Shown one piece after another: positions 1-46,984 of a stretch of 46,984 bases of DNA. A program made the position numbers and the translations under genes. The stretch spans positions 1 through 46,984 of the forward strand of contig JAYUTP010000058.1 of NCBI GenBank assembly GCA_043755075.1, written 5' to 3'. The notes below the pieces were generated by a model. It did not search any database. It was not told the origin of the DNA and was given only the letters and a program-made list of their open reading frames with translations. Every line of letters starts with the position of its first letter. Within the stretch, counting starts at the first letter, position 1. Source of the stretch: Candidatus Tenderia sp. GTDB taxonomy: Bacteria; Pseudomonadota; Gammaproteobacteria; Tenderiales; Tenderiaceae.

Positions 1-195
1 GATGAACTCAATTCCGGCCAGTTTGGCCTCCGCCGCCGCCTCTGCCAACCCATCGGTAACGTCATGATCGGTCAACGCCAGCACCTCCACTCCTTGCAAG
101 GCGGCGTATCGCACCAAGTCTGTAGGCGATAGCTCTCCATCCGAAGCAATGGAGTGACAATGGAGGTCGTATTTTTTGTGTTTGTCTGAATTCAT
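1..195 (-). CDS. PHP-domain phosphoesterase (TrpH/YciV, RNase AM-like), N-terminal part; the CDS runs off the window edge
   Basis: Reverse-strand translation from ATG (195-193) gives MNSDKHKKYDLHCHSIASDGELSPTDLVRYAALQGVEVLALTDHD. This contains the HCHSxxSDG and TDHD metal-binding motifs of PHP phosphoesterases. Confidence 0.8.
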   Translation of the reverse strand, partial: MNSDKHKKYDLHCHSIASDGELSPTDLVRYAALQGVEVLALTDHDVTDGLAEAAAEAKLAGIEFI

Positions 196-468
196 CAAAG
201 CCTATCTTTAAAGTAACGCAATGTATGGCAGCCTGTCTGACTTGAAGAATCGAAGCGAAAATTTGGCTGGGCCGAGGACAGATTTTTCGATTTTGCAGAT
301 CAATAATTATCCTATATAACCAAAAAGCGGCGAAATATGGGCCAGTCAGACAGATTTCCAGCCGATTTCCTTTAAGTCTGACAGACTGCTAGACCTCTTA
401 TGATAGAATTTTCGCCTTTATAACGCGAGTTCGCTGTTTAAGTAGACTCGCCAAAACCTAGGTGCCGC

Positions 469-1059
469 ATGAAATTTCTTTTTGATTTTTTCCCGATACT
501 GCTCTTTTTTCTGGCCTACAAGGTCTACGACATATTTGTTGCCACCGCCGTCGCCATCGTGGCTTCTTTCATTCAGGTAGGCTGGTTCTGGCTTCAGCAT
601 CGCCGCGTCGAAAAAATGCATGTCATCACCCTAGTACTGATTACCGTACTGGGTGGCATGACGCTGATTTTCCAAGATGAGGCTTTCATCAAATGGAAGG
701 TCTCCGTAGTCAACTGGGCCTTTGGTCTTGTCTTCATCGGCAGCCAGTTCATCGGCAAAAAGCCCATCATACAGCGCATGATGGAGGCATCAATTGAGCT
801 ACCACAGAAAATCTGGGGGCGTCTTAGCAGTGCCTGGGCACTGTTTTTCATCGCCACTGGTTTTCTCAATCTCTATGTCGCCTATAACTTCGATACTGAT
901 ACTTGGGTCAACTTCAAGATGTTTGGCATGCTCGGTCTAACCTTCCTCTTCATCATCGCCCAGGCACTTTTTATTGGTCGTTACATCAAAGAGCCCAAAG
1001 AAACTAATGATATTGAAACGCCCGCGACAACACAGACAAATAAAAAAGAGGAATTATGA
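469..1059 (+). CDS. yciB: Intracellular septation protein A (YciB/IspZ), multi-pass inner membrane protein
   Basis: 196-aa ORF starting [23 protein letters not shown], the typical YciB N-terminus, with hydrophobic helices throughout. It is followed by yciI, as in many proteobacteria. Confidence 0.9.
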
Positions 1060-1358
1060 TGCTCTACGTCATTATCGGTGAAGATGTCAACAACAGCTTG
1101 GAAAAACGACTGGCGGCGCGTCCAGCCCATCTTGAACGACTCACCATCCTGCGCGATCAAGGCCGTTTGATTTTAGCCGGCCCGTTCCCAGTGATCGATG
1201 CTGTCGATCCCGGCCCCACAGGTTTCAGTGGTAGCTTGATTGTTGCTGAGTTTGACTCAATTGAAGTCGCACAACAGTGGGCTGATGCCGACCCTTATGT
1301 CAACGCCGGTGTCTATGCCAAAGTCACCGTCAAACCCTTCAAGAAGGTACTGCCCTGA
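1056..1358 (+). CDS. yciI: YciI-family protein
   Basis: 100-aa ORF whose ATG overlaps the yciB stop (ATGA). MLYVIIGED...RPAHLERL...GPF matches the YciI pattern. Confidence 0.8.
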
Positions 1359-1359
1359 G

Positions 1360-1623
1360 ATGAATAACAAGCGTATCGAAATGATTCGCCAGCGCCTCGA
1401 AGAGAAGCTTGCGCCGCAATCACTGGAGATCATCGACGACAGCCACAAACACGCCGGCCACAGCAGTGCCGAAGGCATGGGACACTTCACCGTCAACATC
1501 TGCACTAGCGCCTTTGAGGGCACGTCGCTGATCCAGCGTCACCGTCTGGTGTACGCCGCCGTCGCTGATCTGATGCAGACCGAAGTCCATGCCCTGAGCA
1601 TTCACGCCGCCCTCCCCCAGTAA
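1360..1623 (+). CDS. BolA-family protein
   Basis: The internal ATG at 1360 of ORF 1240..1623 lies 2 nt after the yciI stop. MNNKRIEMIRQRLEEKL...DDSHKHAGH...HFTVNI.S..F.G...IQRHRLVY...HALSIHA is the BolA signature. The upstream 40 codons overlap yciI and look spurious. Confidence 0.8.
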   Translation: MNNKRIEMIRQRLEEKLAPQSLEIIDDSHKHAGHSSAEGMGHFTVNICTSAFEGTSLIQRHRLVYAAVADLMQTEVHALSIHAALPQ

Positions 1624-1713
1624 ACATGCTGGCATGCGTGGCAACATCAGGATGATAGTGATAAATTAGCCGCCGAATATTTAAAATCGCACTACATTAA
1701 TAGGAAGTTAAAT

Positions 1714-2526
1714 ATGTTCATTAAGAGAGGGGCAAGCCTCATTACAACGCTCTGCCTTACGGCATCCACAGCGTTTTTTAACTGCTCGGTCATAGCACAA
1801 GAGGTACGCCCAGTTGCCACCGTCAATGGTCAACCGATCACTCAAGAACAGCTCCTCAACTACGTTCGCGCCAATGCACCACAGAGTGATTTGCAAAATC
1901 CAGACGTCCGCAGTCAAATGCTACAAACCTACGTTGGCCGTGAACTGATATATCAGGACGCATTAAAACAGAAAATCGACCAACAGCCCGCCGTTCAGAC
2001 CTCTCTGAATGAGATGCGCCGTACAGTGTTGGCCCAAGCCTATGTCGCTACACTACTACAGGCCAATCCCGTCACCGAGGCAATGGCTCGCACCATCTAC
2101 GACCAGCAGATCGGCTCACGCAAAGGGATCGAATACCACGCTAGACACGTCCTGGTGCCCACCGAAACTGATGCCACAGGGGTTATCGCCCGTCTTAAAA
2201 AAGGTGAAGACTTTGGCCGTGTGGCGCAAACCGTTTCAAAGGACAGCAGTTCATTGCGCGGCGGCGATTTAGGCTGGGTAGTCCCAGAAAAATTCCCCGC
2301 CACCTTTGCCGAAGCAATGGTCAACCTCAAACCCGGTAAGTTCACCGCCACACCGATTAAAACTGACTATGGCTGGCACGTTATTTTAGTAGAGGCCAAT
2401 CGTCCGGTTCAGCCACCACCCTTCGATACAGTACGTGACCAGATCATGAAGAACTTACAGGATCAGGCTGTTAATCAACATCTTGTAAAGCTACAACAGG
2501 CCGCGAAAATCGAGCTCGCCAAGTAA
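1714..2526 (+). CDS. Secreted PpiC/parvulin-type peptidyl-prolyl cis-trans isomerase
   Basis: 270-aa ORF with an N-terminal signal-like segment. The parvulin core is YHARHVLV...GGDLGWV...DYGWHVILVE. Confidence 0.85.
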   Translation: MFIKRGASLITTLCLTASTAFFNCSVIAQEVRPVATVNGQPITQEQLLNYVRANAPQSDLQNPDVRSQMLQTYVGRELIYQDALKQKIDQQPAVQTSLNEMRRTVLAQAYVATLLQANPVTEAMARTIYDQQIGSRKGIEYHARHVLVPTETDATGVIARLKKGEDFGRVAQTVSKDSSSLRGGDLGWVVPEKFPATFAEAMVNLKPGKFTATPIKTDYGWHVILVEANRPVQPPPFDTVRDQIMKNLQDQAVNQHLVKLQQAAKIELAK

Positions 2527-2568
2527 GTCATTCGCACGCCCCACCTCACCTTAAGGCTGGGGCATTAT

Positions 2569-4617
<2,049 letters not shown>

Positions 4618-5032
4618 CTATTTTTTGCAATGACTTAAGTCCACGTATTATTGCAGAAATCACGCTAGGTAGAGATATCCGTTCAGCTTGTTAGAGGCCA
4701 TTCAGCGACATAAAGCGTCTCGTTAACGCTGTGAATAACAGAATCGCCGGAAGCGCTAGAGCTTATTCAAACGGGGTGACGTGTCCCCGCCGCCCCAGCA
4801 ACTCCTCCAACAGACAATCCGCTGCCTGAAGCTGCGCTCAGCGGCATACACCCCCCGTACAACTCTCCAGACTTGGTGGCCCCGCCAAATTTTTGAAATC
4901 CTGATCGATCAGCGCCAACAGTAAACCACTCTTCTGTTCCTGATGGCCCACCCGCTAGCCCAACAGTTCCCCCAAGTTTTTACCAACACGCCTGCGAAAT
5001 CACGCCCGAGGCCCCTTCACCAAGGCGGCAAG

Positions 5033-5311
5033 TTAACTGCAAAGGGAAACTTCGTCGGCAATGCACCCTCTGGCACCACCAATCCGATTGACCTTAAACG
5101 TCACCATGCTCAGCACTGGGCATTGCGCCAGTACCGCAGGGAAACAGTTAAAATTGTTATCAGAAAGAAATAGAATCCACAGTTTCTTGAAACGATGAGC
5201 ATCACACGGCAGACAACTCAGACGATTACCAGAAAAATCCAGCGATTTCAGTGTCTCTGCCAACTCAAACAACTCATGGGGAGACTCAGCGATGTCTGCC
5301 GCGATCTTCAC
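5033..5311 (-). pseudogene. Leucine-rich-repeat protein remnant
   Basis: The ORF reads LDFSGNRLSCLP...LWILFLSDNNFNCFPAVLAQCPVLSMVTFKVNRI, which are LRR units. The reading frame is open upstream to ~5405 with no ATG (only a GTG at 5311). Broken ORF pieces in other frames continue downstream to ~4760. Confidence 0.5.
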
Positions 5312-5428
5312 GCGAGCTACGCCTGTCAGATAACCACTTACTTTGTCCGGCGGGCGAGTGTCACAGACTAGGATAAGTGTCTTAACCGGGCTCGATTTTA
5401 GAGTCAGCCAGCACCTTTATAAATGGCT

Positions 5429-5459
5429 AAAAAAAAACGGCGACCTAAGTCGCCGTTTT
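5429..5459 (-). terminator. Rho-independent terminator after the PEP-CTERM gene
   Basis: Stem AAACGGCGAC / GTCGCCGTTT with loop CTAA, followed on the minus strand by a 9-nt T run. Confidence 0.8.
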
Positions 5460-5477
5460 GCTCGCCGGATAAAATAG

Positions 5478-6164
5478 TTACACTTTACGGCGACGGGCAA
5501 AACCCAGTCCAGCCATACCAAGGCAAAGCAGCGCTAGCGTTGCGGGCTCGGGTACAGCTCCAGTGTTGGGGTTGTTTGGGGGGGTGTTTGGGGTGCTGCT
5601 CGTCCTAGCATAGGTGAAATTGTCAATTGCCAAGCCTTGCGTCGGGTCATTGATGATGATTGAATCAAATACCGTATCTGACGTAAAACCAATGAACGAC
5701 AACGGAATACCAGGATTAATCAACTCACCAGGAAGTGCTAGCGTGGTTGAAACCCCAGCGAAGCTGACGATGATGTCCATGGAGATAGCCGTTCCCCAGT
5801 TGAAAACCGTACCGAAATCCATGGCAAAACCATATACCGGATTCAGAAACGAGACGCCGACCTGCTCCCCCTGACTGTTGTTATTCAGATAATTGGAGGT
5901 GAATGGAGTAACGTAGATGTTAGGTGAGATAACAAACAGACTTGAAGGATTGCTGGTGAAGGTGACGTCCCCCACACTCAAGGAACTACCATAAGAAGTG
6001 GCCCCGCTAGGGATCGTTTGCTGTGCTTCGAAGGTGATCGTCGTATTATCGCCCAAGGTGGCGGCGTTATAGGCGGCCCAACTTGAGTAGCTAAGAATGC
6101 CTGCATTCGCGGAAAGTGCGGAGAGCGCCAGGACTGTACCGACAGCAGCTTTGAATTTAAACAT
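5478..6164 (-). CDS. PEP-CTERM sorting-domain secreted protein
   Basis: 228 aa with a signal peptide (MFKFKAAVGTVLALSALSANA). The C-terminus is VPEPATLALLCLGMAGLGFARRRKV, i.e. PEP motif + TM helix + Arg cluster. Confidence 0.9.
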   Translation of the reverse strand: MFKFKAAVGTVLALSALSANAGILSYSSWAAYNAATLGDNTTITFEAQQTIPSGATSYGSSLSVGDVTFTSNPSSLFVISPNIYVTPFTSNYLNNNSQGEQVGVSFLNPVYGFAMDFGTVFNWGTAISMDIIVSFAGVSTTLALPGELINPGIPLSFIGFTSDTVFDSIIINDPTQGLAIDNFTYARTSSTPNTPPNNPNTGAVPEPATLALLCLGMAGLGFARRRKV

Positions 6165-6222
6165 GGTTTGTCCTTATAAATGTAAGCTTGGAATAAAATT
6201 ATCTTTACTATCTAAATTTACA

Positions 6223-6238
6223 TGCAAAAAATACGCCA
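6223..6238 (-). promoter_or_regulatory. Candidate sigma-54 (-24/-12) promoter for the PEP-CTERM gene
   Basis: The minus strand reads TGGCGTATTTTTTGCA against consensus TGGCAC-N5-TTGCA. The GG and GC elements have the exact spacing. It sits ~60 nt upstream of the ATG at 6164. Confidence 0.4.
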
Positions 6239-6633
6239 CATTAAAAATATATACCTAATGGTTGGAAAGTAGCTGTAAAGTTAAACCCTATTAAATCATT
6301 TAGTTAATCGACAGATCCCATTGTAAAAACACCGTCAAAACAGAGTATGACATAACCAGCTTTACGCATTAGCATATGCCTATCGGCCATTGACTGTAAA
6401 ATTTATCGACAGTTCGAACATGCTGACAGCAAAATTATTACAAGGCCAAGTTTGGCGTGGTCATCACCAAGACGCATGGCGTTAACACCAAATTGGTGAC
6501 CGGAGTAACGTATTGCCAACGGTTCGGCACCAAACTGTGCTCGTAAAATGATCCACTTAACCAGACCACTGCGCCGTCTCCATCAATTCGATTAAGCCGC
6601 GAGGGCACCAAAAACAGGTGCTTCTGAGCGAGA

Positions 6634-6666
6634 GGGAGAGACTGCCCCGCGAAGCGCTTTGGGCAA
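6634..6666 (+). repeat. Copy of the short dispersed repeat also found at 31801-31848 and 34566-34626
   Basis: CTGCCCCGCGAAGCGCTTTGGGCAA (6642-6666) matches 34582-34606 at 22/25 positions. AAGCGCTTTGGGCA is identical to 34605-34618. Confidence 0.6.
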
Positions 6667-6836
6667 ATAAATGAAAAAACAGAGTGTACGCGCAGTACAT
6701 GAGCATTTTGAGCTTATTTCCGCACAAAAAATTAACTATATAAATATCTAGCCAGTGATGGAAGTTAACCGTTCCCATCAGCATCTAACCTTGCTAGGAT
6801 GCGCGCCGACACTCCCCCAACCCCTGAGGAACGCTC

Positions 6837-7139
6837 ATGAAACCAATGCACCTATTAACATCCCTCACCATCATCGGTCTAATGGGCTGTGCCCGCACCA
6901 ACGACTTCACTCCTCCCCCGGGCGCCACTGGTGAAGATACCTTCAAGAGCGTTTGTGCCAGTTGCCATGAATCCAAGGGGGAGTACACCTTTGAACTCGA
7001 CGAGAAAATGAGTAATCAGGATGCCATCGCCATGAAAATTGCCAAAGGCAGTATGGGTATGCCCAGTTTTCTTAACATTCAGGGCCAGGCGCTGACCGAC
7101 CTCACTACCTATGTGCTGTCACAGAGCAAAACTCAGTAA
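6837..7139 (+). CDS. Small c-type cytochrome lipoprotein (class I, mono-heme)
   Basis: 100 aa with lipobox LMGC, heme motif CASCH and a distal GMP Met ligand region. Confidence 0.8.
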   Translation: MKPMHLLTSLTIIGLMGCARTNDFTPPPGATGEDTFKSVCASCHESKGEYTFELDEKMSNQDAIAMKIAKGSMGMPSFLNIQGQALTDLTTYVLSQSKTQ

Positions 7140-7469
7140 TCCCTTATACAACCGGCAATAAAAAGGGCTGCGATTTGCAGTCCTTTTCACTCCCCCCTAG
7201 CGACAAATTCATGACATCCGGGCCTCAAAATAGTGCATGTCAAGTCTTGACATGCTGTTTATACACAGTAAAAAACCATCACTTCGCAAAAACAGCCCGG
7301 AATATTCAATAACTTGGCAAGAAAATCATAACTCATTGATTTATATAAAATGACAATAACTGGTCAAGTTCTCGCCAATCTAAAATTGGGGCTGTCACAA
7401 CAAGGATTTAGCCTATATTCCCCCACTTCATGCACATAGTTATCCACAGCTTTTGTGGGTAACATAAAA

Positions 7470-8282
7470 TTACAGCCGAGGAACCTTGCACCCCGGGCGT
7501 TTGCCTGCTGCCTTGGCTTGTTGATAGAGCATCAGTGCCTGCGGCATCGCCTTATTTAACTCATTGATGCGTGTATCATGGGAGGGGTGAGTTGACATAA
7601 ATTGCGGTGGCTGCTGGCCACCACCCTTGCCCATGTTCTGCCACAGCTTTACACTTTCGCGGGGATCAAAACCGGCCTGAGCCATCAATGTTAGACCAAT
7701 CTGGTCAGACTCACTCTCCTGCAGACGGCCGAAAGGCAGCAGCACCCCAACCTGACTGCCCAAACCAAGGGCGGACATTACCATCTGGCGGTTAGCGCTG
7801 TTGCTGGCTGCCATCCAATTATCCAAAATTGAAAGTGTCTGCCCCACGGCAAAGCTCTGTGAGACGCGTTCGTTGCCGTGGCGCGCCAGCACGTGCCCCA
7901 CCTCATGCCCCATCACCGCCGCCAGCTGATCAGCTGTTTCAGCCGTCCGCAGCATTCCCTTATAGACACCAATCTTACCGCCGGGCAAAGCAAAAGCGTT
8001 TACCTCTGGCGCATCAAAGACCACCACCTCCCAATCGGCGCTGATTTCCTGCACCATGGGTAAACGAGTGATGGCGTCTGCCACGCACTGTACATAACTG
8101 TTGATAATGGCATCTTTAACCGGAGGGGTCTCATCCCTCATTTGACTAAATGATTGCACCCCCATCACCACCATCTGTGATTCGGGCATGAAAATAAACT
8201 GTTTGCGCCCGGTGGGTGAAACCGCACACGCCGCCAGCACTGCAATAAGGGTTACCAGAATCACTTTTTTATACATGGTCAA
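7470..8282 (-). CDS. M48-family zinc metalloprotease lipoprotein (YcaL/LoiP-like)
   Basis: 270 aa with lipobox LAAC, the HEVGH zinc motif and a downstream E...D region. The start may be the second Met. Confidence 0.85.
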   Translation of the reverse strand: MTMYKKVILVTLIAVLAACAVSPTGRKQFIFMPESQMVVMGVQSFSQMRDETPPVKDAIINSYVQCVADAITRLPMVQEISADWEVVVFDAPEVNAFALPGGKIGVYKGMLRTAETADQLAAVMGHEVGHVLARHGNERVSQSFAVGQTLSILDNWMAASNSANRQMVMSALGLGSQVGVLLPFGRLQESESDQIGLTLMAQAGFDPRESVKLWQNMGKGGGQQPPQFMSTHPSHDTRINELNKAMPQALMLYQQAKAAGKRPGCKVPRL

Positions 8283-8429
8283 ACATCCATCATGGTTATT
8301 CAGATGGTGCCAACTATACCTTTACACACCCGTATATGCATCCACGTACCACCAGAGTAGACATAACCGCACCCTAGGCCGTAAGGTAAGCAATCTAAAT
8401 AAAATCACCCATCACAAGGGGGAATCATA

Positions 8430-8888
8430 GTGAAACTGAGAGCACTCTGTCTGGCACTGACCATACCCTTTGCAGCTGGCATCCAGACCGCCCATGCTGA
8501 AACATCCCTCGCCATCCAGCAGATGGCGGAGATCATGCTAAAGATGAATAAAACCCCCGACAATAAACAACGTGAGGTCTTGAAAAGTCTTGCCAACAAT
8601 GCCGCCTCTGCCAATGAACAGCGCTTGGCCAAGGGGTTGCTCAGCTTTAACAGCACCCTCAACGATGATGGAAAGCAGGAGGTGTGGGCAGTGATGCGGC
8701 AGATCAGCGCTGCCGATAGCGAGCGCGAGCTGGCAAAAATAATCAACCGCTTTGAAGATGTCGCCACTCAATCAGATCAGGCCCGATTGAATGCGTTGCT
8801 CCCAGCAAATGCCAAGGCCGAGAAGAAAGCCGATAAAAAAGCTGAGAAAAAAACCGACAAGGCCAGCAAAAAAGACGATAAAAAATAA
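8430..8888 (+). CDS. Secreted hypothetical protein with a Lys-rich C-terminal tail
   Basis: GTG start 6 nt after AAGGGGGA. Signal peptide MKLRALCLALTIPFAAGIQTAHA, tail KAEKKADKKAEKKTDKASKKDDKK. A terminator follows. Confidence 0.6.
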   Translation: MKLRALCLALTIPFAAGIQTAHAETSLAIQQMAEIMLKMNKTPDNKQREVLKSLANNAASANEQRLAKGLLSFNSTLNDDGKQEVWAVMRQISAADSERELAKIINRFEDVATQSDQARLNALLPANAKAEKKADKKAEKKTDKASKKDDKK

Positions 8889-8908
8889 TCAACACTCCTT
8901 TTCGCCAG

Positions 8909-8935
8909 GGCCCTCCTACGAGGGCCTTTTATTTT
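8909..8935 (+). terminator. Rho-independent terminator
   Basis: Stem GGCCCTC / GAGGGCC with loop CTAC, followed by TTTTATTTT. Confidence 0.75.
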
Positions 8936-8985
8936 ATAGTAAATTAGTGCTGCACCCGGCTATAACGCAGCAAGCGAGGCATGCT

Positions 8986-9528
8986 ATGAAAATATTCAGA
9001 TTCAGTTACCAACTCGGAATTTCACTTGCCGCCGCCATGCTTGTAGGCTGCGTTACTCAGATGCCCACCCCCATTACAGGCAATCTGCGCATCGCAGAAA
9101 TCCAGGCTGACCCGACACAATTCAAAGGTTCAGAAATCCGTTGGGGTGGCGTGATCACTGGCGTTGAAAATAAGTCATCAAACACTTGGGTTGAAGTAGT
9201 CAGCTTAGCGTTAAACAGTAACGGCAAACCATTACCAGAAAGCGACAGCGGCGGTCGTTTTATCGCCAATTTTTCCGGTTTTTCCGATCCAGTGGTCTAT
9301 AGCAACGACCGTCTGTTAACCATCACTGGTACCGTTACCAATGTCATCAAACGCACCATTGGTGAATACAACTATTCCTTCCCCGTTGTAACGGTCTCTA
9401 CGTCACACCTCTGGCCGATCGAGACAGCAGAATCGCCAGTGTCCAATACCCCACCACCTTGGTGGTACTACGATCCTTGGCCGCTCTATCCACGGCCTTA
9501 TTCATTCTACCCACACCACCATCGGTAA
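8986..9528 (+). CDS. slp: Slp-family outer membrane lipoprotein
   Basis: Internal ATG 8986 of ORF 8791..9528. Lipobox LVGC. RWGGVI, GRFIANFSGFSDPVVY and LTITGT align with E. coli Slp (RFGGKV, GRLLARQSGFLDPVNY, VTILGT). Confidence 0.8.
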   Translation: MKIFRFSYQLGISLAAAMLVGCVTQMPTPITGNLRIAEIQADPTQFKGSEIRWGGVITGVENKSSNTWVEVVSLALNSNGKPLPESDSGGRFIANFSGFSDPVVYSNDRLLTITGTVTNVIKRTIGEYNYSFPVVTVSTSHLWPIETAESPVSNTPPPWWYYDPWPLYPRPYSFYPHHHR

Positions 9529-9739
9529 ATTGTCATACTGACACAGCGGATCAGAAAGGACTCATGGGGGGTCGAAGCTTATCTCCATCACCGATAACGG
9601 CCTTGATATCACTCCGTATCAATTTCATGATTGAGATGCTTTAAACCAGCATCACATGCTATTCATTGTCCTCCTCCAAAATAGGATAGACACTGGTGAA
9701 CTCACCTCTACCGACCGCTAAAGTCAGCTCATCACACTC

Positions 9740-10069
9740 TTATTTCCGCTCATAATATTCTTCCAACCCATCGCCATGCTCATGAACGATCTTATACAGC
9801 GAGGCCTCATTAGCAAACATCAACCCTGTGGTTTTCGGGTCGGTGTGAATCACCATTGCAGTCAAACTACAACCGATACCACGGGGATAGCCAGGCTTGC
9901 AAAAATCAACCACCACCCCCTCACCCGAATGGAGAGATACACCAGACGTTTCGATCCCCACCCCACCTGAACTCATATCAATCGACCGAACGGCGGCCAC
10001 CACACGCCCGTCCTTAATCAATCTGACCAAAAAATCAAAAGGCTCACGCCGGTACAGTCTGTGTTCCAT
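9740..10069 (-). CDS. Single-domain PilZ protein (c-di-GMP receptor-like)
   Basis: 109 aa with RREPF (RxxxR-like) near the N-terminus and IDMSSGG (D/NxSxxG). Confidence 0.75.
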   Translation of the reverse strand: MEHRLYRREPFDFLVRLIKDGRVVAAVRSIDMSSGGVGIETSGVSLHSGEGVVVDFCKPGYPRGIGCSLTAMVIHTDPKTTGLMFANEASLYKIVHEHGDGLEEYYERK

Positions 10070-10382
10070 TAATCCCCCACGCGCAGCAAACCAGATTCAC
10101 AATTGATCACCGCCATTAAACCACTCTATAAACAAGGAAAACACCACCCTTAGCCACTTTCAATTGTAGACACAAAAAATCGCTACTCCAGAAAATTACC
10201 ATCTATTTCACGCAGTCTTTAACAACACCTTGCAAGCAACCACAGCGTGCGTAACTGTTCCGCCAGCTAACGCTTATCTCTGTATATTAAAAATTACAAA
10301 ACACAAGTCTGTGGCGGCACGGGGAGATGATTTATGCTGGTATGCTAAACCCTGTTCACGATCCGCCGAGGAGCGATGGCTG

Positions 10383-10580
10383 ATGGGATTTCTACACGAA
10401 ATTGAGTTTGCACAAAAAGATAATCGCTACAGGCTCAGGACGAGCGAAGTTATTCAAAATTTCCTTAAGGTCTGTACCATGGGTGTCGATCAGGTCGCCA
10501 TGAGCCACATTAATATTAATCAAAGCTACATTGTCATTGAACAACTGGAAGTTCAGCCACGAATAGGACACCGGACATGA
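10383..10580 (+). CDS. Small hypothetical protein, possibly translationally coupled to the FliB-like gene
   Basis: The 65-aa reading from ATG 10383 has GAGGAG 10 nt upstream. Its stop overlaps the next ATG (ATGA at 10577-10580). No recognisable family. Confidence 0.35.
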   Translation: MGFLHEIEFAQKDNRYRLRTSEVIQNFLKVCTMGVDQVAMSHININQSYIVIEQLEVQPRIGHRT

Positions 10581-11893
10581 GCCATACCCCCATCCAAAAA
10601 GGCATCACCCTCAAGTATGTGAAAAACTTTAAATGCATCGGTCCAGACTGCCCGGATAACTGCTGTCATGGTTGGAATGTGGGCATGGAGCGTGGTACTT
10701 ATGAAGGACTGAAAAAGGTGCTGCCGCATAATCAATTTAAGTCCAACATCAGAAAAGAGGCAAAGAACAAAAGCGCTTACCATGCCGTCATCATGATGAG
10801 GGACAATGGCTCGTGCCCTTTTCTCGACACCTCCGACCTGCTCTGCAATATTCACAAACGATATGGCGAGTCTTATCTAAGCATTATCTGCCGCCAGTAC
10901 CCGCGACAGGTGTCGATGATTGGCGAGACCATTCAACTGGGGCTGACCCTCTCCTGCCCAGAGGCGGCGCGTCTCTGTCTGTTGGATGAGACTGCCGCTG
11001 AGCTGGTGGAGTTCGATGCGCAACCATTGCTGAAGCAGAACGTCAGTTTTTACCATTCACAATCAAACAGCCCCGCTAATCGCTACCTCAGTTATGTCAA
11101 CGACTTTCGGGAGGTCATGCTGCAACTGCTCTCGAATCAGAATATCCCCTTCGATAGCCGTCTCTTCATCGCACTCTACTTTGCCAGACAGGTATCAGAA
11201 TATGTCTACGATGGTGCCACCGAGATTGATGAGAGCAAAATAGTACATGAACTGGATTTGATGCTGACGCCAGGCTACATGGATGATCTGCACAGCGAAT
11301 TTGAATCACTGCCGCAATCGTCAGCGTTTTCCATGTCACTGCTTCAGACCATTATCATGGGGCGCATCAGCCACAAGGGCATTCTGTCGCAATTGATCCA
11401 AGCCATTCTCGAAGACAATGGCATACACATGGTATTCACAGCCAACAATATCGAGCTCACCGCCGACATTGATTTGAATCAAGCTTTTGAAATGATGCTC
11501 AGCCGCTATCAGCAACGGCGCGATCTTCTGCGCAATCGGTTTGGCGCAATCATTGATCAATACGTTGAGAACTACAGCAAGAACTTCTGGTTCAAGGATC
11601 TGTTCATAAAATCTCCTTCCCTATTCAGCCACATGCAGAACCTGATCGTGCGGATTGCGGTGGTGAAGTTTTTCTTCTTTTGCCACCCAGAGTTGAACTG
11701 TCTGGTCGAATCACCCGAGACCCTGTCACCTGAGGAGATAAAAACAACGCTGGATCAGGTGGCAATCAACTCTTTCTATCGCTTCTCTCGTGGTATCGAG
11801 CATGACCAAGAATTTCTGTCCAAGATCAACTCGGAACTTGGCAAGCAGGGGATGGATAGTTTCGCTCATCTGGTGCTGTTACTGAAGTTTTAG
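10577..11893 (+). CDS. FliB-like (flagellin lysine-N-methylase family) Cys-rich protein
   Basis: 438 aa. The N-terminus FKCIGPDCPDNCCHGW...GSCPFL...LCNIH...ICRQYPR matches the Cys-cluster pattern of FliB/YkgJ-type proteins. Confidence 0.65.
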   Translation: MSHTPIQKGITLKYVKNFKCIGPDCPDNCCHGWNVGMERGTYEGLKKVLPHNQFKSNIRKEAKNKSAYHAVIMMRDNGSCPFLDTSDLLCNIHKRYGESYLSIICRQYPRQVSMIGETIQLGLTLSCPEAARLCLLDETAAELVEFDAQPLLKQNVSFYHSQSNSPANRYLSYVNDFREVMLQLLSNQNIPFDSRLFIALYFARQVSEYVYDGATEIDESKIVHELDLMLTPGYMDDLHSEFESLPQSSAFSMSLLQTIIMGRISHKGILSQLIQAILEDNGIHMVFTANNIELTADIDLNQAFEMMLSRYQQRRDLLRNRFGAIIDQYVENYSKNFWFKDLFIKSPSLFSHMQNLIVRIAVVKFFFFCHPELNCLVESPETLSPEEIKTTLDQVAINSFYRFSRGIEHDQEFLSKINSELGKQGMDSFAHLVLLLKF

Positions 11894-12165
11894 GAGCCAA
11901 GGGTGGGCATGCCTTTTGTGCCCACTCGGTGAAAAAGCCCGGGAGCGCAAACAACGTACCTATTGTACCCTTTAGGGTGAGTCTGACCTGCATGGCATTA
12001 TTTTCTGCACGTTAAATCGAGAGTATTGGTCAAGTACAACAAGAAGACCGTGACTATGGTTACCGACGATGATCGACATCGAACTGCTTCACCTGGTTTT
12101 CTGAAAAATAGATAACCTCGACCACGAAGATCACCAGCCCTACAAAGAAGTACTCGCAGAGACAA

Positions 12166-12501
12166 TCACCGGCACGGTGCTACCACCCAACTCCCCGCAA
12201 GCGCTCCCAGACCATCCATCACCAGATCGCGCCAGCTCCAGCCTGTATGACGGATGTTTTCATCCACAACTTCCTTGGCAATCCCTGCACCTGACGACAC
12301 CACAAAACCAATACGAAATGCCTCACAATCGCTATGTTCGTGATTTTTGGCACTTTGCGCTGCGGCGGCAGCTATCAAGGCTGACACACCAAAATGGTGT
12401 GCTTTATCTGGCGTTGACCAACTGTCATTGCGCACCGAGATTGGTGCGCATCCGTTCATGAATAGCGTCGCAATCAAGAGTGCGTACTTAAGACACTGCA
12501 T
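12166..12501 (-). CDS. YfiM-like (DUF2279) small lipoprotein
   Basis: 111 aa with lipobox MNGC. DKAHHFGVSA ... KE..D ... GWSWRDLVMDGLGALAG resembles E. coli YfiM. Confidence 0.55.
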   Translation of the reverse strand: MQCLKYALLIATLFMNGCAPISVRNDSWSTPDKAHHFGVSALIAAAAAQSAKNHEHSDCEAFRIGFVVSSGAGIAKEVVDENIRHTGWSWRDLVMDGLGALAGSWVVAPCR

Positions 12502-12721
12502 AACTACCCCTTCTCACTATCAATTGTCTCTCTTCATTGGCCGTTCTCTTGCTGTTTATAGCATAGCCGTATTGAAGACCAACTCCCCTTAGCCCTCGTC
12601 TTATCTAATGCCTAAAACACGACGAGGAGCAGACTCGCCAAGTTAGGCTGATGCATCACAGCCATTTTTTCATCACTTAATAGCATTAAGAAGAGATGAA
12701 CAACCCTAATACATAGCCATA

Positions 12722-12747
12722 TACATACATTCATGTTTGTATATAAT
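12722..12747 (+). promoter_or_regulatory. AcrR/TetR-type operator overlapping a TATAAT -10 element upstream of the RND operon
   Basis: TACATACATTCATGTTTGTATATA is an imperfect palindrome. Its left half TACATACATT equals the left half of the E. coli AcrR operator as I recall it. TATAAT lies at 12742-12747, ~45 nt before the ATG. Confidence 0.5.
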
Positions 12748-12788
12748 GCCTGCTATTCACCCATTACCTGTCGATCGGGAGCCTTTTT

Positions 12789-14000
12789 ATGACACTCTTT
12801 GCCCATCCATTTTTCTTGCCCCGTATTAACCAATTGCGGTTCGTGGCAGGTACGGCTGCTTTGCTGTTACTGCTTGGCGGTTGCAGCAAGAGCGATCAGG
12901 CTACAGCTCCAGCGGGTACGGACAAGGGGGGAGCGATGCCGCCGATGCCGGTGACCGTGATTGAGGTACAGAGTGAGCGTGTTCCCATCCTCATTCAGGC
13001 AGTGGGTCAGACGGCAGGCTCAAAAAATGTTGAAGTGCACGCCCGTGTCTCCGGTATTTTGCTGCAACAGCATTACACCGAGGGCGACCGGGTCAAGGCT
13101 GGGGCGACGCTCTTCACTATTGATCGCGCCCCGTTTGAGATTGCCCTAGCGCAGGCTCAGGCGGCACTGGCGCAGGACAAGGCCAATCTGGAACGAGCAC
13201 AGCGCGAGGCGGCGCGACTCAAGCCGCTGGTGGATGAGAAGGCGATCAGCAGCCGCGAACTTGACGATGCCAACACGACGCTGCAATCGGCGCTGGCGTC
13301 ACAGCAGGTGAATGAAGCGCGACTGCGTGACGCCGAGCTGAATATCTCTTACACCAATGTCACGGCACCGATCTCCGGCGTGACTGAGCGTGCGCAGTTC
13401 TCTCAGGGCACCCTAGTTGCCGCCGGCACCCCATCCAGCTTGCTAACGACCATTCACATCATTGATCCAATGTGGGTGCGTTTCTCCTTCTCCGAGAGCG
13501 AGGCCATGCAGCTACGCAAGGCCAAAGGCAGTCGTGAAATAACGCTGGTACTGGCCGATGGCAGCCGCTATGAGGCCAAAGGCAATATCAATTTTTCAGC
13601 CTCGACGGTGGACAGTAGAACCGGTTTGGTGGAGATGCGTGCCGAGTTCCCTAATCCCGATCAGTTGTTGCTGCCCGGGCAGTTTGTCCGCGTTCAAGTA
13701 TCCATGGGGGAGCGCGAGGCTTATCTAATCCCACAAGCGGCGCTGGCACAAACCGACCAAGGCAATCTGCTTTTTACCGTTGCACCTGATAACACCGTAG
13801 CACCGCGCCCGGTAGAGACCGATGGCTGGTCCGGGCATAACTGGGTGGTGACCAAAGGGCTGGCACCGGGCGACAAGGTGATCATTGATAACTTGATGAA
13901 GCTACGCCCTGGTGCAGCAGTAATGCCGCACGCCCCGGGTGAGATGCCTGCCGAGCCGATGGGTGGTGATAACAAAGCTGCCGCTGGTGCCAAGCACTAA
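12789..14000 (+). CDS. RND efflux periplasmic adaptor (AcrA/MexA family) lipoprotein
   Basis: 403 aa with lipobox LGGC, a coiled-coil hairpin region and the ISYTNVTAPISG lipoyl-like motif. Confidence 0.93.
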   Translation: MTLFAHPFFLPRINQLRFVAGTAALLLLLGGCSKSDQATAPAGTDKGGAMPPMPVTVIEVQSERVPILIQAVGQTAGSKNVEVHARVSGILLQQHYTEGDRVKAGATLFTIDRAPFEIALAQAQAALAQDKANLERAQREAARLKPLVDEKAISSRELDDANTTLQSALASQQVNEARLRDAELNISYTNVTAPISGVTERAQFSQGTLVAAGTPSSLLTTIHIIDPMWVRFSFSESEAMQLRKAKGSREITLVLADGSRYEAKGNINFSASTVDSRTGLVEMRAEFPNPDQLLLPGQFVRVQVSMGEREAYLIPQAALAQTDQGNLLFTVAPDNTVAPRPVETDGWSGHNWVVTKGLAPGDKVIIDNLMKLRPGAAVMPHAPGEMPAEPMGGDNKAAAGAKH

Positions 14001-14044
14001 ACATCCCTGTTAATTCAGCGTCGCAACAGAGCGAACCCCATGCC

Positions 14045-17000
14045 ATGATGTCAAAATTTTTTATAGAACGCCCCATCTTCGCCACCGTGCTGGCCATCAT
14101 CCTGGTGTTGGCGGGATTAGTTTCGGCCAATATTCTGCCGATTGCTCAGTATCCCGAAATCGCACCGCCGACGGTAACGATTACCGCCGTCTATCCCGGT
14201 GCTTCGGCAGAGACACTGGCCAAGACGGTGGCAGCCCCCATCGAACAGCAGCTCTCGGGTGTCGAGGGGATGCTCTACTTCAACTCGACGGCCGCCTCCA
14301 ATGGCACACTCTCAATCACCGCGACCTTTGAAGTCGGCACCGATGTAGATAAGGCCACCTTCAATGTCAATAACCGCGTGCAACTGGCAACACCACGCCT
14401 ACCTGAAGAGGTGCGGCGCAACGGCATAACCGTGGAAAAACGGTCGCAGAATATTCTCTTGGTAGTGGCGCTCAATTCACCCAAGAGCACCTATGACATG
14501 CTCTATCTGTCCAATTATGCCAGCCTCAACATCGTCGATGAGCTTAAACACATCCCCGGCACAGCGGATGTGATGATCTTTGGCGCACGGGATTATTCGA
14601 TGCGCATCTGGCTTAAACCCGATCGGATGGCCCAGCTCGGCCTCACCACCGGCGACATCACCAACGCCATCAACTCGCAAAACGCCCAATACGCCGCTGG
14701 CAAAATAGGCGCTGATCCGGCACCCAAAGGGCAACAACTGGTTTACACCGTCACTACGCGCGGCCGCATGCTGCAACCGGAGGAGTTTGGCAATATCATC
14801 CTCCGCTCCAACGGCCCCAAAGGAGTATTGCGTCTCAAGGATGTGGCGCGCATCGAACTCGGTGCCCAGAGCTATGACCAAGCCAACAGCGTTAACGGCC
14901 AACCAGCGATTGCGGTAGCAGTGTTCCTCCAGTCTGGTGCCAATGCTCTTGATGTCGCCGATGCCGTCAGGGAGACGATGGCAACGTTGAAACAGGATCA
15001 GTTCCCCGAGGATGTCGACTATCTGATCCCCTATGACACCACACGCTTCGTCGCCGCCTCGATCCGCGAGGTAACGCACACGCTGGCCGAGGCCGCTGTG
15101 ATCGTACTGCTGGTGGTATTTGTCTTCCTGCAAAGCTGGCGCGCCACCTTGATTCCAATGATTGCCGTGCCGGTGTCGTTGATCGGCACCTTTGCTGGGT
15201 TGTGGCTGTTTGGGTTTTCCATCAACACTCTCACCCTCTTCGCCATGGTGCTGGCGGTCGGCATCGTGGTCGATGACGCCATTGTGGTACTGGAAAACGT
15301 CGAACGACTAATTCGTGAGCAGAAACTCAAACCCTTCGATGCGGCGGTCGAGGCGATGCGCGAGGTGCAGAATGCCGTCATTGGTATCGTGCTAGCGCTG
15401 GTGGCGGTCTTCATCCCCGTCGCCTTCTTGGGCGGCATCGCTGGCCAGCTCTACCGTCAGTTTGCGGTAACGGTGGCGATTGCCGTGGTGCTCTCCGGCA
15501 TTGTGGCACTGACGCTGACGCCAGCCCTCTGCGCGCTACTGCTCAAGCCACATTCAGAGGAGGGACATGAACCCAATAAATTTTTCAAACTCTTCAATCG
15601 CAGCTTTCAGTGGATCACGCAACACTTCCTCGGTGCCGTGACGCTGGCGTTAAAATGGCGGATTGCCGCACTGGCGCTCTTCGCGTTGCTGCTGGTTGGC
15701 GTCACCTTTCTCTTTCTGCGCATCCCCGGTGGTTTTGTACCGCCTGAAGACCAGGGCTACATCATCACTGCCGTGCAACTACCCGATGGCGCCACCCTCG
15801 AACGCACCACTAATACCACCACCCAGCTACGCAACATGATGCTTGGCAATGAAGCGATCGAAAATATTTTCATCGTCAACGGTTTTGACCTCATCAGCGG
15901 CAGCAATAAAACCAACGCCGCCACCATCTTCATGCCACTGAAGCCTTGGGAGGATCGCCAACAGACGGCCCAGCAATTGACCCAGGAGGTAAGTGGTAAG
16001 GGCTTCATGCTGACAGATGGCATCGCCTTCGCGTTTAATCCGCCAGCGATCCGTGGCCTCGGCGCCACTGGCGGTTTCGAAATCTATGTGCGTGGCCGCA
16101 GCGATCCCGATCCGCAACGGCTGGCGCAGGTAACCAACGACTTTATCGCCGCGCTTGGCAATCACCCGGTACTGGAGGGGTTGCGCACTTTCTACCGGCC
16201 CACCGTGCCGCAGCTGCAGGTAGATGTTGATCGTGAAAAAGCGCTGGCCTTAGGTGTGCCGGTGAACGATCTCTTTACCGCACTACAGGCGCAGATGGGG
16301 TCACTCTACGTCAACGACTTCAACAAGTCAGGCCGCACCTATCGCGTCACCATTCAGGCTGACGCCCAGTACCGTTCTAGTCCGGAAGACCTCGGTAACA
16401 TTTATGTACGCTCGACAACGACCAACACCATGATCCCGCTCAAGGCACTAATCAAGGTGACGAAGGTCATTGGTCCAGAGCAACTGGAACGTTATAACGG
16501 CTATATCGCCGCCAAGGTCTTTGGCAGCGCCAAGGCTGGGTTCAGCTCCGGCGATGCGATTGCCGCGGTTGAACAGGTGGCCAAGGAGAACTTGCCGAAA
16601 GGCTATGACATCGAATGGACCGGCCAAGCATTCCAAGAGAAACGTACCGGCAGTGCCTCGGTCTTTGCCTTCGGCTTTGCCCTGATCATGGTCTACCTGA
16701 TCCTGGCGGCGCTCTATGAACGTTGGGGTGTGCCGGTGGCGGTTCTGTTAGCGGTGCCATTTGCGGTGGGCGGAGCATTGGGCTTTGTCTATCTGCGCGG
16801 TCTCGACAATGACATCTACTTCCAGATCGGACTGATCGTACTGATCGGTCTGGCGGCAAAAAACGCCATCCTAATCGCGGAGTTCGCTATGCAAGGCATG
16901 GAAGAGGGGATGAACTCCATCGATGCGGCGCTGGAGGCGGCACGGCTGCGCTTCCGCCCCATCGTCATGACCTCCCTCGCCTTCGTCTTTGGCGTGTTGC

Positions 17001-17200
17001 CACTGGTCTTTGCCACTGGTGCCGGTGCGGCAGCGCGACAGTCGATGGGCAGCGGCGTGTTTGGCGGCATGATCGTCGCCACCTTCATCGCGCCGATCTT
17101 TGTACCGCTCTTCTTCTCACTGCTGGCACGCACGCCACGTCCCTCGCATCAGCCACATAAAACGCAACCTGTGACCACAACGCAGGAGGATAAAACATGA
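14045..17200 (+). CDS. RND multidrug efflux permease (AcrB/MexB family)
   Basis: 1051 aa starting (M)MSKFFIERPIFA, with 12 TM segments and two large periplasmic loops. The start may be the second ATG at 14048. Confidence 0.96.
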   Translation: MMSKFFIERPIFATVLAIILVLAGLVSANILPIAQYPEIAPPTVTITAVYPGASAETLAKTVAAPIEQQLSGVEGMLYFNSTAASNGTLSITATFEVGTDVDKATFNVNNRVQLATPRLPEEVRRNGITVEKRSQNILLVVALNSPKSTYDMLYLSNYASLNIVDELKHIPGTADVMIFGARDYSMRIWLKPDRMAQLGLTTGDITNAINSQNAQYAAGKIGADPAPKGQQLVYTVTTRGRMLQPEEFGNIILRSNGPKGVLRLKDVARIELGAQSYDQANSVNGQPAIAVAVFLQSGANALDVADAVRETMATLKQDQFPEDVDYLIPYDTTRFVAASIREVTHTLAEAAVIVLLVVFVFLQSWRATLIPMIAVPVSLIGTFAGLWLFGFSINTLTLFAMVLAVGIVVDDAIVVLENVERLIREQKLKPFDAAVEAMREVQNAVIGIVLALVAVFIPVAFLGGIAGQLYRQFAVTVAIAVVLSGIVALTLTPALCALLLKPHSEEGHEPNKFFKLFNRSFQWITQHFLGAVTLALKWRIAALALFALLLVGVTFLFLRIPGGFVPPEDQGYIITAVQLPDGATLERTTNTTTQLRNMMLGNEAIENIFIVNGFDLISGSNKTNAATIFMPLKPWEDRQQTAQQLTQEVSGKGFMLTDGIAFAFNPPAIRGLGATGGFEIYVRGRSDPDPQRLAQVTNDFIAALGNHPVLEGLRTFYRPTVPQLQVDVDREKALALGVPVNDLFTALQAQMGSLYVNDFNKSGRTYRVTIQADAQYRSSPEDLGNIYVRSTTTNTMIPLKALIKVTKVIGPEQLERYNGYIAAKVFGSAKAGFSSGDAIAAVEQVAKENLPKGYDIEWTGQAFQEKRTGSASVFAFGFALIMVYLILAALYERWGVPVAVLLAVPFAVGGALGFVYLRGLDNDIYFQIGLIVLIGLAAKNAILIAEFAMQGMEEGMNSIDAALEAARLRFRPIVMTSLAFVFGVLPLVFATGAGAAARQSMGSGVFGGMIVATFIAPIFVPLFFSLLARTPRPSHQPHKTQPVTTTQEDKT

Positions 17201-18630
17201 AGACGCAATGCTCAAAAAGGCTCGGCGTAGTGACGTTGCTGATATTGCTCGGCGGTTGTACGCTCGGCCCCGATTACCAGCGCCCCACTGTCGCCCTGCC
17301 AACGGCGTACACCGAAGGGACACAGCAGAACGATGCTGCCGAGATGATCCGTCGCGACTGGTGGAAACTCTACAACGATGCCACGCTCAATCAGCTGGTT
17401 GAAACCGCACTGCACAACAACAGAGATCTACAGCGGGCGGTGGCACAGATTGACGAGGCCGTGGCCGTGCTGGATGCAACCGGCGCCAGCCTGTTGCCGC
17501 AGATCGATCTCGATGGCACCAGCAGCCGCTCACGCTCCAGCGCTCTGAATGCACAACCACTGACCACAGGTACGCCGCTCATTTCCAACTCCAACAGAGT
17601 GGCGCTATCCACCTCCTTTGAAATCGATTTATGGGGCAAACTCAAACGTGCCACCGAGGGTGCTCGCGCCCAGATGCTCGGCAGCCGTTACGCCCATGAC
17701 GTGGTGGCACTCACCCTCGCAGGCACCATCAGCCAGGCCTATTTCACACTGCGTTCACTGGATGCCCAGATCGCCATCAGCCAACGGACACTTGCGGCTC
17801 GCGACGAAGCACTGAGCGTGATAAAGAGTCGTGCCAAAGGAGGGATCGCCTCGGAACTGGATATCAATCAGGCCCAAGTGGCGCGCAGCGATGTTTCATT
17901 GCAGCTGCGTGAACTGCAACGGCAACGAACGTTGATGGAACACCAGCTAGCCTTAATCAGCGGCAAGCCCGATCTCAAGATCGCTACTGCGCCAAAAAAC
18001 CCATTGCCAACAGCGACACCCCCCGTCGGCCTCCCCTCGACACTGATTGAACACCGTCCCGACGTGCAACAGGCGGAGCAGACGTTGATCGCCGCTAACG
18101 CCAGAATTGGTTATACCCAAGCGGCACAGCTGCCCACCTTCTCCCTCACCGGCAACTTTGGCGGCCAGAGCAAAGAGCTGGGCGACGTACTCAACAGCGG
18201 TGCGCGAATCTGGTCACTCGGCCTGGGTGCCACTTTGCCTCTCTTCGATGCCGGAAAAAATTCGGCACGTAGTCGCGGGGCTGAAGCGGTACAACGTCAG
18301 GCGCTGGCAAGCTACCAAAAGGCGGTCGAGAATGCTTTTAAAGAAGTAGCCGATGCACTCACCAATATCGAACAGAGCAGCGCCTCAGTAATCGACCTGC
18401 AAACCAAAACCGACGCCGCCCGCAACGCCCTGCGCCTGTCACAACTGCGCTACGATGCCGGTTACTCAAGCTACCTTGAAGTGCTCGATGCGCAGCGTAT
18501 TACCAACAGTGCTGAGCAGGGGCTGCTGCAAAATCAGCAGGCACAACTGCTCTACAGCATCGATTTAATGAAGGCGCTGGGTGGCGGCTGGTCCACCGAA
18601 AGTGCCGTACCGCTGGCACAGGCTAACTGA
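17197..18630 (+). CDS. Outer membrane efflux lipoprotein (NodT/OprM family)
   Basis: 477 aa. The ATG overlaps the pump stop (ATGA). Lipobox LGGC, followed by GPDYQRP and the duplicated OEP repeat. Confidence 0.93.
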   Translation: MKTQCSKRLGVVTLLILLGGCTLGPDYQRPTVALPTAYTEGTQQNDAAEMIRRDWWKLYNDATLNQLVETALHNNRDLQRAVAQIDEAVAVLDATGASLLPQIDLDGTSSRSRSSALNAQPLTTGTPLISNSNRVALSTSFEIDLWGKLKRATEGARAQMLGSRYAHDVVALTLAGTISQAYFTLRSLDAQIAISQRTLAARDEALSVIKSRAKGGIASELDINQAQVARSDVSLQLRELQRQRTLMEHQLALISGKPDLKIATAPKNPLPTATPPVGLPSTLIEHRPDVQQAEQTLIAANARIGYTQAAQLPTFSLTGNFGGQSKELGDVLNSGARIWSLGLGATLPLFDAGKNSARSRGAEAVQRQALASYQKAVENAFKEVADALTNIEQSSASVIDLQTKTDAARNALRLSQLRYDAGYSSYLEVLDAQRITNSAEQGLLQNQQAQLLYSIDLMKALGGGWSTESAVPLAQAN

Positions 18631-18643
18631 GTCAATTCTCTTT

Positions 18644-19270
18644 ATGGTACGCAAAAACAAAACCGAAACCGAACAGACGCGACAAGAGATTATCGCGGCG
18701 GCACGCAAGATATTTGCCGTGCGTGGCGTCAGTCGCACTACGCTGGAATTGATCGCCCGGGAGGCGGGTGTCACCCGTGGCGCCATCTACTGGCACTTCA
18801 AAAACAAACCCGACCTCTTCTTCGCCATGATGGAACAGGTCTCGCTACCGCTCATCCACCGCATCGATGAAGCATTGCCCGCCACCGCCCCCGGCGACCC
18901 ACTCAGCAGCGTTCAAGCCAGCATGATCGAAATCGTACGCCTACTGAAGGAAGACGAGATCGCTCGCACCACCTTCGAAATCGTCGTCCTCAAATGCGAA
19001 TACGTCGATGAGTTTGCCTCGCTCGACAGCCGTGTTATCAATACCGGCTGCAACTTCATGGAGATACTCACCCGCGCCTATGAAAATGCCAGAAAAAAAG
19101 GCGTGCTACGCATCGATCTAGACCCCGCCCTCTGCGCCCTCGACAGTTACACCTTCATCAAGGGGCTGGTTCGCCTCTGGCTCTCCGACATCGACGGCAC
19201 CATCATCCGTAACAAAGCGGCCCTGTTGATCGAAAACCATGTCGCTATGCGTTACAAAACATCACGCTGA
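18644..19270 (+). CDS. TetR/AcrR-family transcriptional repressor
   Basis: Internal ATG 18644 of ORF 18581..19270. The HTH is TTLELIAREAGVTRGAIYWHFKNK. It sits 3' of the efflux operon on the same strand. Confidence 0.9.
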   Translation: MVRKNKTETEQTRQEIIAAARKIFAVRGVSRTTLELIAREAGVTRGAIYWHFKNKPDLFFAMMEQVSLPLIHRIDEALPATAPGDPLSSVQASMIEIVRLLKEDEIARTTFEIVVLKCEYVDEFASLDSRVINTGCNFMEILTRAYENARKKGVLRIDLDPALCALDSYTFIKGLVRLWLSDIDGTIIRNKAALLIENHVAMRYKTSR

Positions 19271-19277
19271 TAGGCAC

Positions 19278-19766
19278 TTAACGCCCCATCTGACCCGCCA
19301 ATCCAGAGAGGTCTATCGCCCCCTCTTCAATAAAGGGCAGATTCATGGAAGGCCGTGAGAGATGGGCGCTACCGGTGAGTTTGTAACTCACTGAAACTAT
19401 TTTACCCGAGGCAATATCATTGAGCTGACCAAGCAATCCGGAGAGCGTGCTGACAGCGTCGATCTCCATCAACGCCGAACCAAAGCGTGGCACTGTGACT
19501 GACTTGCCACTGACGGCCGTGACAAATTTTTTGCCGTTGAGGTCGAGCTGCATCTGCATACCATCAATGGGCAGATCAAAATTATTCGGATTTTGCACAC
19601 GCAACTCAACGCGGAAGCGCTGTTGTAGCAACCCCGACTCGACCAGCGTAATACCAACAACGCTGACCTCAGGCCGTTCCGGCTTAGTGAGCATGCCCGA
19701 GCACCCTGCCAATACCAGCAAAATCATGGCCAGTGACCAGCCAGTTATCACTCTTTGAATCTTCAT
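19278..19766 (-). CDS. LEA type-2 (LEA14/NDR1-like) family lipoprotein
   Basis: 162 aa with lipobox LAGC. RFRVELRVQNPNNFDLPIDGMQMQLDLNG is the typical LEA_2 beta-sandwich motif. Confidence 0.7.
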   Translation of the reverse strand: MKIQRVITGWSLAMILLVLAGCSGMLTKPERPEVSVVGITLVESGLLQQRFRVELRVQNPNNFDLPIDGMQMQLDLNGKKFVTAVSGKSVTVPRFGSALMEIDAVSTLSGLLGQLNDIASGKIVSVSYKLTGSAHLSRPSMNLPFIEEGAIDLSGLAGQMGR

Positions 19767-19852
19767 TGTTATACTCCTTAAACCATTACGTTTACCATTT
19801 ACTACTATGATACCGCCCTTCTCGTCTGCTGTAGCCGGTATAATACGCCGCT

Positions 19853-21985
19853 ATGAATAATCCTGAATCCAACAACCTCGCCCTACACATCCTTCGCAGC
19901 GTTTTTGGTTATGAACAGTTTCGCGCCGATCAGGCGCTGATCGTTGATCAGGTGATCAACGGTGGCGATGCGCTGGTGCTGATGCCAACCGGCGGCGGCA
20001 AATCACTCTGTTACCAGATTCCGGCACTGGTGCGTGAAGGTGTCGGCGTAGTGGTATCACCACTGATCGCCTTGATGCAGGATCAGGTACAGGCGTTGCG
20101 GCAGAATGGCGTCAAGGCGGCCTATCTCAACTCCAGCCTCACGGCATACGAGGCGAATGAGATTGAAGCGCAACTGAAGCGCGGCGAGCTTGATCTGATC
20201 TATGTGGCACCGGAGCGCTTGATGATGCCACGCACGCTGGCGCTGCTGGAACAGCTCAAGATCGCACTCTTTGCTATCGACGAAGCACACTGCGTCTCGC
20301 AATGGGGCCACGACTTTCGCCCTGAGTATATTCAGCTCTCGATACTGCATGAGCGTTTCCCGAATATTCCGCGCATCGCCCTGACCGCCACGGCAGATGA
20401 GCCAACACAGCGCGAAATCATCGAACGTCTGGCGCTGCAACAGGCGCAGTTCTACAACAGCGGCTTTGATCGCCCCAACATCCGCTATCGCATCAGCGAG
20501 GGTCAGGGCAACGCCCGTGATGCGCTGCTGCGTTTCATCCTCAATGAACATGAGGGCGAAGCGGGCATTGTCTACTGCCTGTCGCGCAAACGTGTTGAAG
20601 AGGTGGCGGCATGGTTGAAGACCAAGGGGCTCAACGCCCTGCCCTATCATGCTGGTCTGCCGACCAATACCAAACAGCAGCACCAGGAGCAGTTTCTGCG
20701 TGAAGATGCCGTCATCATCGTCGCCACCATCGCCTTTGGCATGGGCATCGACAAACCTGACGTTCGCTTTGTCGCCCATCTCAACCTACCCAAGAGCATC
20801 GAGGCCTACTATCAAGAGACCGGTCGCGGCGGGCGTGATGGTCTGCCCGCCGATGCCTGGATGGCCTATGGCCTGCAGGATGTGATCATGCTCAAGCAGA
20901 TGCAGGAGAGCTCTACTGCCGATGAACAACACAAACGTGTTGAGCGCCACAAGCTCGACGCCATGCTGGGTTTGTGTGAACTCACCAGCTGCCGCCGTCA
21001 GGCGCTACTGCGCTATTTTGGCGACCGTCTCGATCAACCCTGTGGCAATTGCGATAACTGCCTGACACCACCCGCCACCTGGGATGCCACCGTGGCAGCG
21101 CAGAAGGCGCTCTCCTGCGTACATCGCACCGGCCAGCGTTTTGGTGTTACCTATCTGGTCGATGTGCTGCGCGGCAGCGATCACGACCGCATCAAACAGT
21201 TTGGCCACGACAAACTCACCACCTATGGCATCGGCAAAGAACAGAGCGCCAGCGAGTGGAAAAATCTCTATCGCCAACTCATCTCACGGGGCTTGTTGAG
21301 TGTCGACATTGAAGGCCATGGCAGCCTAAAGCTGACTGAAGCATCACGCTCAGTGCTACGCGGCGAAGAAAAACTGTTGCTACGCCATGTGACAAAACCG
21401 GAAAAGGCCGAACGCAAACGCAATGAAAGCCAGTTCAAAAAGGCTGCCGACGGCGCACTGTGGAATGCCTTGCGCCAAAAGCGCAAAGAGCTGGCCGAAA
21501 CGCAAAACGTCCCCGCCTACGTCATCTTTCACGATGCTACGCTGGTAGAAATGGTAGAACGCCAGCCGCAAACTCTGGCGCAATTAGGACTCATCTCCGG
21601 CATCGGCACGCGCAAACTGGAAGCTTATGGTGAGGCTTTCATCGACGTGATCTGTGAGCATGGCCAGCCAGTCGCCATTACCGACACCATCGCCGAAACG
21701 GTGACGCTACTCTGCCGCGGGCTCGACCCCGTCGCCATTGCCCACGAACGCAAACTCACGCTCAATACCATCTATAGTCATCTGACCAAAGCCATTGAAA
21801 ATGGTGAAGTGGAGCTAGAAGATGTGCTCACACTCAAGGAACATGAGCTTAAGGCGATTCAGCTCGCCTTTGAACAGAGCAAAGATGGCAAAATAAAACC
21901 CGTATTCGAAGCACTAGAAGGCGCTTATGAATACGGGGTACTACAGTGCGTTAAAGCCGCGCGCTATCCGCAGATAGTGAAGTGA
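19853..21985 (+). CDS. recQ: ATP-dependent DNA helicase RecQ, with a ~100-aa C-terminal extension
   Basis: 710 aa. It has PTGGGKS, DEAHC, the zinc-binding C..C..CDNC cluster, RQC and HRDC, plus an extra HTH-like tail. Confidence 0.96.
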
Positions 21986-22274
21986 AACCAAGTAGTGGGC
22001 AGGCCCTGCCTACACAGTCATCACCACTCCAGTCACTCGCCATATATACTCGCCACCACATCCACCCCAACACAGGAATAAACACTCCGCGCCCCAACTC
22101 CCTTTTTTAAAAAGAGATAAGCTGGCGAGCATCAGGTAAACCAAAAGTAACCACTTGATTTTATTTAACTTTAATGCAAGCGCCGGCCTGTGCATGTAAT
22201 AAATTACTCATTTTGACTTAAAGAATAATAATTTTAAGTCGATATACCTTATGAAAAACATAGGAGTCGTCGAA

Positions 22275-23195
22275 ATGAGTAAACTATATAAAGCAGCAAG
22301 CTCGGCAGGTGCCGTAGCTCTGGTACTTTCAGGTTCAGTAATGGCGGCAGCGCCTGCGTTTGACGCGTGGACCGTTTCAACTGGCACAATCACTGGCAAC
22401 ACCCAGGCGGGGTTCACCTACGGTTCCGCACTGTCGGATAAGGGCTTCTTTCAACGCCAGGTTACCGAAACCGCCACTGGTCAAGTATTTTTCCAGACCA
22501 TTATCACAGAAAACAATGCAACTGCTGCAACTGTGCCTGCGCTAGATGCTCTGCTATACGCTGATGAAAGCTTTGTACGTACAGGTAATGTCAACGGCAT
22601 TGCTGACAAGCAGCGCATCTCTGACGTGGACGGCACAAAAACATTCAATACATCAGCAACCTTAAATTCTGGTTGGGCGGGCGACAAGCTGACGTTGACT
22701 CAAAGGTTGAAGGATACAGCTGACAATTTCCAGACAGATTTCATCTTCTCTCAGAAAGGGCCTTCGACGGCTCCCACTGCAAAAGGGGTGAAGATCACAG
22801 CGTATATACCAATAGCGGGGGCAGACAAGCAGGACTTTGTGCTTGTCGATCTGCAAGGTGATTATGCCAATGTGGTTTCAAACGTAGCTGCTGGTAAGTC
22901 GACCGTAACAGTGCCAGTCAGCCAGGTAATGACTTGGGCAAACGATACTTCAGCAAACACTATAGGAACTGCTGGCGGTACAGAGGGTGATCGAATCAAG
23001 GCTATCTGGGTTGGGCAGGATATGACCACTGCCGTAGGGCAGGTCTTTGGCCTCACTTCATATGACAACATAACCAGCGTGGCTAATGATTATATCTCCA
23101 CCTTTAGCTTGACCGGCACAGCAGCTGTAAGTTGGGATACCGCTGTTTGGGGTAATCTCACTACCTCTGGCACCGTTACCAATCCGTTTCCATAG
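22275..23195 (+). CDS. Secreted hypothetical protein (Thr/Ala/Gly-rich, no recognised family)
   Basis: ATG 22275 lies 8 nt after AGGAG and is preferred over 22251. Signal peptide ...ALVLSGSVMAAAP. A strong terminator follows. Confidence 0.65.
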   Translation: MSKLYKAASSAGAVALVLSGSVMAAAPAFDAWTVSTGTITGNTQAGFTYGSALSDKGFFQRQVTETATGQVFFQTIITENNATAATVPALDALLYADESFVRTGNVNGIADKQRISDVDGTKTFNTSATLNSGWAGDKLTLTQRLKDTADNFQTDFIFSQKGPSTAPTAKGVKITAYIPIAGADKQDFVLVDLQGDYANVVSNVAAGKSTVTVPVSQVMTWANDTSANTIGTAGGTEGDRIKAIWVGQDMTTAVGQVFGLTSYDNITSVANDYISTFSLTGTAAVSWDTAVWGNLTTSGTVTNPFP

Positions 23196-23227
23196 TTAAT
23201 AATTGCCAAAAGGCGTGTGTCTAATCT

Positions 23228-23257
23228 GGGAGGGGCGAAAGCCCCTCTCTTTTTTTA
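23228..23257 (+). terminator. Rho-independent terminator
   Basis: Stem GAGGGGC / GCCCCTC with a GAAA loop, followed by TCTTTTTTT. Confidence 0.85.
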
Positions 23258-23383
23258 TGCCTTTTTAACGTCGCGCCGCCATTTTCTTTTCATGCTCTGG
23301 CAAGGTGATGTTCAATTCCAGGATATCGTAACCACCTTCGCGGTCGAGGTTAACCTTCACATCCCCCAGATCTATTGCAGGCA

Positions 23384-23654
23384 ATGGAGGCAGGCAATGG
23401 GGTCAGACTGAGCCCATTGACTCACATTGACTGGACCCCATTGACTGAAAGAACAACACGACGAGCTGGCAACCATTATCAACGAAAGCGGAGCAGATGT
23501 TTTAGGCGAAAAAGATTTTAAGCAATTTAAGTTGATGCAGGATTTCGCTCATCGGGTTGGCGATGTTTTATCCACCATCGCCGACGTGGTGCAACCGCGC
23601 AGCTTTGAAGAGCTGGAAAAATATGGACTTGATGATTTGGCAGACCCTAGATAG
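23384..23654 (+). pseudogene. Remnant of a small gene of unknown function, apparently frameshifted
   Basis: MEAGNGVRLSPLTHIDWTPLTE (frame of 23384) continues as (E)QHDELATIINESGADVLGEKDFKQFKLMQDFAHRVGDVLSTIADVVQPRSFEELEKYGLDDLADPR* in another frame. The switch occurs near GAAAGAAC (~23447). Confidence 0.3.
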
Positions 23655-23750
23655 CCAGAATCTGCCAAGTAAGGGGCACGCCCTAGCGCCCCCAAATCGT
23701 CTTCTGATTCACAAACTCCATCATGCCGTGGTGGCTGAACTCGCGACCAG

Positions 23751-24167
23751 TTAATCATCCCCAACCTTGCCACGCCCGGCCTTGATCTGTCCCTGAAGTT
23801 TTTTGCTGTCGAGCCGTCGCATCTGTGAGCCGCGGGTCGGCTTGGTAGGTTTGCGAGTACGTGGCACGATGGCGACGCTCTTGATTAGCTCCTGCAACCG
23901 TTGCAGCGCATCTTCGCGATTTTTCTCCTGGGTACGAAACCGTTGTGCCTTGATGATAATCACCCCCTCTTTGGTAATGCGCTGGTCGCGCAGATGGAGT
24001 AGCCGTTCTTTATAGAAGTCGGGCAGTGAGGAAGCATTAATATCAAATCGGAGATGAATCGCGGAAGAGACCTTGTTGACGTTCTGGCCGCCACTGCCTT
24101 GGGCGCGGATGGCGCTGATCTCGATCTCGTTATCAGGAATGGAGACGCTGTTGGAGATATCCAACAT
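23751..24167 (-). CDS. arfB: Alternative ribosome-rescue factor ArfB (YaeJ), GGQ peptidyl-tRNA hydrolase
   Basis: From ATG 24167: [43 protein letters not shown]... plus a basic tail, collinear with E. coli ArfB. The ATG overlaps the cysG TGA. Confidence 0.9.
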   Translation of the reverse strand: MLDISNSVSIPDNEIEISAIRAQGSGGQNVNKVSSAIHLRFDINASSLPDFYKERLLHLRDQRITKEGVIIIKAQRFRTQEKNREDALQRLQELIKSVAIVPRTRKPTKPTRGSQMRRLDSKKLQGQIKAGRGKVGDD

Positions 24168-25564
24168 CAGTTGTGCTGCTGTGGTTTGAACCACGCCAAC
24201 TGCTCGTGCAGTTTTACGACTTCACCAATGATCAGCAGTGTTGGTGCATGAATCTCGTTGTCAGCCACAATCTGGTTGAGTGTGGTGACCGTGCCGGTAT
24301 AAACCCGCTGCTGTTGCGTCGTCCCCTGCTGTACCAATGCGGCGGGCATATCGGCGCTCATGCCATGGGCGATCAGCTGTTGGCAGATGATATCGAGCCC
24401 CGCCAATCCCATATAAACCACCACCGTCTGGCGCGGCTGCACCAGCGTCTGCCACTCTAGGTCAACCGTTCCGTCCTTGAGCTGGCCAGTAACAAAGATG
24501 ACCGATTGGGCGTAGTCGCGATGGGTAAGCGGAATGCCGGCGTAGCTGGCGCACCCGGCCGCTGCCGTCACGCCCGGCACCACCTGAAAAGGGATGCCTT
24601 CCGCCGCCAGACCGGCAATCTCTTCACCGCCCCGGCCAAAGATAAACGGATCACCACCTTTGAGGCGCAATACCCGCTTGCCTTGTTTAGCCAGATCAAT
24701 AAGCTGCTGGTTGATCTCCTCCTGACGCACAGCGTGAAAGGCGCGTTTTTTACCCACATAAATCTGTTCCGCCTCGCGCCGCACCAGATCAAGAATTTGC
24801 GGCGAGACCAAGCGGTCGTAGAGCACCACATCGGCCTGCTGCATCAACCGCAACGCCCGAAAGGTGAGCAGATCGGGATCACCAGGACCGGCCCCCACCA
24901 GATAGACCTCACCCTTGGCAAGACCCTCGACATCGGCATGATCGATGGCATGTTGCAGCGCCGCCTCCGCCTCTTGCCACTTGTTGGCATAGGCTAACTC
25001 GGCAACACTGCCTTGCAACTGCTCTTCCCAAAAACGACGGCGCTGGCCGAAACTTTTAAAATGGTTTTTCACCGGGCCACGAAAACGCCCGGCCAACTCC
25101 GCTAAACGGCCATAGGCGGCCGGGATCAACGTCTCCAAACGGGCGCGTAACAACCGCCCCAGCACTGGCGATGCTCCGCCGGTGGAGACGGCCACAATGA
25201 CGGGCGAGCGGTCGATGATCGACGGCAGAATAAAGGTGCAGAGTTCCGGATGATCTACCACATTCACTGGAAGCCCTAACTGTTTGGAATCATTTGAAAT
25301 AGTGGCGTTAAGCACGCTGTCGTTTGTAGCGGCTATTACCAGCGCACACCCCGCCAGCTGCTGCGGGTCATACGTTGTTTTAAGCTGGCTGATCACCCCT
25401 TCATCAAGCTGTTGTTGCAATAGGCTGCAGAGTTGCGGTGCCACCACTACGACACTGGCCTGAGCGCGTAACAGCAGGCTCACCTTGCGTGCCGCAATCT
25501 CACCGCCGCCAACAACAAGCACTGGGCGTTTTTTAATATCTATGAAGATCGGTAAGTAATCCAT
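24167..25564 (-). CDS. cysG: Siroheme synthase (uroporphyrinogen-III methyltransferase / precorrin-2 dehydrogenase / ferrochelatase)
   Basis: 465 aa. The N-terminus has the [11 protein letters not shown] Rossmann fold. The C-terminus has the [12 protein letters not shown] and [13 protein letters not shown]-methyltransferase motifs. Confidence 0.95.
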
Positions 25565-25639
25565 GAAGCGGTCCTGTCAAAAGGTGAGAGTTCACGCCCC
25601 TCTCCCTTCAGCGAAAGAGGGAGAGGTTAAATTTATCTC

Positions 25640-26917
<1,278 letters not shown>

Positions 26918-27008
26918 TTACCTTTTATTTATTCAATTAATTCAAGTTATTAAGATGACTATGTAATTCAATACATTGGATACAAAATATTATCAAACAG
27001 CAGCCCTA

Positions 27009-27383
27009 TTATATCTGTCTGCCGACGACCACCCCCAGCCAACAGCCGCCCACACAGAGCAACAGGCTAAATACCATATTACTGATGGCTTTGAGGTGCG
27101 CGCCCGCGTCTATCAGTGCCAATGTCTCTATAGAAAAGGTGGAGAAGGTGGTAAACCCGCCCAGCACCCCAATCAAAATGGCCGCTCGCCACTCCGGGGC
27201 CAGTGCCATCCGCTCAATCAGCACCACCGTCAACAACCCCATCAATAAGGAGCCGACAACATTGACCGCCAGCGTGCCATAAGGAAATCCACGCCCGGCG
27301 ATGGAGTAGACCCAGCTGGACATCATAAAACGCAACACTGAACCGATGGCACCACCTGCCGCCACCATCACTAACTGGTTCAT
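27009..27383 (-). CDS. crcB: Fluoride channel CrcB/FluC
   Basis: 124 aa with four TM helices and [10 protein letters not shown] / GGFTTFSTF motifs. The ATG overlaps the rarA stop. Confidence 0.92.
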
Positions 27384-28732
27384 GATGGATTGTTCTCGCC
27401 AACTCCCCGCGCCTGCCGATCCAACTCACGCAAGTGGTTCAACTTATCGACAATCTTATTCTCCAGCCCACGTGGGACTGGGTGATAGTAACGTCGCTCC
27501 CCCATCGCTTCGGGAAAATAGTTTTCACCTGCGGCGTAGGCACCGGGTTCATCATGGGCATACCGGTAGGCCTTGCCATACCCCAACTCTTTCATCAATT
27601 TAGTCGGGGCGTTACGTAGATGCACGGGGACTTCGTGGGAGCCATGCTGTTTGACCTCCGCCATGGCCGCGTTAAAAGCAGCATAAGCGGCATTACTTTT
27701 GGGGGCGCAGGCTAGGTAGAGCACCGCCTGGGCAATGGCCAACTCCCCTTCCGGACTGCCAAGGCGCTCCTGTACATCCCAGGCATTCAGCGCAACATCA
27801 AGTGCACGGGGATCGGCATTGCCAATCTCTTCACTGGCCATCCGCACCACCCGTCGAGCTATATATAGTGGGTCACAGCCACCATCCACCATGCGTACAT
27901 ACCAATAGAGCGCCGCATCAGGACTGGAACCACGCACTGATTTATGCAGCGCCGAAATCTGATCGTAAAATGCCTCGCCACCCTTGTCGAAACGGCGCGG
28001 CGCACCACCACTGAGAATCTCATTGATCAACGCTTCGCCAATCTCTTCGCCCCCCTCCCCCGGCTGCGCCAGATCGGCGGCAATCTCAAGGAAGTTAAGG
28101 GCACGGCGGGCGTCACCATCCGCCACTTCGGCCAGACGATCCCGCAACACCTCCGCCATCACCAACGGTTTGCCAATGCCACGATCATGGTCGCTTAACG
28201 CACAGTCGATAATCTGGCGAATCTCTTCAGTACTCAGGCTACGCAATACGTAGACCCGCGCCCGCGACAGCAGCGCGTTATTCAGTTCAAACGAGGGATT
28301 TTCAGTGGTGGCGCCGATGAAGGTAAACGTACCATCCTCAACGTAGGGTAAAAAAGCGTCCTGCTGCGCCTTGTTGAAGCGATGCACTTCATCCACAAAC
28401 AGCACGGTGGCGCGTCGCTCAACATCGCGGGCATATTGCGCCTGCTCCACGGCGGCACGAATCTCCTTCACCCCGCCAAGTACAGCGGAGATGCTAAGAA
28501 ACTGGGCTTGAGCACGATTGGCCAGCAGACGGGCCAGTGTGGTTTTGCCGGTTCCCGGCGGTCCCCAGAGGATCATCGAATGAATGCGGTCAGCCTCAAT
28601 CGCCTGTCGCAGCGGCTTGCCAACCCCCAACAGATGGCTCTGGCCCACATACTCGGCAAGTATTTGCGGCCGCATACGATCCGCCAGTGGCTTCCAGGTG
28701 GATGCACAACCAGCGTCAAACAGATCAGCCAC
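27380..28732 (-). CDS. rarA: Replication-associated recombination protein A (MgsA/RarA AAA+ ATPase)
   Basis: 450 aa with Walker [20 protein letters not shown] and the conserved C-terminal MgsA domain. It uses a GTG start. Confidence 0.95.
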
Positions 28733-29367
28733 TATTTTTTAACCGTCTCATCGAGCACATCCACTCCTTTGGGGATGGAAAAAGCAAAGGTATCGACGGC
28801 AACAGGAGTGTTGGTCTGGACGTTATCAAACTGAACATCGGTCTGCTGACCAAAGCCATCGCGGATCTCAAGACGATAGAGCTGTTTCTTTTTTAACCCG
28901 AGCAGGATCTGTTCAAAACCACTCTCTTTGGCCTTGGGTGTCAGCTCAAACCATTGCACGCCATCGTTGCGCTGAATCGAGCGAATCTTGAACTCATCCT
29001 CCAATGTGGAATGGGTGCTCAGCAGTGAGGCCGGTGAGCCGGCCAGGGCTTGATCTTGCGGCTTGACGGTTACCTGTTCCAGATCAACATCGTAGAGCCA
29101 CACTTTGTTGCCATCGGCAACAATCTCCTGCTCGTAGGGGGATTGGTAGTTCCAGCGAAACTTGCCGGGGCGCTGGATCACCAGACGGCCGCGCATCTGC
29201 TGCTGCACGTTGCGATTCTGGTCGAGGATCTCTTGAGTGAAATCAGCCTTCAGCGTTTTGTAACTGAAGAGCGACTTCAATAACGCCTCGCCTTCAGCGT
29301 GCGCCAGAGGAGCAACCGCACACGCAGCAACCGCGACAAAACGGCACAATATTTTTTTCAGCGACAT
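28732..29367 (-). CDS. lolA: Outer-membrane lipoprotein carrier protein LolA
   Basis: 211 aa with a signal peptide and F.Q...D......[11 protein letters not shown]. The ftsK-lolA-rarA synteny is conserved. Confidence 0.93.
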
Positions 29368-29369
29368 GT

Positions 29370-31685
29370 TTAATCCTTGGGTGGCGGTGGTGCCAATACT
29401 TCACGATTACCGTTGGACTGCATCGGGCCAACCACGCCGGCGCGTTCCATATCTTCTACCATGCGGGCAGCCCGATTGTAGCCGATTTTGAGACGGCGCT
29501 GGATGCCTGAAACCGAGGCGCGACGTGATTCGGTGACGATTCGAACCGCTTGATCGTAAAGTTCGTCAGCTTCATCGGCACCGCTACCAAAGCTTCCCAT
29601 ACCATCGCCGCCTTCGGTCGAGGGCCCTTCAAGGATCTCGTCAATATATTCGGGTGTACCGAGTTGCTTCAGCGCTTCAACCACCCTGTGCACCTCATTA
29701 TCGGCGACAAAGGCGCCGTGGACGCGGGTCGGCACGCTGGTACCCGATGGCAGATAGAGCATGTCGCCGTGACCCAGCAGCGACTCGGCGCCGCTCTGAT
29801 CGAGGATGGTACGGGAGTCGATCTTCGATGAGACCTGGAAGGAGATGCGCGTCGGGATATTAGCCTTGATCAGACCGGTCAAGACATCGACCGATGGGCG
29901 CTGGGTGGCGAGCAACAGATGAATACCGGAGGCGCGTGCCTTTTGCGCCAAACGGGCGATCAACTCTTCAACCTTTTTACCTGCCACCATCATCATGTCA
30001 GCCAGCTCATCGACAATCACCACGATATGCGGCAACGGCTCTAACGGCGGACGGATCTCATCGGGCGACATCATCTCCTTAAAAGGATCGCGGAGCGGCT
30101 CACCGGCATCGAGCGCCTCTTTCACCTTTTTGTTATAACCGCTGAGATTACGCACGCCGACATGGGCCATCAATCGGTAACGGCGATCCATCTCCACCAC
30201 ACACCAGCGCAGAGCGTTGGCAGCATCTTTCATGTCAGTCACGACTGGCGCGAGCAGATGGGGAATCCCTTCATAGATCGAGAGTTCCAGCATCTTTGGA
30301 TCGATCATAATCATGCGCACCTCATCGGGTGTCGCCTTGTAGAGCATGCTCAGGATCATGGCGTTGATGGCGACCGACTTACCAGAACCGGTAGTCCCCG
30401 CAACTAGCAGATGGGGCATTTTGGCGAGATCGGCCACCAATGGATGACCCGCGATATCCTTACCTAACGCCAACGTCAAGGGTGAGTGTGCTTCGTCATA
30501 CTGTTTGGATTGCAGGATCTCACTCAAGCGCACGGTTTCGCGTTCTTCGTTAGGGATCTCTAGCCCGACAGTGGTCTTGCCCGGAATCACCTCTACGACA
30601 CGGACACTGATGGCCGAGAGGGCACGGGCCAAATCCTTGGCCAGGTTGGTGATTTGATTTACCTTGACTCCAGTGCCCAGCTGAATCTCGAAGCGAGTAA
30701 TCACCGGCCCGGGATGAACCGCCACCACTTGAACCTCAATACCAAAGTCGCGGAGCTTCATTTCCAGCAGACGGGAAATTGCCTCCAGCGCCTCATGAGA
30801 GAACCCCTTGCCGCTGTGAATGGCGGCATCCAGAATCGACAATGGTGGCAGGCCGTGACGACGATCTTCATCGGTGACAAAGAGTGGCTGCTGGCGCTCC
30901 TGTTCGACACGCTCGCTGATATCCATTTTCTTAACCAATGGTTCGATACGCGGTGGCTGACGCTTCTCACTCCTTTTGGTTTCGACTTTTAGTGCAACCG
31001 TGCGCTGCTGACGCATCTTGCGTGCTTCAAAATATTCACGCAATGCACCAAACCAGCTGCGAACCAGTGAGATGAGTTCCAAACTCAAGCGCCCCGTCAC
31101 ATCCATCAACCACAACCAGGAGAGCCCCGTAAAGAGCGTGACACCCGCCAAGAAAAGCGCCAACATGAAGAGCGTAGCGCCAACAAAACTGAAAGGCTCT
31201 TCAAGTGAATGGGAGACCACGTCACCCAGAATTCCCCCCGGCGTCAACGGCAGACCAACCGCCGTTTGGGAGTGCAGTGCCGCCAATCCACAGCCTGCCA
31301 TCACTGTCAGAAAAAAACCGCCGATACGCAGAATGAGTTCCGTTGAGGTGACCGGCTCATCGGACTTGCGACCTTGGAAAATCAGCCAGCCACTGTAGGC
31401 CACCATGATGGGTATCAGGTAGGCAAAGTAACCAAAAAGGTGGAGGCCAACATCGGCAAACCATGCCCCCACTACGCCGCCACTGTTTTCAATCTGGCTA
31501 ACATGGCCGCTGTGGGACCAGCCTGGATCAGTGGCCTCGTAACTGCCCAGCGAAATCATCAGATAGAGCGCCACTGCACCAAAAAGAAATAGCGCCCCCT
31601 CGCGCAATCCACGCATACCCCGCACCAATCGTGCCGGACGGCCAGAATTGCCCGCCTTATCTTTTTTTCGTGTTGCCTGTGCCAA
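29370..31685 (-). CDS. ftsK: DNA translocase FtsK
   Basis: 771 aa with N-terminal TM helices, a linker, an alpha/beta motor (GTTGSGKS, Walker B VVIVDE) and a gamma winged helix ([21 protein letters not shown]). The annotated start is TTG, so the start is uncertain. Confidence 0.95.
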
Positions 31686-31800
31686 ACGCGCCTCGCACCA
31701 ATTACGCTAAAATAAAAAACTTACATATCAAAGCATTATACCTGCATCGTCAGGCAATATCTGCACTCTGGGGAGGACACTGATTTTCCCCTGTCAACAC

Positions 31801-31848
31801 GGCAAGAATGCCCAAAACGCTTCGCGAGGCAGGCTCTGCCGCTCCCAC
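31801..31848. repeat. Left inverted repeat bounding the ftsK/trxB cassette
   Basis: The reverse complement of 31801-31848 equals 34566-34626 except for one C/T mismatch and a 13-nt internal duplication in the right copy. Confidence 0.9.
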
Positions 31849-32029
31849 TCCAGCGGTAACAATGTTAGAGCTCGGCTCACATTTTATCATTAAAAAAATA
31901 CCACTATGGCAAATCCACACAAATCCACTGCTATATACAGCCAGTCTGCCGCCCTTTTTCCCGAACCAACTCCACGGGATTGCGGAACATGCCGCCCATA
32001 CCGTACAGACGCGGTTTCATAGAGGCACC

Positions 32030-32326
32030 ATGAAAGCCTACATTGCCGGCATCGGCATGATCACCTCGATCGGCGCCAACAGCGCCATGATCGCCGCTTC
32101 GGTCAGGACCGGCATCAGCGGCTACAGCGTCTCCGACTACTACAATCACGTCGGCGAACCGATCACCCTCGCGCTGCTGCCCGAGGTGGTCTTCGGATCA
32201 GTGGAGCTCGACACTCGTGAATGGGACTACTGTAGCGAGCAGTACGAACGCGTCATCAAAATGGCCATCATCGCCCTGCGCGAAGCGGGGCGGCTGGAAA
32301 AAATAGCAAAAACAACGGGTGTATAA
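32030..32326 (+). pseudogene. Beta-ketoacyl-ACP synthase N-terminal stub (98 codons)
   Basis: MKAYIAGIGMITSIGANSAMIAASVRTGISGYS...VIKMAIIALREAG aligns with the first ~100 aa of FabF/FabB-type KAS (VVVTGLGMLSPVG...GQSGIS). It ends abruptly, and neither the active-site Cys region nor the C-terminal half is present anywhere nearby. Confidence 0.6.
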
Positions 32327-32338
32327 GGAGACTGAGGT

Positions 32339-33734
32339 ATGCAGCAGGGCGAAAAGACATTTGTACCCGCCGATGAACCCAAAAAGGCGATACCGAATGA
32401 GGAGAGTGTCCGCATCCGTTTTTGCGTCTTTTCCGACGGCACCTTAAACAACCGCACCAACATCAACCAGCGCTTGGCGGCGGCGCCGATGGAAGATCTG
32501 ACCGACGAGGAGCTAAAGTCCTCCCTGAAGGTCAAGGGCGAAATGTCAGCCGACGACATCCAGCAGGCCATCGAGGTCTACAACAAACACAAGCCCGACA
32601 CCCCGGACGAAGAGAGCAGCTACGAAGGCTACTACACCAACGTCGAGAAGATGGAGCGTTACGTCGATCGCGCCACCCCGCCGCCGGACCACACCATGAT
32701 GCTGGGTCGAAGGCTCCGGCACCCTCAACAAGGCGGGTGACGAAACCGCCGGTTTCGCCTTTGCCAAGGGCAAGTCAGGCATGGAAGCGAAGGTCGAGAA
32801 GGCGCTGCAGGATGTCGTGAAAAAAATCAAAAAGGCGCATCCGGACAAAAGCATCGTGATTGAAAAACTGACGCTCGACGTCTTCGGTTTCAGCCGCGGC
32901 GCGGCCGGGGCGCGCAACTTCATTCACAAGGCCCTGTTTGGCGAAGGCGATTGCCTCTCCATTCTCTCCCGGCTGGTGGATGAACTGGGATATACGGTCG
33001 GCCAGGTCGAAGTCTGCTTCGTCGGACTCTACGACACCGTGTCGAGCTTCGGCTATCTGCTGCCGCTCAACTCCAACAATACCCGTGCCCTGCATCTGGA
33101 CGCCGTCGCCAATGCCAAGGCCGTCGTCCATCTGGCCGCCGCCGACGTGCACCGTAAATATTTCGCCCTCACCGACATCGGCAGCGCCGCTGGCAAGGGG
33201 CGGCAGTACTTCCTGCCAGGGATCCACTCCGACATCGGCGGCGGTTATCGCGACAACGGCACGGAAACGCAGACGATCTATCGCGGCTTTGAGTTTAACG
33301 CCCAAGCGGAGCGCGCCCGGCTCATCGACGCCGGCTGGTATACAGAAAAGGAGATCACCCTGAACAGCAGCGGCGATGAGCTGCTCTCGGTGGCGACGCT
33401 CACGGTAAAACGGCCGAACATCGGCAATGGCTACAGCCAGATCCCGCTGCACCTGATGGCGGGGTATGCGCGGGAGAGTAAAATAAACATCATTAGTGAA
33501 TTAGAGAGTGACGAACCCGTTCCCGCTAAACTCCGCCAGGTTCATACAAAACTGCAAGAATATATCAACGCCCAAGGCCCCTATAGCTCCAAGGCGGAGG
33601 ACTGGCACTGCAACGACCTGGGCTGGCTGCGCCAATTGCGTCACGACTATTTTCACTTCTCCGCCCGCCTCAAAATGGGCCACACCCCGTGTTTTAAACG
33701 CGGCCAACGCAGCCGGCAGACCCATGAAGGCTAA
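32339..33734 (+). pseudogene. DUF2235 / Tle1-type alpha/beta-hydrolase lipase, split by a 1-nt frameshift near 32700-32705
   Basis: ORF 32339..32740 carries IRFCVFSDGTLNN and YYTNVEKM. The rest, in the +1 frame, carries VEGSGT (from 32706), the nucleophile elbow FGFSRGAAGARNF, GLYDTVSSFG and PGIHSDIGGGY. There is a good RBS (AAGGAG) before 32339. Confidence 0.75.
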
Positions 33735-34495
33735 CCTCATGCGCTGGGCCGCCTGGCCTTTTATCCTCTTTTCACTCACCGCCTGTGGAGCGACACAACC
33801 CATGACTAAACTCAAATTCGACTGGCAAGCCACCGACAACGCGCCGCGTGATTACCCAATGGAGATTTTAGGCGGCAGCCTGATCTATCCCGAGAGCGGC
33901 TCGCTTTACGTGCCCGACAAAATAAGAATCGCCTACGGTTGGGGCAAGCCAGGGCGCTCCCACGTTGTTGGGCCGGACCTGAAGCCACTGCCCAACACCT
34001 TGGCGATCAGTTTTTTCTCCTATACCGAAAACCAGTTTTATGGCGGCCGCTTCGCGCTGCCTTATGACAGGATCGTGCAGCTCTTCAACGCCGGCTATGA
34101 TAGTCCCAGAAAAGGCCATATTACCTATGACCAGATCATTGTCGGCGTCGCCCCTGGCGGCGCGGTAGCGGTGTGACTGTCAGGCGTGAACAAAACCACC
34201 GAGGTCTTTTTTGGCCATGCCGAAAAAAAGGAGGGCAGTTGGAGTTCGATTAATAATAATCCGGAAATAACGCGGGAAGAGTATGTTCGATTGGGAGTTG
34301 AAGAAACTCTCACCCCCGAAGCCCTAGACTCCCTACACAAAAACGGCGTCCCCCTCGGCCTGTGGGACAGCTACCGCCCCCGTCACCACGGAAGAAGGGA
34401 CTCGACTCAAGTTCAGCGTCTGGCTGCGCAACGAAAAAGAGGCGCTTCAACTCAAACAGACCAATATTGAGACCTATGGGGTAAAGGATCTATAA
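33724..34495 (+). pseudogene. Lipoprotein (DUF2931-like, candidate lipase immunity protein) with an in-frame TGA and a probable frameshift
   Basis: The ATG at 33724 overlaps the lipase end by 11 nt. Lipobox SLTAC. The frame reads ...VGVAPGGAVAV-TGA(34174-34176)-LSGVNKTTEVFFGHA... and stays open to 34470. A plausible C-terminus (VTTEEGTRLKFSVWLRNEKEALQLKQTNIETYGVKDL*) lies in the next frame after the C5 run at 34377-34381. Confidence 0.6.
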
Positions 34496-34565
34496 AGAGT
34501 GAGCAGCCTCAATTTTTTTGTGTTTGGCAGAGTGGCTGGCGCAGTTTGGGTTGCAAATGATTTCT

Positions 34566-34626
34566 GTGGGAGCGGCAGAGCCTGCCTCGCGAAGTGTTTT
34601 GGGCAAGCGCTTTGGGCATTCTTGCC
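34566..34626. repeat. Right inverted repeat bounding the ftsK/trxB cassette
   Basis: GTGGGAGCGGCAGAGCCTGCCTCGCGAAGTGTTTTGGGCA[AGCGCTTTGGGCA]TTCTTGCC. It contains the small hairpin GGCAG-AGC-CTGCC. Confidence 0.9.
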
Positions 34627-34793
34627 GCCATAAATCGGGCACCAGCGTATCGTGGCAAGACTGCCCCTTTACCCGTCCCCGAACATCACCTATGATGGTT
34701 CGAATTGATTATTGAGGATGGATGAAAAACACATCATGTTGTTGTTCATCTAGGCCAACAACACTGGATGTACTGTATCACACCCTATATTAA

Positions 34794-35771
<978 letters not shown>

Positions 35772-35823
35772 GGCACTATGCCAATAAAGTCCTTTTATCC
35801 CAAGATCGACCATTCCAAGTGAA

Positions 35824-36135
35824 GTGATTGAGCAGATGATTATAGGTAAAAACGATAAGCGGGATTTTATTCGCATGAATGTGGAGTCAGAGGTGAGTTT
35901 CTCGCGCCCTGACTCCAGCGAAACACACTACGGCAAAGGTATAGATTTGAGTGCAACTGGCATGCGTTTCCTTACGAAAACTGCCGTGAGCATCGGCGAA
36001 ACGCTAGATATCTGTGTCAAACCTGGTGTTTCCATCACGCCACCGTTGGAGATCACCATGACGATTGTGCGCATAACAGAAACCGAAGATGGCCAGTATG
36101 ATGTGGCTGGGCTCACCAAAACTAACAGGGACTAA
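35824..36135 (+). CDS. Single-domain PilZ protein
   Basis: 103 aa with KRDFIRMNV (RxxxR) and IDLSATGMRF (DxSxxG). The start could be GTG 35824 or ATG 35836. Confidence 0.7.
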   Translation: MIEQMIIGKNDKRDFIRMNVESEVSFSRPDSSETHYGKGIDLSATGMRFLTKTAVSIGETLDICVKPGVSITPPLEITMTIVRITETEDGQYDVAGLTKTNRD

Positions 36136-36213
36136 CCCTCGGCCTTACAATATTGCTAGGCAGGGATGCCCGGCATACCTACGTAAAACAGGGATTCAAT
36201 CCTCACACTTATA

Positions 36214-36951
36214 ATGCGCGGCCCATTCTGGATAGACCATCGCGATACCAGTTATATTTTCCCTCCCGTGGAGCTGGCTCTGAATGAGCCCAACGGCCTG
36301 CTGGCGGCGGGCGGCGACCTGACGCCACGCCGCATCATCAGCGCCTACCGTCAAGGAATATTCCCTTGGTATAGCGCCGACCAACCAATCCTCTGGTGGT
36401 CGCCCAACCCGCGTACGATTTTACTTCCGACAAAACTCAAGGTGAGCCGCAGCCTGCGCAAGAGCATCAACAAAGCCCCCTTCCTCATCACCATAGACCA
36501 CTGTTTTGAAGAGGTATTGCGTCAGTGCGCCGCTCCCCGCACCTATGCTGACGGCACCTGGATCACAACCGAGATGCAGGAGGCCTATCTCAAACTACAT
36601 CAAGAAGGGGCCGCTCATTCCTTTGAGGCATGGCAAGGAGACACACTGGTGGGCGGACTCTATGGTCTTGCCCTAGGCCGAATTTTCTTTGGTGAGTCGA
36701 TGTTCAGTCATGTCAGCAATGCCTCCAAAGTCACCTTTGTTCATGCCGCTAGGCAGCTAGAGATATGGGGCTACGCCCTAATTGACTGCCAAGTCGCGAC
36801 TGAACACTTAACATCATTTGGCGCGATTGAAGTTCCGCGTCACGATTACATTGAGCATATGTTGCAACTGGTTGATCAGCGCGGCCACCCTGCCCCATGG
36901 CAGTTTGATGAGGGGTTCGATCCACTCAAGAGCGTCGACGTTGATGAATAA
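36214..36951 (+). CDS. aat: Leucyl/phenylalanyl-tRNA--protein transferase
   Basis: 245 aa. EPNGLLAAGGDL...YRQGIFPWY...PILWWSPNPR...GESMFS is collinear with E. coli Aat. Confidence 0.95.
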   Translation: MRGPFWIDHRDTSYIFPPVELALNEPNGLLAAGGDLTPRRIISAYRQGIFPWYSADQPILWWSPNPRTILLPTKLKVSRSLRKSINKAPFLITIDHCFEEVLRQCAAPRTYADGTWITTEMQEAYLKLHQEGAAHSFEAWQGDTLVGGLYGLALGRIFFGESMFSHVSNASKVTFVHAARQLEIWGYALIDCQVATEHLTSFGAIEVPRHDYIEHMLQLVDQRGHPAPWQFDEGFDPLKSVDVDE

Positions 36952-37654
36952 TCAGTCCGAACAACCTATTCGCTGCTTTATCACCCTGCCATTTGCCTGT
37001 AACTACCTACCCGAACGTGAAGCACGGAATCTAGTTATTGCCCCATCCCTACCACTCACTTCAGAGCTGCTGGGAGAGCTACTCAACAACGGTTTTCGTC
37101 GTAGCGGCCAGAGCATCTACCGCCCCAACTGTGAAGATTGCCAAGCCTGTATCTCACTGCGACTGGCAAGTCACCAGTTTCGGCCCGACCGGAGTCAGCG
37201 CCGCAACTGGCAACGCAACAGTGATATCGAACACCGCGCCACAGTCGGATTCAGTGATGAACAGTTTGAACTCTACCAGCGTTACATCAGCGCCCGTCAT
37301 AACAATAGCAGCATGGCCAATCCAACACGGGAAGAGTATCTGAGCTTTCTCACCGCCAATGGCATCGACACCCGTTTTCACGAATTTCGACTGAATGGCA
37401 AACTCATCGCTGTTGCTGTGACCGACCACACCCCACTGGGCCTCTCCGCCGTTTACACCTTCTATGATCCCGACCTTGAGCACAGAGGGCTAGGTATCTA
37501 TGCCATCCTCTGGCAGCTCCATCATGCTCAACGACTAAAACTACCGTGGATCTATCTCGGTTACTGGATCAGCGCGTGTGACAAAATGCGTTATAAAAAT
37601 TGTTTCAAGCCATGTCAAGGATACATCGACCATCGCTGGCAAGCGTTGTGCTGA
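36944..37654 (+). CDS. bpt: Arginyl/leucyl-tRNA--protein transferase (Bpt/Ate family)
   Basis: ATG 36944 overlaps the aat stop. 236 aa with an N-terminal Cys cluster (C..C.AC) and a C-terminal ATE domain (YLGYWI..C.KM.YK). The trxB-aat-bpt order matches Pseudomonas. Confidence 0.9.
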   Translation: MNNQSEQPIRCFITLPFACNYLPEREARNLVIAPSLPLTSELLGELLNNGFRRSGQSIYRPNCEDCQACISLRLASHQFRPDRSQRRNWQRNSDIEHRATVGFSDEQFELYQRYISARHNNSSMANPTREEYLSFLTANGIDTRFHEFRLNGKLIAVAVTDHTPLGLSAVYTFYDPDLEHRGLGIYAILWQLHHAQRLKLPWIYLGYWISACDKMRYKNCFKPCQGYIDHRWQALC

Positions 37655-37848
37655 GCAAACAACTCTGCAAACTCATCGCGTCGGCCATTTACGCAAACAC
37701 CGAACACAGTTAGCGTCTGGGCGATCACTTCAACAGAGATATTGAACAACATGGATTAGATTGAAACTTGCCATGATGGCAGTAAACAGGGGTTATTAGA
37801 AAGCTAAATGGTCCGCAGAAAAAGCGAGGGAAATAATATTCGTTCGAC

Positions 37849-37925
37849 TGGTCGGAGCGGGGAGATTCGAACTCCCGACCCCCACAACCCCATTGTGGTG
37901 CGCTACCTGGCTGCGCTACGCTCCG
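37849..37925 (-). tRNA. tRNA-Pro (anticodon GGG)
   Basis: 77 nt folding as a cloverleaf. Acceptor CGGAGCG/CGCTCCG, D stem GCGC/GCGC, anticodon stem CCACA/TGTGG with loop AUGGGGU, T arm GGGAG-TTCGAAT-CTCCC, and an encoded CCA. Confidence 0.93.
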
Positions 37926-38025
37926 AAATTTTTTATGTCATTAAAGCAGATAAATAAGTGGGGAAACTTTATTCATTTAGGGCGAGCATGATACTGAATT
38001 GCATCGTATTACGCTAGCGGGAATG

Positions 38026-38382
38026 TTATTTTTTTAGTGTCGCCAAAAGCTCTTCTAGCTCATGACGCAGCTGCTGGATTAACTCATTACTCACCGTGAC
38101 ATCGTTTTTTGTCTCATTGCCAGATAGCTGCTGCCGAGCACCGCCAATGGTAAAACCTTGCTCATATAGCAAGCCACGAATCTGGCGAACCATAATAACG
38201 TCATGACGCTGATAATAACGCCTATTGCCCCGGCGTTTCAGCGGCTTAAGCTGTGGAAACTCCTGCTCCCAATAACGAAGCACATGGGGCTTGACGCCAC
38301 AGAGATCACTCACCTCACCGATAGTGAAGTAGCGTTTTGCAGGGATCTGAGGTAGCTCACTATTGTTCGCGGCTTCCAGCAT
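38026..38382 (-). CDS. MerR-family transcriptional regulator
   Basis: 118 aa with the [25 protein letters not shown]. It overlaps the ihfA 3' end by 23 nt. A MerR-family gene follows ihfA in Pseudomonas too (recalled). Confidence 0.85.
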
Positions 38383-38662
38383 ATACCTCCACCCTTGCCT
38401 TCAATTTCTGACCGGGGTGAAAGGTCACGACTCGACGCGCAGTAATGGGTATCTCTTCACCCGTCTTGGGATTTCGGCCTGGTCTTTCGTTTTTATCACG
38501 TAAATTGAAGTTGCCAAACCCTGACAGCTTTACTTGGCGGCCATTTTCAAGAGCGGTGCGAATCTCTTCGAAAAACATCTCGACGAGTTCCTTGGCTTCG
38601 CGTTTGTTTAAACCAAGTTCCTCAAATAGCTTTTCAGCCATCTCTGCTTTTGTTAACGCCAT
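38360..38662 (-). CDS. ihfA: Integration host factor subunit alpha
   Basis: 100 aa. [28 protein letters not shown]...[19 protein letters not shown]. Confidence 0.97.
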
Positions 38663-38665
38663 GTG

Positions 38666-41041
38666 TCACTCTCTCAGCGTTGCATTAAAGTCTTGTTTAA
38701 GTTGCTTTACTATATTTTGCATTAAATTATCCACTTCACTGTCTGTAAGAGTGCGGGAACTATCTTGAAAGGTCAAGCCTAAAGCTATACTTTTTCTACC
38801 AGATTCAACACCTTCGCCAGCATACACATCAAACAGTTGTAGATTCGAGAGATGCTGTTTAGAAACTGCGACAATACTCTCTTCAATCTTTCGGGCTGGC
38901 AGTTTTTTGTCAACCACGATGGCCAAATCCCTTCTGACAGAAGGATATTTGGAGACTTCAACAAACTGTGGCTTGCTCGCTACATCTAAGACATGGGCAT
39001 TTATCTCAAATAGATAAATGGGTCCATTAAGCCCCAGCTCTTTTTCCAGGGAGGGGTGTAATTTACCCACCCACCCTATCGGCTCTCCAATATGACTCTT
39101 GATAGCAGCAGACTGCCCCGGGTGAAGCGCCGCATGCTCTTCCGCAACGAAACCATAATGGGGGTTTTTGGTCAATCCCAGTAAGGCTTGAACGTCGGCC
39201 TTCATGTCGTAAAAGTCGACCTTGCGTCCAGGCACAGCCCACTGCTCAGTCAAGCAATCGCCCGCAATTAATCCGGCAATAATTTTTTCTTCAACAATCC
39301 CTGTCTGTTGCCGTGAAAATTTGACGCCAAACTCGAACAGCCTTACTCGGGCCTGCTGACGTTTCTGGTTATATGATAGTGCCTGTAGCAACCCCGGCCA
39401 GAGACTGGTTCGCATCACCGACATATCAGCGGAAATAGGATTGGCCAATGTGATTGCACTGATGTCAGGGTCAATTAGTTTTTGTAGCCGCTCATCTATA
39501 AAGCTGTAAGTAATCGCCTCCTGGTAACCACGATCCACGAATAGCGTACGTGCGCGCACCTGACTCACTTTTAGTTCAGAGGGTAACTTAACCTCCATGC
39601 GGATTTTTGGCATCTCGGTAGGTAGGTGGTCATAACCATAGACACGCCCAAGCTCCTCAATCAAGTCGGCTTCAATGGCTATGTCGAACCTGAAACTTGG
39701 CGGGGTAACAATCAATTGCTGGCCCTGCTGCTGAACAGTCATTCCCAGGCTTTCCAATATCTCCGTAATATGGGTTTGCGACAATTCCAATCCGAGAACA
39801 CGCTTGACACGCTCCGCACGCAACGAGATGGGCTGGCGCACAGGCAGATACTCGCTCGCATTAGCTTCAATTAACTGCCCCGCTTCGCCACCTACTATCT
39901 CGATCAGCAATGCAGTGGCTCGCATCATTGCCTTTGCAGTGAGTTCATAATCGACACCACGCTCAAAGCGATGAGAGGAGTCGGTGTGTAATCCATACTG
40001 GCGAGCACGCCCCATTATCGCAGTCGGCGTGAAAAAGGCACTTTCAAGAAAAATATCAGCGGTCTCATCACACACGGCTGATTCATCCCCACCCATAATG
40101 CCCGCCATGGCAATAGGCTTGCGATGATCGGCAATCACCAACGTATCGGAAGTCAGCTCAATGGTCTGACCATCAAGCAGCTTCAATGATTCACCACTCT
40201 CGGCGTAGCGCACTTTGATGCCACCCTCAAGCGTGCACAAATCAAACGCATGCAGGGGTTGTCCCAGTTCAAGCATCACATAGTTTGTAATATCGACAAT
40301 AGGACTGATGCTACGAACATCACAACGACGTAGGCGCTCCTTCATCCAGTTTGGTGTTTCAGCGCGGGCATTAACCCCTTTAATGATGCGGCCAACATAA
40401 CGTGGGCAAGCCTCAGGGGTCGATAAAACAACCGGGAACTGGTCTTGCCGTTTGACCGGGACGCTGGCGATCTCTGGTACATTAACGGTGGACTGGGCGA
40501 TCACTCCAACCTCGCGGGCAATGCCTTGGATGCTGAGGCAATCACCACGATTAGGCGTTAGGCCAATCTCAATGGTGACGTCATCCAATTGCAGATAGTC
40601 ACGAACACTGACGCCGGGCTTGGCATCCGTAGGCAACACCATTAAACCATCAGCACTCTCAGTCAAGCCAATCTCCACCGCAGAGCACAACATTCCAAAT
40701 GACTCAACACCACGCAATTTTGATTTTTTGATAACAAGCCCATTAGGTAGAATAGCGCCAATCAAAGCGGTAGGCACCTTCTGTCCTTGGGCAACATTCG
40801 CAGCGCCACAAACAATGGTTAGCTGTTCGGCACCGATATTCACCTGGCAGACGCGCAAACGATCTGCATCGGGATGAGGCGCGACCGACACAACCTCACC
40901 AATGACCACGCTGGAGAACTGTGCTGCCACTGGCTCAATGGCATCAACCTCAAGACCACACATAGTCAGTTGGTGTGACAGCTGCTCCGTGTTAAGTGCC
41001 GAGCTAACCCATTCACGCAACCATTGTTCGCTAAATTTCAT
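38666..41041 (-). CDS. pheT: Phenylalanyl-tRNA synthetase beta subunit
   Basis: 791 aa starting MKFSEQWLREWV, with tRNA-binding, B3/4, B5 and FDX-ACB domains. Confidence 0.97.
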   Translation of the reverse strand: MKFSEQWLREWVSSALNTEQLSHQLTMCGLEVDAIEPVAAQFSSVVIGEVVSVAPHPDADRLRVCQVNIGAEQLTIVCGAANVAQGQKVPTALIGAILPNGLVIKKSKLRGVESFGMLCSAVEIGLTESADGLMVLPTDAKPGVSVRDYLQLDDVTIEIGLTPNRGDCLSIQGIAREVGVIAQSTVNVPEIASVPVKRQDQFPVVLSTPEACPRYVGRIIKGVNARAETPNWMKERLRRCDVRSISPIVDITNYVMLELGQPLHAFDLCTLEGGIKVRYAESGESLKLLDGQTIELTSDTLVIADHRKPIAMAGIMGGDESAVCDETADIFLESAFFTPTAIMGRARQYGLHTDSSHRFERGVDYELTAKAMMRATALLIEIVGGEAGQLIEANASEYLPVRQPISLRAERVKRVLGLELSQTHITEILESLGMTVQQQGQQLIVTPPSFRFDIAIEADLIEELGRVYGYDHLPTEMPKIRMEVKLPSELKVSQVRARTLFVDRGYQEAITYSFIDERLQKLIDPDISAITLANPISADMSVMRTSLWPGLLQALSYNQKRQQARVRLFEFGVKFSRQQTGIVEEKIIAGLIAGDCLTEQWAVPGRKVDFYDMKADVQALLGLTKNPHYGFVAEEHAALHPGQSAAIKSHIGEPIGWVGKLHPSLEKELGLNGPIYLFEINAHVLDVASKPQFVEVSKYPSVRRDLAIVVDKKLPARKIEESIVAVSKQHLSNLQLFDVYAGEGVESGRKSIALGLTFQDSSRTLTDSEVDNLMQNIVKQLKQDFNATLRE

Positions 41042-41098
41042 CGTCCCAAACCTTTTGTATTAATCACGTCCCAGTCACATGGGCTAGCAATGTAGTTG

Positions 41099-42133
<1,035 letters not shown>

Positions 42134-42137
42134 TTAT

Positions 42138-42236
42138 GGATGCCTCTAAAAACTCACTATATCCGGTCGTACAGATGCCTATCTAGGCATTTATATCCTG
42201 ACCATTACCGGTTCGATTGAGTTTTTAGAGGCATCC
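42138..42236 (-). other. 99-nt element with 19-bp perfect terminal inverted repeats in the pheS leader
   Basis: GGATGCCTCTAAAAACTCA (42138-42156) is exactly complementary to TGAGTTTTTAGAGGCATCC (42218-42236). An inner palindrome ATGCCTA-TC-TAGGCAT lies at 42175-42190. Confidence 0.7.
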
Positions 42237-42249
42237 TAATTTAGCAGCT

Positions 42250-42288
42250 CAAAATACAGAAAGGGGAAGGCATAGCCTTCCCCTTTTT
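42250..42288 (-). terminator. Hairpin terminator/attenuator after rplT
   Basis: Stem AAGGGGAAGGC / GCCTTCCCCTT with a 3-nt loop. A T-rich tract flanks it on both strands. Confidence 0.7.
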
Positions 42289-42334
42289 GTGCACATCCAC
42301 TCTTGCCACCATTCAGGATGGCGGCAAAGAAAGA

Positions 42335-42688
42335 TTAAAGGCTGGCCTTAGCTTTTTCCGCCAATGCAGCAAAGGCTACCTTGTCGTAAACAGCCAGATC
42401 AGCCATTACCTTACGATCAATATCAACCGCAGCCTTCTTCAAGCCATTAATCATTCGGCTATATGAAAGACCACACTCGCGGGCCGCTGCATTGATACGA
42501 GCAATCCATAGCGCGCGGAACTGACGCTTACGCTGACGACGATCACGATAGGCATATTGACCCGCTTTGGTCACTGCCTGAACAGCGACACGGTAGACAT
42601 TCCTACGCATGCCACGGTAACCTTTGGCCAGCTTAATCACCTTCTTGTGACGGGCCCTGGCGGTAACACCACGTTTAACTCTTGGCAT
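42335..42688 (-). CDS. rplT: 50S ribosomal protein L20
   Basis: 117 aa. [17 protein letters not shown]... Confidence 0.98.
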
Positions 42689-42709
42689 TTTTCTTTACTC
42701 CAAATCCAA

Positions 42710-42907
42710 TTAGCAATAAGGCAACAATCTGCGCACTGATGGTTTATCAGATGCAGATACCATAGAAGGGCCACGCAGCTGACGCTTACGCTTGGTGCTC
42801 TTCTTGGTCAAAATGTGTCTACGAAAGCTTGAGCCACGTTTAAAATGGCCAGAACCCGTCGCCTTAAAGCGTTTTGCAGCGCCTCTATGAGTTTTCATCT
42901 TCGGCAT
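42710..42907 (-). CDS. rpmI: 50S ribosomal protein L35
   Basis: 65 aa. [18 protein letters not shown]. Confidence 0.97.
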
Positions 42908-42954
42908 CTTCTATTTCTCCGAACTACTTCGTTAATCAGCAGCAGTAGGTAGGT

Positions 42955-43479
42955 CTAAACAACCTTTTTCTTTGGTGATAACATCATAACCATCTGCCGG
43001 CCTTCCATCTTGGGAAACTGCTCGACTTGGCCGAACTCTACGAGATCAACCTCAAGTCGTTTTAGCAGTTTCATGCCAAGTTCTTGATGGGCCATCTCAC
43101 GTCCGCGAAAACGCAACGTGATTTTGGCCTTGTCTCCTTCAGTGAGGAAGCGTATCAGATTCCTCAATTTAATCTGGTAATCGCCGTCCTCGGTGCCGGG
43201 GCGGAACTTCACCTCCTTCACCTGAATCTGTTTCTGCTTTTTCTTGGCAATTTGGCGCTTCTTGTTCTCTTCGAAGACATATTTGCCGTAATCCATAACA
43301 CGACAAACCGGCGGCGAAGCCGTGGGGGAAACCTCAACTAGGTCATGCTCAGATTCGCTGGCAAACTGCAGCGCCTGATCAATTGCCATGACCCCCATCA
43401 TATTGCCTTCAGCATCAATGACACGTACTTCACGAGAGACTATCTCGTCATTGATCCGGACCTTTTTTTCAGCAGCGAT
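42955..43479 (-). CDS. infC: Translation initiation factor IF-3, predicted non-AUG (ATC) start
   Basis: The frame is open from directly after the thrS stop and reads (I/M)[29 protein letters not shown]..., homologous to the IF3 N-domain upstream of the first ATG (43401). GGAGG lies 8 nt upstream of ATC at 43479-43477. Confidence 0.8.
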
Positions 43480-43482
43480 ACT

Positions 43483-45408
43483 TTATTCCTCCAAAACGGC
43501 GCGACCAAAGCGCGCGGACTCAGTGGCCAACAGGCTCATCAGGGTATCCACATCCATAACCCCCATGTCCTCACCACTGCGCGTGCGAACAGCCACGGTT
43601 CGATTTTCCACCTCACGGTCACCCAAGACCACGAGATATGGCACCTTCAAAAGCGTATGCTCGCGAATTTTAAAGCCTATTTTCTCATTTCTCAAGTCCG
43701 TCTTGGCCCTGAAACCATGATTTGACAAGGTTTTTGCTATTTCTTCGGCAAATTCAGCCTGGCGATCGGTGATGCTCATCACCACCACCTGGGTTGGCGC
43801 CAACCAAAGTGGCATCGCCCCCGCGTAGTTCTCAATCAGTATCCCGATAAAACGCTCCAACGAACCAAGAATGGCGCGATGCAACATCACTGGCACCTGG
43901 CGCGCACTATCCTCATCAATAAAGGTTGCGCCCAGACGGCCTGGCATTGAGAAGTCGACCTGGATGGTACCGCACTGCCATACCCGACCAATACAATCTT
44001 TAAGTGAAAATTCAATCTTGGGGCCATAAAAGGCCCCCTCGCCTGGCTGAAGATCCCAAGCCAGACCTTTGGTATTCAATGCCATTTCGAGCGCGTGCTC
44101 AGCTTTATCCCAGACCTCATCAGAACCAACTCGGCTTTCAGGGCGGGTAGAGAGCTTGATGATTACCTCGGTAAAACCAAAGTCAGCATAGACGTCATAG
44201 AGCAGGTCTATAAAGGCCGACACTTCAGACTGCACCTGACCTTCGGTGCAGAAAATATGAGCGTCGTCCTGCACAAAGTTACGCACACGCATTAGGCCAT
44301 GCAATGTTCCAGAGGGTTCATTACGGTGACAGGAGCCAAACTCAGCCATGCGCAACGGCAGATCACGGTAACTGCGCAGTCCCTGATTGTATATCTGAAC
44401 ATGGCAAGGGCAATTCATCGGCTTAACGGCGTAATCACGATTTTCCGATGAAGTGGTAAACATCATGTGCTGGAATTTTTCCCAGTGGCCGGAACGCTCC
44501 CACAGACTGCGATCAACAACCTGAGGTGTTCGCACCTCTTGATAGTCGTGCTTGCGCAATTTCTTGCGAATGTACTGCTCAACTTCCTGCCAGATTTTCC
44601 AACCATTGTCGTGCCAGAAGACCATACCAGGTGCCTCTTCCTGGGTGTGAAACAGATCAAGCTGTTTACCAATCTTGCGGTGGTCACGCTTCTCAGCTTC
44701 TTCCAGGCGGTGAAGGTAATCCTTCAGATCCTTCTTATTATTCCATGAGGTGCCGTAGACGCGCTGCAACATCTCGTTCTTGGAGTCGCCACGCCAGTAG
44801 GCTCCCGCCAGCTTCATCAACTTAAAGGCCTTGAGCTTACCAGTAGAAGGAACGTGGGGGCCGCGACAGAGATCAATAAACTCACCCTGTTTGTAGAGTG
44901 ATAACTCTTCACCGTGAGGGATATCTTCGATGATTTTGGCTTTATATTCTTCACCGATGCCACGGAAGAACTCGATCGCCTCTTCACGCACCATCACCGA
45001 ACGTTCGACAGTGATGTCTTGTTTGACCAACTCCTCCATGCGCGCCTCAATGGCAGCCATATCTTCAGGAGAGAAACCCGCCTTGTAAGCGAAGTCATAG
45101 TAGAAGCCATTTTCGATGACCGGGCCGATGGTCACCTGGGCCGAAGGGAAGAGTTGTTTGACTGCCTGGGCTAGCAGGTGTGCAGTAGAGTGCCGGACAA
45201 CTTCGAGCCCCTCCTCATCGCGCTCGGTAACGATAGAGAGCGGCACATCATGGTCGATGAGATAAGAAGCATCAACCAGCTTGCCATCCACCTTGCCAGC
45301 AAGTGTCGCTTTGGCCAAACCTGCACCGATATCGGCTGCCACGTCATAGACTGTGACCGCCTGATCAAATGTACGTTTGCTTCCATCTGGCAGAGTAACA
45401 ACCGGCAT
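43483..45408 (-). CDS. thrS: Threonyl-tRNA synthetase
   Basis: Start set at ATG 45408 ([18 protein letters not shown] domain). 641 aa with the editing domain, class II core and an anticodon-binding domain. Confidence 0.96.
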
Positions 45409-45446
45409 TGCTCTATGTCCTATTGCAGATAATGAGTGACCATAAC

Positions 45447-45483
45447 CCCAAAACAAAAACACCGCGTATAGACGCGGTGTTTT
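45447..45483 (-). terminator. Rho-independent terminator after tRNA-Val
   Basis: Stem AAACACCGCGT / ACGCGGTGTTT with a 4-nt loop, followed on the minus strand by TTTGTTTT. Confidence 0.75.
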
Positions 45484-45493
45484 ACCAAATTAA

Positions 45494-45570
45494 TGGTAGG
45501 CGCGATTGGACTCGAACCAACGACCCCCACCATGTCAAGGTGGTGCTCTAACCAGCTGAGCTACGCGCCT
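45494..45570 (-). tRNA. tRNA-Val (anticodon GAC)
   Basis: 77 nt. Acceptor AGGCGCG/CGCGCCT, anticodon arm CCACC-UUGACAU-GGUGG, T arm GTTGG-TTCGAGT-CCAAT and an encoded CCA. The core is near-identical to E. coli tRNA-Val(GAC). Confidence 0.93.
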
Positions 45571-45978
45571 ACTTAAAGAAGCCGGTATTATACGGGGATA
45601 AAAAACCGTGTCAATATCACTCACGACGAGCAATCTAGCCATAAATCTGGGCAAGCCTTTTTGCCATGCCAGACCCAAGCGGACCGCTCACCTTGCCACT
45701 TCATAACAGACAGTGATCTAAGGAACCTCTGGTTAATTCACAAATTCATACATAATGCGGATTATTGAATCGGCTATCACGGAGATCACAGTTATCAGCC
45801 CTCGCCTACAGCGCAATCAATAAAACTCTCACCGTGTCCCGCATCAAGCAGGAGATCCGCCCCATCAAAGCGGCGAGCCAACATGGAAAAGACGACCAAA
45901 ACCGGCTATCCTGTTGCCCTTCCCTTATTTACATGATGGCCTCTTCTGCAGAGGCGTGGTATCTCACCCTCAGACTTG

Positions 45979-46842
45979 ATGGCCTATTTAATGATTTTTA
46001 AACGGTTACTGCTGTTATTGGCCGCGTTGGCACTGCCTGGACACTGCTTGGGTGAACTCCATCCACATTACAATCTGGCGTTTACGACGGCTGAACCACA
46101 GGCTGATGGCCTCTATCTGGCCGAGTTAGAGCAATCACCAACGTCAGGAACACTCAGTTCTGCGGCCTCCCCTACAGCTGACCAGCTAGAATTTCCACAT
46201 CTGAGCCTGCCAAGCACGCCAGACCACAAGGGGCTGATGCATGACAGCAAGCTTTTTTTACTCTATCAGGTGGGCGTTATAGGCGTACTCTATTTAATGC
46301 CGCAGAGTGTCTCCCAGTGGGGCGATGACCAGAAAAACGGCAACATTTTCCGCAAGTGGGATGACAACGTCAACAATCTGCGCAAAGACCGTGACGAATG
46401 GGTGATCAACTACATTGGCCACCCCTATTTTGGTTCTGTATATTACGTACGGGCACGCCAGCGTGGTTTTGATCGTCAAGATTCACTCTTGTATGGTGTG
46501 GTGATGTCGACCCTATATGAATACGGCGTCGAGGCGATCTTTGAACCGGTTTCGATTCAGGATCTGATCTTTACCCCAGTAGGCGGCGCGATAATTGGTG
46601 AGTACTTTATGACTGCCCGTGAAAATACCATGCGCGACATTGCCAACAGAGGCTACGCCACTACTGGCGACAATTTGAAGCTGTTTTTTACCGATCCGAT
46701 TGGGGCCATCAACCGCAAGGTCGATAAAGCCTTCGGCTACAAAGAGGCGAGCGTAGATCTTATGCCGCTCTTTAGTCGTTACAATACCGATCAACACTCA
46801 GTCCCTAACTTGATAGGGTTGCAGGCCCACGTTAGCTGGTAA
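45979..46842 (+). CDS. DUF3943-like secreted/membrane protein
   Basis: ~287 aa with a signal-like LLLLLAALALPGHCLG. NYIGHPYFGSVYYVRARQRGF is the motif I associate with DUF3943. The start is ambiguous (TTG 45976, ATG 45979 or ATG 45991). Confidence 0.6.
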   Translation: MAYLMIFKRLLLLLAALALPGHCLGELHPHYNLAFTTAEPQADGLYLAELEQSPTSGTLSSAASPTADQLEFPHLSLPSTPDHKGLMHDSKLFLLYQVGVIGVLYLMPQSVSQWGDDQKNGNIFRKWDDNVNNLRKDRDEWVINYIGHPYFGSVYYVRARQRGFDRQDSLLYGVVMSTLYEYGVEAIFEPVSIQDLIFTPVGGAIIGEYFMTARENTMRDIANRGYATTGDNLKLFFTDPIGAINRKVDKAFGYKEASVDLMPLFSRYNTDQHSVPNLIGLQAHVSW

Positions 46843-46854
46843 CGAGCGCAGCAG

Positions 46855-46984
46855 ATGATAAAACACCCTCTTTTACTGATGATGACAGCTACGGCAATCA
46901 ATACCACTGCCTTAGCTCAAGATAACCTGCCCGCCCCCTTCTCCATCAAAAACCAGAACCCCTTTATCCAGATATTCGGCCTGC
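46855..46984 (+). CDS. Secreted protein, N-terminal part (DUF3187-like?); runs off the window
   Basis: MIKHPLLLMMTATAINTTALAQDNLPAPFSIKNQNPFIQIFGL has a signal peptide followed by a NQNPF..IFGL motif. Confidence 0.45.
   Translation, partial: MIKHPLLLMMTATAINTTALAQDNLPAPFSIKNQNPFIQIFGL

Follow-up and report, generated by a model that had tools for sequence, protein, structure and literature searches.

What kind of element occupies the spacer between ftsK and trxB in Candidatus Tenderia sp.? In the 46,984-nt stretch of DNA analyzed here, which we call the window, an inverted pair of near-identical repeats encloses three co-oriented genes at this site. A first-pass annotation had read the segment as a non-autonomous, repeat-bounded, possibly invertible or mobilisable toxin/immunity cassette, recently inactivated and without a counterpart among known element classes. 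Our analysis leads to a partly different answer. The segment is probably a horizontally acquired, defunct orphan T6SS effector islet which lies between copies of a REP-like repeat, and not a dedicated transposon. All features are collected in Table 1.

Table 1. Features of the ftsK-trxB segment and of its repeat family, in window coordinates.
Feature	Position	Strand	Basis or content
Core-only singleton of the arm repeat family	6641..6665	+	ACTGCCCCGCGAAGCGCTTTGGGCA; unrelated intergenic spacer; nhmmer E=7.6e-11
Whole insert, ~2.89 kb	31776..34662	.	not found in the sister lineage, where the ftsK-trxB spacer is empty
Left repeat arm, 49 nt	31800..31848	-	head GTGGGAGCGGCA, core hairpin CCTGCCTCGCGAAGCGTTTTGGGCA, tail TTCTTGCCG; nhmmer E=4.5e-13
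PRK06147-type KAS-like T6SS accessory/adaptor remnant, 98 codons	32030..32326	+	homology to 360-aa partners
tle1-family (DUF2235) phospholipase effector pseudogene	32339..33734	+	PF09994
DUF2931 (Tli-type) immunity lipoprotein pseudogene	33724..34495	+	PF11153
Right repeat arm, 62 nt	34566..34627	+	left-arm composite plus one 13-nt unit; nhmmer E=2.8e-17
trxB-proximal native spacer part	34663..34811	+	outside the insert; conserved in all relatives (spacer alignment)

The insert in the ftsK-trxB spacer

The gap between ftsK and trxB measures 3,126 bp in the window; in relatives whose FtsK is 88% and 75% identical, it is 247-342 bp, and an empty spacer was found in the sister lineage L014 as well as in L017, L018, and L019. 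This spacer comparison bears out the earlier view that DNA had been inserted between the two genes. Another relative with 88% identical FtsK, L015, has this slot filled by an unrelated AlkZ-like gene, and the junctions of the alternative spacer contents agree to within ~20 nt. Homology to L014 stops at 31775 and restarts at 34663; homology to L015 stops at ~31759 and restarts at 34664. Measured against these two relatives, whose spacers have diverged, the insert overshoots the repeat arms by 24 and 35 nt. Judged from these alignments, the islet is a lineage-specific insertion. The GC3 of tle1 is 0.75-0.80, compared to a host range of 0.49-0.69. A promoter-like element, TTTACC-17-TATGAT at 34668-34696, lies outside the insert.

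No exact direct repeat of at least 4 nt, as a target-site duplication would leave, was found within ±6 nt of either end, while such a repeat is expected by chance in 44% of random position pairs. Genes for a transposase, an integrase, VgrG, PAAR, or Hcp are missing from the window, as first noted; an adaptor gene had been declared missing as well, and of this a remnant is present (see below). There is no recombinase gene nearby, the nearest tRNA or tmRNA that might serve as an integration target is 3.2 kb away, and a distant blastn search of a plasmid collection gave no match to the segment. Conserved flanks, alternative contents, and the lack of mobility genes are thus found together at this site, as in an integration hotspot or minimal mobile element.

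The enclosed genes and their intact relatives

Between the arms, the remnants of three co-oriented genes were confirmed, and the presumed toxin/immunity character of the set holds in the form of a Tle1/DUF2931 module. The tle1 gene scores 57.6 bits with PF09994 (gathering cut-off 27). Its only frameshift, a net +1 nt within 32696-32706, is present in all assemblies and leaves it without an intact reading frame. Its motifs GFSRG and HSDIGGGY are intact; the former, the GxSxG nucleophile motif, is also kept in L008. Once the frame is repaired, the protein can be aligned over its whole length to ~1,000 intact homologues (460-470 aa), all containing PF09994; the best of these are 64-65% identical.

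Immediately downstream, and overlapping the end of tle1 by 11 nt, the DUF2931 gene matches the full-length PF11153 profile with 95 bits, a score above the Pfam cut-off; a signal peptide with lipobox LTAC can be read from its sequence. It is not intact either. The codon at 34174-34176 has changed from TGG to TGA where relatives have W, and an out-of-frame deletion at ~34382-34386 has removed ~95 codons, such that the product is 73% identical to residues 1-196 of its L008 relative and then continues with residues 292-328 in another frame.

Of the first gene, only a remnant is left. It shares 54-60% identity with residues 4-90 of 360-aa partners in L008, L009, and L011, and its tail RLEKIAKTTGV* matches their C-termini. 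An in-frame internal deletion has taken ~residues 91-349 of ~360 (~72% of the gene, leaving ~28%), with microhomology GCGCG.AGCGG shared by the breakpoints; the native stop, the RBS, and the spacing to tle1 are retained. Full-length partners match NF004798/PRK06147 end to end (E=1e-51, 176 bits vs a cut-off of 342), the stub in the window with 19 bits only. A role as T6SS adaptor has been proposed for the PRK06147 family (PMC7714669); such accessory proteins constitute a proposed fourth adaptor class and have been named TvpD (PA0098, P. aeruginosa). The KAS stub of the first-pass annotation is not a fragment of a fatty-acid synthase but of a T6SS accessory (adaptor-type) gene. With regard to the extent of decay, it had counted one or two lesions per gene, and the actual damage is heavier, as the deletions in the first and third gene demonstrate.

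Wherever the gene upstream of Tle1 is visible in relatives (L008, L009, L010, and twice in L011), it is the KAS-like partner, in L011 itself preceded by DUF2169, DUF6484, and VgrG genes. In intact relatives, the trio forms part of clusters of the order Hcp-VgrG-DUF6484-DUF2169-PAAR-like-HEAT-[KAS-like]-Tle1-DUF2931. Linkage of tle1 to T6SS genes is therefore present in relatives, whereas no VgrG, PAAR, Hcp, or T6SS core gene was found linked to it in the window or in 65 kb of the source genome. The stretch from the left arm to the adaptor start was also searched for traces of the HEAT-repeat gene that lies upstream in the relatives, with no significant result. The source lineage appears to hold only the last three genes of the module.

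The earlier suspicion of inactivation is supported. All lesions recur unchanged in four independent short-read assemblies, one of which comes from a strain that differs by 19 SNPs in the flanking genes, and the segment has one and the same orientation in all five assemblies, which stem from different runs. Since two deletions, a frameshift, and a nonsense mutation have put all three genes out of action, the islet, as its reading frames show, is now non-functional and no longer does anything.

Its original function may be deduced by analogy. DUF2235 and DUF2931 proteins form an experimentally validated effector-immunity pair, and decayed or supernumerary immunity genes are common at Tle1/DUF2931 loci (PMC7245790, PMC13133936). 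By comparison with these validated systems, the PRK06147-type KAS-like accessory protein would have aided the loading of the Tle1 phospholipase onto a VgrG/PAAR spike, while the DUF2931 protein, as an outer-membrane lipoprotein, would have shielded the producer cell.

The arms are copies of a REP-like repeat family

The inverted repeats were found where they had been reported, and each end extends by one further base. In reverse complement, 31800-31848 aligns to 34566-34627 by a 29-nt identical block (GTGGGAGCGGCAGAGCCTGCCTCGCGAAG), one C/T mismatch at 34595, 10 identical nt, a 13-nt extra unit, and 9 identical nt (TTCTTGCCG). The extra unit (AGCGCTTTGGGCA, 34606-34618) occurs in the right arm only. 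It had been taken for an internal duplication; instead, it is a unit-number variant, present also in one repeat copy of the sister lineage. The arms lie 2,717 nt apart, and both heads point towards the islet, the left arm being read on the minus strand. With up to 3 mismatches tolerated, the 29-mer occurs twice in the 47-kb window, while two matches were seen in none of 100 shuffles.

The arms are members of a dispersed, lineage-specific family of extragenic repeats. Its architecture comprises a GTGG head, a conserved two-tier hairpin core (CCTGCCYCRCGWAGYGYTTTGGGCA), and a short GGCA/TGCC hairpin tail. Over 65 kb of the source genome there are four sites, and over 17 kb of L014 three, each of them intergenic. 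Besides the arms, the source genome has two sites in ~62 kb, both core-only (the singleton of Table 1 and position 4760 of L024). In L014, two of the three sites are REPIN-type doublets; the one at 6386-6482 has its inverted REPs within ~150 bp, unlike the window arms. The repeats agree with REPs in being short extragenic palindromic units with a 5' GT[A/G]G head at dispersed intergenic sites. Pairing in the core hairpin is preserved in 48/48 cells with one compensatory change from G-C to A-T, the statistics being weak with six copies. Folding of each single arm is no better than that of shuffled sequence (z -0.3 to -1.4), and Rfam (31400-35000, E<=1) yielded no family.

The likeness between the arms (48/49 plus one unit) is far above that of either arm to other family members. 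Both have derived features found in no other copy: a T at core position 7, the GGCA|GAG junction, and the tail given above. This suggests that the arms were generated together and are not independent arrivals.

A degenerate 26-nt arm pattern was scanned against 185,579 species genomes and against JGI metagenomes, both collections that do not include the source organism, and no second arm copy was identified. The one pattern match per collection is due to chance, since both fall within protein-coding regions of unrelated high-GC organisms. Because the pattern reaches across the head/core junction, a window-specific feature, this null result speaks to the spread of the composite arm, not to the abundance of the family; the scans show only that the composite arm is not widespread.

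Origin of the bracketing and comparison with known systems

How did the islet come to lie between two REP-like copies? Its site, the gap between the divergent ftsK and trxB promoters, is a frequent target of insertions and has accepted DNA that varies from one relative to the next. The islet itself, or a larger element that deletions have since shortened, would most likely have entered a REP doublet here or moved by recombination between REP copies. The arms are not the ends of a dedicated transposon, and the segment is not a new kind of mobile element.

Some properties of the arms do not sit easily with an islet caught between REP-like copies. These are their mutual likeness and shared derived features; the inverted-pair pattern as such, which is the expected look of the ends of a mobile unit; and the inward orientation of the heads, opposite to the product of splitting an L014-type REPIN. 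Furthermore, at the repeat density of the source genome, the probability of a chance inverted pair on both flanks is P ~0.002.

A mobile insertion cassette (MIC/MITE-like), in which the arms would be terminal inverted repeats and the 2.8-kb unit would have been transposed whole by a transposase encoded elsewhere, is unlikely in our judgement. Its case is built on the near-identical inverted ends of 49 and 62 nt with no transposase between them and on the lineage-specific insertion with an empty site in the sister lineage. In addition, the class exists already: contrary to the earlier statement that no element class would match, transposase-less cassettes bounded by inverted repeats have been described as MICs and TIMEs (PMC3913671, PMC4133298, PMC4337579). 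However, the inserted DNA extends past both arms, so that (with the reservation that the spacers have diverged) the ends are not the insertion boundaries. A target-site duplication was not found, even though a repeat of that size is frequent at random; the homology of the arms is to repeats that occur dispersed as singletons and doublets, and does not extend to a known IS or Tn end. Around the intact modules of L008, L009, and L012, inverted pairs are weak and chance-like, and bounding repeats are lacking. The failure to find a second arm copy in the scans points in the same direction but is weak, the source organism being outside the collections. Together with the uniform orientation in five assemblies, these results also leave the initial proposal of a new repeat-bounded, mobile or invertible class unsupported.

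That the arms act like RAYT-flanking or REPIN REPs, with a RAYT having moved the segment in trans, we consider very unlikely. In favour of this reading, the arms begin with the GTGG head that REPs usually carry, REPIN doublets of the family exist in the sister lineage, and family sites are not common to source and sister lineages, which implies recent mobility. The missing target-site duplication is consistent with Y1 transposases, which leave none. A spacer of 2.7 kb, on the other hand, would not form the presumed intermediate hairpin, the single arms fold no better than shuffles, the heads point inward, unlike those of the L014 doublets, and no RAYT was seen in 65 kb of the source genome. 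REPINs have ~70-110 bp between their conserved ends (PMC3116915). The specific version in which the arms serve as functional termini of a REP doublet with cargo, a REPIN-like unit with its spacer enlarged to 2.7 kb, strikes us as highly improbable. If true, a REP-associated tyrosine transposase could move whole gene cassettes without target-site duplications, here a T6SS adaptor-effector-immunity set, and domesticated Y1 transposases would have a new way of mobilising genes.

There is likewise only a slim chance that two independent members of an abundant repeat family flank the islet by coincidence. The family is dispersed, and at the density of the sister lineage (3 sites in ~1.2 kb of intergenic DNA) a flanking inverted pair has P ~0.16; yet the sparse, core-only sites of the source genome reduce this value to ~0.002, and the arms share derived features found in no other copy. 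An invertible switch or an assembly or sequencing artefact is hardly conceivable: inverted repeats with at least 29 nt of perfect identity could support RecA-mediated inversion, but the concordance of lesions and orientation in five assemblies from different runs refutes an artefact, no recombinase gene is nearby, and with all three enclosed genes dead there is nothing to switch.

If the segment is indeed a defunct effector islet between REP-like copies, it adds another case to the decaying orphan T6SS effector-immunity islets, here from a gammaproteobacterium that has not been cultured, and its value is mainly that of a clean worked example, in which an empty site is known, the slot holds an alternative insert in a relative, and all lesions are mapped. 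The PRK06147-type accessory gene would travel as a unit with its cargo Tle1 and DUF2931 genes, widening the contexts of the proposed adaptor class. Members of a REP-like family bracket foreign DNA in inverted orientation; should this recur genome-wide, REP elements would be linked to the capture or movement of gene cassettes.

The module has close counterparts in Tle1AH/Tli1Tli2AH of Aeromonas hydrophila and Tle1Vc of Vibrio cholerae, with the same two Pfam families in the same order, an immunity gene immediately downstream that encodes a lipoprotein, and the GxSxG lipase motif. There, however, a DUF4123 adaptor gene is located upstream and vgrG is linked, whereas here a PRK06147-type gene takes the upstream place and no spike gene is found in the window; moreover, every gene here is a pseudogene, and the best intact homologue is only 64-65% identical. 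With TvpD, the KAS-like partners share a size of ~350-380 aa and a gene position beside T6SS spike and effector genes, and the VgrG-DUF6484-DUF2169-...-PRK06147 cluster of L011 resembles the P. aeruginosa-type Tvp arrangement. They differ in forming a divergent branch below the NCBIfam cut-off and in preceding a cargo Tle1 lipase, not a PAAR-fused effector, and the window copy retains just ~28% of the gene.

The REP/REPIN elements of Pseudomonas and E. coli are likewise short, dispersed, lineage-specific extragenic repeats in which a GTGG head is combined with a hairpin; site occupancy differs among close relatives, and inverted doublets occur, here in the sister lineage. In contrast, the window arms are 2.7 kb apart and not ~70-110 bp, with heads inward, a 32-45-nt core module interrupts the REP hairpin, copy number looks low in the source genome, and the partner RAYT known from REP/RAYT systems was not identified in its 65 kb. 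MIC231, the qnrD-MICs, the effector MICs of Xanthomonas, and the Tn3-derived TIMEs also have passenger genes between terminal inverted repeats and no transposase, but their IS- or Tn-derived ends, target-site duplications, and multiple copies were not found here.

Minimal mobile elements (MMEs), or chromosomal integration hotspots, of Neisseria were reportedly described by Saunders and Snyder in 2002. They are exchanged via transformation and homologous recombination in the flanks and have no bounding inverted repeats, unlike the segment studied here. MMEs are also cited in PMC1538595. What they have in common with the ftsK-trxB site is a single slot between conserved genes which holds varying cassettes or is empty, without mobility genes.

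Gene content and decay of the islet

The three disrupted genes between ftsK and trxB appear to represent the adaptor, effector and immunity genes of a single T6SS module of known type, because the stub resembles PRK06147 proteins and the following pair corresponds to DUF2235 and DUF2931. Three-frame reading and repair of obvious breaks yielded a 465-aa protein matching PF09994 (T6SS Tle1-like catalytic domain; 57.6 bits, cut-off 27) and a 257-aa lipoprotein covering the whole DUF2931/PF11153 profile (95 bits). About 1,000 intact homologues of the repaired lipase (460-470 aa) align end to end; the best reach 64-65% identity, the named ones being from Beggiatoa and Thiotrichaceae. Experiments in Aeromonas hydrophila have validated DUF2235 lipases with one to three DUF2931 lipoprotein genes downstream as effector-immunity sets (PMC7245790), and PMC13133936 cites the same arrangement as experimentally validated in Vibrio cholerae.

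The 98-codon "KAS stub" shares 54-60% identity with residues 4-90 of the 353-382-aa proteins that accompany intact Tle1 genes. The NCBIfam model NF004798/PRK06147 aligns with these partners over its full length (E ~1e-51), although their score of 176 bits falls short of the curated 342; their similarity to true KAS enzymes is weak. A fourth class of T6SS adaptor has been proposed for PRK06147 homologues on the basis that they adjoin spike and effector genes, and usually DUF2169 (PMC7714669). A 2026 preprint names the member PA0098 of P. aeruginosa TvpD and places it in the context VgrG-DUF6484-DUF2169-PRK06147-PAAR. Whereas the PRK06147-type genes of the literature occur with PAAR-fused effectors, those of three intact loci (L008, L009, L011) precede a cargo Tle1. 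Since SMNG stands opposite the catalytic SAHG in a HMMER alignment to a solved KAS, the KAS-like accessory protein probably has no synthase activity. In L011, the trio of 382-aa protein, Tle1 and DUF2931 is present a second time. The L008 trio has no VgrG gene upstream of it.

Aligning the proteins of intact relatives onto the window revealed four lesions. An in-frame internal deletion removed ~72% of the adaptor gene, fusing residues up to ~90 ("...ALREA") to the native last 11 ("RLEKI...") and retaining the native stop, RBS and spacing to tle1; its breakpoints have the microhomology GCGCG.AGCGG in common. In tle1, a single frameshift lies within 32696-32706, with the GFSRG and HSDIGGGY motifs undamaged. 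The immunity gene carries a TGG to TGA change at 34174-34176, where relatives have "VAVWL", and at ~34384 has lost ~95 codons together with its frame, the missing part corresponding to L008 residues 197-291. The same gene fragments recur, at 99.98-100% locus identity, in four short-read contigs (L001-L004) that were assembled independently from different runs. One of them, L002, is a distinct strain that differs by 19 substitutions in the neighbouring cysG-serS-rarA region and has an identical islet. Thus, the lesions are not sequencing errors, and the inactivation claimed in the first-pass annotation is borne out. The islet has one and the same orientation in all assemblies compared.

Features of the islet, its repeat family and related loci
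Feature	Position	Strand	Remarks
ftsK	window 29370-31685	minus	intact
Left arm	window 31800-31848
Right arm	window 34566-34627
trxB	window 34812-35771	plus	intact
Core-only singleton	window 6641-6665		same genome
Core-only singleton	L024 4760-4784		same genome; phoB-mipA spacer, about 3.7 or 8 kb past the window's right end
Family sites, sister lineage	L014 (JGI 3300037424) 6386-6482, 12968-12992, 16891-16952		intergenic
PRK06147-type KAS-like genes	L008 559-1641; L009 2241-3323; L011 8869-10017, 12655-13716		directly upstream of cargo Tle1
Gene order, L011	GCA_022712945.1		Hcp, VgrG, DUF6484, DUF2169, Tox-PAAR-like, HEAT-repeat, 382-aa unannotated protein, Tle1, DUF2931
Gene order, L008			360-aa protein, Tle1, DUF2931, PAAR-like gene; directly 3' of a housekeeping-type gene
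Gene order, L009 and L010			HEAT-repeat protein, 360-aa protein, Tle1

Insertion into the ftsK-trxB spacer

The source is an uncultured gammaproteobacterium, and its FtsK is 88% identical to that of two metagenomic relatives, 74-77% to that of a wider clade and ~68% to that of Sulfurivermis and Thiohalobacter. The two genes lie 3,126 bp apart in the window, 247 bp apart in L014 (an 88% relative) and 273-342 bp apart in L017, L018 and L019 (~75% relatives). Without the segment bounded by the repeats, the window spacer measures 298 bp and can be aligned with those of the relatives; homology to L014 breaks off at 31775 and restarts at 34663. These empty spacers confirm that the cassette is an insertion, as first annotated. 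The other 88% relative, L015 (Logan SRR22387915), carries an unrelated 1.7-kb insert in this spacer (8106-10000), which codes for a 397-aa AlkZ-like protein (PF06224), has no bounding repeats and has junctions at window positions ~31759 and 34664, within ~20 nt of those of the islet. Because a different insert is found there at matching junctions, the stretch separating the promoter block next to ftsK from that next to trxB is a recurrent insertion-tolerant site. The GC3 of tle1 (0.75-0.80) is higher than in any of 17 host genes (0.49-0.69), which is consistent with a foreign origin. Neither the window nor a further 18 kb from this genome contains a gene for a T6SS, transposase, integrase or RAYT, and no tRNA adjoins the islet.

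Further variation was observed around the islet. At 25193-28870, the substitutions relative to L002 are bunched in cysG-serS-crcB-rarA-lolA, with ftsK, islet and trxB identical, which could reflect a recombination tract or uneven diversity. Between serS and crcB, a 94-bp gap (26915-27008) is left where a DUF190 gene is missing; this gene lies 3' of crcB in L014, L015, L016, L017, L019 and L020. The gene order 3' of ate (37655-38665, with tRNA-Pro at 37849-37925) varies among all relatives examined, with MerR, IHF and pheT in the window, infA, clpA and clpS in the 75% clade, and Fic or FG-GAP genes in the 88% relatives. This makes a second junction of variable content, adjoining a tRNA. Directly 5' of pheS (minus strand), a 30-nt inverted repeat (42138-42236; 87% complementary, 39-nt loop) is possibly a pheST leader or attenuator.

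The arms and their repeat family

The reverse complement of the left arm matches the right arm over a 29-nt identical block, a C/T mismatch at 34595 and 10 identical nt; the right arm continues with an extra 13-nt unit (34606-34618) and then the matching end TTCTTGCCG. Even with three mismatches allowed, the whole window (46,984 nt) contains exactly two occurrences of the 29-mer, and two matches arose in none of 100 dinucleotide-preserving shuffles. The reported inverted repeats are therefore real.

A sensitive search across all fetched loci revealed relatives of the arms. The two core-only singletons of the source genome differ in their inner stems, CGC-GAA-GCG and CAC-GTA-GTG, which form a compensatory pair. 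In L014, two of the three sites are REPIN-style doublets and the third is a singleton; together they occupy 3 of roughly nine sizeable spacers, a density that seems far higher than that in the window genome. The doublet at 6386-6482 reads GTGGGAGCGGCATTCTTGCCGCGA - 45 nt - TCGCGGCAAAAATGCCGCTCCCAC, its interior being homologous to the window arm, including both 13-nt units. As these copies and doublets match its parts, each arm is a composite, with GTGGGAGCGGCA as its REP head, CCTGCCYCRCGWAGYGYTTTGGGCA as its core and a short hairpin, GGCA-TTCT-TGCC, as its tail. The two-tier hairpin of the core is paired in 48 of 48 cells (six copies), with a compensatory G-C to A-T change at one pair, where the sole arm-to-arm mismatch sits as a G-T wobble; 92 of 500 shuffles of the six sequences match this pairing level, and a conserved hairpin is suggestive, not conclusive. 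Since no family site is common to the window lineage and L014, the family has been mobile after the two split. Scans of 185,579 species genomes and of JGI metagenomes were run with a pattern extending across the boundary of head and core, which tests the composite arm, not family abundance; chance matches inside coding sequence were the only hits, and the composite arm is not widespread.

Origin of the bracket and known element classes

The arms could be regarded as the ends of a mobile unit, but several observations speak against this. There is no target-site duplication: exact matches of as little as 4 nt are absent within ±6 nt of the ends, and 44% of position pairs drawn at random have such a match. 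The insert reaches 24 and 35 nt past the arms, a soft point with spacers ~20% diverged; intact relatives of the module lack bounding repeats, the islet has no plasmid or Rfam match, and single arms fold no better than shuffled sequence. In favor of a unit, the arms resemble each other far more than any other family member and have derived characters in common. At the source-genome density (two other sites in ~62 kb, ~9.6 kb of it intergenic), an inverted pair on both flanks has a chance probability of ~0.002; at the L014 density it is ~0.16. Given this likeness, the derived characters and the low probability, the arms were produced together. Their heads face inward, and splitting an L014-type doublet would leave them outward. 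As the joined arms (...GCTCCCAC|GTGGGAGC...) give a perfect palindrome centre, one simple possibility is that the islet inserted into a heads-in doublet, REPs being known insertion hot spots (PMC1525189). Alternatively, REP-mediated ectopic recombination may have been involved.

The cassette reading is only partly supported: it stands as an inactivated toxin/immunity insertion, but not as a new element class. The view that no described class matches does not hold, because transposase-less cassettes bounded by inverted repeats are already known as MICs and TIMEs; the locus fails those tests for this class that were feasible. What is still odd, the paired, near-identical, inward-facing arms, is not enough on its own to define a new class. 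The integration-tolerant spacer holds an orphan T6SS adaptor/Tle1/Tli islet in a decayed state, with one copy of a lineage-specific REP-like repeat on each side, and every component of the locus belongs to a known kind.
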